Positions 1 to 64,000 of a DNA stretch of 64,000 nt are shown piece by piece. The stretch covers positions 868,001 through 932,000 of the forward strand of contig JBNJNM010000013.1 in assembly GCA_052426225.1 (NCBI GenBank). The letters are read 5' to 3'. The translations under genes and the position numbers were made by a program. This DNA is from Zancudomyces culisetae HAW-14-8. Its lineage: Eukaryota; Fungi; Kickxellomycota. Position 1 is the stretch's first letter, and each line of letters starts with the position of its first letter. The notes under the pieces were generated by a model. It was not told the origin of the DNA. It did not search any database and saw only the letters and a list, made by a program, of their open reading frames with translations.

Positions 1-553
1 TAGCGATGGAAAGGATTTGGATGAATACAAGTCTCATCTCAAAATAGAAAAAGGTAAGCATACCGTTTCCTAGTTTATATATCCAACACCACCATCACTT
101 GTAGAGTAGTGTGCGGTGCTCATTTTTTATTCAGAATACTAACACTAAACTCCCTTCTGAACAATAGAGAAACGGGAAAAACTGATGAGACAGGTGGAAT
201 CAAAGCCAGGACTCGGTATAGCTGGTATACCAGGCATCATTCCACAACCTATGGGTGTGCCAGGGCCGTACAACTATGCTGGCGTTGGAGGTCCAGTATT
301 GACTGCCAACCTTCCCAACAAAATCTTGTTTTTGCAGCAGATTCCTTCACAGGTTAACAAGCAGGAGCTCGAACATACCTTCAGAAGTATGTACGGATTT
401 GTTGAAGTTAGAACTGTTCCGGGAAAAAGCAGTATTGCCTTTGTGGAGTTTGAGGATGAAGGAAGCGCCATCGAAGCAAAGAATGTATTAGGAAATGAAT
501 GGAACCTGAAGGAAGGCCAGCCACCAGTCCTGATCACTTTTGCAAAGAGATGA
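1..553 (+). CDS. U1A/U2B'' snRNP RRM protein, 3' part (5' end outside window); exons <1..53 and 168..553
   Basis: C-terminal RRM PNKILFLQQIP...FVEVRTVPGKSSIAFVEF...ITFAKR is typical of U1A/U2B''/SNF. Intron 54..167 has a GTAAGC donor, CTAAC branch and ATAG acceptor and joins both exons in frame. Confidence 0.85.
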
Positions 554-771
554 TATCCAATATTTATGTCTTTTTTCCGCCCTTTCCTGTCTTTATTTTA
601 TTCCTGTAAAAATGCGACTATTGTTATTATCTATCATGCTCATATCCGTGTTAATAATATATCGATTGTTTATTGTATAGATTATAGTAAACACCTCAAA
701 ATTATAAATATTAAACACAAATAAATAATAAAACCAGAAAAAAAAAGACTAAAATGCTACTATAGGGAACA

Positions 772-3600
772 CTACCTCCACTCCCAGAACTTGGTGCTTA
801 CATACTTGGGATCAGAAACAACCTGTCCCTCGCAATAGTCAGCAACCACAGAAATGGTGTCTGCATTTTTGGTCTCAATTTCTTGAACAACCTTGTCCCA
901 CACGCGAAGGATACATGCAGTGTTGTTAAAGTAATATTTTGTAGTATTGTTTATAAGCGAATCGGTAAGGTCGTACAAATTGCGTGAGCCTTCAATCGGA
1001 ACAACGTTTGCTGGTCCAAAATCGTCTTCGGAACCATTGCTATCATACATTAATTTACTTTTCAGCTGGTCAACACTGACCTTTTTATATGGGTACGTTG
1101 ATGGATCAGATTCGTGCATCTTTGAAGCAGTTTCTAAAATAAACTTGACTTGTGATACTAATTCTTTTACTGCCATTTTTTCCACCTTGTAGTAAGAAAA
1201 CCTCTTACTTACAAACCATGAAATCAAAACAACTGGTGTCAAGAGCTTGAGGTTAGAGACTATCACGTTGATAAGCAAAAGTAATAGCAACCTTAACTGA
1301 CAAAATAGAGAGTATGTAGTGGTTTTGGATACCAGGTACAACTCAGATGACTCTTTCCCATCTGCATCTTCTGATTCCAGATTAACCACCTGGATATCGC
1401 TCTTTTCATCTGCTGAAATCTTATCCAAAGCAGCATCAAAAATTTTGTCCAAATCTGCACTTGTCATAAATAGTACGCTTCTAAGAACCTGCTTTATTTC
1501 TGCTTCTGACATTCCGTGGGTTGCTATCAACTCTGGGTCCTCAAGTTCTCCGCTATCTTGACTGCCATCAAACCCAAAGACTCTTGCTTTTACATACTTT
1601 TTCATCACACCCTCAACAATTTCAACCACGTCTTTAGGACTCTCCCTTATTAGTGTTGCCTTCTTGATTGTCAATGTTTTACTATTGATTTTATCAAGCT
1701 TAGTGTTTTTGATCTCGAGAATTTGCTCCTCAATGTTCAAGTCGCAGTCTTTGCTTCCTCGGTACCTTTTTAGCGTGCCCTCAATTATTCTTGCCACATC
1801 AGCAATTTTCTGTGCAGTGTGTTTATCGGGAACACATATTGGTGCAAATGGATATATGTTCGAGGCGTACCTTATCGGATATCTCACTACATATCCTTTA
1901 TTACATTTCAGCACGGGCTCCCCTGTGTAATTTTCCTTAGACTCTGTAAACACACGCACAAAATCACCGAGCTCGCTTATCAGCGGAACGCTTCTTGTGG
2001 ATTTTTTGGACAGGAGTGTGTCTTCGGGCTCTCCAAAAGCCTGGCGCGTAGGAATTGATGCACCTACTAGACAAGTACCATGTTTTGGACACCGTAATCC
2101 CTGTGGCTTGATAAATTTATCAATAGCATATCTCAAATATGCATTGGCCAATTCACCAATTTTTTCATACCCGTCTTCAATTTCTGGCAGCTGAATTTCC
2201 TTAACCGCTGCACTGTGGTTCGCATTTCTGTATCCAACAACAAATTGCTCGTTCTGTTTCCACGTTGCAAATACCACACCCACAGCGCTTATCAGAAGTA
2301 GGACTCTGAGTAGTATACATTTTAGCGATAGAGTTTCCTCCTTGGCGGCCAAGTTCTCAACTGTTTTTGGCACGTATGTTGGCTCAACAGCAATTCCCTC
2401 GTTACTTGCTTTGATTCGTTTGTTTTCTTCCTGTGTACGCCATTCTTCCATACCAAATTCGTCCGCAAACACTTGTGATAACCGCCTCTGCTTCCTTTGA
2501 ATTGCTTTAGAATATTCATCCCGTCGCTGATGGATCGAAGTTTCTTCTGCTTGTGATACGCCCCTTGGTCTTTGTACCTTGGCTTCTGGGGATGCTCCGC
2601 CTTCGCCACCGCTTATTCCGCTGTTCAACGTTGGGAATGAGTCTATGGTGATTCTGCGATTTTCTTTGGTACGAGACGTTACGCGTCTACGATCTTCGTC
2701 ACACCCCGCAAACAATCTGGTATACCCTTCTCCAAAGCTGGGTACAGCAGTGCTTTTTTGTGGTCGCGGAATAGGTGGATATGATGGAAATGCAGATTTA
2801 TCAACTGCTTTTTCTAGCACCACCTCGGGCTGCGATTCTGCTTTTGCCTCCAACTCCGTTTGCTGTTCTCCAGTTTGAGGCTTCTCTCCTACATCCACAT
2901 GCTCTTGTGGGACCGCTGCTTTGACAGCAGTTTCCTCCATGACAACATCTTGATGAATTTGCTCCACTTCCATCTCATTTGCTCCTCTTTCTAAACCTCC
3001 CTTAGACTTTCTATCCCGCTTCCTCTTCTTGGATTTCTTGGATGTCTCGGCTTCGCTGTATTTTGCCTCTGCCTCCTCAGTAGCAGTATCTGCGACTTTC
3101 TTCATGGAATCCGGGGATCTCATTTGATGGCTATCTTCATCATCCTTTTTAGTATCCTGGTGTTTTCTCTTTCTCTCTTTCTTTCCTATCTTTTTTGTGG
3201 GCGTCTCGGATTCCTCTTGCGTTTTAGCGACATCCCCGCTTTCCTGCTTCTTCTTCTTTTCGTGTGAATGAACTTTTTCATGACTCTTCTTTGTGGTCTA
3301 TTTGTGTATTTTTATATTCTATAGTTTTTAATCCCCTCTCTTTCAAAAAAAAAAATCATAATGATGGGTGTCGGTAATTTCCCACATTGTTACGATAAAT
3401 ATTGGTGAAATTAAACCCACCTTCTTTTTTGATCTCACGTTTTCCTCAAAAAGCTGTAGCAATTCATCCCTCTTTGCATTAGGGGGATAACGAACCTCGT
3501 GTTTGACTAGTATATTTCTGATTTCTGGAACTCTCAGAGCATCCATGTTGAAGTCCTCGCTCAAATACTCAGTCCCGCTTATATCAAAATTTACATTCAT
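772..3600 (-). CDS. Inner nuclear membrane Src1/Heh1/Man1-family protein; exons 3600..3421 and 3297..772
   Basis: N-terminal HeH/LEM-like motif (LRVPEIRNILVKHEVRYPPNAKRDELLQLF), basic NLS-like runs, two TM segments, lumenal Cys motif (CPKHGTC, CNKGY, CVPD), C-terminal FWEWR. Intron GTGGGT..ATAG (3420..3298) is frame-consistent. Confidence 0.85.
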
Positions 3601-3904
3601 GTTTTATTTCTACACTCTTGTCTTTTGGTGGTTAACTTATTGTATTATCTTATTTTTCCCCTTTTCTCTACTTGATTTTTTGGAAATCCTGTGTTACTCA
3701 AATCTCTATTAGCTTTTAGGCTCTATATTCGACTCACTCCAATGATACCACCCTCAACTATTAAGTATTTCTTTTTTTCCGAGCCGGCTATGCTGCTAAT
3801 GCTATTATAGTGGTGAAAACTTTGTTAATAATTATACTTGAAGTTACTGTACCCCATTTTCCCTTGAACATTTATGATATGAATGTTTGAAAATTAAATA
3901 GAAT

Positions 3905-4335
3905 TCACACAAACTTGGTACCTTTAAATATGACAATAAAGTTACAATAGCCTTCTTTTCTTTACGAGCAAGCTGCGCTCTTTGAAATTAGTTGATATAT
4001 TTGATGTTGCAAAAATGAATTTTGATATCTAGTAGTTTAAATTACAACCACAATACTCTTATATTTATATTTGCGTTTGTGTTTATATTTCTATTTATTA
4101 TTATTTGAACCTGGATTATTTTTCATTCAGTTGCGTTAACTTTTTGTTTACTCGAATTTTTTTCCAACGTCTGTTTAACTGATCAAGAAAAATTTTTCTT
4201 ACTTCAAAGGGTGATGCAGGCGGTATTAACCCAATACCACCTATGGTTGCCATTGCTACCCAAACTTCAAACCATGCATCATTTCTGTTTTTGGGCAATG
4301 CAGTATTATAGCATCATTCCCATTTCATCTTATTC
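3905..4335 (-). mobile_element. Possible decayed hAT-type transposase fragment
   Basis: Collinear broken fragments W-E-*-CYNTALP...AMATIGGIGLIPPASPFEVRKIFL and CNFIVIFKGTKFV resemble the hAT/DUF659 consensus as recalled (WFYDAGIPFN...GPGYKPPSYHELR; NFLVNCPKGTMFL). Contains stops and frameshifts; no TIRs found. Confidence 0.35.
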
Positions 4336-5397
4336 GCTGTAGCTCTTAAGTTTTGCATTTACTACTCTTTTTTTCCTTGCTTTGGATGCAGGAAAACAAA
4401 ATTGCCTAAACCTTATAACCACTATTTATTCGCTCGTTTTATTTGCGTATTTTTGGTTTCTGTACATTCATTCGCTAGACTGATTCAAGCTCTCTTGCTT
4501 GCTCTTGATTAAACAAGTTTGTTTGTTTGTTTTTTGTACAATAAGCCAATATACTTTCCTCCACACATTCAATAAAAAAAACAATATCTAAACTTTACTA
4601 CAGCTTTAAATTAAGAAAAATAAGCGTCGTGGAAATAGAAGATTAGGAAGCACATCCCAAGTTGCTATTTGCTCGAGTTGGATATCCAATTTTGAGGACG
4701 AGAGTTATGTAATATTGTTAATGGTCAAAGTAGGATAATAATGGATATGAAAATACTCTGATCCTTAACACTTGGTCCAGGTGTGTATCGTGTTTATCTA
4801 GCTTCCTATTCGGGATAGTTTTTTACATTGTAAATCGAGTATAGTTAAAGCAAGTTTACATCATTTACAGATCCGTAAATGTCGATTAATACGGCTAGAT
4901 CGACCAACTGATGGTGTGTTTTGCTAATAAAGCTATACCCACTCAAATCAACATGCCACAATATACTAGCTTTTTCTCCCACCCTGTTTAACAAAGTATC
5001 ATTATCTTTGAGTGTGGCATTTGACTTACATCCTTCCGGTCCGACCTTGTCACTCAAAATTGGTGCGAAACACATTGCTTTTACAATGTAAACAAGTCCT
5101 ACACTGAATCTGAATTCTAACCACAACAACGCGGTACTGCGTTAAAAAAGATCACCTGTTACCATCAACACCATAAACCTCCATATATCTATCCTCTCCA
5201 GTCTCTCTGGATAACAGATCCCCCCACCCCCCCGGATATACTTTTATTACATTTATTTTCGCAACATCGAAAACATTACATTTCGTCACAGAAAAAAAAA
5301 CCCTTTTACTCAAAAATACAAAGAAAAAGATACCATTACTTGTAAGAAGGAAACCGTCAAAAAAAGAACTAAAGAACAAAATGAAAAGGTGTCAAAA

Positions 5398-6057
5398 CTA
5401 GTCTTTTTGTTTTTTAACTATAGTATAAAATGCCAGCTCGATGAGTGAATATATATACGAAATGAACGAAAAAGAGCAAATAAAGTACACTGGCAGCAAA
5501 AAGAAGGTCCTTAGGCCATACGCTGGCCAAAACCCAAAAAATAAGGCTAATGAACCCAAGACCATACTTGTTGTCATTACTTTGACCTGTTTTCCGTGGT
5601 TTGCTTCCCAGTTTTGTAAGTTTAATCTTTTCTTTTGGAACAAATTCAAATACATTGAAAAATACATCCCGATTGCAAACATTGGCGCATAAAGAATAAA
5701 AGACAGGTAAATCATGGTGAAACTGAATCTAGGAGCACCATCCTCCCTTTTCCAGGCTCTGTCTACTTCGAAAAAGCTTGTAACAAAATTTGCACCAAAT
5801 AAGAATATGATATTCCTGAATGTACTCGTTATTACCACAAAGGTGACCGCGCCATCCCTACTCTTATTCATGCCTTGATTTGGCCTCCTTGCTGCACTTA
5901 ACTCGTTTGGATCCTTCATTGCTGTCGCTTTCAACCGTCGCTTAGGCTTTTCCAGCTTGATTATATCGGGATTTCTCATTTGTTCGAATTCCTGTGTCAT
6001 TTCTGAGGCTTTTGGTGATTTTTTTATTTTTTCAGACGCTATATATTGGCTTTGCAT
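5398..6057 (-). CDS. TMEM128-like multi-pass membrane protein
   Basis: First ATG at 6057. Four hydrophobic segments; the block NWE...TTSMVLGSLALFFGFWPAYGLRTFFLL resembles the TMEM128 C-terminal motif (ALWPVW..T..IL). Confidence 0.6.
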   Translation of the reverse strand: MQSQYIASEKIKKSPKASEMTQEFEQMRNPDIIKLEKPKRRLKATAMKDPNELSAARRPNQGMNKSRDGAVTFVVITSTFRNIIFLFGANFVTSFFEVDRAWKREDGAPRFSFTMIYLSFILYAPMFAIGMYFSMYLNLFQKKRLNLQNWEANHGKQVKVMTTSMVLGSLALFFGFWPAYGLRTFFLLPVYFICSFSFISYIYSLIELAFYTIVKKQKD

Positions 6058-6201
6058 AGATTTAAACAAAAGGGGGAAATAGAAAAACAGTATATGACTT
6101 GGTTTAAATCCGTTTGGGTTTTTTCCATCAGCTATAAATTTTATATACTCTTTCTTTAATAACGGTGTTTTTGGAGTTACTCAAAAAAAGAACGAAAAAC
6201 G

Positions 6202-6228
6202 AAAAAAAAAAAAAAAAAAAAAAAAAAA
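6202..6228. repeat. Poly(dA:dT) tract upstream of the TMEM128-like gene
   Basis: Run of about 27 A, roughly 145 bp upstream of the ATG. Confidence 0.85.
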
Positions 6229-6948
6229 CTTGGTAAAGTGCAATCTTACTTTGCTCCAAAGTACCTCCAGCTTTTCGAACCTGGTCCAGGCATAATCAAA
6301 CGAAAATAGCACATTGATCCTACTGCTCAAATTAAACAAGTGCGCTAAAATCCCAACTGCTGGAGCAAACCCTCCCCCGCCAGAAACTGGAAAATAAATA
6401 ATATCTTTTTAACGTGTTTGAGAGGATGAGACTAATAAGTGTAGTGAGAGTGAGCGGAGTGAGACGAATGAGAGGAGTGTATTTCATTTCTTGTACCACT
6501 AAAACTTGCGTTTCCAAAACCCGATTCTGGGGCTATTATTTTCAAAAGTAGATTGCCTTCCAGACAACTTTAATTGCGAGAAAAAGTGAAAGTGGTAAGG
6601 TAAACCGGAATAAACTGTACTCATTCGTCATGATACCTTTTTTCAACCACTTTAATTCTAAGGTGAAAGTGAAATACTAAAAGCTCAACTTTCAAAAAGC
6701 CATTTACAAGTTGGTTTATCCATATCTTTATCATTGTTTTCAGCAGTTTTCTAAAAAACCGAAAACCAGAAGGTATCTCATTTAAATTGCACCAAATACT
6801 ATCGGATGCATCTAGGCTCATGTGCTGGCAATATGAAAATATTTATTTTAATTCATATCTAAGTAGGTCATAAAAAAATGTATCAAAAAGTATACTAAGA
6901 GATCTGCAGAAAGCAAATGTATTACTTGTGGATAAACGTATAAGCAAA

Positions 6949-9719
6949 CTATTTATTTTGCGATCTAGACTTTGAAGGGTTGGTAGAAAACTGCGTATTA
7001 GAAGCACCAAGGCCAGGAATACCTCCAAGCACTGGTGGTCTTGAGGGTGGCCTACTCTGTTGCGTAGGTACCCTGGAGGAGGCGTCGCGGGCTTTTCGGT
7101 CGCTGTTTGGAAAGTCCTGCGTTGATCTCCCCACAGAGTCACTAGTTCTACCAGACCCACTAAGTCCTGGAGGATAGAAGCTGGAGTCACCACCTCTGTC
7201 CTGGCCTGGAAAATGATTTGTCGGTGATGGAGAAATTCTATTGTTGTACCCAACCTTATTGGGGGCAGCGCTGTAACCATAATTACCAGTCCTCTCCCCA
7301 CCTCGTGTAGTGTTTTTATTACTACCTTGAAAATTAGGAATATTCCTCAAAAAGCTATCAGTAGGACCCTTTGAAGAGCCTACAAGAGGAGGAGCTGGTT
7401 GAGACTGGGCAGATGGCATGTTTTTCTGACCATTTTGAAGAAAACTAAGCGGACTAACACCCTCACTGGTAGTGGTGGCATTTTGACCGCCAGCTGTGTG
7501 CCCTTGGGTCTTGTATGCAGAACAAGAGCCATGCATCAGTGAGGATGCGTTCATTGCGCCGGGTGGGAGAGGGGCGGGGATTCCAAACTCTGTACTTTCA
7601 AGCTCGTCTCCAGGCCGAGCTCTAGTCCAAAATTTGGTAGTATGGTCATTGCTTCCGGTCGCCAATAAGTGACCCAATGGGTGCCAAGTTACTGACCAGA
7701 CATAGGAATCGTGTGCATTTGGGATAGAATGCAAGTGATCTTTGTGGTTTGTGTCCCAAATCATCACAGCTCCATCTGAACCACCAGAAGCAAACAAGGT
7801 TTCGTACACAGGATGCCACTCAATCGTTGTAACCTCTTTAGGAATGCCTCGAAATGATTTCAGCTCATCCATTTTCCGTATATCATATATCCGGATACTG
7901 GAATCTCTGCCACCAGATAATAACCACCAGCCATTCTTGTTCCAGTTAAGGCCCAGAACTGTGTTATTATGACTGTGTATTGTGTTCAAACACTGTTTTG
8001 AACGCGGATCCCACAACTTGATCAAGTTGTCTTTTCCTCCGGATGCTATCAAACCCAGTTTACTGTGCCAATCCACACACTTCACATCCCATCCATGGCC
8101 TAAGTTTCATATAGAATATATAACCATTGTAGTATTGTTTTTATATATATTCCAAAAAAAAAAAGTCACTCGACGAGAGGATTTCTAACCAAATGTAAAC
8201 ACGTATAGTCTGCACTTACCTTGGAGTGCAGTTTCTTCCTGGCCCTCGTTGAAATCCCAGATTTTGATCGTTCTGTCGTCAGAGGCCGTTGCAAACTTTG
8301 TATCTGAAGGAGAAAAGCTATTTTTATGTTTGTAAATATACTTCAATTCAAGCCTTACTTTATTGTAAATATTTATATTTATTTTTTTTGAAAACAGAGC
8401 TACAGTCATAGGCTTATCTAAAAGTTAATGACAAGCATGCATTTGTAATATTTCTAGTTTTTCACACCTTATATCCCTGACTGATTCATTGTGTGCGTGT
8501 ATTACTTTAACGTTGTTCATGTTTGGTTGCCAGTACTTTATTATTCCCCCTTGATCTCCACTAACTAGCCAGTTAGTATCATGACTCCACTCCATCGCTC
8601 TTACTGCAGTGTCGTGTGCCTGCATGATCGTTTCAAAGTTAAACGTTGAGCCATTCCAAAGAGTAAATTCACCGCTTGACGAGCCTGTTAATAATCTTCT
8701 CCCCTCTGGCGTCCACTAATAAAGTGTATATCATTTTATAACATATTATCATTATTATTATAGAATCGATCTCCCTTTGCGAGATAATTGTATATATTTA
8801 TTATTAATCATGCAAATTCAGCAAAGGGGAGAAGGCAAAGTAGAATAATCAAATAGTCACCTTAATTACGTTCACAGGACACCTGATTTTATTTTGTGCT
8901 TGTTGTACAAACCTAGAAGTTACACCTAGAATACTGTTGTTTCTATTAAATGAGGGTAAAAGTACCTAAACCACAAAAAAAAAAGTATTAATACACCATA
9001 CAATGCTTGTTTACCAATGTATTTTTAGTTGATTAAAAAACAAGAACCAACATATTGTCAAAAAATGTATACTAAAAAAAGGGAAAGAGTAAAGTCAGAG
9101 AAACTTACATCTATCACATAGCTCGCGTCGGGTTTTATTAGATATTCTTTGTTCAGCCTTCGTTTTAATGTCATCTAGAGTAGTTTAAATATCTTTTGCT
9201 TGTTTGTACATAACTAACAAAAACTAGAAACATATTGTACTGAATACAAGAACGTACTCGTCGATAGGTTGTTCTAACCTTAATCGGCGCATAGTTGCTT
9301 GTTTTCTAGCAATATTGACAAGTATTTGTGGAAATATGTATAGATCGTTTACCTCAATCCCTCGAACGACTGATCCACAATAGTCAATAGTTCTTCTCTG
9401 CAGCGGTTTACGCATTCTTTTACCGTCAACATCTTCATCTGCATTCAAGTCTCCAAAAGGCCGTTTTACTCCTCCGCCTCCATCCTGTCTCTCGCTTACA
9501 TTTTGTCTATTAAAATCTATTTTTTTATTTTTTCAAATAGATATCACTTAAATACCCTTACAAAAAAAATACAGCTTTATTCACTTATTGCGAGCTCATT
9601 TTAGACTTACCTCTGTTTACAGTATTCCGCTCAAAATTAAAATGAGCACCATCTTGTCGAGCATTATACGAATCGTTCTGCCTGACAAACGTATTTTGCT
9701 GCATTGCCTGCCAATTCAT
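6949..9719 (-). CDS. PFS2: Polyadenylation factor PFS2/WDR33 (WD40), 7 exons
   Basis: [63 protein letters not shown]. Approximate exons 9719-9611, 9516-9353, 9174-9109, 8965-8861, 8715-8468, 8318-8220, 8100-6949, all joined by GT-AG introns. Low-complexity G/P/S/N tail. Confidence 0.93.
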
Positions 9720-10285
9720 GATTAACCAGGTATTTTATATAGTTAGTACAAGTTGTTGGTAAGAGAAATTATTTACAAATCGCACCCTTTATTAAAAATG
9801 TTTCCTGTCCGAATTCAGGGAATAAATACAAAAGTCAGATTGTTTCCTTAAAATAAACGCTTTAGAGCTGTATTTTTGTGTTGGATTGCCTGTAGTATCA
9901 AGGGCAATGAATCTGATATCCAATATCTTCAATTTTGTTTTCCTTAAAACAGCAATTCTGAATCTAAAACTGTTCCATTAATTTTTGTTAACACCTAATA
10001 GTGTCTTTTCGATATGTTGAATACGTTGATATTATAACCTTATTAAAGCTATATAAAACTTGTCTTGCTTTTGTGTTATATTGAATTAGGTATTTAATAA
10101 AGTAGTCTATAAAAAATATATTGCGGCTAAAAAGAAAAACAATACATTAATACATTTGAGTTGGAACATCAAAAAAAAAAGAAAAATTAAATCGTTCATT
10201 TGCCGATAATTTAAATTATAGTTTCTATAAGCTAGATTAGTTTTTTAAATGGAGCATTATTTATCAAATATAATACACTAACTTG

Positions 10286-11399
10286 ATGATTAAGCTAATT
10301 CGATTAGATCAAGGTACTCGAATCTGTCTAGGTACGCACTTTAACTTCAACACTTTCTTTATTAACTACTTACTAATACTTTATTTTTATTTGTATTAAT
10401 CTAACAATTCACTTGGAAAAAATAGTACAAATTCGACATTTCAACTTTTTGAAAAAAAGTGGCCCTAGTGCTGCCAACACTAGGGATGACCTGCCAACAA
10501 AAAATAAAAAGTCGAAAAAAGAAAATAATAGAATAATATCAAACGAAAAATGCGACTCTGCTCAAGCAAATTTGCTACCCGGAGAGCTGCTAGTAGGACA
10601 ACCCGATCTAGTAAGCAACATCAGACCGATACGATATTATACACCCATCGACGAAACAAATGCTGTAAGTTGACTATTCCAACATTTCTACACTGATTTA
10701 CTACTTATTTTTTTCTTTGGAAAGAAATGATAAAATATATATATACATATAAAAAGAGCATTTGATTAACTCAAGATGCATGATGCAGACTCACCCAATA
10801 ATTCATATCCTAACCTTGGTTTTACTTAGGAAAGATGTTATAGGCGATTAAGAGAGGATGCCTACACCTACAATCATAGCTTTTGGAAAGATAACAATAC
10901 CCTTTTTTTAACTGGACTGAATAAACTAGAAACCCAAGGTTAGATATTGCTTTACTAACTCCGTTATGAATAGTTACTCCAAGTATTAAATACCAACTTC
11001 AAGGTAATTAACTTTTTAAAACATTTCAATTATGTAGCAAGCAAGGAAGGGCGACAGGTAACAGAGGAGGAATTATCAGCTTACTACAAAGATTTTCTGG
11101 ATGGCTCATATATAAGGCATGCGCGATACAACTACGGATGGTGGAAGAGGAATTTTGCTATGCTTATTCCTGGTTGGCTAGCGCAGATTCACTCGCTGCA
11201 GCTATGGAAAAAGCGAACCAATGAGCACTTATCAAAGCTTGTAGTTCCAGACTATTTTGATTCCAATACTGAAACAGAAAAACGCACATTAGAAGAAAAA
11301 CCCCATTCTAGCGACGCCCTACCAAAGAAGACAAAAGATCGCATCGAAGAGGTCGGAACTATTGATAGAAGAAAAGAGAAAATAGATTCGTATTACTAA
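10286..11399 (+). CDS. COA8: COA8/APOPT1-family cytochrome c oxidase assembly factor; exons 10286-10331, 10426-10664, 10830-10938, 11038-11399
   Basis: Spliced product contains VGQPDLVSNIRPIRYY, YNHSFWKDNN, EELSAYYKDFLD and HARYNYGWWKRNF, characteristic of APOPT1/COA8. The three GT-AG introns join in frame. Basic presequence-like N-terminus. Confidence 0.85.
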
Positions 11400-14300
11400 A
11401 TTTTTGTGGTGTCTGACTTGCAAATTTTTTTTTCAAACATGGGTTGAATAACTAAACATTACACAGAAAAATATAGAGTTACCACATAGTATTGGTTTGG
11501 TCGTTTCGGCTCTTGTATTTAACGCCCCAGCTAGCGGAGTTGTGGAAAATAAACACCTTCATTGAGCACCGTTCTCTTACCCACAGGTATTGGAGTTGAC
11601 AAGTGTTGTACTACACTTTCTGGTTTTAGTATCTGGAAATATCAACGAAATGATATATTAGAGTATTCAAGCTTTGATTTGGTTTTACAAGTGGCATTGT
11701 TGTTTTTCAAAACTATTATTGAAAAATATGAAGGGTGGAAACCCTAGTGTACTGGCTCAAGTTGCAAGCTGTTTTGTTTTGGTTATATCAAGTTTGATAT
11801 GAATGAGAGTACCGATATATTAGTAGTAGAGTTCAAGCGAGATAAAAATCTAAGCGAATAGAAAACCATGTTAATTGGTGGGAGGAGCGGGTGTTGTTAT
11901 CGAAAATATGGTTGTATGCAAAAGTTTGTGCAATCAACTATAAGTGGAGTTATTATTGCACCATTTTGTGAAAGAATTCATGGTGTGAGAGTACAGCGGT
12001 ATTTGAGTTTATGGGACTGATGGTTTGTGTATTTCAAAAGTGAATAGTTGTGCTGAATAAACGTGAGGGTTTGATGTTTATTTACTTTGGCTTGACTATA
12101 TTGGAATAACACATTCTTGGGTTCTGATCCTCAACTCTTTAAATACAATCAGTATAACCATTATAGATATGATAGTAGTCACGCTAAGTAGGTGAATATT
12201 CATAATACCAAGTCGAGCTGGGTGTATGAATGTCAATTGGGTTTGTTTCGTAATTCATAGAAATAGTGCTGTTTTTATGGCTGTACTTTGTTAAATCTGC
12301 AGTTTCGCTCGGTTATTCACATGAATTGGTTGAAGTAACATATTGTGTCAAACAACCTACTCACCAACGGGAGGAAATGCAAAGAGTGATGTTTCCTGCT
12401 TATTTTTATATGCGTTATTCAGTATTCCGTTTTAGACGATTTTAATAGTTTCAACCAACATACCGATACAATGTTAGCATCCACTTCAAGTACTCATTGC
12501 TTGATGGTAATAAATTGGTGAGTTCTGAGTGAAAAAAACTATTTAAAAGTTTAATGTGTTGTGTTCAGGGTTGTATAGCAAAGTAAGGCGGATAGTGTAT
12601 TTTATCAAAGCTGTTACAAAAAATAGAATGTAGTGTGACGTATTTGTTGGTAGATAAGCCCTATTTTCCATGAGCAGACGAGAAAAAAACAATATAAATA
12701 CCTTGAAAAAAAGCAGCACATAAACATAAAGAATTACCCAAGTGTAGCAGGAATAAAGAAAATCGTTAGGAACCACACTCTCCCTGCACGACCATGTGGG
12801 GAGGGGGTGAGAGAGGTTTAAAATCGATAGCTATGGATGTGGTGATAATAGAATAACAGGGCATGGTGGTGTTTGAGATATTTGCTTGATCAAAGTAGAG
12901 ATAGTTATACCGGCATTTACTATCGAGAACCAGATAGCAATACTGTTAATACGACCAAGAGTATGGCAAAGTTACCCTTGGGTTGAACAGTGAGAAAAAG
13001 TGTGAATATACATATCCACTAAAAAAAACCAGAGATCAGCTTCTCTAAACGATAAAGTAAAATGTAGAAATGGAACACCAAATAACCTCAACAAACCTGA
13101 TCGAAATACTATGTATCGATATGCCAGGACAATCGTTAGAAGTATGTGGTAAAACAAAGCAAACGAATCTGTTGTGAATAGTTATCTCAAGAATTTGTTG
13201 GATATATTTTCGTTCAGCAGAAATGGTGGGTTGAAAGTATCACATTTATTGCTGAGTGTACGCAGTATACAAACACCAATAATATAATCAGAGGTGGATG
13301 TAGCAATGCATCATCAGTATGGATACAAGTGTAATCTAGTTGTGGAGAATAAAGCAGATACTAAATTCGGCTACAAAAATGTCAAAGAACAACTAGTAGG
13401 CGGAACGGTTGCTTTATATCGAGTTGTTTAATGAAGGTGTGGGAGTTTGGTATTAATAAATGTCGAGAGATGACAGCATATGGGATGATGTTTAATGGAT
13501 TGAGACCATATATTTACAGGCAGATTTTAACAAGGAAACGGTACGGCAAATAATTGATGTTCAAAGAATACGCTTTAAAAAAAAAGGAAACCAGTGCACA
13601 ACTTGTAAGGCAAAGTAGCGAGTTTTTTCGATATTCAATGACAAGCCGAAAATTGTTGAAGATCCTGAAGCAAGAAATTATACATATTTCATGCTACAGT
13701 TGTTAAGAAGGATTATACCATATGATCCAAGGATGCATTTAGCATGTATTGCAACATTGGTTATTCAGAGAATGTTGGAAATGATGAGGAGTTGGACTAG
13801 TACAGAAACATCAGACTGGTGCTCAGGTGGCTGTTATAGTTTTCATACATCTTTTAATTATCAATATTTCACCAAATAAATACTAAATAAACACCACATA
13901 AAACTGCAAAAACAATAATTTTACGTAGTATATATCTGATCACCCCCTTTCTGTCCTTTTAGAATCTTTATATCCTCCTGTTGTAATGTCAACAACAATC
14001 TAACGATGTTTACATAAGCCGTCCCAAAAATAGATATAACTTATAGGAACTAAAGAAGCCTGATAATGACAATAAATATAGAAAGGATAAACAGACCTAA
14101 AAAGAGACAACTGCTTTTTGAGTATCTTTAGTATCTATTAACAGAAATATGGTTAGGACCTAGGGTCTTGAGAAACACATAAATAAACAGCATATATTAT
14201 CATAACAACACGTGATCATTACCACACTCCAAACACCGCACATTAACATATCTTTCCAAATCCTTAGATGTGATTCTATCTGACCTGCGTTGTTCGGTTT

Positions 14301-14408
14301 GCTCTTTGCATCAATCAGCACAATATGGGTTGTAAATAACTGGACTATATGCAAGATCAAAAACATAAAAAATTCATTTATTTTTTTATACTAAACAAAA
14401 AAAAACAG

Positions 14409-14465
14409 TAGCCCGAAGGCTAACAATAATAATGCCCAGCTTGGAAATATACCAAAAGTTGGGCA
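14409..14465 (-). promoter_or_regulatory. Two stem-loops in the presumed HAC1 3' UTR
   Basis: mRNA sense UGCCCAACUU...AAGCUGGGCA (14465..14433) and UAGCC-UUCG-GGCUA (14422..14409, cUUCGg tetraloop). Confidence 0.45.
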
Positions 14466-14487
14466 AATGATTATCTAAAATACAAGA

Positions 14488-15672
14488 TTAAAAGTTAAAT
14501 AACGGAGTCAAGTCCTGCAATGAAGCAGCTCCGCTCTCACTATTAAAAGTCGGGCCCAAATCTGGAACCCCGCCCGTGGCATTGATTAGTTCGAGTAGCT
14601 CGTTTTCAGAAACGGGCTCCAGTGCTCCAACTTGAGGAAGCAAGGGGTACAAATCTTTTTGTACACAGGTATTTGTTTCGAGGGAAACGCCATTTGTAAC
14701 GCAGGAGTTGATAAAATCCCAGTCTATTCCAGAATCACTCACATGTTTGGCAGGCACTAAAGGTTGAGCAACCTCTCCTCCTATACCCGAAAGCCCATCT
14801 ACCTCTAGTTTACTTTGCAGATGACCTTTATACAGCTCTTTAAGCAAAAAATCATTTAAGACGGAAACCTCTGCTGCTGAGAATTGTGTTGCTGATTAGA
14901 TGTAAACGCTTATGCGTATCTATTCTTATGCACACAACTGGGCGAGTACTGCTGACTCGCACAAGTCTCCGTTGATATAGCTATAAGTGCTGGATTCGGA
15001 ATCTGCTAGTGAACTAGAGCGTAGCGAACTTGAGCATACAGAAGATGGTCTCTCAACGCTATAGGGTGCCAACATGTGACTGTCTCCGATAAGACCTACA
15101 AATGTCTTTTCTGACTCTGTGTCTGTAAGACAAGAGCTATTATAACCTCCGGATATATCATCCTTTAGAATCCCTGCGCCTAAAGATTCTGCTTTGGTCC
15201 CACTCACCAATCCCATAATATTTTTCATGCATTTTTCCAGCTCCATCCTCCGGGCCTCCGACTTTTGATATAGATCAGCCAGCCGCTGATTCTCTTCAAC
15301 CAAGTATTTATTCTCCTCCTCTAAGCTCTTTGTAAGCACCTTTTTCTTCTCCCTAGATCGCTGAGCTGCTAGTCTGTTTCTCAGAGTTCGCGCCTTCTTT
15401 CTATTTAGCGATTCAATTTCGTCTATGGGCCCACCTTTCTTGACTGGTCTTCCTGAACGTAGCTTGCGTGAACTACCATCACTCAGGCCAGACGTAGTAC
15501 CCGGACTTTCATCCCCTGTGCTCAAATCCAGTTCATCAACTTTTCTCTTTCTGTCGACAATGGAAATGTTATCTTCATTTTCTGCCTTGAGTTCCTCTCC
15601 AGCCTTTTGTACCTGGGGCAAGACAGCACCAGAAGTTAAACCAATGCCATAACTCGATAAGATACTGTCCAT
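14488..15672 (-). CDS. HAC1: HAC1/XBP1-type UPR bZIP transcription factor; unspliced 248 aa (15672..14926), IRE1-spliced 369 aa (15672..14952 + 14876..14488)
   Basis: Basic region RKKARTLRNRLAAQRSREKKK plus leucine zipper. ESA(V/A) junction peptide like XBP1 ESAA. Two CNG'CAGN hairpins; splicing fuses the two same-frame ORFs. Confidence 0.9.
14877..14951 (-). other. Unconventional (IRE1-cleaved) 75-nt intron
   Basis: 5' hairpin GCGAGT-[CAG^CAGT]-ACTCGC (14960..14942); 3' hairpin TTCT-[CAG^CAGC]-AGAG (14883..14869); basal stem GGAGACTT/AGGTTTCC; contains in-frame TAA, TAG, TAA. Confidence 0.88.
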
Positions 15673-17604
15673 AATTCTCTTTTACAGATTTAGATGGGTT
15701 ATTTGATATGCTGAATTGGGGTGTTTATGCTGAGATCTTAAAAAGGAAACGTGATGAATGTTAACGGTCTTTTTTTCGAATGAATGGTTTTACTAAAAAT
15801 TTCAGAGTCCTTTTCCGTCCATATTTATACTTTGCTGGTGAAATTATTTCGGAGAAAGTTTCATCTCTTCAAAGGAGTATTAAAAGCTGAAATCTTGGTT
15901 ATTAATACAAATTGGTATATTTTTAGACTGACTGTTTGAGTGTGGAAATTTTTTATTGGCTCTTTTATATGTCGCAATTTTTAATTCCCCAATAAACAAC
16001 AACCCTCTACAAATTAGAACCAAACTCTCTATAAATTATGTAATCTGATGAAAAATCTGTAATTAATTCAGGTTTCGACAGAAAAAGCAATGAATGTTGC
16101 CCTATTTCCGGTTTTACATGTCTTTCTTAGTCACAAAAACAAAACTGCAACGCTGGAAATTGACAATAGGAAGATGGGGGAAGGGTAAAATGTCGGTATT
16201 TTGTGGAAAATATCAGAATTTTAAAGAAAATTTCTAGAAACTTCTGTGCTTTCAAAACAATGCAAATGTGTAAACGTTTCGCCACAAACGAGTACCCAAA
16301 AATAATAACGCTGTTGCTTGTTTGTATCCACCAAACATTTATACACTTTTTCCCATAGAAAGCTTGATGATATAACTGAGAATATTCAATTCGCCAATGG
16401 CTAATAGGGTATTTGCCCCCAAATGAGAGGAGTTTCAAGAGATTGTTTCTTTGCGTTGTGAAAAAAAAACGTATTTTTGAAGGTTGCCTCAAAACCACAG
16501 CATCGTAGAGTGATGTAGTTTAGAAATGAACTAGGGCTAGTACCCCATTATGTGTGGCAATGTATTGTGGTAGGTATGGCCGTCCCTATTCTGTATATTA
16601 CAGAAAATGGTAGGCCAACAAAAATGGCGATAAAGTTTGTTTAATGTACTGTTTTTTGCCATTCACATCTATTTGAAAAAGAAAGTCTCACACCACACTA
16701 TGGGATCACAAAATGAGACAAAAGCCGTCTAGCTAATCAGTTGGTAGACCACAAAACTGATTGTACAGATAAGATCAGGTTTAATGTAACGCACTACGCT
16801 GGAGATAGTGCATAGGCTGATGGCCTACACAATTTTCAAATCAACCTGCTTTATCTTTTCTTTCCATCCCCCTTTTTTTTAATTACAGTGTGGCCATGTA
16901 GGATCGGTTCAGGTAACAACATCCATAATTACACAATACTGGTTGAGGTTGTGCATCAGACTGCCAAATACAAATATCTCTTCTAAAAAAAACTGTGGTA
17001 TCTTACCAAGAATAGTGGCTATTAAAAACAGAATATTTTTTGTACTCTTCATAACACCGTATTCGTGGTGCAGTCGCTATTCATGGTATATTTCTCTGAA
17101 TGCTATCCAGTTAATATATACGCAAGCAAGATTGAGAAGCAAAAACAGGGAATATTGAGAGAAAAGAGGTGTGTCGTATAATCAGTTTATAGAGTCTAAT
17201 GGTAATAACACTTTTAAACTGTGTAAGCATATTGAGCGTATGCTATTTCAATTATACTGGTACTAAACGTTATATAATATACGCGCTATGATTTTATGGT
17301 TGCATCAAATAAATATATACCCTAATTCTAATCCCTATCTCAAATATTCAAAACTTGCTGTATTTCAAATTTTGAATTGCTGACGAATAAAACACAAGTA
17401 AAATATCCCTTTTTGTTGTAAACGCTCTGGTGAAATAACAATAGGTTTGGTATATTGCTTTGTTTTATTGACACTAGGGATTCTGCATTTCTGCCTTTAG
17501 CTTTTATTTAGATCCCTATCCAATTTAAGGAAATATTAATAGATCCTTCAATAAAATAAAAAAAAGAATTGGTATAGTAATATACCGGGGGCAGACGAAT
17601 ACAA

Positions 17605-20600
17605 ATGGCTGAGCCTTGGAGCTTTCAAACAGAATTTGGACACTATGTATATCCAGTATTGGGAATATACAGCGACACAATCGCTGAAATGAAAAGCGAG
17701 TATGGTAGACGAGTGGCACGGACGCTTGTTGATCATTTCACTACTTTTAAAACAGACGATACTTTTGATAAAGCGCCTAAAACTAAAGAACTTGAACAAC
17801 TGTGGTACCCAGTAAGGCGGAATTGGAAAGTAGTGGACTTAAAAGATGTAATACAAAAGAAAAAGGATTTAACAAAGGAAAAGGGGATGATTCTGCATAG
17901 TAGCTGGATAGAAAAGTTTCAAAACTTGCCCTCAGTGACGATTTCGTTTTATGAATTAGACGATGAGCAGGCGATTGTGGAGAAAATCAAAAAAATAATC
18001 GAAAACAACAACGTGCTCCATACTGTAGTCGTAATTCTGGATCAAAAACAGTACGAAACTTATGGGACGGACGCCAGGCTTTCACATATATGCAAAGAAT
18101 CTGGAATCGACATGCATCATCTAGCGGTGAGCAGACCAGGGAACAGAGAGTACATTGAGGAATTTTTGAATGGATTAGAGTTGGGGTTGCGCACAGATGC
18201 AATATTGTACTACTCGGGTAGAATAGCTGAAAAGCAGCAAAAGCTGGCCGATTTGATTAATTTGGATGCGAGGAATGATATACAACCAAGATTTCAAAAT
18301 GACAGAGAAAGAGACAAATCAGCAGACAGAGAAAAGGACTCAAATGCTGTCACTACAGGAAAACTGGTTAGACAATACCTAAAATTGAGCTACTTTGCGG
18401 AATGTAGCGAAGATAACGAGACCAAGAAACACTGTATTAAGGAGGGGTATAGACAGATACAGACATATCTGCGAGAATTAATCATAGACGAGCGATACCA
18501 GAGTAAAGAAGCGGAATCAAATACTGATGTCGGGGTGAGTGGCGATACTGATACACCTACAGAAAATGACGTACTGGACAAAGCGGTTTATAAAGAATGG
18601 GAAAAGAGTGCAAAAACGCTTGAATTTACCAAGAACAAAGAATGGATAGAAGGAATCAACGTTATGAACACTCTTTGTTTGCGGATGGAAAGGGAGGCAA
18701 TAAAGGAAAAACAGGAAAGTCCTCGATCGCAACACCTTGAAAACTTTAGGCAGCTGCTTGAACTTTCTGGAATCGACACGAACCACGTGTGGTATTACTT
18801 GATGGCACACATTTTGGCATCGTTTATTCCTATTTACAAAGTAGTTCTTGCCAACAATCTGCAAATTTCGAACACCAGTTTGAAGTTTGCAGTTACAGAA
18901 AAGCTAGTGGATATAATTAATACAACGATAACAAATGCTGGATCTATAGAACTATGTACAGCACTTACCTTTGTATCTGCGGCCAGAATAATGAAGCAAC
19001 AACTTGTTAAGGGGTTTGAAATGTTTAATGATACAGCGGGGCAAATAGTAAGTGTAGATGAAAAAAGTGTCTGGAATCAAGGACTGTATTATGCACTAGA
19101 AAGCAGGCAATATTACACAAGCGAACGATGGAGTATTAGGGTGGATTCAGTGATTGCAGAATGTCTACTATACGGGGGAAGTGAAGATTCCGGGATCAAA
19201 AAGTTTCGGCTGCTTGTTAATTCATTTAGAGAACAGCGCTGGTATTCGTTGCTAGTAGATTCGTTGTTAAAACTTAAAGATGTTGGAGATGTAAATAATA
19301 GGTTTAGGTGTTTGGTTGAGCTTTCTGCAATAGGAGGACATACGTTTAGTGGATTTGCTAACGCGTGGCAGGAAATACTGGAGAATGAGGAGGGAGTAGA
19401 TGTAGAAATTGACTTGACAGCGATGGTTCCGATTTTTAACATTAGTGCAGAGTTTTTAGATATTCAGACAAAAGATCGAAAAAAAGTGCCGTACAAAGTG
19501 GAGATTACTACCAAGCTGTCTAAAAAAATAGAGGCAAACAAAGTCGTAGTGGAACTAGACCCACCTGGTGCCAGTGATTTGGTGGTTGATGATGTAGTCC
19601 TTGAGAGCGGTGCGAATTCATGTTATAGACTTTATGGGTTAGCGAGTATAGGTCAAAATTCGCTTAACACAATGCAAATAAATCGGGTGACTGTAGTTGT
19701 TCAGGGAAAAGGAGGGAGAGCAAGGTTTGTACACGAGTTCAAGAACAAGTGGAGCCATCCACACAAAGTTGTAAACGATCGGAGTTTTGAAGTACCAAAA
19801 ACGATATGGCAGCGATTAAAACCAGGGAATATGATGCGGGAATTGGGAGTCAAAATCGTGAATTTAGAACAGCTGAATAGTTTTATTTTTGGTGAAAAAG
19901 TGGGGCTCAAAGTGCTAGTACACAACACGGATAGCAGGGATGAGGTACGACTAAGAATATCAAAGCTGGAAGTAGTGTTGCTGGGAAATGTTGGGGAAAA
20001 AAGCGCAGTTTTAAAGACATTTACAAAGTCAATTAACCATGTCTTGAGCAAAGGTGATGAAGTGACGGAAAATATAAACATTGAGATACCGAATAGACTA
20101 GATGAAGGGTTTACGGGAACAGCGAATTTAAGCAGCGAAAACACTACTAAACACATGGTTGGCGAGAGTCACAATAATGCCACTCTACACAACTATATGG
20201 CCACATTAAAATGTAATGTAGAATATTGCGAAGAAGGTGATGCGAGTGTGGTTCAAGTGTTCCAGCATAGTATTGAGGATACTATGATGGTAACCAATCC
20301 ACTCAGATGCGATGCACTATTGGTGCATGGCCAGACAGACGAACGCGAGCATATCCGATTCACGATATCCAACATAACACATAATTCTGGATTGGAGCTG
20401 CTCGAGTGTGGGGAACACAAGGCAATAAACACAACTCTGCTTCTTGGAGACCAGCCACGGGTTTTTGAGATGGCAGATACGCCAGAATACGTTGATATTA
20501 AATTGGCACGCTGCGGGAATACGAGTGATGGTGCGAATTTCTCGGTAGTTAGGTATCAATTAAACTACTTTAGCAGTGAATGCGATAAAAACGAAATTGG

Positions 20601-21468
20601 TAACCAACACACTGTCGCTGAAAGTGCGGTTAACTCTAAAGAAGGCGATAGAAGTAGGGATAACAAGCTCAGAGATAAGGAGAGAGACAAGAAAAATACG
20701 AACACTGGTTATACTGATGGCCCACTTGCGGTGGTCTCGATGTTGTCAGAACCAAAGGTGGTTTATGGCCAGCCCAAGCTAGTACAGTATAAAATAACCA
20801 ACATGAGTACAATTGGGAATTTCAGACCCAAAAGACGCGATATATCTGCAAATATAACTTCAACTACAACTGCGATGACGTCGGATGAAAAGAGAAGAGC
20901 AAAAGCAAATACTACGCACTTGCAAAATAAATACTATTACAATCATCATTCTAAACAAACAGCACCTCGATCGATTACCTTGGATATTTCAATGGTGCCT
21001 ATGGAAAATGTGGTATTTTCTGGGCACAAGCGGCTGACGTACCGATTATTACCAGGAAAATCACTGCTTCTTAGCTACATCATGGTGTTTCTATCATATA
21101 ACCAAGAATTGCCCAAACTACTAGTAACTTGTACAAACACTCCCGAAAACACCCCAGCAAATCCCAACAAAAAAAATGATGCGAAAAACAGGATTGGTGG
21201 TAAATTGGAAACTCTGCAATCATCGCCAAAACCAAGCACTAATGCTAATACTGGTACTAATACTGGTACTGGTACTGGTATCGAATCGGTGGAGGTGATC
21301 GGTTCTACTAACAATGCCGGTGATAGTATTGGTATTAGCAATAACCATGAAACCCAAAGTGATCCCTTGATTTCTTGTTTCAATTTAGATGTAACTTTTG
21401 AGCCCGAAAATATCGTTGAAAATATTATCAGACGTGATCCAACACACCTTTTGGTTGTTCCTCCGTAA
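17605..21468 (+). CDS. TRAPPC11: TRAPP complex subunit 11 (foie gras/gryzun family), divergent
   Basis: 1287-aa single ORF. GMILHSSWIEKFQNLPSVTISFYELD matches the TRAPPC11 N-terminus; YLKLSYFAE, FREQRWYSLL and VVFSGHKRLTYRLLP also fit. Confidence 0.75.
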   Translation: MAEPWSFQTEFGHYVYPVLGIYSDTIAEMKSEYGRRVARTLVDHFTTFKTDDTFDKAPKTKELEQLWYPVRRNWKVVDLKDVIQKKKDLTKEKGMILHSSWIEKFQNLPSVTISFYELDDEQAIVEKIKKIIENNNVLHTVVVILDQKQYETYGTDARLSHICKESGIDMHHLAVSRPGNREYIEEFLNGLELGLRTDAILYYSGRIAEKQQKLADLINLDARNDIQPRFQNDRERDKSADREKDSNAVTTGKLVRQYLKLSYFAECSEDNETKKHCIKEGYRQIQTYLRELIIDERYQSKEAESNTDVGVSGDTDTPTENDVLDKAVYKEWEKSAKTLEFTKNKEWIEGINVMNTLCLRMEREAIKEKQESPRSQHLENFRQLLELSGIDTNHVWYYLMAHILASFIPIYKVVLANNLQISNTSLKFAVTEKLVDIINTTITNAGSIELCTALTFVSAARIMKQQLVKGFEMFNDTAGQIVSVDEKSVWNQGLYYALESRQYYTSERWSIRVDSVIAECLLYGGSEDSGIKKFRLLVNSFREQRWYSLLVDSLLKLKDVGDVNNRFRCLVELSAIGGHTFSGFANAWQEILENEEGVDVEIDLTAMVPIFNISAEFLDIQTKDRKKVPYKVEITTKLSKKIEANKVVVELDPPGASDLVVDDVVLESGANSCYRLYGLASIGQNSLNTMQINRVTVVVQGKGGRARFVHEFKNKWSHPHKVVNDRSFEVPKTIWQRLKPGNMMRELGVKIVNLEQLNSFIFGEKVGLKVLVHNTDSRDEVRLRISKLEVVLLGNVGEKSAVLKTFTKSINHVLSKGDEVTENINIEIPNRLDEGFTGTANLSSENTTKHMVGESHNNATLHNYMATLKCNVEYCEEGDASVVQVFQHSIEDTMMVTNPLRCDALLVHGQTDEREHIRFTISNITHNSGLELLECGEHKAINTTLLLGDQPRVFEMADTPEYVDIKLARCGNTSDGANFSVVRYQLNYFSSECDKNEIGNQHTVAESAVNSKEGDRSRDNKLRDKERDKKNTNTGYTDGPLAVVSMLSEPKVVYGQPKLVQYKITNMSTIGNFRPKRRDISANITSTTTAMTSDEKRRAKANTTHLQNKYYYNHHSKQTAPRSITLDISMVPMENVVFSGHKRLTYRLLPGKSLLLSYIMVFLSYNQELPKLLVTCTNTPENTPANPNKKNDAKNRIGGKLETLQSSPKPSTNANTGTNTGTGTGIESVEVIGSTNNAGDSIGISNNHETQSDPLISCFNLDVTFEPENIVENIIRRDPTHLLVVPP

Positions 21469-21659
21469 GCTTACTATACCTTTCTTTTCGGTCTTTCTGT
21501 TTTCCTTTATTTTCAATGTTTAGCTAATAAACAAAATATAGGTGTAAATGTAACAGCCAATATTTATTTTAGTATATAAAGGGTTCAAAAGAATTACCTC
21601 CCACTATTTTTTAAAAAACGTTGATAGAGATTAAAAATCCTAATGAAAAGCAAAATAAA

Positions 21660-23581
21660 CTACATAATAAAAACAGTATTAACATCCATAAGTCTTCCAG
21701 TACTGAGTTGTGGTACTTGGGTATACTTGGGAGCTAACCTCTTGCGGATATCATTGAGTAGTTGGAGGTAGGTCTGGCGTGGGCTGGCGTACAAACTGCT
21801 GGTAAGTGCGTATGACATGGCACCAGTAAATGTGAGGTCTTCTTTTGCATCAGCTGAAGTCTGGGTGTCTTTACAACCCGAAAACATAATAACATCACCC
21901 ATTGAGCCCTTGGTTTTCCTTGATTCCTCAAGCTTCTCCTCACCACTCACTGCGATCTTTACAGAAGCCATAAGACCCTTAACAGCACCTCCTACATCTC
22001 CTTGAAGGTATGCCATTCCTGCATCTCTGGCTGTCTTGGCTGCGATGTTCAGTGCGTTGTGGTTCTTTAGGTTTCCATTCGCACCATATGTAAATGGCAA
22101 ATCCAATGCAGTTCCCGAATGACAACAATCGAAAATGGCAGTCAATCTGGCACCCGGAGGCAACGGCTGAACCATAACCGCATTCATTACGTCATCAACA
22201 ATTTGTCCGTTCTTTTCAAAGTCTACTGGACATATTGTTTCATCATATCCATCTAGTTCATCACCATCCTCATCTTCAACCTATTATTTTTTTTTTCAAC
22301 AAGCAAGGAATTTAGATCAATATCAAAATGAATAAACAAAAAAAAAAGTCAAATTTTATCAGCCAAATTCTGGTAGAAATAGGTTTAGAAACTTACTCTT
22401 GACCCGTGGCCCGAATAGTGGAAGAAGAACGAATCGTTTGGTTTGGCATCGCTAACAAGCCATTTCATCGCTCTCAGAATATTGTCACGCGTAGGAATAC
22501 GTGATGGGTTCTGTTGGTCATCTGTAAGAACAACCATGTCTTTTTCCTGGAATCCAAAGTGTTCACTGATAAACTTGATCATTCTGTGCACATCGTTGAT
22601 GCATCCTCTCAGTTTGTATTTTGAGTTGAAATAGTTTATTCCAATAAGCAACGCTCTCTTTCTACCCATACAGTTTGAAAGCTGAACACTGTTGGCTTCC
22701 TGATAAATTGTCGGTGACATGCCCTCATATTGTGGAATGTTTCCTATCTGTGGTTTTTCATATGATGGGTATGGTTGGGGGTGGCTTACAGGTGCATCAT
22801 TGTGGAACGTTGGAAAGTTCATTCCTGCGAATTGGATTTGATTAATGTCTACAGATGGTATTGGAAGCATTTGTGGAGGCGCGACTCCGTAGCCCTGACC
22901 TGCATCTTGCTCATTATATCCTTGCTCATTATATCCTTGATTATTATATCCTTGATTATTATATCCTTGGTTGTTGTATCCTTGGTTGTTGTATCCTTGG
23001 TTGTTGTATCCTTGGTTATTGTATCCCTGGTTATTGTATCCCTGGTTATTCTGTCCTTGGTTGGCGGTTTCATGACCTCTATGCCCATGGTCACCATGCC
23101 CTTGACCCCCATACCCCTGATCTTGATACCCTTGATTTTGATATCCCTGATCTTGGTACCCTTGATTACCGTATCCTTGATTTTGATATCCTTGATTACC
23201 ATACCCTTGATCCTGATATCCTTGGCTTTGATATCCTTGATTACCGTACCCTTGATCCTGATATCCTTGGTTGCCGTATCCTTGGTCACCATATCCCTGA
23301 TTACCATACCCTTGATTTCCATATCCCTGATTGCCATATCCCTGATTACTGTAATCTTGACCTCCATACCCTTGTTGTTGTGGTTGTTGTGGTTGTTGTT
23401 CTTTTCTACGCCCAGGATATCCTTCATCGCTATACCCAACTGACCTTGAATTCATTTCATTACTATCTCCATCATGCCCTCCCCAACTTTGGTTGTATCC
23501 CTGATCATTGCCGTAGTTATTGTATCCTTGGTTACCATAGTTTCCATCATTCCCGTACCCTCCTCCACCTGGAAATGACAT
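21660..23581 (-). CDS. MCA1: Type I metacaspase; exons 23581..22397 and 22280..21660
   Basis: [19 protein letters not shown], catalytic FFHYSGHG and [35 protein letters not shown]. Phase-0 intron GTAAGT..ATAG. Confidence 0.96.
22905..23410 (-). repeat. Coding 15-bp (pentapeptide) tandem repeats GY[GQN][ND]Q in the metacaspase prodomain
   Basis: More than 25 units such as [20 protein letters not shown] in two blocks; 15-nt periodicity is visible in the DNA. Confidence 0.95.
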
Positions 23582-25512
23582 TCCCCTATTTATATTTAAA
23601 CAGTTTTTTATGTTAATATATATTTCATGTCGGAATGTAGTCTAACAACTACAAGTTCCCAAATATTTTAACTGTGTTGTTAAAAAATATACCTATTCTG
23701 TGCTTGGTCTTCTCCATCAAAGCTATTATAGTTTTGCTCAGACCCATCTTGGCAGTCCCGGCTACTCCCATATTCACTGTTTCGGTCTGGCTCCGGAAAT
23801 TGGTACATTTTACACACTCTGTTTTTTTACTTGTTTTAGCTCTAAATTTATCTTTGAATTTGTTTTTCAAATACTAAAAACGAAAAGGAAATATGAATTA
23901 AATAAAGCACTTGTTTCTTTAACGAAATGATAATTTCTGTGTTTTTAAATACTGATAATCGTGCTGAAGAATGCTTGGAGTACCCAACACAAATAAATAA
24001 TTACTAAACCGACATGCTTGCAAATAAATAAATCCAATTCTCTTCTTTTTTTTTCACTTTATTTTTGCCAACTTTTTTTAATAATTCATTTCCATAAATC
24101 GAAACCCACGAATTATAATGGCGGAAATCTACCAAGTGATTACCAAATCTTGGAATAATAAAGTCATGGAATAACAACTATTTTATCGTTGGTTTTTTTT
24201 TCCAGCCATTGTTAGTACTATTTTTTATTATTTTATTTTTATTTTTTGAACTTTGCACTAAGCGTTTCTGGATTTCCCAATTCAATTATCGCCATACAGG
24301 AACAAACTGATTTTAATTCCTTTTAGCCCTGCCATTTGTAAGAGCTGAGAATACCAGAGTTATTTTTGCTCCCTTACACACACAAAAAAAAAGCGGTTAG
24401 AAATTAGTCTTTGCTTTGCCAATTTTTATTTAGTAATCTTTGCCATTTTTATTCATTATAATTCCACATCATCCTAATCCTCATCCTCATCCTTTTCCAC
24501 ACTCAAAACACTAACCTTAATTGGGAGTAATTAATTGTACCCAAATTTGTAAAAATGTTCTGGTTAAAGCACGAGATACACATTATCGTTTTCTTTCTAC
24601 TAAAATAGTGAAAAACAAAAGAATATTCCCGCTATTATTGTAGATGAAATTTGTAAAAAGAAGGGATAGAAAGTCTTGGAAGGTCACAGCTACAATATAC
24701 AAGTACTACAAACATCACGTTTTTTTTTCGCTCGTTTTCTACATTATAAACCAAGCAAAGAAAAAAGCTTGTGGGTGCTTGTCATACATCCACATAGCTT
24801 AAAAATAGCAACCATTTCACTTGAAAGTAATATTTCTCCTTGTTCCATTGCTCCCATCCCCCCCACCCCTTCTCCAAAAAAAAAAAGGGTTTTGCATAAA
24901 AATTGAGCATATCCTATTGACTTTTCCTACTCATATTCATCTGGAAAGACTGCAAAAGTCCTACCAATGTGTGATACAAACATCATCTCAACTTTCGGAG
25001 ACTGCTTACAATACACACTATTGGTTGCAACTATGTTTACATACGCTTGGTATTATCCAGTTCTATGTGAACTCCTGCGGTAAAATCACAGTCTACTACC
25101 TTTTTGCAAACATAAAAACCATAATGTAGCATATTTTGGTGCTTCTAAACAATCCCACATAAATTCGTATTATAGTTTGGTGGTTATGGTTCCAAGCTGA
25201 CTCAATGATAAGGAATAACAAGCCAGTTGTAAAGTGACCTCATGTATTCAACTGTATATTCTAGCGTATAGATTAAATTCTATAGTTTACAGCATAACTT
25301 AGTTTCATCTAAGTGTGGTTATGTTAAAACATAGCACATTCAAAGTTCAAACCTGATAAAAATATATCCAAATGTAATTGTATTTATGTAACTGGTTTAT
25401 TTGTTGTCTCCGCAACTATTTTTCCGTATCTTTTTTTTTTTTACCAGCTTTTAAAAAAGCAACCAAGGAGTAAATAGAAAGTATAACTATAAAAACCGGG
25501 AAAAAAAAGAGA

Positions 25513-26938
25513 ATGGGAATGAGAGGCTCCACAATACAAACTCTGAGGTCTGTTTTTACACATAAAACACTGTTAAAACAGAGACATCCTGTAGCAATAA
25601 ACCAGCTTCGGAGAATTTCGATCGGCAAGAATGCACAGACCACCGCTGAAAAGGTAATTTAGTGTCATTTTTTCTTTTCATCTTTTTTGTTCTGTTACTA
25701 TATGCGTACGATACACTTATTGACAAGGTATATGGGATTTATAAAGAAATTTTCAAGTTTGAATAAGTTTTTGTGCTTTCTTTTTTTTTCTCGAAATGTT
25801 GTATTCCTAGGTTTTACAAACTAAACAAAAACTAACATTTATTGTTACTGTATTGTCGCACTTACAAAAAAAAAACATAATAGGAAAAGGAACACATCAG
25901 AATAGTCGAGGTGGGTCCGAGAGATGGGTTACAGAATGAAAAACAGAAAATATCTGTGGATTTGAAGGTGGATCTTGTCAACAGATTGGTAGGTAGCGGA
26001 CTTACAGTAGTTGAAGCGGCTTCGTTTGTATCTCCGAAATGGGTTCCACAGGTTAGTTGATGATTTAACATTTTTCTTATTTCCTCTACTAAAGTATAGT
26101 ACCCTGTTAGAAGCACTTGCAAACGTTGTTTTTCAAATTTTGATTATAGCGTTATATTGCCTACTTTTAGATGGAGGGTTCAGATCAAGTAATCAAAAAG
26201 TTGGGGAATAAACAAGGCGTAACATATACAGCGCTGGTTCCTAATGATAAAGGACTTGAAAAGGCAATTGAGTCTGGTGTCAAAGAAATAGCAATATTTG
26301 GGGCAGCATCAGAAAAGTTCAGTCAAAAAAACATCAACTGTTCGATTGACGAAAGCCTGAACCGATTCAGGACAGTTACAGAAAAGGCGATAAAAAATGG
26401 TATCAAAATCAGAGGATACGTATCATGTGTGTTGGGTTGTCCATACCAAGGAGAGGTTACTCCACAGGTAGTTGCTGATGTTTCGGCAAAGATGATGGAT
26501 CTAGGATGCTACGAGATATCTCTAGGTGATACAATTGGTGTGGGAACACCTGAACGAACTCAAAACCTGCTCAATGAGGTTTCAAAAAAGGTGCCGATGA
26601 GTCAGTTGGCGGTACATTTCCACGATACATATGGCCAAGCAATTGCGAATATATACGCATCGGTTAACATGGGCGTGAGAGTAGTGGATTCATCGGTAGC
26701 TGGACTGGGAGGTTGTCCATATGCCAAAGGCGCCAGTGGAAATGTAGCCACCGAGGATGTAGTGTATTTGTTGGAGGGTCTTGGGTTTTCCACAGGAATT
26801 GATCTAGACGAGCTGGTTAAAACAGGAGTGTGGATATCCAAGGAACTGGGAAGACCATATCTATCTAAAGCTGGCCAGGCAGTATTTGCAAAGCTGGGTC
26901 CACAGCCATTTTATTATACTAAATGGCCATCTATTTAA
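25513..26938 (+). CDS. HMGCL: Mitochondrial hydroxymethylglutaryl-CoA lyase; exons 25513-25653, 25884-26051, 26171-26938
   Basis: [52 protein letters not shown]. Exon 1 is presequence-like. Confidence 0.95.
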
Positions 26939-27047
26939 ATCAGCCATGATTTCGATGAAATTGGTGTTGTAAAGAACCAGAATACTGGTGTGCTAAATCT
27001 AAGTAAACAAAATATAATCATGTTAAAAAAAAAAAAGGAGTGGTGTT

Positions 27048-27099
27048 TGATTTAGTTTAGTTTAGTTTAGTTTTGTTTTGTTTAGTTTTGTTTGGTTTG
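27048..27099. repeat. (TTTAG/TTTTG)n pentamer microsatellite between convergent HMGCL and ERCC1
   Basis: Visible directly in the sequence. Confidence 0.85.
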
Positions 27100-27103
27100 A
27101 GAT

Positions 27104-28803
27104 TCAGGTAGTTTCTTTTTCATCCGAAAATAAAACAAACGATTCTGTCAATGCCTGCTTCAAGACTTTTGCCTAATATGTGTCGTTGTTGTAGTGATAT
27201 TAATTTCAGGTATATAACCAAGCACAGTTAAATTGGGATTGGGGATGCTATTCACAATACTTACCTTGTGTTCGCCAAACCCTGGTAGAAGAGCCAGATC
27301 CTTTTCGGATGCTTTACAGATATTACTTATTGACTATAAAAATTAAATACCAGTAAAATGGGGAAAATTATGGTTGCTGGTGTTATTTATTTCCTTTATC
27401 TACACAATTATTTATTTAAACAAGGGAAAAACATGCTTACTCTGTACTTTGAAATCAATGTTAGGACATCAGATTTGTTGATAGGTTTGATTGATGTTAA
27501 AAAGCTGGTTACTTGAGACATAAAATCAGGCTCAACTCTTTCCTTAATCAAATCTGGCGGTCTAAACTCTTGTGACTTGAGAGATTCCAAGTACCTTCCT
27601 GCCTCATCAAAGCTAACGAGTTTCAAGTACAGCGGATTCCATTAATTAATATAGATTGTAAAAATCAGTATAAAACATAAAGCAAAAGGAAAAAAGCAAA
27701 GTTAAATCAAACTGGGAGTAATAGATGAATTGACACGTCTATAAAATAAGCATATTGCCAACTATCGACTATCAGATATTAGTATATGAGCCTTACCTCC
27801 AGCACAGGACAATGGTAATTCTGTTATACATTGTTGCAAGTGTCAATTCATGGATGGTTGCCTCGTATTCTGTCTATTAATTATGAATGGCGATTGTGTA
27901 TATCAAACAAGGTTTTCAGTACATTATTAATTATGAATATCGTCCAACGAATATATGATGAAGGGAGGGTGGATGGGTGGATGGGTGGATGAGTGGATTA
28001 AAAAGACAATATAATTATAATATACACGAACTTACAGAATCCACTAGAATCAATAGTATCCGTAGATCATAGTTATCACCAAGCTTTTCAATTCTCGAGT
28101 GTATATATTCAGGGTATAGATGATGGTATTTCAAACTATTTTAGTATGGTTAGCATGAATCAGCAATGAACATTCAAATTCAAATTTGGTTGAAACAAAG
28201 AAAAATAAATTAAAAAATGAAAATGGGCGGAGAGGATGTATTTACCTTAAATATAGTACACATGAACTCCTCCCAATTACATAATCCGCCAAAGTCTCAT
28301 CAAACTCATAAGGAACATTTTGGATGTATTTAAGGACAGGGTTATCTCTCTATTGTTTTTGTTTTTAGAATATGGATGAGGTAGGTTAATTGTATCATGT
28401 AGTATCAACATTAACAGGAAAAGAAAACAAAATTTAAAAGAGAGAGGGAGTGGGAGAGAGTAAGAAAAATCATGAACAAGCTTGTCAAACAACAAACATT
28501 AATATATATTTATATTTATACGTATAATTATAATTTTATATGGCTTACTTGTACAGGGTTAACAATAATAGAACTTGTGGAATATGTTTTGGTAGGAGTC
28601 AAGTCAATCCCAATATTTTTTGAGATACCGGAAGGTGTACTTGTACTGGGGTTGCCTTTGCTACTCGAAGTATAACCAGCACTACTGTTTGCGGGTGTTT
28701 CAAGTTGAGGCTGGGGTTGAGGTTGAGGTTGAGGTTGAGGTTGAGGTTGAGGTTCAGAGTTTACTTTTTGTTGAGTGGTAGTGGGTTTGGCTTGCCCATG
28801 CAT
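27104..28803 (-). CDS. ERCC1: DNA excision repair protein ERCC1/Rad10; 7 exons (28803-28549, 28349-28246, 28135-28036, 27873-27797, 27612-27441, 27333-27265, 27172-27104)
   Basis: IIVNPVQRDNPVLKYIQNVPYEF, LYLSLKYHHLYPEYIHSRI, LCWSFDEAGRYLE, HhH motif LALLPGFGEHKAK. All introns are GT-AG. Start codon choice is uncertain. Confidence 0.92.
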
Positions 28804-29615
28804 TACATTTTCTATCGACTTGGAGACAATGTTTGCTATATTCAAATAATTGTTTGTTTGTTTTTTTTTTGGAAGAGGGTTATGAATCGAGTACAAATAT
28901 GTTTTCAATAGATGCATGTATTAAGGATACACCAAATTCAAGTTTGGTAAACACGTATTGTAATGAAAAAAGAAAAGAAAAGTACCATTGTTAGAATTTG
29001 CTTGTTCAACTTTTTCCAAGGAAGGAACTACAAACCGTTTTCTTGTATTATTCGAATCCATAGGTGGGGGTGGGGGGGGGGGGGTAGAGAGAGAGAGAGA
29101 AGGAGAAAAGAAAAAGATATGTTTGTGGAGAGAAAGGAAGGGATATTTTTAAATTCGAATTTTCTTGATAATACTAGTTATTAATAACAAGTGCTTTTAA
29201 AACGTCAACAATATAAGTGAAAGGTAATAAAGGCAGAGTAGAAAGGAGGTAGATGATGAAGTTGAAGTGAAGCGAGTAAAAAAAACTCAAAAAATAAACC
29301 ACGTGAATTTTATGATTGCTAGTTGAACATTTATTTTATTTATTTTTTCTGGTGGAGGTGGAAGGGTGGGCTTTTGTTCGCGAGGTTGTAGATCAATTAT
29401 GTGAAATCATTACCAAAAAATAAAAAATAACAATATAAAAAAATTTTTTTTTATTTCCAATTAATTACAGAGAAGAAAGTACACAAAAGAGTAGTAAAAA
29501 AAAAATAAAAAACAAAAATAATCGTAAATCAAGATATAGACGAAATTAATATTCAAGAGACTCAAAAAAAATAAAAAATAAAAAAGAACAATAATAATAA
29601 AAGCCAAAGTATTAG

Positions 29616-31880
29616 ATGAATAGAATCTGTAACCAAACAAATCGGATACTACTAGGCAGAACGCAAGGAATATTTTCGGCAAGATCAATAGTAAGCGGGT
29701 ATAACAGTATAGCAAAATTAAGAGTTTCAAGTAACCCAAATATGGATCCAGAACAAACACATTTACCAGAAAATGAAAACACCGAGGTATCAAGACGCCA
29801 GGTTAGTCAAACGGGCTCTGATCGTAAAAAACATTTTTTGAGCAATAAACGTGGAACTCATGAACAGGAAATGCGTGAGCGAAGAGACTATGTTAGTAGA
29901 ACTCGGGATAGTAAACGGGTACGCGTTGAAGGAGAGGAAGGGGAGGGAGAAGAAGGAGGAGAGAGGGGTGCTAGAAAACCAAAGAGATCAGTGGCACTTT
30001 TGATGGGATACTGTGGGTCGGGATACCAAGGGATGCAAGTGTAAGTTTTTTTTTGTTTTTTTTTGCTATTTTTTCTATTTTTTTTTAAAAAAAAAAAAAA
30101 GTTATATTAATAAGAAATGTGTGTAAATAATTAGAAATATAGGGGCAAAGACAATTGAGGGAGAGTTATTTTCTGCATTAATTAAGGCAGGAGCAGTATC
30201 ACAAGATAATGCTAATGACCAGAAAAAGGTACAGTTGCAACGAGCGGCAAGAACGGATAAGGGAGTACATGCAGCAGGACAAGTGGTATCGTTGAAGATG
30301 ATTGTGGAGGATGAGAGTATTATTGATAAGGTCAATTCGATATTACCAGAGCAAATACGGATATGGGGTAAAGTTTTTTTATTATTATTATTGTTATTAT
30401 TATTGTTATTGTTATTATTTTAGGAGTAATTAATGTAAATGGTAGATTGTTAAAACTAAATGTAATATAATATAATAATGTAGGAATGATTAGGACAATC
30501 AAGTCTTTTAATCCAAAGACACTGTGTGACTCTAGAATCTACGAATACTTGCTTCCAACATATGTGTTTATGGATCCAGAGGAAGAGATAGTAGAATTGA
30601 CAAAGAGTAAGACGATGGAAGAGCGACAGCAAATGTTGATGACGAAAAACGACGAAATAATAATGCTGGTAAATAACAATTCAATGCAGATGCCGGTAAA
30701 TACAGGGATAAAAGAACAAGAAAAAAAGAATGGAACCGGGACAGGAGCGAATTCAAGTGATAATGAGAGCACAAGTGGGAATGAAAATGAAAATGAAAAT
30801 GGTAGTGGTAGTGGTGGGAACAAGATAAAAGCTGATCGGGCTAGACAAAAACGAACATCATATCGTATAAGTGCAGAGAAGTTAGCGCTGATTCGCGAAA
30901 TGTTTGCAAAGTATGTAGGAACACACGATTTTTACAACTTTACAGTAAGCCGAGGAACAACAGGAAATAACTCGACAAGAGTGATCAAAAGCTTTACAGT
31001 ATCAGAACCAATGCTAATCAAAGAAAAACAAGAAGGTGAAGAGGGTGAATGGCTGAGTTTGAAGGTGCATGGACAATCGTTCATGTTGCACCAGATTCGT
31101 AAAATGGTAGGATTCATAATTCTATTAGCACGTAAAACTCACAGTATGAATGAAAATTCAATTGAAAGTTCAACTGATTCTTACAAGCTGAGTGTTATGG
31201 ATGGAATTTACAAGTTGAGAGCAAAAGAGAATATTGAAAACATTGAAAAAAACACGGTGGAAACACCAACTGAACAGCCCAACAATGGCAAGGATAATAG
31301 GAGATGGAAAGGAGGTAACAAGATGATTAGCTTTGGAGAAAGAGTCAATATTCCAAAGGCACCAGGATTTGCGTTATTGTTGGAACGTCCAGTCTTTGAG
31401 TCGTATAACAATCGAATTAATTCATTAAAGACTCAGGAAGAAAGCAAACTTCGTAACCAAAGGCTCAAAAAAGAAAAAAAAGAAAAAGAAAGGATTGAGA
31501 AGCAAAAAGAAAAGGAAGCTGAGGGAGCGGATGGAGCTGAGGGAGCGGAGGTAGAGGAGAAAGTGGAGGAGAAAGTAGAGGAAAAAGTAGAGGAGAAAGT
31601 AGAGGAGAAAGTAGAGGTAAAGGAAGAAAATAACGTGGAAAATGTGCAAGAAAAAACCGAACCAACACCCAGTACTAATACCAGTGGTAGTAGTGCTAGT
31701 GGTAGTGGTAGTGGGGAAAGAGAGGAATTGACATTTGATCCATATACAAAGGAGATCGAGGCATTCAAGAAACGATTTATATATGACGAGATTGTGAAAC
31801 AAGAAATAGAACGAGGACTATTTTATGACTGGGTGAATTATTGTGATTTATTCCCAGAACAATATTCTGAATATATATAA
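29616..31880 (+). CDS. PUS1: tRNA pseudouridine synthase 1 (TruA family); exons about 29616-30040, 30135-30367, 30484-31880
   Basis: [12 protein letters not shown], catalytic [51 protein letters not shown]. Confidence 0.95.
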
Positions 31881-31995
31881 TAATATTTATAATTTTTTTT
31901 TATTTGATTCAAAATATATAATAAAAATAATAAAATAAACTAAAATAAATGTATATATAAATTTCTTTTTCTTTTTCTTTTTCTTTTTCTTTTTT

Positions 31996-34900
31996 TTAGA
32001 GGTAAAGAGAAGCAGCAAATACAATATCACGTTTAATTTTGCTTATGGCCAAACCAAACTTGACTTCCAAATCATTATTTCCAATGACTTTGGCAGCATT
32101 GATCAATTGACGCAGTAGTTCCTCTAGTCTACGCAGAGCACGGATAATTGAACCTTCATAAATAGCAGTCATTTTACAGACTTGGGAAAATTTGGCACCA
32201 GTTGACCAGGCATAAGTGACATCAATCATTTCAGTACGGTAATGGTTTTCCTTTACAAAATCTGGTTTACTGATATCATTTGTAGCTGTATTTGTTGGAT
32301 TAGTAGAAGAGGAGGAGGAGGAAAGTTTATATTCAATACTTGTAGTATTAATTAGAATTGCATATTCATAAATTCGTTTTATATGAGATTCCAATTCATT
32401 AACAACTTTGGAAATTTGAGAACCATTTGTATTTCCATTTGCATTTCCACCACTTTTATTACCACCAGATGATTCATTAGAAGAGACTTTTTCTTGGAAT
32501 ACAAATCCAGAGAGTAAAGCAACCAACAAATCAACATTCAGATCATTAAAGACACCATGAAGAATCAATTCGGTAAGAAGCAATTCATCAGCACAAGTGA
32601 TTTCACAAGCTACTCGACCCTTCAACAAAATAACATCCATATCATTGATATAACCCAATTTTCTCAACAACTTTTTGCGGTTCTTGAGTTCATCCAGCTG
32701 CAAAATCGAAGTTGAACTATTGACCAGAGCATCTAAGTGTTTGAGTGATTGGATTAGTTGTTGTTTATGGTCGTAAAGATTCAAAAGCTTTGGTTCGTCA
32801 ATGGTATCGCTATTGTTGTATATTTCATGGGAAAATAACTTTTCTTCCAATAGTGCAATTTTAGTTAATAAATCCAAGAAACCTGGATCTTTTATATTCA
32901 TATTTTCTACAGGATCAAGAAGTGGTAATCCACCAGTAGTTTTATCTGTTGTTGTTGTTAGTGTTGTTAGTGATGTTGATGATGATGATGATGAAATACT
33001 TTTTTCTCCAAATCTTTTTAATGCTTCAGCTAGTTTATTTTTCATTTCTGCACGTTCGGATTTATGAATCAAACTCTTTGGTAAAAACATTCTTACAGAA
33101 CTAAGACTTTGAATAGCTTTCAACATTACTGGAACCACTATAGCCTCACCGATAGATTTACTATCATCCTTATTACTATCCTTTTTGTTGTTGTTGTTGT
33201 TGTTGTTGTTAATATCGGTTAATAAATCACAAGGTGTAATCATTTCACGAATTCGATTATTATCAATTCCACCACTGCTATTATTGTTATTGTTAGGGTT
33301 ACTGTGACTAAATCGATGTTTATTTCGATTACGAGAATCCAATTTGTTACTAGTTGGATCTGTCAAAGTTCCATTAACAATGGTAGTATCAGGAGTTGAT
33401 TTTTTACAATAAAGCAATACATCAACAATGATATTTTCAGGTTCAAGAATTTCATCACTAGAAGATTTTACAGCAGAAGAAGAAGAGTTGTTGTCATTTC
33501 CTACTTTTTGTTGTTTTTTGATTTTTTGATATCCCACAATAATTCCCCATCCATAATCTATTTTTCTCTTTGTAATAGTACTATTTACATTTAAATTTAA
33601 ATTTACACCCAAATCACCATTACCATTACCATTACCATTATCATTTTCATTGTCATTACCAGCTACACCTACACCCACATCCACTTCATCAATTTCTAAT
33701 TCTACTTTTGCTAATCTTCCAGGTTGTAAATATGGTAGACAATTGGTAGGATGCATAACAATATCACGAACATTTGATTTTAATTCTTCCAATTTCTTTC
33801 TCAATTCATAATACTTTTTAATTTCCAATTCACCAACACTACTATTACCACCTCCCATAGTAAAATCAAAGTTGGAATCAAGTATCAAGGTTTCCAAATC
33901 CTTTTCAACATTGGAAATTTGTGATTTGGTAGCTTGGATCCTATCTTCCAACTGCGGTAATCTTTCCAAGGCTTGGTACTGGAAAAACGATCGTTCCAAC
34001 ATAAATTCAGGTGTAAAAGTTTCAACTCTCATCAAGTTCAAAATCATATTGTACGACAAGTGGAATGCTGAATTCAAAATATCCGTGTTTCCTTTTACCA
34101 TTCCCATAGCCACAGTTGGCTCCATCTTTTCATCTACCATTAGCACTACAATTCCTCGATCATCGATTCCTCGACGTCCTGCGCGACCCGACATTTGAAT
34201 ATATTCTCCTCCCGATACCCACCGGAACTGCTTGCCATCGTATTTACGCACCGATGTAAACACTACTGTTCTAGCCGGCATATTCAACCCTATTGAAAAC
34301 GTTTCGGTCGCAAATAGACACTTCAACAATCCTTCCTGGAACAATATTTCTATCACTTCTTTAAGAATCGGCAATAGTCCTCCATGATGAATCCCGATTC
34401 CCCGTTTTAGCAATGGTAAAATATTCTCGATTTGTGGTAAATTCCGGTCTTCTGGTGTCAAACTGCTAATAGCATTGTTGAATACCTGCTCAATCAATTC
34501 TCTTTCCTTGGTATCATTAAAGTCCAATTTACTAATCTCCATTGCCAATAGTTCACACTCTCGCTTACTAAAACAAAATACTATCACTGGATGGTATTCA
34601 CGCGACATTATCATTTTCACGATTTTGTAAATATCCTGATTAGATCCTGGTCCCTTTCTACCTCCCCTACCTCCTCCTCCTCCTCCACCGCCTCGGTTTC
34701 CTTGTATCACACTATTATTTGCTTGACTACTACTGGCATTCCCATCTGCTAATGATCCAATAGCCCTTTTGAAATTTTCTTCACGAAACACACCCTTTTC
34801 ATCAACTACTAAATGAATTCCATCTCCTCCAGCAGGGAACAAATAGTGCTGTAATGGTGTAGGTCGGAAATCCGTATATACAACATGACATGGTTGTTTA

Positions 34901-35970
34901 TGAATCTTTGCTATCCACTCCGCAAATTCCATAGCATTAGGAATTGTGGCTGATAGAAACACGTACCGCACACTATCTGGCAGCAAAATAATTGTTTCTT
35001 CCCAAACCACTCCTCGCTCCTTATCTCGCATATAATGGATTTCATCAAATACCACCCATGAAACTTCCCGCATAATTTCACTGCCTCGGTACAACATACT
35101 CCTCAGAATCTCCGTCGTCATTACTAGACAACTGGCATTGGGTGAAATTGTTACATCGCCTGTCATTAACCCAACATCCCCAAACTCCTCCAAAAACTCC
35201 CGGTACTTTTGATTGGACAGCGCCTTTATTGGCGATGTATAAATCACCCGTTGTTTATTCCGCAGTGCCTCTGCTATCGCATATTCCGCCACTACTGTCT
35301 TTCCTGCAGATGTATGTGCTGCTACTAGCACGGATTCGTTGCGCTCAATACACATAACCGAGGCCTCTTGAAAGGGATCTAGCTGGAATTCATATTTTCG
35401 TGCTGGATTTTCGGGTCTCACGTGCTTGCTCAATGGTATGTAAATGTAGCCCTTTGGAATTGCCACTTGATGTCGTACTGTGTGGACTAAATGAACTTTG
35501 CCAGATTCATCAGCTGCACTTGTGTCCAATCCAGCTTGTTCCACTTGTCGCTCCATACCTGTCTCAAAAGTATCTAGTACAACTGCCTTTTCTTTACTCA
35601 ATACCTTTTCATATTTTTCTTGTTCTTGTTCTTGTTCTTGTTCTTGTTCTTGTTCTTGTTCTTGATTTTGTGATTTTGATTTGGATAAATTGGAATTTTC
35701 ATCTACAATAGTCGAGTTACTCTCGGATTTATCAGTAGGTTTGTTTTCAATTGGACAATCAAGTTTTTCACCAAGTTCCTCGTCTGTAGTTTTGAGTTTT
35801 TTAGAATTAGAATTAGAATTAGAATTTGTTGTTGTTGTTGTTGTTGTAGAATCATATTGTCGTTTTTCCGATTTTTTGTTTATAGATTCCTTTTCAACTA
35901 TTTGTTCATGTTCTTCTTCTTCTTCACTAACATCTTGGTTGAATACATCAAAGATTTTATCTATATCCAT
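31996..35970 (-). CDS. MTR4: ATP-dependent RNA helicase Mtr4/Dob1
   Basis: AHTSAGKT, FDEIHYMRD, QMSGRAGRRG, C-terminal IKRDIVFAASLYL. Single exon with low-complexity inserts. Confidence 0.97.
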   Translation of the reverse strand: MDIDKIFDVFNQDVSEEEEEHEQIVEKESINKKSEKRQYDSTTTTTTTNSNSNSNSKKLKTTDEELGEKLDCPIENKPTDKSESNSTIVDENSNLSKSKSQNQEQEQEQEQEQEQEQEKYEKVLSKEKAVVLDTFETGMERQVEQAGLDTSAADESGKVHLVHTVRHQVAIPKGYIYIPLSKHVRPENPARKYEFQLDPFQEASVMCIERNESVLVAAHTSAGKTVVAEYAIAEALRNKQRVIYTSPIKALSNQKYREFLEEFGDVGLMTGDVTISPNASCLVMTTEILRSMLYRGSEIMREVSWVVFDEIHYMRDKERGVVWEETIILLPDSVRYVFLSATIPNAMEFAEWIAKIHKQPCHVVYTDFRPTPLQHYLFPAGGDGIHLVVDEKGVFREENFKRAIGSLADGNASSSQANNSVIQGNRGGGGGGGGRGGRKGPGSNQDIYKIVKMIMSREYHPVIVFCFSKRECELLAMEISKLDFNDTKERELIEQVFNNAISSLTPEDRNLPQIENILPLLKRGIGIHHGGLLPILKEVIEILFQEGLLKCLFATETFSIGLNMPARTVVFTSVRKYDGKQFRWVSGGEYIQMSGRAGRRGIDDRGIVVLMVDEKMEPTVAMGMVKGNTDILNSAFHLSYNMILNLMRVETFTPEFMLERSFFQYQALERLPQLEDRIQATKSQISNVEKDLETLILDSNFDFTMGGGNSSVGELEIKKYYELRKKLEELKSNVRDIVMHPTNCLPYLQPGRLAKVELEIDEVDVGVGVAGNDNENDNGNGNGNGDLGVNLNLNVNSTITKRKIDYGWGIIVGYQKIKKQQKVGNDNNSSSSAVKSSSDEILEPENIIVDVLLYCKKSTPDTTIVNGTLTDPTSNKLDSRNRNKHRFSHSNPNNNNNSSGGIDNNRIREMITPCDLLTDINNNNNNNNKKDSNKDDSKSIGEAIVVPVMLKAIQSLSSVRMFLPKSLIHKSERAEMKNKLAEALKRFGEKSISSSSSSTSLTTLTTTTDKTTGGLPLLDPVENMNIKDPGFLDLLTKIALLEEKLFSHEIYNNSDTIDEPKLLNLYDHKQQLIQSLKHLDALVNSSTSILQLDELKNRKKLLRKLGYINDMDVILLKGRVACEITCADELLLTELILHGVFNDLNVDLLVALLSGFVFQEKVSSNESSGGNKSGGNANGNTNGSQISKVVNELESHIKRIYEYAILINTTSIEYKLSSSSSSTNPTNTATNDISKPDFVKENHYRTEMIDVTYAWSTGAKFSQVCKMTAIYEGSIIRALRRLEELLRQLINAAKVIGNNDLEVKFGLAISKIKRDIVFAASLYL

Positions 35971-36234
35971 TTTCGTCTTTTATGTACGTTTTCAGTTTGG
36001 TTTTCGTTTTGGTTTTAGTTTTAGTTTAGATTGTCTTTTATATTTTATATATATCTGACTAAAACAAAAAAAAAATTTTTAAAATATAACGGATTTATAT
36101 ATTAATATATAAAAATAGAATAAACAATCAAGTAAAATTAAATAAAGTGAAGTAGAATCAAAGTAAAACAAAAAACAAAAAAAAAAATTTTTTTTTGAAA
36201 TAAATTAATTTAATTTAATTTGATTTAATTTAAT

Positions 36235-39200
36235 TTAATCAGATTTCAATTTACTTGGATCACCTCCAAGTGAATCAGGATGATGGGATAAAAAATACTT
36301 GGTTGGACAATGAGCAGTTCCAGTCTCAATATAATTTCTAGTAACAAACTTGAGTATCTCATCAATAAAAATGACAGGCAAACTCAACAATACCACAGCA
36401 ACCCACTGATCAAAACTCAATGCAGTAACCATAAACACTGGCTGGAACATTGGAAGATACACAATAGCAAAATGCAATAACATGGACAAAGCAATTGCGC
36501 CAACCAGATACATATTTGAGAATATAGGCAAGGTCAGCAATGACTCGTTTTCAGACAAACTGTTGGCAGCATTAAACATCTCAATCACCACCAGCACACT
36601 AAGAGACATTGTGGATGCAATGGTAGCATGGAAATTGGTGTAAATAGAACAGTCGGCAACGACGTCACGTGAGCTGCAGGAATGGAAATGCGACAACTCA
36701 TAAAACGAGACCTGAGGACCAGAAGGATCATACAGATAGTAGTAGATATACGCAAAGACAGTGGCAAAACCAACATAAAAGCCAACAATCAGATAGCGGG
36801 TCAACAGCCAATTGGAGACCAGGGGCTCTCGAGAGTTGCGAGGAGGGCGACGCATAGCAAGATGGTCCAGAGGATTGAAACCCAAGGCAGTGGCAGGCAA
36901 TCCGTCAGTAACCAAATTGACCCACAACAACTGGACTGGCGCAAGAGCTTCTGGCAAATTCAACAGAACTGTAAGGAAAATCGAAACGACTTCTCCAATG
37001 TTTGAAGAAATCAAATACCGAATAAACTGTTTTGTGTTGTTGTAAATAGCTCGTCCCTCCGACACTGCCATTGCTATTGTCGCAAAGTTGTCGTCCGCCA
37101 ACACCATGTCGCTAGCCATCTTTGCTACATCTGTTCCACTTCCCATCGCTATTCCTATATTCGATTTTTTAAGCGCTGGTGCATCATTCACTCCATCTCC
37201 TGTCATTGCCACTATATGCCCCAACTCTTGCAACAACTCCACCAACAACTGCTTATGTGCTGGCTCTGTCCGGCTAAACAGTCGCGCTGTTTGCACAACG
37301 CTAAGCTGCTCACTTCTACTTAGTTTCTCCAATTGCCGTCCTGTATATGACATTTTACTCATATCCTCCTCACTATTATCAAACACTCCAATCGCTCGAC
37401 ATATGCTTTCCGCTGTCTTGGGATTGTCTCCTGTAATCACTATCACTCGAATCCCTGCTGCATAACACTCCTCCACTGCTGCCCTCACCTCTGGCCTTGG
37501 TGGATCTCGCATTGCCACCAACCCTATAAACACCATCTCTTGTTCAAGCTCTGCGCCTTCTTTGCTGTCACTAACCAAATTATCCACCACTGCTAATCCC
37601 AATGTTCTCAACGACCGCTCATTTCCATACTCCTCCACCTTTTCATTAATCCTTTTACGTTGCATCTCTGTCATCTCTACTGTACTACTTTGATTTCCAC
37701 TATCGTTCTGTCGAATATATTTACATCGCTCCAATATACTCTCTGGTGCTCCCTTCACCAACAGCTGTTTTCTCCCATTCTTATCCACTACCACTACCGA
37801 CATTGACTTGCGACTACGTGTGAATTCATGTACTGCCACTCTTTTGTACTCCTTGAAATACCATTCTGAACACGCACTGACTCGTTTTCCTCGCTCCATC
37901 TCCTTCAACTTATCATTAAATTCTATTGACCTTGTTCCCAATTTCTCTGCCAACGTCTTTAATGCTGCTTCTGTTGGCTCTCCCATTCTTTTCAACACCA
38001 AGTTATCCTTTTCTCCTCTATTACCCATATTCATGTTCATATTCATATTCTCATTTTCCTCCTCCTTTTCATACACTAGTTTCGCCATGTTACATAGTGT
38101 TGATACTTTTGACACTTCCTCAATCACCCGATTGCTATCCGCAGGTGTCTCCTCCTCAACGCTTCCTCCCTCTACCAATATTTTTCCTTCCGCCTCATAC
38201 GATGTACCTGTCAACTGTAACTCTTCAAATCCTCCTTTACTATTGCTCGTCAACACGTATTCCACCGACATCATATTCGTTGTCAGTGTTCCCGTCTTGT
38301 CTGAACAAATCACACTAGTGCATCCCAATGTCTCTACACTAGGAAGTGTTCGAACTATTGCGTTCTTCTTTGCCATCTTTTGTGTTCCCAATGCAAGACA
38401 CGTCGTAATTACCACTGATAATCCCTCAGGAATTGCCGCTACCGCCAATGCCACTGCTATCTTGAAATAGTATACTGCTCCTCTCATCCACCCATGATGC
38501 GACTCTTCTCCAAAATGTCTAATATTAATTACCCACACCAGTATACATATTATCGTAATTATCTTGGCCAACATGTCTCCAAAATCATCCAATTTACGCT
38601 CTAATGGTGTCTGTTCCTGTTCCACTTTTGCCATCGATTCATGAATGTTCCCCAACGCTGTATCCAACCCTGTTTGGCACACCACACATGTTGCCCGCCC
38701 ATTCACCACTGTTGTACCTGCAAATATCATGTTTTTCTGCTCTTGCAGCACTGCATTCTTAATGTCCACTGCTTCTGTAGTCTTATATACACTATCCGAC
38801 TCTCCTGTCAAAATTGATTGCTCTATTCTAAGCATAGATGTCTCTATGTCCAATACCCGACAATCTGCTGGAACTTTATCTCCAACACTCAATTTTACTA
38901 TATCTCCAGGAACTAGCTCTACCGCATTGATTTTCTTTTCCTCTCCTTCTTCTCCATTTTCTCCTGCTCTCACCACAACTGCCTCATCTGGTGAATACTC
39001 CAACAACGATTCGATTGCATGTTCCGCATTGTTCTCTTGAACCACTCCTATCGTAGCATTCGCAATCAAAATCAACAAGATCACTATTGGCTCCACAAAC
39101 GCTGTTATCGACAAGTGTTCCTCTTCAAAAAACGCCAATACAAACGATATCACCGCCGCAATCAACAATATCACCACCAACTTGTCCTGGAACTGCTCCC

Positions 39201-39360
39201 AGATCTTTTCTAGCAACGAACTACCTTGCTCCCGTGGCAACTCATTTTTCCCATACTTTTTCTGTCGTGTCTCTACTTGCTCTGCTGTCAATCCCTTTTC
39301 TATCTCCACCTTGAAAACCTCCAACACCTTTTCTTTTTCTAGTAAATATAACTCTGCCAT
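36235..39360 (-). CDS. SERCA-type (P2A) Ca2+-ATPase
   Basis: TGES, AAIPEGL, CSDKTGTLT, KGAPE, TGDGVND. Both Ca-site ligand sets present (SSNIGE, NLVTD, VIEM). C-terminal KxKxx (KLKSD). Confidence 0.95.
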   Translation of the reverse strand: MAELYLLEKEKVLEVFKVEIEKGLTAEQVETRQKKYGKNELPREQGSSLLEKIWEQFQDKLVVILLIAAVISFVLAFFEEEHLSITAFVEPIVILLILIANATIGVVQENNAEHAIESLLEYSPDEAVVVRAGENGEEGEEKKINAVELVPGDIVKLSVGDKVPADCRVLDIETSMLRIEQSILTGESDSVYKTTEAVDIKNAVLQEQKNMIFAGTTVVNGRATCVVCQTGLDTALGNIHESMAKVEQEQTPLERKLDDFGDMLAKIITIICILVWVINIRHFGEESHHGWMRGAVYYFKIAVALAVAAIPEGLSVVITTCLALGTQKMAKKNAIVRTLPSVETLGCTSVICSDKTGTLTTNMMSVEYVLTSNSKGGFEELQLTGTSYEAEGKILVEGGSVEEETPADSNRVIEEVSKVSTLCNMAKLVYEKEEENENMNMNMNMGNRGEKDNLVLKRMGEPTEAALKTLAEKLGTRSIEFNDKLKEMERGKRVSACSEWYFKEYKRVAVHEFTRSRKSMSVVVVDKNGRKQLLVKGAPESILERCKYIRQNDSGNQSSTVEMTEMQRKRINEKVEEYGNERSLRTLGLAVVDNLVSDSKEGAELEQEMVFIGLVAMRDPPRPEVRAAVEECYAAGIRVIVITGDNPKTAESICRAIGVFDNSEEDMSKMSYTGRQLEKLSRSEQLSVVQTARLFSRTEPAHKQLLVELLQELGHIVAMTGDGVNDAPALKKSNIGIAMGSGTDVAKMASDMVLADDNFATIAMAVSEGRAIYNNTKQFIRYLISSNIGEVVSIFLTVLLNLPEALAPVQLLWVNLVTDGLPATALGFNPLDHLAMRRPPRNSREPLVSNWLLTRYLIVGFYVGFATVFAYIYYYLYDPSGPQVSFYELSHFHSCSSRDVVADCSIYTNFHATIASTMSLSVLVVIEMFNAANSLSENESLLTLPIFSNMYLVGAIALSMLLHFAIVYLPMFQPVFMVTALSFDQWVAVVLLSLPVIFIDEILKFVTRNYIETGTAHCPTKYFLSHHPDSLGGDPSKLKSD

Positions 39361-41003
39361 CTCCTCTTTTCTTTCTTTCTTTCTTTTTTTTGTATACTTG
39401 TATGTATATATATACCGTATTCTCTTGCTATTTCTCCTTTTTACTCTTATCTGCGTATTCCAATACGTACAATGTATACAACCCGTCCCTTATTTTTTTT
39501 TTTCGTATTTATTTATACTCTTTTTTATTACGAATACTTTTCTTAAAATAAACAATTCATGGATTCTCCAGGTATCTTTTTATTCTACTTTATTCCTCTT
39601 TATTTTATTTTATTTTATTGTTTTCTGTCCATCTCCTCTCCACTCCTTGACCACGTTTAATTTTTTTTTTTTCTTGCTTGCTATTTCTCCATGATTTCTA
39701 TCCTATGACTCTAATCATTTCTTTTTGTTTTCTTTTATATTTTAATTGGATTCTTTTAATTCATTTACTCGTTTTTTCATTAGCTTGAAAATTTTGTTTT
39801 GGTTTATTTTTCAACCTCTAAATCTATTTTATTTTGTATTATTTTATTTTACATTACATTAGTGAATAGTGTTATTTTTCAAGTTGTTTTAAAGCAGAAT
39901 ATAATAATTAAAAAAAATTTTCTATCCTTTTGCTTATTCATTAATTGTTTTTTATTTGTTTTAGAATTGTTTATTGGTATAAAATATAATACATTTAAAT
40001 GTTACGCAATCTCAATTTCAATTTCAGGTTCAGGTTCAGGTTCAAAAAGATTAACCTAATTGTTTATTTTTTATTCAAGTAATAATTTCCACGCTCCTAT
40101 TTTTGATTTATTTTTCAACCCATTTCTGATTATTAAGGGATTTGTGTATTTATTTATTTTTCTCAGAGTCTTGGCTCATTCATTTCGTCACCTTCTCTCC
40201 TACCCCCCCAGCATACTCACCCCCGTTCTCCAACTACTCACTAAGATTTGAATTACGTTTGTTTTTTTTTTTTGTAGCCAAAGGCTTTTTATATTTTTCC
40301 ATACCTTTCCAACACTTACTATCAAACTACTCATTATTATTCATCACATTTATTCAATCTATTCACCAAGTTAACCTTTTAAAATTCATCTTCAAAGCTC
40401 ACATACCTGCCACCATCACTAATTTACAATACATCAGTTGAGAAAACCTTTCTCATTAATTTCAAAATGATCACCACATCATCTTCATACACTCACTCAC
40501 TCACTCACACTATCTCTCCTTCCCTTCACTCCTTTCCTCCTCCCACCCATTTCCCTCAAGGGGCATCATTGAAAATTAAACTCATTTCTGATACAATACT
40601 TGGAAAATCCACTCATTGGCATTACCTGCCAAGTTATACCAATAAAAAATATATATACCTACTTCCTTCCACAACCTTGGATATTCTTTATAACTTTTAT
40701 AACTTTTTACAATAAATGTTTCACTTAAAAGATTAAAATCATACAGTTACTAATACTTATTCATTTATAACTAGAAAAAAAACAAAAACATCAAGCCAAA
40801 ACTTTATTTTTTGAGCATTAATTCAAAACCGATGTGTTTTTTAGATTAAAAAAATAGAAAATAGAAAAAAGAAAAGACTGGAATCCACCCTGAAATAGCA
40901 ATAAAAGTCTTATTCTTATTAAACACATCAAACACAAAAGTACAAGTCAGGTTCTTTGCCATCAACTCTAAATCTTTGATACTTTTAAAACTCTAAACGA
41001 AAA

Positions 41004-41080
41004 AATAAAATAAAATAAAATAAAATATAATAAAATAAAATAAAATATAATAAAATAAAATATAATATATATAATATAAC
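41004..41080. repeat. (TAAAA)n / AT-only tract
   Basis: Visible directly in the sequence. Confidence 0.85.
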
Positions 41081-42203
41081 AAAAAAAAAGAAACGTGATT
41101 TTATTATTACTTTTTGTGAGAAATAACAATAACTTTTATTTTTTCTTTCTTGGTTCCACAACAATCGCTCTTAAATACATTTGACCATTTTTCCAGATTT
41201 GTAAAGACGCATATCCAAAGTTAATGATTGGTAATAACTGACTATACATTAGGATCAATCTTTTGCTCTACTTTACTTTGCATTTTGTCATCATTTATTC
41301 TAGTATAATGATACTATCTTCATCTGTTACTTTTTTATTTATTTTCTTTTTCTGAATCTTTGTCCAAATTATTCATTCAGTATCTCATCTTCATCTCATT
41401 CTCCCAGTTTAATATGATTATGAAAAAAAAGGGGGAGGGGAGTTTTGCAACTGAACGAACTTGGATTACTTACAACAGATCAATTCAGTAAATATTCTTT
41501 TTTCGGGGTCCCATCCTGGATCCCTAATTAAGTTTGATGTCGCATAGTAGTATGTAAGCTATTTAGCTTAAACAATTTTAAAACACGCATCGGCATCAGT
41601 ATCAGCATCTTGCACACTATTAAGGTATATGGTATGATTCTTATCCACCAATTTTGTTACTATTATGATTTTGTAGTATTTTATTGTCAAAGATACGTTC
41701 ACAATGACTCGTATGTTCCTATACTTTTGGATATATTATCTTGATAAATAGAAAAGATAAATCAGCCAAATTTCGCTAATATACACCACCTTGTGATTAG
41801 CAATCCCTAATAAAGCAATATCGGATTCCACACCAATCGTAGAGCGATTGTAGGTTCAAGACCGAACGTTGTGTTAACTTTGAGTTATCTATAGATGTGT
41901 ACTACAACAACCTAGGGAATAATAAAGCTAAATAGATAGTAATTTATTCTAGTGTTTTTGTTCCCTAGGTTATAGTTATTCATGATTTTAATGAACTTTA
42001 GTTTTTTTTCAATAATATGATAAATACAGGACAGGCGAAACTATACCAGTACAATAGTATAAAAAAAGGGATACCACCGTGATAAGTTTGATGGGTGTAG
42101 AGTTATGAGTATGACAAGGCAGGAAATGGTAGGGTGATTGTGATTTAGATTTTTTTTTCCATTCCAAGTGCATACCCCAAACTTGGCATCAAATACTAGG
42201 AAG

Positions 42204-44591
42204 CTAACCGTCACCCATAGAACTGATTGCTGCGTTAAACCCAACGTGTGTGTTGTCTTTGTTGATAAATTCACATTTCGAAGTGGTATCACACCTTTGT
42301 GCCTGTTCTATAGGGTTGTATAATAGCTCAGTAAAATCAAACCCTGAAACATAATCCTTATGCTTAGATATGGGGAAATTTTGGTCAAATGTTGGAGACT
42401 GGGTTTTAGACATCTCTTTGTAATTCGCGCTCAAAATAGAATGATAAACACGTTCAAGCATCTTTTTGCACTGCTCAAGCAATGCGGTGTTTTGAAGAGA
42501 TGTATAACGATTAACAACCTTTACAAAAAATTTTCTAGGATCATCATCCAGGCTTGGGTTGTTATTAATATGAATTTCATGATTCTGTGGCTGTTTCTTT
42601 GATATACCGAGGTCCCCCAATATCAAATTGAGTTTTTCTGCCTCCTTGATAGCTGGTTTCAAATCGATTGCCATTATAATTTGTTTTCCATCACTTTCAT
42701 TATCCAAAGGCAATAAAAACTCGCCATTTTTACTCAGACTCTCTTTTGTAAAAATTCGACTTAGTAGGAATGGTTCATGAATCTTGGAGGAAAGAGTGTT
42801 GAAGCAGCACTCTTGTTTGTAATAGTTGCTTCCATTTGGAACTAGCCACGGATTGTAGTCATATGATGAAAGCATCATCTTTTTAAAGTTCTCGGGGATG
42901 TTTTTAAACTTGGAATTCGCCTTATCATAGCTTTTTTTAAGATCAGATATATTGTTAGCCAAATAAAAATACGTCTTTGCTAGTGGGGTTGTTGCTTTAA
43001 GCTGCTCAAAATATTCGATTATTACTTTTTTGCCATTTACAATTGCATTGTGTCTACTCAGGTTCCTGATATACTCTAGATTTGTGAGGTGCCTGAAAAC
43101 CTGAGAGGTCAAATAGTTTAACTCTATATCAAACTTTTCTATTGGAAACGTTGACAGTAGCCAGTAAAACACCTCTATAAAGTAGATAGTATTGTTGATT
43201 AATATAACTTTGGCAGCTTTTACTCTCTCTGGTGGAATATCCACATTCTCATAGTAAGCTACTTCTGACGCATTCAAATGAAGATTGGTCACACAGATAT
43301 TCAACATCAATGTACAGTATCTTAGTATAAAGTACTCAATGTTCATTGCGTTTACTATGCCTGGATTGCGTACTGAAAACGCCAATATATTTTCCAGTTC
43401 ATTATGAAACCTCGTTACCACCATTCTCTGAAACTCTATAATATTTGTAAAAAATTTCAGGTAGCGTCGATAATCTAGTTTCATATCCTTTGCTATTGTA
43501 ATTTCTCTCCGGTTGATAAACGTTACAATTCCGTATCTTATTTTATTTAGCATCACATATGAACCAAATGTATCAAACTTGAATTCCCCTTGGTTGTTTA
43601 GAATTACACCACCATTATATACCGCTTTGGAGTTTGACGATACAAAACTGGTATTACAATGCCATAGACGATCATTGCTCGGTAGGTTTACAAAAATGTC
43701 TTTGAGCTGTATAGCTGGCAGCAGTGTCAAACCCTCAGATACCAACATGCAATAAATGTATATAGACCACCAAAGACGTCTTCCAAGTTCCTTTTCTACT
43801 ATTGAATATTTACCCTCTTTTTCAGATATGCTGACGGAATGTGCATCCACCATATGCAATTTCATTGAAATGGCCAGCTTTGTTGCCAAATGGAAATATT
43901 TTGTGCATTGCGATGCAAGTCCAGTGACGGAATAATATCTACTTAGCACCTGCATTGTCCATATACCCAAACAATCTGGATGAATAAATATGTTTTTCAT
44001 GTATTCGGTGGTATAGTTCAATGCTCGTTTACGCCTCTCTTCAGTAAATACTTTAAAAAAATTGTCATCTTTTAATACAGTTGATCCCATCAGCAAAAGA
44101 GTACAAACCACGTACTTTGGCACTTGAAAAGTCTTTATGTTTTGTATAAACTGGGGAATTCTTACAACATTTGTAAGCGAAGGATAGCGATACATAAACA
44201 TGTACATTAGCTCATCTATCACATCTCGTAGGAGTCTTGATAACTCTATATCCTCCGCATCCCTACCAATTATATTCTGAATGTTCACATCAACGATACA
44301 GGCATCTGTCATCAAATTCTTTATTTCATGCCTTATACCATGATTGGAGCTTTCATTGGCTGTGGTTTTCATTTTTTTGCTCTGTTTTTTCAATTCTTCA
44401 ACTCTTTTTTCTATATCTGCGAGTTTTTCAAACAAAGGCTCATTCACGGGTCTCTTATGCACTTTTCTTTTTTCATTAAGTCTAAACGTTATTATGTATT
44501 TTTTGTAGGTATTGTCAGTATTTGACTTTGCCCTTGTTCGTCTGCTGCCACCACCAGCAGATTCTTCTCTTTCAGAATTTTTTTGAGCCAT
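42204..44591 (-). CDS. Fungal-specific transcription factor (middle homology domain) protein, no Zn2Cys6 cluster visible
   Basis: 795-aa ORF containing LATKLAISMKLH...EKELGRRLWWSIYIY...VNLPSNDRLW, typical of the Fungal_trans domain. N-terminal basic segment and coiled coil. Confidence 0.75.
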   Translation of the reverse strand: MAQKNSEREESAGGGSRRTRAKSNTDNTYKKYIITFRLNEKRKVHKRPVNEPLFEKLADIEKRVEELKKQSKKMKTTANESSNHGIRHEIKNLMTDACIVDVNIQNIIGRDAEDIELSRLLRDVIDELMYMFMYRYPSLTNVVRIPQFIQNIKTFQVPKYVVCTLLLMGSTVLKDDNFFKVFTEERRKRALNYTTEYMKNIFIHPDCLGIWTMQVLSRYYSVTGLASQCTKYFHLATKLAISMKLHMVDAHSVSISEKEGKYSIVEKELGRRLWWSIYIYCMLVSEGLTLLPAIQLKDIFVNLPSNDRLWHCNTSFVSSNSKAVYNGGVILNNQGEFKFDTFGSYVMLNKIRYGIVTFINRREITIAKDMKLDYRRYLKFFTNIIEFQRMVVTRFHNELENILAFSVRNPGIVNAMNIEYFILRYCTLMLNICVTNLHLNASEVAYYENVDIPPERVKAAKVILINNTIYFIEVFYWLLSTFPIEKFDIELNYLTSQVFRHLTNLEYIRNLSRHNAIVNGKKVIIEYFEQLKATTPLAKTYFYLANNISDLKKSYDKANSKFKNIPENFKKMMLSSYDYNPWLVPNGSNYYKQECCFNTLSSKIHEPFLLSRIFTKESLSKNGEFLLPLDNESDGKQIIMAIDLKPAIKEAEKLNLILGDLGISKKQPQNHEIHINNNPSLDDDPRKFFVKVVNRYTSLQNTALLEQCKKMLERVYHSILSANYKEMSKTQSPTFDQNFPISKHKDYVSGFDFTELLYNPIEQAQRCDTTSKCEFINKDNTHVGFNAAISSMGDG

Positions 44592-45827
44592 TCTATAAAA
44601 GTAGAGTAGAAATAATCCTGGAATGAGTTGATTGATACGAGATAGTAATAGCTGCCACCCATACTAAGTCCTGTGTTTATATACTACTATTTTTATTTTT
44701 AGGCTCATATCTTTAGTGTTTTGCCCTTTTTGATACTTGGAATATGAAACTCGATCTTTTCACATATCCGTACTTCTGACCAACTCCTTTGATTGATTGA
44801 AAATAGTTGATATTTTGAATTGGGAACAAAAAAACAAACACATATCTTCTAACAAAAACAAAACAGGATCAAAAAAAGATCAAAAAAATATATGAAACTG
44901 AACTCAACTTTGTTATTCCCAACAAACTCAATTCAAAATAATCTCGAATCTATTCAAATCTCAGTTAATATACTGGGGTTTATGTAACATTCATCTAAAG
45001 ATGCCAGTACAACCGAGAAAATTTCCTATGGTAACATAAAAATATACCACTATTAGATGAAAACCACTACCTCATCTTTTCCAAATTAAGCCCAAGCTTC
45101 CAAAACAAAACACTCGCAATATTTTCAATATTCCGTTCATCGGGATGGCTCTAATTAAATATCAGTTGAGTGGGTGTGTACTTACGAGATATTGGTAGAG
45201 TAGTGGAATAGTGTATCAGTATTCTATTGGTTATCTTTCAAATACAAGTTTTCTTTTGAAGGAAGTTAAGGGTGAGTACGTTTATTGGTAACTAAAAGGG
45301 CCAATCGTTATTCCGAGAATGCTAATGATCAAATAAGCACAACCCCTTCATTGATACAACAATTGATCCAGAAGTGGCTGCAGATATAGTTATGTGCTTT
45401 GTTAATAGGCTTATTTATTTGTTGTGTAGAATCCCAGATTCTATCTAGACCTCAACTTGCTTTTTTTTTACTCAAAAATAAACGGATTAATATGAATTTT
45501 TTAATACGTAAATGATATTGAGCAACTAATAGTTAATGATGCACAATTTTGTGCGATTCAAGCTATCACAAATTTGCCAATGCAGTAGCATTAAGTATAT
45601 TGTATTACAATTACAATCTATCTCTTACTTTCTCCTATCCTAACTATTTGTAAAAAAGGCACTATTATTTAATTCTTATTTGCTCAAATACAGCCAGATG
45701 AGCTAAAGTCTAAAAAATTAACGTGACAAAAAGTAACAAGTTATTGTAGCCCAGTATATCTTATATTCGATTCTCATTCACCTCTCCACCTCCTTTTCCT
45801 TCCAATAAGCGCTGAAAATCTAATTTC

Positions 45828-48308
45828 CTAAGGCTTAATCAATAAATTCGTAATGTCCTTTGTAATTGGCAGAAGGGAATCAATCAGTAGCAGCATATAA
45901 ATGCTCGACCTGAATGTATGCGGTTTTTTATAATCTACAACTTTTCTTTTGTCCATAACCCCGGTTTTGCTAGATAACAAACCAAAAGACAAAAGAGTTG
46001 GCGGGATCTTTACACAAAACGCATCATACAACGATGACGAAAGCTCCAACAGTCCAACCTTGGTCATAGCATATGTCTCCAACCTTCGGTAGTCATATCC
46101 GTGGTAGAATTCCAATTTGAATTTCGACAACAGATATGCGAATTCTGAATACCAAAACGGCGCCTTTGTCATCAAGTAATTAAACATCGCATAGTCTTTT
46201 GGATTTCTCTGTCCGCCGATCGTGTCTAGAGTACTCCCATCCCTTTGCATTCCAAAGTGACCTCTTTCTCCCCCATTCTCAGCTTCTGTTTTAAAAATCG
46301 GCTGTTCGGAGTCTGTGTCAAAGAACATTTTTTGCAACGAAAATACGTTTGATGTAATACTGCTAAATACTGACTTATAAAACAGCCACCTAAATACCAA
46401 CCGCGATGCAACCACAAAACAAACAACCCCACTCAAATAATACCCCGAGAATTCTCTCAGCAACAATATAGAATACACAAATATCTCGCTTATTGACCCT
46501 ACATGTTTAGCCACCAGCGCTGCAAAACCCAGCCCAAAATTCGCAATAGCTCCATTATTATCCAAATGTTTCGATTTGAGCTTTTCCACAACGTCGTTAT
46601 AACATAACTTCGAGACAAATTGCCCAAATATCTTGGTTAGCACGCTGAAGCCAATTGCTTTAATAAACTTTGTGAGTGCTGTTGACTCAATCGCCTTGTT
46701 TTCGCCTTTTGAGTATACCACCGACAATAATGCAATGAACCTATCAAATGCTTTTGCTGAATATACTGGGTTTGCTGCTGATAATCCAGCTGTGGCCGCC
46801 AACATCGTATAGAAACCAACTCCTTTTGAAAACATACCTGAGCCATAATACATTGTCTTTTTATCACTTATCACATTTCCTTGATCCACAATTCCAAGTC
46901 TACTTTCAGTTGGTCGGGTTTGGCTCGAGATCTGGACGTACTTATGCGCCTTGTACCCCAAAAACAAGCTACTGCTCTCATTTTTCTCACGCTGTATGCT
47001 ATACTCACTACCATGCATCCAGTTTTGATTTGTGCTAATATCTCGAGGCCCGTGGTGATCGTACGAATCCATGTAACGCCGGTCATAATCGTATTTATAT
47101 GCATTAGTCCTGTTTTCAATGCTGTTAATGCCATCCCCGTGCCGATACTCATGCCCATTCCTGTAAACTCCATCATCTTGCTGTCTGAAATATGGGGGAT
47201 ATGCCATAGCTACTTCTTTGCCTCTTCTACCTCTTGGATCCCGTTCGTCAAGATCTTCACCACCTCTGGCTAGTACAAAATCGCCGTTATCCTTTAAATA
47301 ATAGCCGTTTGATACATACGTATAGTCCACCCCCTGCTTATCTCGTTCACTTCCACCGCCCTCTCCTCTTTGGCCTACGCTATTATAGGATCTACTGACT
47401 TCATGCTGGTTATTATATCCCCTAATAGCCCTATTTCTTATAGCTGGCGTTTTTTCATCAATTCCCCAGTAATTCTCATGAGCAAAATCTCGGTTGGGGC
47501 CTCTTCCTCTTGTACCATTGTTCTCGTAGTAGTTGTGGTTGACACTAACAGAATCATTCCAATAGTTCTGGTCATTGTATTCTTCGTAATTATGACTGTA
47601 GACCTTTGGACCATCCATGCCTTTTTGATTGTCACTATATACTCCCTTTTCACCAGCGAGTTCTACTTCGTCTTGATGCCATTTTTTTACACTTTTTTGG
47701 TCAAAGTATTCACTTTCCGCATTCCCAACATCTATTTCATCCTTTGAAGCCTGTTTTAACAAAAGCTTTGCCTCTTTAAGTTTCTTCACGGTCCTCCGAT
47801 ATGCAGACTGGGCACCAAATAGTATATTACTGCTGTATCCTGTTGCATTTGAGGTCACTGACTCCATTTCAGAACGATCCTCTTCATTTCCAAATCGCCA
47901 TGTCGCTTGTGAATCATTCGACAACGAAGATCGAGCCGTTAGTGGCTCTTCCGAGTCTATCAATACCATTTTTGCACTTCGGTGTAGCTCCGCATTCAGT
48001 GCATCTTCGTTGTGAATATACCTATCTTTGTTTTCATTTTGGTTGAGTATATATTCATTCAATAATTTTGGCTCATTGCTGCTGGAGGGCTTTCTATTTG
48101 TGGGTAAATCCCAGATTCTGCTAGTATCTTCAAAGGGAGCTGATTCTCCTAGATTGTATTTCGCAATGTTTTTCTTTTCTTTTTCCTTCTTGGTGTTAAT
48201 TCTTAGTTCTCCGCCCAATCGTTCGAGAGAGTTGTAATTATACTGTGTCTTGGGTTTTTCGTGTGGTTCACCCACCAAAGTCTCCTCTTTTGTTACGACC
48301 TCGCTCAT
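45828..48308 (-). CDS. Uncharacterised 826-aa protein: hydrophilic N-terminal ~490 aa plus a C-terminal multi-pass domain resembling ABCD/PXA membrane domains
   Basis: Long clean ORF, so coding status is well supported. Family resemblance is by eye only (see findings). Confidence 0.6.
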   Translation of the reverse strand: MSEVVTKEETLVGEPHEKPKTQYNYNSLERLGGELRINTKKEKEKKNIAKYNLGESAPFEDTSRIWDLPTNRKPSSSNEPKLLNEYILNQNENKDRYIHNEDALNAELHRSAKMVLIDSEEPLTARSSLSNDSQATWRFGNEEDRSEMESVTSNATGYSSNILFGAQSAYRRTVKKLKEAKLLLKQASKDEIDVGNAESEYFDQKSVKKWHQDEVELAGEKGVYSDNQKGMDGPKVYSHNYEEYNDQNYWNDSVSVNHNYYENNGTRGRGPNRDFAHENYWGIDEKTPAIRNRAIRGYNNQHEVSRSYNSVGQRGEGGGSERDKQGVDYTYVSNGYYLKDNGDFVLARGGEDLDERDPRGRRGKEVAMAYPPYFRQQDDGVYRNGHEYRHGDGINSIENRTNAYKYDYDRRYMDSYDHHGPRDISTNQNWMHGSEYSIQREKNESSSLFLGYKAHKYVQISSQTRPTESRLGIVDQGNVISDKKTMYYGSGMFSKGVGFYTMLAATAGLSAANPVYSAKAFDRFIALLSVVYSKGENKAIESTALTKFIKAIGFSVLTKIFGQFVSKLCYNDVVEKLKSKHLDNNGAIANFGLGFAALVAKHVGSISEIFVYSILLLREFSGYYLSGVVCFVVASRLVFRWLFYKSVFSSITSNVFSLQKMFFDTDSEQPIFKTEAENGGERGHFGMQRDGSTLDTIGGQRNPKDYAMFNYLMTKAPFWYSEFAYLLSKFKLEFYHGYDYRRLETYAMTKVGLLELSSSLYDAFCVKIPPTLLSFGLLSSKTGVMDKRKVVDYKKPHTFRSSIYMLLLIDSLLPITKDITNLLIKP

Positions 48309-50577
48309 GCTTATATACCCTCTGTTATTTAGATATTTTAATTATTGTTATTCACTATTGTTGTTTACTTTGCCCGTCCGAGTTTGATTTTTGATTTTTT
48401 CAAGGATATTTGCGCTACTTCCCTTCAAATGACTTTGTTGTACGTTCTATAATTCTTTATTCTAGCTGTTATATATCCATTTATGCTCTTTAAACAAAGG
48501 TGCCCATTAAAAAGTAAGAGTTTGTGACACCATTTCGTTCAAAAACATATAATGAAAGAAAATCTCAAAAAGTAGAGGATAGTTTGTGTTTGACTACAAT
48601 GTCAGGCTTTTTACTTTCCTCTTTGTACTATTTAGGTAGTTTATTTTACTTTATTTTATTTTGGAACAAGGTAAATGGCGTATGCCCTTTTCTACCAAGC
48701 AATGACATTTAAAGATAGTTTGTGCCATCCAAGCTTACAGCTAATTTTCCATTTCCCAGTATTTTCCTGCATCTAAAAATCAGCAGTAAAAAAAAAATTA
48801 CCAAATTTAACTGAAGAGCCAAACAATGAACATGAAACGTGAATGGGTCAGCTGTACAACCATATTGTTTCTCCAGATGCCCTGGTAATTATCTATATTT
48901 TTTATATTTATTCCCCTGGCCCAAGCCTGAGCTGAAATGAAACCACCAGGCATAACGACCACCACCATCCATTGGCCTTTGTTTCATTTTTATCTACTTG
49001 TTTACAAGTTTATTTCATTCCTGTAATCCGCCTTTTTATCAGTATTATCATTTCTATTGTCACCAATATTATTTTCCAGTTTTCTTTTTCCATCAGCAAT
49101 GACAGAAAATATGAAAATACCCTACATCTTACATAATCGACAGCCAAAGCATTGTTTGGATTCTACTATCACATGCCACAGCTGGGAAACCCACACTTGA
49201 TTAGCGTATCTAAAGAAAGAAAAAAAGATATCAAACAACAACCGCATAGTATTTTTGGATATGTTACTGAGGAAACATCTGGCTCAACACCCTTTCGCCT
49301 CTCAAAAATAAAAGGGAAAACTGGTGCAAAAAGGTAATATCACAAACGTGAATTGCAGCAGCAGGAAATATATTCGTCTTTTATATCAATCTCAACTCTA
49401 GCCTCGAGATATGTATATAAAAGTACCTATTGTCATGAAAAGACGCAAATAACGTCAAGTGAACACCATTCTTTTATCTGAATACATAATGTTGATTTTA
49501 TGATATTGAGCTATAAAAAACAAAACCCGGTCAATTACTTTTTTCTGAAGCATGTTTATATCCAGACAAGGGAGATAAAGAGCAAATCCCGTTGTTTGTA
49601 CTCCCTCCGTTTTTCCGAATCATTCTGTCCTACTCTATTCTCTATACAAGTCACAATAAAAGTGTAGTAACCTGGCATATAGCAGTGCTACGCACACACA
49701 ATTTTCGCATGTACCGATTATATAGATGATACACCAGCACTTGAATAACTAAACATTTTGAATGCTGTGTCATCCAACCTTCTGCACTCGAAAAAAAAAA
49801 ACTCCCTTGGGTGACACTGACAACCCTACATCAATACAAGTATATATGGGTGTTTCCACCCACAAACAGTCTCTTCTAACGTTCTCTCCTCTGATTTTTT
49901 GTGGTTTTTGTGACTACTAGGATAAGTAACGGGCTCTTTTCTCCCTTTCAACAATACATTCTTTAAATTACCACTTTCAATATTGTTCTTAATGTTTTTA
50001 ATACATGTTTGTATCCGTTTTTTTTTTGAATTTTGCAAGACATTCTTGACTATTGGGCCATTAAAAAAATATTTTATCAATCGGAAAATCGGAATAAAAT
50101 TTTTATCAAAAATAACAATAACAATCAAAAATCAAACTTGTTAACTACAAAATAGTGAATATTTTCTATACATCATTAAATTCAAAGTGGAACTGCTTTA
50201 CTACGAAAATACAACCAGAGCGACATTATACTACATTATACTATACTGAAGGTGTGTAATTTCAGAGATTTTTATTATTTTATAAGCATGTATCAAAATG
50301 ATCAATTAATGATCACCAACTCTGAGTTTTACATCAAATTTGGAGTTGATCATTTTTTAGCTCTAAAAGATTCGTGTACGCTTTTATTCTAGAGCTCAGA
50401 TCCCTTTTAAAACATTTTATTGTTTTTAAACACGAAAACTAATCATAAAATTATTAAATTACTAATAGTTAAAGCAATACTGCCTCTGGCCAATTTTTGA
50501 CTTTACAACTCTCACACTCCTACCCAGTAAAAGCAAAACTATACAACGATAATAAAAAGATATACAAGAAAAGGAAA

Positions 50578-50823
50578 ATGTTTGGAGTTTTTAAATCATT
50601 TTCGGGCTTCAAAGCTCTAAAGCAACTGTCAGCTCTCAAATTCAACAACATCCCTAAAGCACACTCCATGGTGCCTTCAAGTCACATTCTGGGATTACTT
50701 CGAGGAATGAAGGTGCGAGCTTCAGTCAAATTAATGTGTGATGGCTGCAAATTTGTCAGACGCCGCAAAAGATTGTTTGTCATTTGTAGCAAAGATGCCA
50801 AACACAAGCAGAGACAAGGATAA
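50578..50823 (+). CDS. MRPL36: Mitochondrial ribosomal protein bL36m
   Basis: [38 protein letters not shown] (intact CxxC..C..H zinc ribbon) after a basic presequence. ATG at 50578. Confidence 0.95.
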
Positions 50824-51517
50824 GATAAAGGGAAAATAGTGGAAAGTTTGATAGAGATTATTGTGTATAATGAACTTGTGCATGTATCCAAAAACAAAAC
50901 AAAACAAAAAATAACCCTCTGTACTAGTGGAAGTAACTTGATTTAGATAATGGGCTGGTTTTTGACTTTTTCGATTATAGTAGAATACCCATAACAAAAT
51001 GAAATAAATAAAAAATACATCAAACATCCATCACTAATCGTGGTGCAGCCTCTATTACTAGTCTTTTGGTGATAAGTACATTCCGTTTAAATGGACTGAA
51101 AATGCGTAGGTAAGACAGAGTGAAAGATATCGTGTTAGTTCATTGGATTGCTGCTAACCACTCTAATTTGAAAGTTTTGCCAAGCCGCAATGGCTCCCAG
51201 TCGCTAGCTCAAAACTAAGTTGTTGTGGATTTGAGATGTACCATACCATTATAGTAGCAGTCAACACACATTCCTTCTTTTTAGTGTCAAGCAGTGTGCT
51301 TAAAATATATTCGAGAGCAAAAGATATAGAGATACCATGCTACTACACAAATCGTCGCTGACGGTGCATCTCCACAGCACCTACTGTATATAAACATGAT
51401 TATAATTATATAGTGTAATGTATATAAATCGTAATATTAAAAAACTAACAAAAAAAAAGGAGGAAAGACCAAATACCAAACTGTATACTATACCCAAATA
51501 AATATTAAAAAAAAAGT

Positions 51518-52831
51518 CTAGTCTTTGGCACGTCTAGGCATTCCAGAAACATTAAGAAGGCTTGCTGAGCATGGCTTGTTCCTGGGACCATCACCAATAT
51601 TTGTATGAATAATACGACGCACTGATCCTGGCTCAAATGTTGGAAGCAGTTCGAAGGTCTTTGGTGTGGCCTTGAGATATTCCTCAAAGCCAGAAGCTGT
51701 AGGAGCATCAGCAGATCTGAAGATACCGAATGGGTCGGGGAAATACACACTGGTTGGCTGGAGTGTAGCTGGGGGGAAGTGAGATGCAATGTACTCTACC
51801 AATTCCTTAACATTGTTTTTCAGAACAAAAATAACTGCATTAGCACCAGCGTCAAATGTATATGCTGCACGAATACCCAAAGGCTCTCCGGTTGCAGGAT
51901 CAACTTGGCTGTTAAACCTGTGGACTAGTGTGATGATTCCGCGAGATACATCATTCAGATAAAAGATTGGTGGGAAAGTGTCCAAACATACGGCATGGAA
52001 TTGATTGGAATCCTTCATGGCAATTGTTGCAAATGAATTAAAATCTTTTTCCAGTATTGCCTGTTCCATTTGTTTTATCCTTTTGGGGGCAACTTCGTTA
52101 ACACGGAGTGGGAAAAGTTCTGAGGTTTTGACTGTGGTTGACATACCTGAAGTTGATGGTGTGGATTTCTTAACATCAGAGACAACCAGGATCAGTGCTT
52201 CCAACTCTGGCCAGTGACTCTCTGGTGCAATGCTTACGGCACACGAATCCTCACCTGATGGATCCACTCCGTGCTGCCATTCCACAAACCCGCCGTACAA
52301 ACTGCGGCATGCGGAACCGCTTCCTCTTCTTGCAATCTTGGATAGCTCTGATGCTGTCAAGTCAAGCTCTAGAACTTTGGAAATACAAACTGCCAATGCT
52401 GCATATCCACTTGATGAAGATGCCAGACCCGCTGCGGTGGGGAAGTTGTTTTCGGAGGCAATGTGGAGTTTCCATTCGCTTAATGGCTTTTCACCCTCAG
52501 CCAAAGGTCCCAGGGTTTTTTCCTTTTCTTTTCTGATTGCTCTCAAGGTTACCAATACTGTTGTCAATCTAGGTGAGTTGGAAATAGTTTCCTCAATTCC
52601 ATTTAGCCAGAATCTGTCATCTGTATAAGAACTTGATGCTCGAACCGTGGTCTTTGTGTTTAGATGATCTTGATTCAAAGTGCAGGATATTGAAGAGTTT
52701 GTTGGAAGAATAAGATCGTTATTTCTTTTTCCCCAGTATTTTACTACCGCAATGTTTACAGGAGTTGTGACTGTGGCTTCGTGCAATTCCCGTTCGCTCA
52801 ACTCACATATTTGTGCGCCTTCGACCTCCAT
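51518..52831 (-). CDS. MVD1: Diphosphomevalonate decarboxylase
   Basis: PVNIAVVKYWGKR, NNFPTAAGLASS, ARRGSGSACRS, DSNQFHAVCLDTFPPIFY, AYTFDAGANA. Confidence 0.97.
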   Translation of the reverse strand: MEVEGAQICELSERELHEATVTTPVNIAVVKYWGKRNNDLILPTNSSISCTLNQDHLNTKTTVRASSSYTDDRFWLNGIEETISNSPRLTTVLVTLRAIRKEKEKTLGPLAEGEKPLSEWKLHIASENNFPTAAGLASSSSGYAALAVCISKVLELDLTASELSKIARRGSGSACRSLYGGFVEWQHGVDPSGEDSCAVSIAPESHWPELEALILVVSDVKKSTPSTSGMSTTVKTSELFPLRVNEVAPKRIKQMEQAILEKDFNSFATIAMKDSNQFHAVCLDTFPPIFYLNDVSRGIITLVHRFNSQVDPATGEPLGIRAAYTFDAGANAVIFVLKNNVKELVEYIASHFPPATLQPTSVYFPDPFGIFRSADAPTASGFEEYLKATPKTFELLPTFEPGSVRRIIHTNIGDGPRNKPCSASLLNVSGMPRRAKD

Positions 52832-53689
52832 TTTCGTGTGTTCAAATTAGGACTTTATAAGCAAATTAATTTTATTACAAATCTTGCAAATGTATTATGG
52901 CAGACAAAACCAAAAGCTATTGTTGTTAAGGACGAATATTGTCCACTATTGTTTTTTTTTTTAATGTTAAAGGCCGCAGGCTTTTTTTCTTTTGTTTAGT
53001 TTTTTTATTATTACTGTTTTAAACTTATTAAAAATTTTGGGCAATTTCTAAAAATTGAATTGATATCGGAGGAAAATTTGTACTGCATTAGCATGTGCAC
53101 TGGTTAATTTTAACTGCAAGGATTTATTTTCAATGGTATTGTTTACTAACTATTGGGAACTAGCTATTGAGTATAGTTTGATCAACAACAAAGTAAATAA
53201 AAACATCATACTATCAAAAAAAATCAAAAAAGCATCATACTAATTGCATGGGCAGATTTTTAGACCTGGTTTATTGTTATATTAGCTGAAATGTTTGGTC
53301 AAAAAATAACAGCATAGGAACATTTGCTCTAAAAAAAATTTTTTATGCACATTTAAATGTTTGGTCCAATTGGACAGTCTAAACCATATAGTGCAATGTC
53401 TTGTAAACCCCCCCCCTTCCTTCAAATTAAACAACCACTCACAATTCGCCTGGTAACCCAATGTTGTGCACATGTTTGCACCACCAAGATGTACTTTTTC
53501 ATGACCAAAAACAAAAAAAAACATCAAAAATCAAATTTTACAGGATATTTCCATCTCCCGCATTCTCAAGCCACCAGTACCCATCTTCGCTATCCCTTGC
53601 ATAATATTCCCAACGAGATGGTGCAAAATCGGTATTTCCTGTTTTTTTATATTGTTGTTGTACACTTTTTATTCTTGACCTATACATAA

Positions 53690-53950
53690 GTGGTTTGTCA
53701 GCACAAGTGCGAATATTATGGCATTTGTGAGATATATGAATCATCAGAGCAAAATAAAGGGGGCGAACTGAGCTTTTTAGTAAATAGTTCATGGGTCAGG
53801 GAGTGCTGCGGTCTGTTCGGTTTCAGATGTGCTGAACCGATCATAGAAGCGCTCTGGCTAAAGTATAACTTGCATGAACAAGACAACTTAAGTATGTTGT
53901 ATCATTGGCTACATAGATGGAAATCAACAGATCTTGAAAGAAGAAAAAAG
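53690..53950 (+). mobile_element. Possible relic of a non-LTR retrotransposon APE endonuclease
   Basis: NKGGELSFLVNSS...IIEALWLKY resembles GGGVAIYVK...IEALWVKI of LINE endonucleases. Catalytic motifs are not visible. Confidence 0.2.
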
Positions 53951-54180
53951 CAAACCGGGGTTACTGGAACTAACACTGCATTCCTAGTTATTATTACATA
54001 TTCATTACTCATATGCCTATATACGCTTAAAAGCATTTCAAGTGTGCCAATCTACTCTAAATGACAACACCAACGAGTCACACATACATGCACACATGCA
54101 TACATACATACATAACACAAAAACAATAATAAAACAAAAAGAACATAACCATCAGATACTCTGGGCTTTATTCTAATCTA

Positions 54181-56898
54181 CTACACCAAACCATCTAAAT
54201 AGCCAAAAGTATCGTTTTGTTTCAATTGTTTTACAAAAGTCAAAATCTCAAGGCAAGCTACACCATCGTGGTTACGCTCAGCACAGTCTAAAAGGCACAA
54301 TGACAAGTATTCAAACACATCTGTGGACTCCATGTTGTGTAAAACAATGAGTAACTGCATAGCCGTTTTGACATCGTTTTTGTTCAGACAATCCAAAAAT
54401 ATCTCTGAAGGAGTGTTGGTATATTTAAATAACATAGCCCATAGTTTCATTTCTGTCTTGCGGGCGGTGTGAGCAATCACTTGGTGGAAGACCTTAAATT
54501 TGGAAATAAAAGACACAACTTGCTCGAGTTTTTCCGAATCTGAGGAGATACTATCAAGCAATAACATTTCCAAACAAATGTTAAAGTACGGATAACCAAG
54601 GTAGCTTGAGCACGCTTGAACGGCAGCTTCTAAGGGTCGAGACATAAAAATGAACCTAACAATATCACTCAAGAAAAAGATCGTCTTACAACGAACCGGT
54701 GTGAACCCACCAACAAACGAGTTGCGTATTGCTTGTGTATGTTCAAGCCCAATAATCAATCCTCTTTGGCTACTGAGGGTTGTAGGATAAAATTCCAGTC
54801 CCGAGTATCCGCATTCAGATAGTTGTCTCATTTCAAGCACTTGGCTGGTTGCCGGTTTTTCAATATCAGGCGATTGGAAGTGCTTCATTGACAAAGCTGC
54901 AGAATTCAAAGTGTCTCCATCATACCACCATATAGTTGGGTTGTTATCCAAATTTTTAATTGACACTATACCAAATGCCTCCGCTTTATTCCGAATCTTG
55001 ACTTCGGTGAATGGGGTTTTGTCCCCAGAACTCCCACTATGATGTACAATTTTTATATTGATACCTTCTTGTAGCGCAACCACGACACTCTGAGATCCTG
55101 GAATCTTTTCGATACACCGGATTTTTACAACGTTATAAGGGTTTGCAACCAATTGTTCTAGAGAAATATTACACAGTGGAAATGCCTGCAAAATCCCACC
55201 CGAGTCAACTAGCATAAATTGTGTTATTATATTGCTTTCCGTATACACATACATTAAATTTTCATGGATTCTAAACTCTTTAGCTTGATTGTTTATCAGT
55301 AGTGCCGAGATGTTGTTATTTAGCTCTAGCTGTCTCTTAATGTCAAAAAATATTATCTGATTCTGTTTCTTTTCATAGTGATTAACACATGAAAACACCA
55401 AATAATGCTTGAAAAACGACATTCCCCCATTACACTCAATCATTTTCTCCTGCGCCTTACTTAAAAACAGTTTCCATTTGGCGACATTGTAATCGTAGAT
55501 CACAAATCCACGAGTACCTGCAACCACAACCCTTTTTCCGTCTTTACTTATCTCAGCATAGCGTATAGGCCAGTTTTCCTGGACATATTCTGGAGGAATG
55601 TTTATCAGGTCCCAGCCATAATCTCTTTGAAGTAAATCGTATTGCTGCTGAAAATCTACTCTATGAACAAGTATTTTGTCGTTACCAACCAACAGCATCC
55701 GATCACCATCCTCTAACACCTTTGCAGACCTTCCACTACTAACACACAACCTCATCAATGGAATACTAAACCCAGTGGTTATAACGGAGTGTCCAGAAAA
55801 AACAAGTAGTTCTTCTGACTCCTTGCCCCATATTACGCTTTGAATCCCAGAATGAGATTCCAATTCCTGCATCAGTATTTTATGTCCCATAGTGCTATAT
55901 ATATATATTTTATTTTCAATCGCCACGGAAAGTGCTCCGCCGTTTTCCGTCCACTTTACTGCTGAAATTGCATGGGTATTGGGGACATCGCTATCCGCTG
56001 AAATTTTTACTGCCTTTATATGCTTGATGCTAGCTTCCTCCACTTCGTACAAATCCAAACCCCCACTCTCATACCCCACAGATAGCACCTTCATTCGTTT
56101 TGAGTAATCAATTCTCACTATTTTTCCTCCCTTAAATATTGTTGAAACGTCCATTATTTTGGCTTTTCTACTTATTTCTGTACTGTTTTTCACCTTTTCC
56201 AGAAATATTTTGATATAAAACACCTTTTTGTCCTCCATTACTAGCAACGCACCTATTCCATTACCTTCAAGCCCGACTAGTTTATTTACCATTATATCTT
56301 TGTCATCGCCATTTATGCTTTTGCTCTTTAGGCTAGCTATCACTTTCAAGTGCCAGTCAAAGTAAATTATCCGTTTATTTGTGGTAACTATAATGGCACT
56401 ATCTACACCCACCCCCTTCAATATCCTTTCCTTAACCGGGATGCTATACACCTGTTTTTGCTTAATTCCTCGAAGTATTATCCCTTTCCCTTCTCCGCTT
56501 CCATTTACAAAATATTCGTCCTTTTGAAATATATACTCCATCCGCTTCTCTGATCGCACAAAAAGTTCATATTCACAAATATGACCCCCATCGTATAATA
56601 TGAAGAAATCATAACTCTTTGGTTTCCAGAAAATACTTATAGCTTCCCCAAGTAGCTTTGTTTTTCCGCTCCTGATAGCACACATCAAAAAAAAGGGCTT
56701 CAAACTCCATAAGTACACTGTATTTTTTGAAACTCCGGCCAAATAGTTGCAGTCGCCTGACTTGGACATGAAATTCACCTCGGAGTCTGGCCTTTGGATG
56801 TCCAGTGACAGTCGCAGTTTATATCGATTTTCTGCCAATGTATCGTTGAAATCCAAACCCAAGTCTAGGCTCTTTACAGGTTCAATCTGGTAGTACAT
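54181..56898 (-). CDS. RIC1: RIC1 (Rab6/Ypt6 GEF subunit)
   Basis: WD-like N-terminus; IPPEYVQENWPIRYAEISKDGKRVVVAGTRGF, WKLF...QE, YFNICLEMLL, VIAHTARKTEMKLWAMLF, KTAMQLLIVLHNME. Confidence 0.93.
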   Translation of the reverse strand: MYYQIEPVKSLDLGLDFNDTLAENRYKLRLSLDIQRPDSEVNFMSKSGDCNYLAGVSKNTVYLWSLKPFFLMCAIRSGKTKLLGEAISIFWKPKSYDFFILYDGGHICEYELFVRSEKRMEYIFQKDEYFVNGSGEGKGIILRGIKQKQVYSIPVKERILKGVGVDSAIIVTTNKRIIYFDWHLKVIASLKSKSINGDDKDIMVNKLVGLEGNGIGALLVMEDKKVFYIKIFLEKVKNSTEISRKAKIMDVSTIFKGGKIVRIDYSKRMKVLSVGYESGGLDLYEVEEASIKHIKAVKISADSDVPNTHAISAVKWTENGGALSVAIENKIYIYSTMGHKILMQELESHSGIQSVIWGKESEELLVFSGHSVITTGFSIPLMRLCVSSGRSAKVLEDGDRMLLVGNDKILVHRVDFQQQYDLLQRDYGWDLINIPPEYVQENWPIRYAEISKDGKRVVVAGTRGFVIYDYNVAKWKLFLSKAQEKMIECNGGMSFFKHYLVFSCVNHYEKKQNQIIFFDIKRQLELNNNISALLINNQAKEFRIHENLMYVYTESNIITQFMLVDSGGILQAFPLCNISLEQLVANPYNVVKIRCIEKIPGSQSVVVALQEGINIKIVHHSGSSGDKTPFTEVKIRNKAEAFGIVSIKNLDNNPTIWWYDGDTLNSAALSMKHFQSPDIEKPATSQVLEMRQLSECGYSGLEFYPTTLSSQRGLIIGLEHTQAIRNSFVGGFTPVRCKTIFFLSDIVRFIFMSRPLEAAVQACSSYLGYPYFNICLEMLLLDSISSDSEKLEQVVSFISKFKVFHQVIAHTARKTEMKLWAMLFKYTNTPSEIFLDCLNKNDVKTAMQLLIVLHNMESTDVFEYLSLCLLDCAERNHDGVACLEILTFVKQLKQNDTFGYLDGLV

Positions 56899-57371
56899 TT
56901 TTCTTGCGTTGATTTGAGTCTGTTTGCCTGTTGTTTTTTTTTTAGTTGTAAATGAGGATTGGTGAATGTAATATGCTACTGAATAAACATCTCAAACTCC
57001 ATAAATAGTGATTCAATACAACACCAATATTGTTCTCAGATTCAAAGTGTGATTATTCTTTAATCAGTACCGCGAAGTATGTGGTTTACTTCAAAGTAGT
57101 GTCGATTTTGCTTATTGTTTATTTTTCTTTGGTTCTATATTTCCTTAGTACCCTTTCTCGCCCAATTTCGTGACATTCTAATTCTTTTAGACTCAAATAA
57201 CGATCACAAACTAGATTACAATTGGTAGAAAAAGTTGAGTAGCTTTGCGCCATTTTTGAGGTAATTAATAATTACACACATGGAATTTTTGGTAAAAAAA
57301 AATGCTATTTGAATTCATTTTCTTTAGTTCCAAGTATGTACGAGAGAAACCTGGTGTGTGGGAGGGTGGGA

Positions 57372-57450
57372 AGAGTGGGAAGAGTGAGAAGAGTGAGAAG
57401 AGTGAGAAGAGTGAGAAGAGTGAGAAGAGTGAGAAGAGTGAGAAGAGTGG
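57372..57450. repeat. 9-bp minisatellite (AGAGTGAGA)n
   Basis: Seven perfect copies at 57381-57443 with degenerate flanking copies, in the RIC1/HRD3 divergent intergenic region. Confidence 0.95.
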
Positions 57451-57739
57451 ATAGAATCTAAGAGCGTAGACACTGTTCAGAGTATGATATAATAGTCAAG
57501 ATAAGTTGTGAACAAAAACAAAGTTTTTAAGCACATACGTTGGTTGATGGAGAGGGAGGGGAGTAGGTAGTTAATGTGTATTGCTGCTCACAATACCCAA
57601 CAGTATATCCATCTTCAGACCAACAACACCTATCGATACAGCTACTACTATTCCCTTTCAACGATGTAATCTCATTTCTTCTCTCTTCACCCATTAACTA
57701 CATACTTTTACCCGAACTGATGTAGAATATCAATACTAT

Positions 57740-57895
57740 ACCATTAGCGGTTCACCCAATGGTATTCCTATATCTAGATACCTTACATTTCTAGCTTGAC
57801 GTTAAAGATGGAAACATACAACCCCCGAATGCTTTTCAATACTTTCGGACAGAAGACCTCTTTTAGGCAACATTCCTGGATTTTCCCGATTAACA
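57740..57895 (-). mobile_element. Possible relic of a non-LTR reverse transcriptase
   Basis: KVLKSIRGLYVS..VK then, after a frameshift, YLDIGIPLGEPL; similar order to LINE RT (LIKSLY...GVPQGxPL). No YADD. Confidence 0.2.
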
Positions 57896-58559
57896 CCAGC
57901 ATTTTTAGCTATGGCTCATACTTTCACTGCCAACAGCAATTAAAACAGGTAAATAAATTTCACAATTGTAGTTTAATTATTGGCTCGTCTTGGTTCCATC
58001 CTTTGCGTTTAATAATTGATTGTTTTAGCCTGAAATTATTTTGTAAATCTAACAACAAACCAAAAAGGAAAAACCTCTGTTGCTTTTTACACATCATTAA
58101 CATTTATTTTTTTTCTTTTTGCAAGTGGACGGGATTGTATTTACATTTTGCATTTTAAACTAAACTAAACTAAGCTAAAGCTAAGGTAAGATAAAAACTA
58201 GGCGAGAAAGCTGCCCACGTAAAACTTGCAGTAAATAATTAGCTAGTAAAAAATATTGATGTTAACCGCTTCAATCACAATTGCCCTGTTATTCTTTTTA
58301 TAGCACACATTTTAAATTAAAAATAAAAAAGCAGCATTTGACTGTATATTGAAATTAAGCCAAATTATAATTATTTTTAAAACCATATTTCTCAATAATA
58401 TACACAATTACCTGCTGTACAAAGACAAAAAAGCATCAAAAATCTGTCCGATATAGTAGAAACAAGGTACATAAAGTACAAGGGTAAACAAATTCTACAG
58501 GACAGGATATATTCAAAGAGTATAAAAGATAGAAAGATAGTAAAAAGTAGAATGAAAAA

Positions 58560-61408
58560 ATGAAAGCGGCATACAAGAGATTTGTCGGGCTGCTTTTCCT
58601 GTTTCTAGGGCTAATTGTAGCATCAACGAGTGAAAAGCTCCAAAACACGAAAAAAATCAAGGTGGTTCGGGCAGTAAATGTCAAAAAGCGGGTAGAAAAT
58701 GCGGATAAAAGTAGAGAAGAAAGCATAGCAATGATAAAATTGTTTGAAAACAAGTATCCATACGCCTACAACGTTTATTTACGCTCCAACAGTGCCAAAG
58801 GCACGTTTGGAATCGAGCTTCCAGGGTTTTTGAGGACTAAAGCGCCAACAGAAAAAGAAAATAGCGATTCAGCAAAGGTTTTGAAACAGATGAGAAGCAA
58901 AGAAAGAAAGAAGAAGATTGAAAAGTTCAAAAGTAGGATGCATGTGAAGGTCATCCAGGCATACGAAAATCTGAAAATACTTTGCGAAAATGGGGATATT
59001 GAAAGTGAACGGTTTTTGGCTGAAATGGAGTTTTTTGGGAAAGGTGGCTCAATAATAGATCTAAAGTCGGCGTTTAAAAGGTACGAACGTATAGCACAGA
59101 AGATAGGTGACCCAGAAGCACAGTTTATGTTGGCTATATTTTATACTTTGGGGTTGGGAGGGATTAAGCGCAATCCTGGGTTGGCGACGACATACCTGAC
59201 CCTTTCGGCGCAACAAGGGTATAATAGGGCGGAATTGATGATGGGATTTAGGTATATGGAGGGAATCGAAACTATGAATGATTGCGAAAAATCAATGCAC
59301 TATTATAACAGAGTAGCCAATAAAGGTAAGAGTGTCTGTAGTTGTATATGATGGCAATTATTTCCAACTTTTCATTTTACTTTTTGCAATTGAATTATGA
59401 ATGAAGAGTTATTTATACAAACAAAAAATAAATAGCAATGAAAGCATACTATGATGGCCCACCACTTGGGAAAGCGTTTGAGGATACAAGAGGGTATGTG
59501 TATACTCGGGGAAGTGGGTTATACGGTACCAATGCTAGAGCATCTACAAAGCCAATATTTAAAAGCAAAAAAGAGATGATGGAGATAATAGAGTACTACC
59601 AGTTCAGACTGACCAACAAGGATATAGAAGCGTATGTGGTGTTGGCCGATCTTTATCTGAAAGGACACGAGTTTATTCCGGTAGACTACACCAAATCCAG
59701 AAAATATTTGTTGGAAGTATCGACAATGTTGTTTAACCTAGATACGCTCACGTTGAAAAAACCCAACGAAGTTAAACATGTAGATAATGCCAAAAAGGTG
59801 TGTGGAATGTTGGGCAGTATTTATCTGAATGGACTTGGAGTGAAGCAAGATCTCGGGTTAGCAAAACAATGGTTGAATTTGGGATTGGAATTGAAGGATG
59901 GGTTTTCAATAAATGCACTTGGTCAAATGTACTTGGATGGGCTGGGCGTAGAGCAAAGCACATCAACAGCAAAAGCGCTTTTCAAACAAGCAGCGTTTGA
60001 GGGAAGCACAGATGGGTTGGTAAACTATGCATTGTCTTTGATAGATGGGTCACCAACTCTCGCATTTGAGTACTTTTCAAAGGCGAAATTCTTCTCATCC
60101 AACATAAGAGCGGCGTACTACATGGCAGACATGTATCGCGATGGAATAGGGACATTCAAATCGTGCACATCAGCAGCATATGGGTATGGTGGGGTTGGGT
60201 ATATGGGCGATTGGGCGGGTTCTTTGCTTAAAGAAGGAGATAAAGCGTATGAGCGCGGGGCTATTGAAAGTGCTTTGCTGAACTACCTGGTAGCTGCCGA
60301 GATTGGAATGAAAGTAGGAATTGCAGACACAGCGTATTTGTTGGAAAAGCAAATTAAATTGTTGGAAGAGTCTGGGGATGAGCCTTTGTTGTTTGGTAAT
60401 CTCAAGCGATACAAAAAACTGTTGGCGGTGTATTACACTCGAGCAGCAAATATGAGAGTTCCTGATGCACGGTTGAAACAAGGCGACATGTACTATTACG
60501 GTATAGGCGTCGATCGAGACTATGGGAAAGCATCGTCTGCATACTTGTTGTCAGCAGAAAACGATGGGGATGCAATGGGTATGTATAACATAGGATACAT
60601 GTATGAATTTGGGATTGGTGTACAAAGGGATTACCATTTGGCTAAGCGGTGGTATGATAAGAGCTTAGAAGCGTATGGTAAAGGTGCACTAGCTATTTAT
60701 ATAAGTTTGTGTAGACTGGCAGTAAATTACTATTACTCTAAATGGGTTAAAGGTGAAAATGTTGGACGACTGCCATTGTTTGGAGCACCAAGTATTGAAG
60801 ATACAAGACTTGGTGGTGCAAACTCACCGTTGGTACAAAAGGATGGTTTTGGTGCTGGTTCTTTGAACCGGCTTGATAACAAGGATGGTTTAAACACGAA
60901 TCAAAACCAAAATAATAAAGAAAGCGAAAATAAGAATGAAGATGGAAATGGAAATGAAAATGAAAACTTGGGCGGAAAACTGAATATTAGTTTTGGAATT
61001 GATGATTCGCATCTAATTATAATTTTGTGTTTACTTTTGGGTTATTTTATGGTTATGAGAAGAAGAAGGGTTCTGCAAGATAGACAATTGAATGAAGGTG
61101 ATGAAATAAGGTTGGGAAATATCCCATCAGCACAACAGAGTACCCCTGCCTCTTCCTCTACTTCTGCTAGTACATCTTCTGCGCCTGTTACTGCTGCTGC
61201 TGCTGCTGCTGCTCCTTCACCACTACCACCACCATCATCATCACCACCGCTTCCCTCTACCACTACTTTCACTACCACTCCCATAAATAATGCCAAAATG
61301 ACAGAGAATAAAAGTGATACCAGCGTCAATACTGACAATAGTGGTATTTTAGATAGTTCCGAGAAATCCAGTGACAAAGGTAATAGCAACTCTGTCCAAA
61401 CAGATTGA
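58560..61408 (+). CDS. HRD3: ERAD component Hrd3/SEL1L; exons 58560-59325 and 59436-61408
   Basis: Signal peptide, many Sel1 repeats, YYTRAAN...DARLKQGDMYYYG, MYNIGYMYEFGIGVQRDYHLAKRWYD, C-terminal TM helix followed by RRRR. Intron GTAAGA..ATAG. Confidence 0.94.
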
Positions 61409-61741
61409 TACATGCATATGCATATGTGTATGTGTATGTGTATTTATTTTTATTTTTGTTTTTGTTTTTGTTTAATAGTAGTATACTGGCTCGTTTTACC
61501 CTGTTTTTTTTTTAGCTGATAGAATAACAATGTTTGTAAAAAGTAATAAAAGAAACATTACTTTTTAAAATATTGGAAACATGTAGAACTAGAAAAAGAG
61601 TAGGGAAACGGATGATGATGTGTTAGAGTGGTGGAGTGGTAGTAGGAGTAGGTTCTAATGTAATTATAAAGATCAATCGAATAAAACGAAATAAAATAAA
61701 ATGAAATAAAATAAAATAAAGGGTAGGTAATAACAAACCCC

Positions 61742-64000
61742 CTAGTTAGCTGAAATAAAGTTTATAAAAAATGCCTTGAAAAGTTTGGCATCTAAAAAGG
61801 CCAAAGATTTTACAAACAAGAGGCATTTCGAGTTTATATCGCTTTGATCAATGTTACCATTAGAATCTCTATTATTGGACTTTTCAAAACCAATATTGGC
61901 ACCAGCAGCTCCGTTTACTCCAAGACCCGTTGATGATGGATTTACACCAGACGTGTTTTTCATTGATGCTGAATTTCCGAGTGAATTTCCACTTGGGTTC
62001 TTTGCAGAACCTGCATTTCCAACCAACCCTGTTTGTGATGTAGATGCACCACCACTGCCAGATGTTGCTCCAATTCGTTCCATCAGAAACTTTGGCAGAT
62101 AATCAATTGCCAAACCCCTCATAAAGTTGTTTCGACTACAATACCCAGGCTGATGATGTTGTTGTTGTTGTTGTTGTTGTTGTGAGGACAAAGCTCCACC
62201 TACCAAAATAGGTTCGATTCCAAAAGCTTCTCCATGTTGATATAATGCACTGGCTCTATTTCTAGGTGCCAAAATCAATACAGTTCCATCTTTGGAAATA
62301 ACAGCTTCTCCAAGTGTACGTACCATTTGTTGCCGCTGTTGCTCACCCAGTTCTGTTCCTACTTCTGGACCTGTTCCTTGATTAATAACATTGGGTTCCA
62401 TATTTGCAAGTGTTAAACCCCTCAAGATTCCACAGAGTTCGGTAATTACCTGCGAACTTTGAGCATCCGAACTGTTAAACATAGGATTTGTCGGAATTGT
62501 AAAACACAGCGGAACCACCTGATTCTGTATAAACATCATGTATTCCTGTCGCACACGCAACGTTGAACCAAAACCTGTCTGCTGGGATGAGATATGTTCG
62601 CGTTGTTGCTGATCCCACACACTAACTAACTCAATTCCCACACTTCGTGCAGCTAGCTGGCGAGATGTCATCTTTTTATTGGCATCTGTTGAGGTATTCG
62701 AGTTCCCATCTTTATTACCAAAGACACCAAACTGAGAATTATCGCCATTTCCAGGCAGTCTTTGCGTCTTGGGTGGCAAAACAGCACCACTGTTCAACAC
62801 ACTGCCAATCTGCATCAAAGAAATGTTACCCACAGCATAATCACCACGAGTATCAACAAGCCACGCCAAAATGGTCTTTTGGAAAATGTTAAATGCCATC
62901 TTTTGCAGCTGTGGCGACAAACAATCGGTAGCCAAGTCCAACAACGTGCCAAACACTATAGATATATGTCGTGCATTTGCTGGTACCAAAAAGATTATAT
63001 CAAGGTCAGCCGAAAAAATAGCCCCAAACCATCCCAAATACGCACGCTTCAAGTCGGCAAGCATCACAGCATCGTCAGTACCGCTGATTATGCTGGTATT
63101 CATCAATGAATATGCTTTTTCAACCACTACCAACACTAGCTCGCTCATCGTCTGAGCAATAAATGGCTTAAACTTGTGCATAACCAATCCTAAAAATGCT
63201 AGAAAATCGCTAAACTCATTCATCAGGCAATTAGGAAGAAGCCCGCCAATCAACCGCGGCAAATAACCCAACGCATCTTGCCCCAACGCAGACAACAGTC
63301 GCACAAATGCAAGCCGCACGCCTTCTCTAACTATGGAAAATCCATTCAATCTTTCCAGCACTGCTATAGTTGTATCTGCCGCCTTTACCAAAGCCTCCTT
63401 TGTAACTGGAGAAATGTTCAGGTCGGAAACTAATGTGTCGTTAGTCACACGAACTTTGGCTTCTGGAAATCCCATGGCCACAGCTCCCAGTGCTGCCAGA
63501 ATATTCCTGGTCTGAAGCAAATATATAGGCTGCTGAGCTATCATCTCTACGGATTGATTCATGATCTCTCCCAACCCTAACAGTAATGGGTCCAAAAGCT
63601 GATTTAAAAATGCCGACCTTTGATCATCTGGGAAAGATAAAGGCGAGAGAACGACTCCACATATTTCAAACAAATAAATTTGCGAATCAAAGATACCATG
63701 ACCTAGCACATTAAGCATTTCTGGGTTGCTCACATCGATCTGCGGATCTATTTGGATTGTCAGATGTGGCAAAATACTCTGCATAATATCAGGAATATAT
63801 GGAACCAGTAGTTGCACACCAACATTTTTAATAAAACGTAAAAACAAGTACCAAACTCTTGTCCGGACATGTTTTGATGGATGACATATCCCACGTTCAT
63901 CAAGGAATGGCCCTAATCCCATTGAAAGCGCATCTTTACGTGCTTCAAACAAACCACCTATTTTTATGCATGTTTCAAAGAACAGTAGCGTGATGTATGG
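61742..64000 (-). CDS. LOS1: Exportin-T (tRNA exportin), 3' part; open to the window edge
   Basis: FLDERGICHPSKHVRTRVWYLFLRF, FDSQIYLFEICG, SGTDDAVMLADLKRAYL, F...DAQ; HEAT-like helices. Confidence 0.9.
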   Translation of the reverse strand, partial: PYITLLFFETCIKIGGLFEARKDALSMGLGPFLDERGICHPSKHVRTRVWYLFLRFIKNVGVQLLVPYIPDIMQSILPHLTIQIDPQIDVSNPEMLNVLGHGIFDSQIYLFEICGVVLSPLSFPDDQRSAFLNQLLDPLLLGLGEIMNQSVEMIAQQPIYLLQTRNILAALGAVAMGFPEAKVRVTNDTLVSDLNISPVTKEALVKAADTTIAVLERLNGFSIVREGVRLAFVRLLSALGQDALGYLPRLIGGLLPNCLMNEFSDFLAFLGLVMHKFKPFIAQTMSELVLVVVEKAYSLMNTSIISGTDDAVMLADLKRAYLGWFGAIFSADLDIIFLVPANARHISIVFGTLLDLATDCLSPQLQKMAFNIFQKTILAWLVDTRGDYAVGNISLMQIGSVLNSGAVLPPKTQRLPGNGDNSQFGVFGNKDGNSNTSTDANKKMTSRQLAARSVGIELVSVWDQQQREHISSQQTGFGSTLRVRQEYMMFIQNQVVPLCFTIPTNPMFNSSDAQSSQVITELCGILRGLTLANMEPNVINQGTGPEVGTELGEQQRQQMVRTLGEAVISKDGTVLILAPRNRASALYQHGEAFGIEPILVGGALSSQQQQQQQQHHQPGYCSRNNFMRGLAIDYLPKFLMERIGATSGSGGASTSQTGLVGNAGSAKNPSGNSLGNSASMKNTSGVNPSSTGLGVNGAAGANIGFEKSNNRDSNGNIDQSDINSKCLLFVKSLAFLDAKLFKAFFINFISAN

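What the first reader, a model, noticed from the sequence alone, without database searches (positions are those of the whole stretch)
14863..14970. IRE1-type unconventional intron of unusual design (75 nt, frame-preserving, stop-removing) in a HAC1/XBP1 gene
Seen: on the minus strand the bZIP ORF (15672..14926) and an ATG-less acidic ORF (14847..14488) share one frame, separated by TAA, TAG and TAA. A perfect 6-bp hairpin GCGAGT-CAGCAGT-ACTCGC and a second hairpin TTCT-CAGCAGC-AGAG each show a 7-nt CNG'CAGN loop. Flanking exon sequences GGAGACTT (14970-14963) and AGGTTTCC (14870-14863) can pair. Cutting after each CAG removes 14951..14877 and gives ...LCESA-AEVSVLNDFLLKELYKG..., 369 aa. Known: IRE1 cuts such loops; XBP1 and filamentous-fungal hacA introns are about 20-26 nt and shift frame, whereas the S. 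cerevisiae HAC1 intron is 252 nt and contains a stop. Inference: an intermediate-length, yeast-like stop-removal switch with an XBP1-like ESAA junction in an early-diverging fungus; standard gene callers would truncate this gene.
Basis: partly seen in the sequence, partly recalled or inferred. Interest (0 to 1): 0.9.

Follow-up and report, generated by a model that had tools for sequence, protein, structure and literature searches.

The report
IRE1-spliced HAC1 intron in gut fungus
The stress-response gene HAC1 of the mosquito-gut fungus Zancudomyces culisetae very probably carries a 75-base intron cut by the stress sensor IRE1 rather than by the spliceosome; this is a new example of a well-known switch, and public gene models get it wrong.

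Summary
On the minus strand a 248-aa bZIP ORF ends just after a 6-bp hairpin with loop CAGCAGT. A second small hairpin with loop CAGCAGC lies 75 nt downstream. Cutting after each CAG joins a 128-codon acidic ORF that contains no ATG.

The window is Zancudomyces culisetae (Harpellales). The same two sites occur in five other Harpellales species, with introns of 65, 90, 93, 100 and 125 nt. They also occur in Coemansia (53 nt) and Massospora (41 nt). In every case the split codon is G|CA and the exon-2 frame it implies is open. Intron lengths cover all three classes mod 3.

No GT-AG pair is conserved, and the public gene models disagree with each other. The genome encodes an IRE1 kinase-RNase and a Trl1-type ligase.

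No RNA data could be obtained, so splicing itself is inferred.

The "unusual design" is overstated. Frame preservation is a species accident. HAC1 introns of 19-848 nt are known, and the yeast intron also carries the stop codon. I found no 5'UTR-intron pairing like that of yeast.

Verdict: real, a new member of a known kind, moderate interest. The scan's other notes on this stretch concern this same DNA.

The parts
14952..15672 (-). HAC1 exon 1: ATG at 15672, bZIP domain, ends ...GDLCES plus the first base (G14952) of the split Ala codon
   Evidence: ORF; Pfam bZIP_2 7e-07 and bZIP_Maf; 98% identical to the NCBI Z. culisetae bZIP protein P0001; single copy in the genome
14942..14960 (-). 5' splice-site hairpin: 6-bp stem GCGAGT/ACTCGC, 7-nt loop CAGCAGT (14954..14948), predicted cut between G14952 and C14951
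   Evidence: 23 consecutive invariant columns across 6 Harpellales species. The stem changes seen are only G-C to G-U. A similar hairpin is present in Coemansia and Massospora
14877..14951 (-). Predicted IRE1-excised intron, 75 nt. It encodes the 8-aa Hac1u tail AVLAQLCA and carries stops TAA 14928-14926, TAG 14922-14920 and TAA 14898-14896
   Evidence: The homologous introns are 65-125 nt in Harpellales, 53 nt in Coemansia and 41 nt in Massospora
14934..14938 (-). 5' strand (GUUGU) of the inner helix that closes the variable intron body; it pairs with 14887..14883
   Evidence: 96.7% of cells paired, one compensatory pair (columns 52-149, U-A to A-U)
14883..14887 (-). 3' strand (ACAAU) of the inner helix
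14869..14883 (-). 3' splice-site hairpin: stem (U)UCU/AGA(G), 7-nt loop CAGCAGC (14879..14873), predicted cut between G14877 and C14876
   Evidence: The core TCTCAGCAGC is invariant in 6 Harpellales species. The three inner pairs are 100% paired. The fourth pair is lost in S. mucronatum and S. culicis
14965..14972 (-). Exon-1 strand of the exon-exon helix (ACGGAGAC), pairing with 14868..14861
   Evidence: one compensatory pair (columns 15-174, U-A to C-G). The helix is made of entirely different sequences in Coemansia (GGCAAGGGC/GCCCUUGCC) and in Massospora
14861..14868 (-). Exon-2 strand of the exon-exon helix (GUUUCCGU)
14488..14876 (-). HAC1 exon 2: CA completes the Ala codon, followed by 128 codons (AEVSVLNDFL...PLFNF) and stop TAA 14490-14488. 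It is acidic, has no Met, and is the presumed activation domain
   Evidence: The matching ORF is open for 115-178 codons in the other Harpellales species, in the frame set by the junction. Short shared motifs are seen. No Pfam family matches

Best explanation
This is the HAC1 orthologue of Zancudomyces culisetae (Harpellales, Kickxellomycotina). Its mRNA carries a 75-nt unconventional intron (14951..14877, minus strand). The unspliced mRNA encodes a 248-aa bZIP protein that ends in the intron-encoded tail AVLAQLCA. Under ER stress the genome's IRE1 kinase-RNase would cut 3' of the G at loop position 3 in both 7-nt loops (CAG|CAGU and CAG|CAGC). The two loops are held side by side by an exon-exon helix and by an inner helix that closes the intron body. 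A Trl1-type RNA ligase would then join the exons. The result would be a 369-aa protein in which the 8-aa tail is replaced by a 129-aa acidic C-terminus, presumably the activation domain.

Shown here: the sequence anatomy, its conservation, the open reading frames and the presence of the enzymes. Inferred: cleavage, ligation, dependence on stress and the function of exon 2.
For: 1. Anatomy is as described. It is the only CNGCNGN twin-hairpin pair in 128 kb of window sequence counted over both strands.

2. The same two sites occur in S. megazygosporum, Furculomyces boomerangus / S. angustum, S. mucronatum, S. simulii and S. culicis, with introns of 125, 93, 65, 100 and 90 nt. They also occur in Coemansia sp. 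(53 nt) and Massospora cicadina (41 nt). The split codon is always G|CA, and exon 2 is open for 54-178 codons in exactly the frame the junction implies, across all three length classes mod 3.

3. The nucleotides around both sites are invariant: 23 consecutive columns at the 5' site, and TCTCAGCAGC plus GTTTCC at the 3' site. By contrast the proteins are only 36-42% identical in exon 1 and about 20% identical in exon 2.

4. The four-helix model is 97-98% paired. All stem changes are pair-preserving and two are compensatory. The exon-exon helix is rebuilt from different sequences in Coemansia and Massospora. The model lies within 0.7-4.9 kcal/mol of the MFE in every species.

5. The genome encodes IRE1: a 1424-aa ORF with Pkinase and a C-terminal Ribonuc_2-5A domain. 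It also encodes a Trl1-type ligase. No RtcB was found.

6. After the Zoopagomycota orthologues, the nearest relatives by phmmer are plant bZIP60 proteins (so named by NCBI), the plant IRE1 target. They carry the same ESAVL motif.
Against: There is no RNA evidence. No RNA run was listed, and no assembly contig encoding ORF 1 is on record. No Rfam family matched the region. The 3' hairpin is weak, at 3-4 bp. Covariation within Harpellales is thin because the sites hardly vary: 2 compensatory pairs, and 33 of 500 shuffles reach the observed score. In Z. culisetae, in-frame GT-AG alternatives exist on paper.
Confidence: 0.85

Rival explanations
1. The stops are removed by a conventional spliceosomal intron. 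The public Z. culisetae model P0001 (380 aa) uses a 42-nt GT-AG intron, 14933..14892 (GTGCAT...TCAG). Under this reading the longer protein is made constitutively, without IRE1.
For: P0001 is an annotated NCBI protein. A script found four in-frame GT-AG options in Z. culisetae, of 42, 57, 60 and 81 nt.
Against: The GTGCAT donor is absent at the aligned position in all other species. The public models of the relatives each use a different junction or none at all. The one GT-AG pair shared by Z. culisetae and S. megazygosporum (GTACTC ... GAG|GTT) loses its AG in S. mucronatum and S. culicis, where it reads GAT. Five introns inferred from actin-family exon boundaries in this genome begin GTAAGT (three), GTATGG and GTAGTT, end in TAG, and look about 65-150 nt long. 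That is unlike a 42-nt GTGCAT...CAG intron, though the sample is small. This rival also leaves unexplained the invariant twin CAGCAG loops and the helices.
Confidence: 0.07
2. There is no splicing. The gene is simply a 248-aa bZIP protein, and the downstream ORF is either a separate gene or non-coding. Callers treated S. megazygosporum this way (265 aa plus a separate 122-aa gene) and S. mucronatum likewise (235 aa).
For: Public annotation of two relatives.
Against: The Z. culisetae downstream ORF of 128 codons has no Met codon at all. At roughly 0.066 stops per codon for this base composition (my estimate), 136 open codons would be expected by chance about once in 10,000. The ORF is kept open in six species, always in the frame fixed by the CAG|CAG junction, although its genomic frame relative to exon 1 differs between species.
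Confidence: 0.04
3. The twin hairpins are IRE1 cleavage sites used for decay of the mRNA (RIDD-like) and not for productive ligation.
For: The sites fit the IRE1 loop consensus. Nothing here shows ligation.
Against: Decay would not need the conserved exon-2 ORF, its junction-defined frame or the exon-exon helix. A Trl1-type ligase is present.
Confidence: 0.03

Closest known systems
Saccharomyces cerevisiae HAC1 intron (252 nt)
   Same: It is cut by Ire1 at two stem-loops and joined by tRNA ligase Trl1. Its length is a multiple of three and the stop of the unspliced form lies inside the intron. A short intron-encoded tail (10 aa in yeast, 8 aa here) is replaced by an exon-2-encoded activation segment (PMC6627864). 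This genome has a Trl1-type ligase, and no RtcB was found.
   Different: The intron here is 75 nt, not 252 nt. Exon 2 encodes 128 aa, not 18. No 5'UTR-intron pairing above shuffled controls was found, so the yeast translational block is not supported. The 3'UTR hairpins of Z. culisetae are not conserved in relatives, so there is no sign of a conserved element like the yeast 3' bipartite element.
Cryptococcus neoformans HXL1 (56-nt unconventional intron; PMC3154848)
   Same: It has an intermediate-length intron with CAG at both borders and typical stem-loops. No 5'UTR pairing was detected there either. It is experimentally spliced in an Ire1-dependent way.
   Different: It is a basidiomycete gene with a very divergent bZIP. 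Splicing of the gene here has not been shown experimentally.
Metazoan XBP1 (26 nt) and plant bZIP60 (23 nt)
   Same: All have twin 7-nt loops with three conserved bases each (PMC4891664). The 5' hairpin is read in the same phase, giving E-S-A. The plant bZIP60 hits carry ESAVL. Human XBP1 reads AESAA at the junction, but I recall that from memory and did not test it here.
   Different: Those introns are short, always shift the frame and contain no stop. In animals the ligase is RtcB, which was not found in this genome.
Long HAC1 introns of the CTG-Ser1 clade (152-848 nt; PMC6222058)
   Same: They show that intron length drifts widely while the two boundary hairpins are kept, and that annotation pipelines miss or mis-model the intron.
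   Different: They belong to Saccharomycotina. The series here (41, 53, 65-125 nt) lies in Zoopagomycota lineages, for which my searches of the held library returned no report of a HAC1 intron.

Membership tests
IRE1-spliced bZIP mRNAs (HAC1 / XBP1 / bZIP60 / HXL1) | bZIP DNA-binding domain encoded upstream of the unconventional intron | tested here: met
   Pfam bZIP_2 (7e-07, above the cut-off) and bZIP_Maf at residues 83-142 of the 248-aa ORF
IRE1-spliced bZIP mRNAs (HAC1 / XBP1 / bZIP60 / HXL1) | Two stem-loops with 7-nt loops carrying C at -3, G at -1 and G at +3 around each cut | tested here: met
   The loops are CAG|CAGU and CAG|CAGC. This is the only such pair in the window. They are conserved in 8 further loci
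IRE1-spliced bZIP mRNAs (HAC1 / XBP1 / bZIP60 / HXL1) | Excision replaces the C-terminus by joining a second ORF in frame | tested here: met
   The split codon is G|CA. Exon 2 is open for 128 codons here and for 54-178 codons in relatives, whatever the intron length mod 3
IRE1-spliced bZIP mRNAs (HAC1 / XBP1 / bZIP60 / HXL1) | Base pairing that holds the two cleavage loops together | tested here: met
   The exon-exon and inner helices are 94-97% paired with two compensatory changes. The exon-exon helix is rebuilt from other sequences in Coemansia and Massospora
IRE1-spliced bZIP mRNAs (HAC1 / XBP1 / bZIP60 / HXL1) | IRE1 (kinase plus KEN/RNase) encoded in the same genome | tested here: met
   G000 C15: a 1424-aa ORF with Pkinase (1e-34) and Ribonuc_2-5A (6e-28) at the C-terminus
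IRE1-spliced bZIP mRNAs (HAC1 / XBP1 / bZIP60 / HXL1) | RNA ligase able to join the 2',3'-cyclic phosphate and 5'-OH ends | tested here: met
   A Trl1-type ORF of 982 aa matches RNA_lig_T4_1 (7e-65) and tRNA_lig_CPD (6e-11) on C19 and C21. No RtcB match was found
IRE1-spliced bZIP mRNAs (HAC1 / XBP1 / bZIP60 / HXL1) | ER-stress- and IRE1-dependent excision seen in RNA | not testable with these tools
   No RNA run was listed and no transcript contig was found.
IRE1-spliced bZIP mRNAs (HAC1 / XBP1 / bZIP60 / HXL1) | Match to a curated RNA family model | tested here: inconclusive
   Rfam 15 gave only a chance-level HSUR hit on the other strand. I do not know whether Rfam holds a model of this intron
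S. cerevisiae-type HAC1 translational attenuation | Long-range pairing between the intron and the 5' UTR | tested here: not met
   The duplex energy of the intron against the 200 nt upstream of the ATG is no better than shuffles in Z. culisetae (z = +0.5) and in 4 of 5 relatives. The transcription start site is unknown

The most novel reading that the evidence does not exclude
Harpellales HAC1 may be a distinct architectural variant of the IRE1 switch. In this reading the two cleavage loops sit on a four-helix junction, and the inner helix closes a freely evolving insert. A stop fixed exactly 8 codons after the 5' cut has freed intron length from any frame constraint, giving 65-125 nt in all three phases among close relatives. 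No 5'UTR pairing is detectable, so the unspliced mRNA may be translated into a bZIP protein without an activation domain. Its conserved tail AVL[AV]QL.. could serve as a degron or repressor signal, which would be XBP1u-like logic inside a yeast-like stop-in-intron layout.
Probability: 0.25. Interest if true: 0.55.

Novelty: new member of a known kind. Interest (0 to 1): 0.45.

Why it matters
It extends the IRE1-HAC1 unconventional splicing switch to insect-gut fungi and their Zoopagomycota relatives. My searches of the held library returned no paper describing a HAC1 intron in these lineages.

It gives a graded natural series of intron lengths (41, 53, 65, 75, 90, 93, 100, 125 nt) with conserved cleavage loops and helices. 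Such a series is useful for asking what IRE1 and the ligase really require.

It shows that seven public genome annotations mis-model this key stress regulator, by truncation, by an orphan downstream gene or by invented GT-AG introns. It also gives an exact junction to test in Z. culisetae, for which a transcriptome already exists.

Tried and rejected
- RNA evidence: the look-up of sequencing runs listed no run, so read laying could not be used. Exact look-ups of the 248-aa ORF of both strains found no assembly contig.
- Rfam: no relevant hit.
- Yeast-like 5'UTR-intron pairing: not above shuffles. The first attempt timed out.
- 3'UTR hairpins as a conserved targeting element: they are stable in Z. 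culisetae (z = -2.7) but absent in five relatives.
- Hexamer enrichment in the window as a way to derive the 5' splice-site consensus: uninformative. I replaced it with five introns inferred from actin-family exon boundaries.
- Hooks and Griffiths-Jones 2011, the main survey of this intron, is not held in the library. I could therefore not check whether it covered any zygomycete.
- A literature search call failed on a term that was too short.
- A search of metatranscriptomes for the junction was left out for the same reason. In one search a script joined candidate exons only to test reading frames.
- 'no verdict' items: none; complex prediction was not used.

Full report
**What is there.** Read on the minus strand, an ATG at 15672 opens a 248-codon ORF that ends at TAA 14928-14926. 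Pfam places a bZIP domain at residues 83-142. Just before the stop lies GCGAGT-CAGCAGT-ACTCGC (14960..14942). Seventy-five bases further on lies (T)TCT-CAGCAGC-AGA(G) (14883..14869). The frame downstream is open from 14895 to the stop at 14490-14488 and has no Met codon. Cutting after the G at loop position 3 in each loop removes 14951..14877. That joins ...GDLCES, a split Ala codon (G|CA) and AEVSVLNDFL..., 369 aa in all. Over both strands of the window this is the only pair of CNGCNGN loops closed by 4 or more base pairs and lying 15-300 nt apart. The region folds better than 199 of 200 shuffles.

**Whose gene.** The ORF is 98% identical to a Zancudomyces culisetae bZIP protein. The window is contig 13 of a 27-Mb, 25-contig assembly, which fits the 2025 HiFi assembly of this mosquito-gut fungus (PMC12611240). 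The lineage is Harpellales, Kickxellomycotina. The gene is single copy. A full HMMER search found five Harpellales relatives first. Next came plant proteins, several of which NCBI names bZIP60, the plant IRE1 target, together with Coemansia and Massospora proteins.

**The decisive comparison.** I fetched the loci of the relatives. All carry the same two sites. The table gives the intron lengths counted from CAG| to CAG|.

| Species | Intron length (nt) |
|---|---|
| Massospora cicadina | 41 |
| Coemansia sp. RSA 2320 | 53 |
| Smittium mucronatum | 65 |
| Z. culisetae | 75 |
| S. culicis | 90 |
| Furculomyces boomerangus and S. angustum | 93 |
| S. simulii | 100 |
| S. megazygosporum | 125 |

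In every locus the split codon is G|CA. In every locus the exon-2 frame implied by that junction is open: 115-178 codons in Harpellales, 100 in Coemansia and 54 in Massospora. The Harpellales lengths fall in all three classes mod 3, so exon 2 sits in different genomic frames in different species, and only this junction restores the frame in all of them.

Around the sites the DNA is invariant: 23 consecutive columns at the 5' site, then CAGTTG; at the 3' site CAA, TCTCAGCAGC and GTTTCC. By contrast the proteins are 36-42% identical in exon 1 and about 20% in exon 2, and the intron body does not align. That pattern indicates selection on the RNA.

**Structure.** A four-helix model consists of an exon-exon helix, the 5' hairpin, an inner helix closing the intron body, and the 3' hairpin.
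- It is 97-98% paired over the six distinct Harpellales sequences, against 38-60% when partners are slid by 1-3 columns.
- The variable stem positions are all pair-preserving (G-C to G-U, U-A to U-G).
- Two pairs show compensatory changes: columns 15-174 in the exon-exon helix and columns 52-149 in the inner helix.
- Within the order the statistics are modest, because so little varies: 33 of 500 shuffles reach the observed score.
- Between clades the exon-exon helix is rebuilt from unrelated sequences. It is GGAGAC/GUUUCC in Harpellales, GGCAAGGGC/GCCCUUGCC in Coemansia and CAACGGUUUC/GGAAGCCGUUG in Massospora.
- With both loops forced open, the model lies 0.7-4.9 kcal/mol above the MFE in each species.
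In two species it is U-U, and that U more plausibly pairs with G14938 in the inner helix.

**Enzymes.** Contig 15 encodes a 1424-aa ORF with a protein kinase domain and a C-terminal Ribonuc_2-5A domain, which is the IRE1 architecture. A 982-aa Trl1-type ligase, with T4-like ligase and CPD domains, is present. No RtcB was found. This is the fungal enzyme set (PMC6627864).

**Rivals.**
- *Conventional intron.* The earlier NCBI model of this gene (380 aa) bridges the stops with a 42-nt GT-AG intron, 14933..14892. Its donor is absent from the aligned position in every relative. The models of the relatives each do something different. Two truncate, one of them with an orphan 122-aa gene downstream. 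Three use other junctions, one of which deletes the GDLCES region. The single GT-AG pair shared by Z. culisetae and S. megazygosporum lacks its AG in S. mucronatum and S. culicis. Five introns inferred from actin-family exon boundaries in this genome start GTAAGT (three), GTATGG or GTAGTT, end in TAG and look longer than 42 nt. That is a small sample.
- *Two separate genes.* This fails because exon 2 has no Met codon.

**What is not supported.** Frame preservation is an accident of this species. Intermediate length is not new: HXL1 is 56 nt and experimentally spliced (PMC3154848), and Saccharomycotina span 19-848 nt (PMC6222058). A stop inside an intron whose length is a multiple of three is the S. 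cerevisiae layout (PMC6627864). Unlike in yeast, I found no intron-5'UTR pairing above shuffles, so the unspliced mRNA may well be translated. In Harpellales its tail is always 8 aa, AVL[AV]QL[CYR][AS]. Most of those codons are also the 3' strand of hairpin 1 and the 5' strand of the inner helix, so protein-level selection on the tail cannot be separated from selection on the RNA. In Coemansia and Massospora the intron has no stop, and the unspliced frame runs on for 220 and 121 codons, the XBP1-like frameshift type.

**Limits.** No RNA data were reachable. Cleavage, ligation and stress dependence are therefore inferred from established knowledge of the pathway. The joined sequence was not sent to any search tool; exons were searched separately by reference.

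**Verdict.** This is a real and well-conserved IRE1-type HAC1 intron. It is a new member of a known kind in a lineage for which my searches of the held library returned no report of one. Confidence is 0.85 and interest is moderate.

Noticed in passing
L002 4001-5310; L003 3001-4185; L008 2501-3799; L010 2501-3208; L011 2501-3683; L012 2501-3793; L013 1501-2976: The public gene models of HAC1 in seven Zoopagomycota assemblies are mutually inconsistent. Two are truncated at the intron stop, one of them with an orphan 122-aa gene called downstream. Four are bridged by differing GT-AG introns. The Coemansia model is read straight through the intron into the wrong exon-2 frame (491 aa).
   Followed up: yes
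window 14409-14465 (minus strand, 3' UTR): Two stable hairpins lie just after the HAC1 stop, one of them UAGCC-UUCG-GGCUA. The first 108 nt after the stop fold with z = -2.7. The first 120 nt after the stop show no comparable structure in five relatives, so these are not a conserved targeting element.
   Followed up: yes
G000 C19:22292-76505 and C21:2330975-2394159: The Trl1-type ligase and an actin-family gene give identical scores on contigs 19 and 21. Their spacing differs by about 9 kb. This looks like a segmental duplication or an uncollapsed haplotig of more than 50 kb.
   Followed up: no
L016 960-1010 (Logan contig of SRR22100207): A 1.4-kb contig with a sequencing adapter at its end, from an unidentified organism (52% GC), encodes a 381-aa bZIP protein. 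It reads ...RDSAAEVEF... over GACTCAGCAGCCGAAG, which looks like an already spliced HAC1-type junction. I did not pursue it, because neither the genome nor the organism is known.
   Followed up: partly
L013 2308-2380; L014 2087-2135: Coemansia and Massospora HAC1 introns (53 and 41 nt) contain no stop and shift the frame. The stop-in-intron layout therefore appears to be specific to Harpellales among the Zoopagomycota sampled here.
   Followed up: partly
G000 C14:329758-331039: The best actin match in the genome shows in-frame TAG codons inside the HMM matches (1 and 2 TAG). This is probably because the matches run into short introns. I did not examine it further.
   Followed up: no
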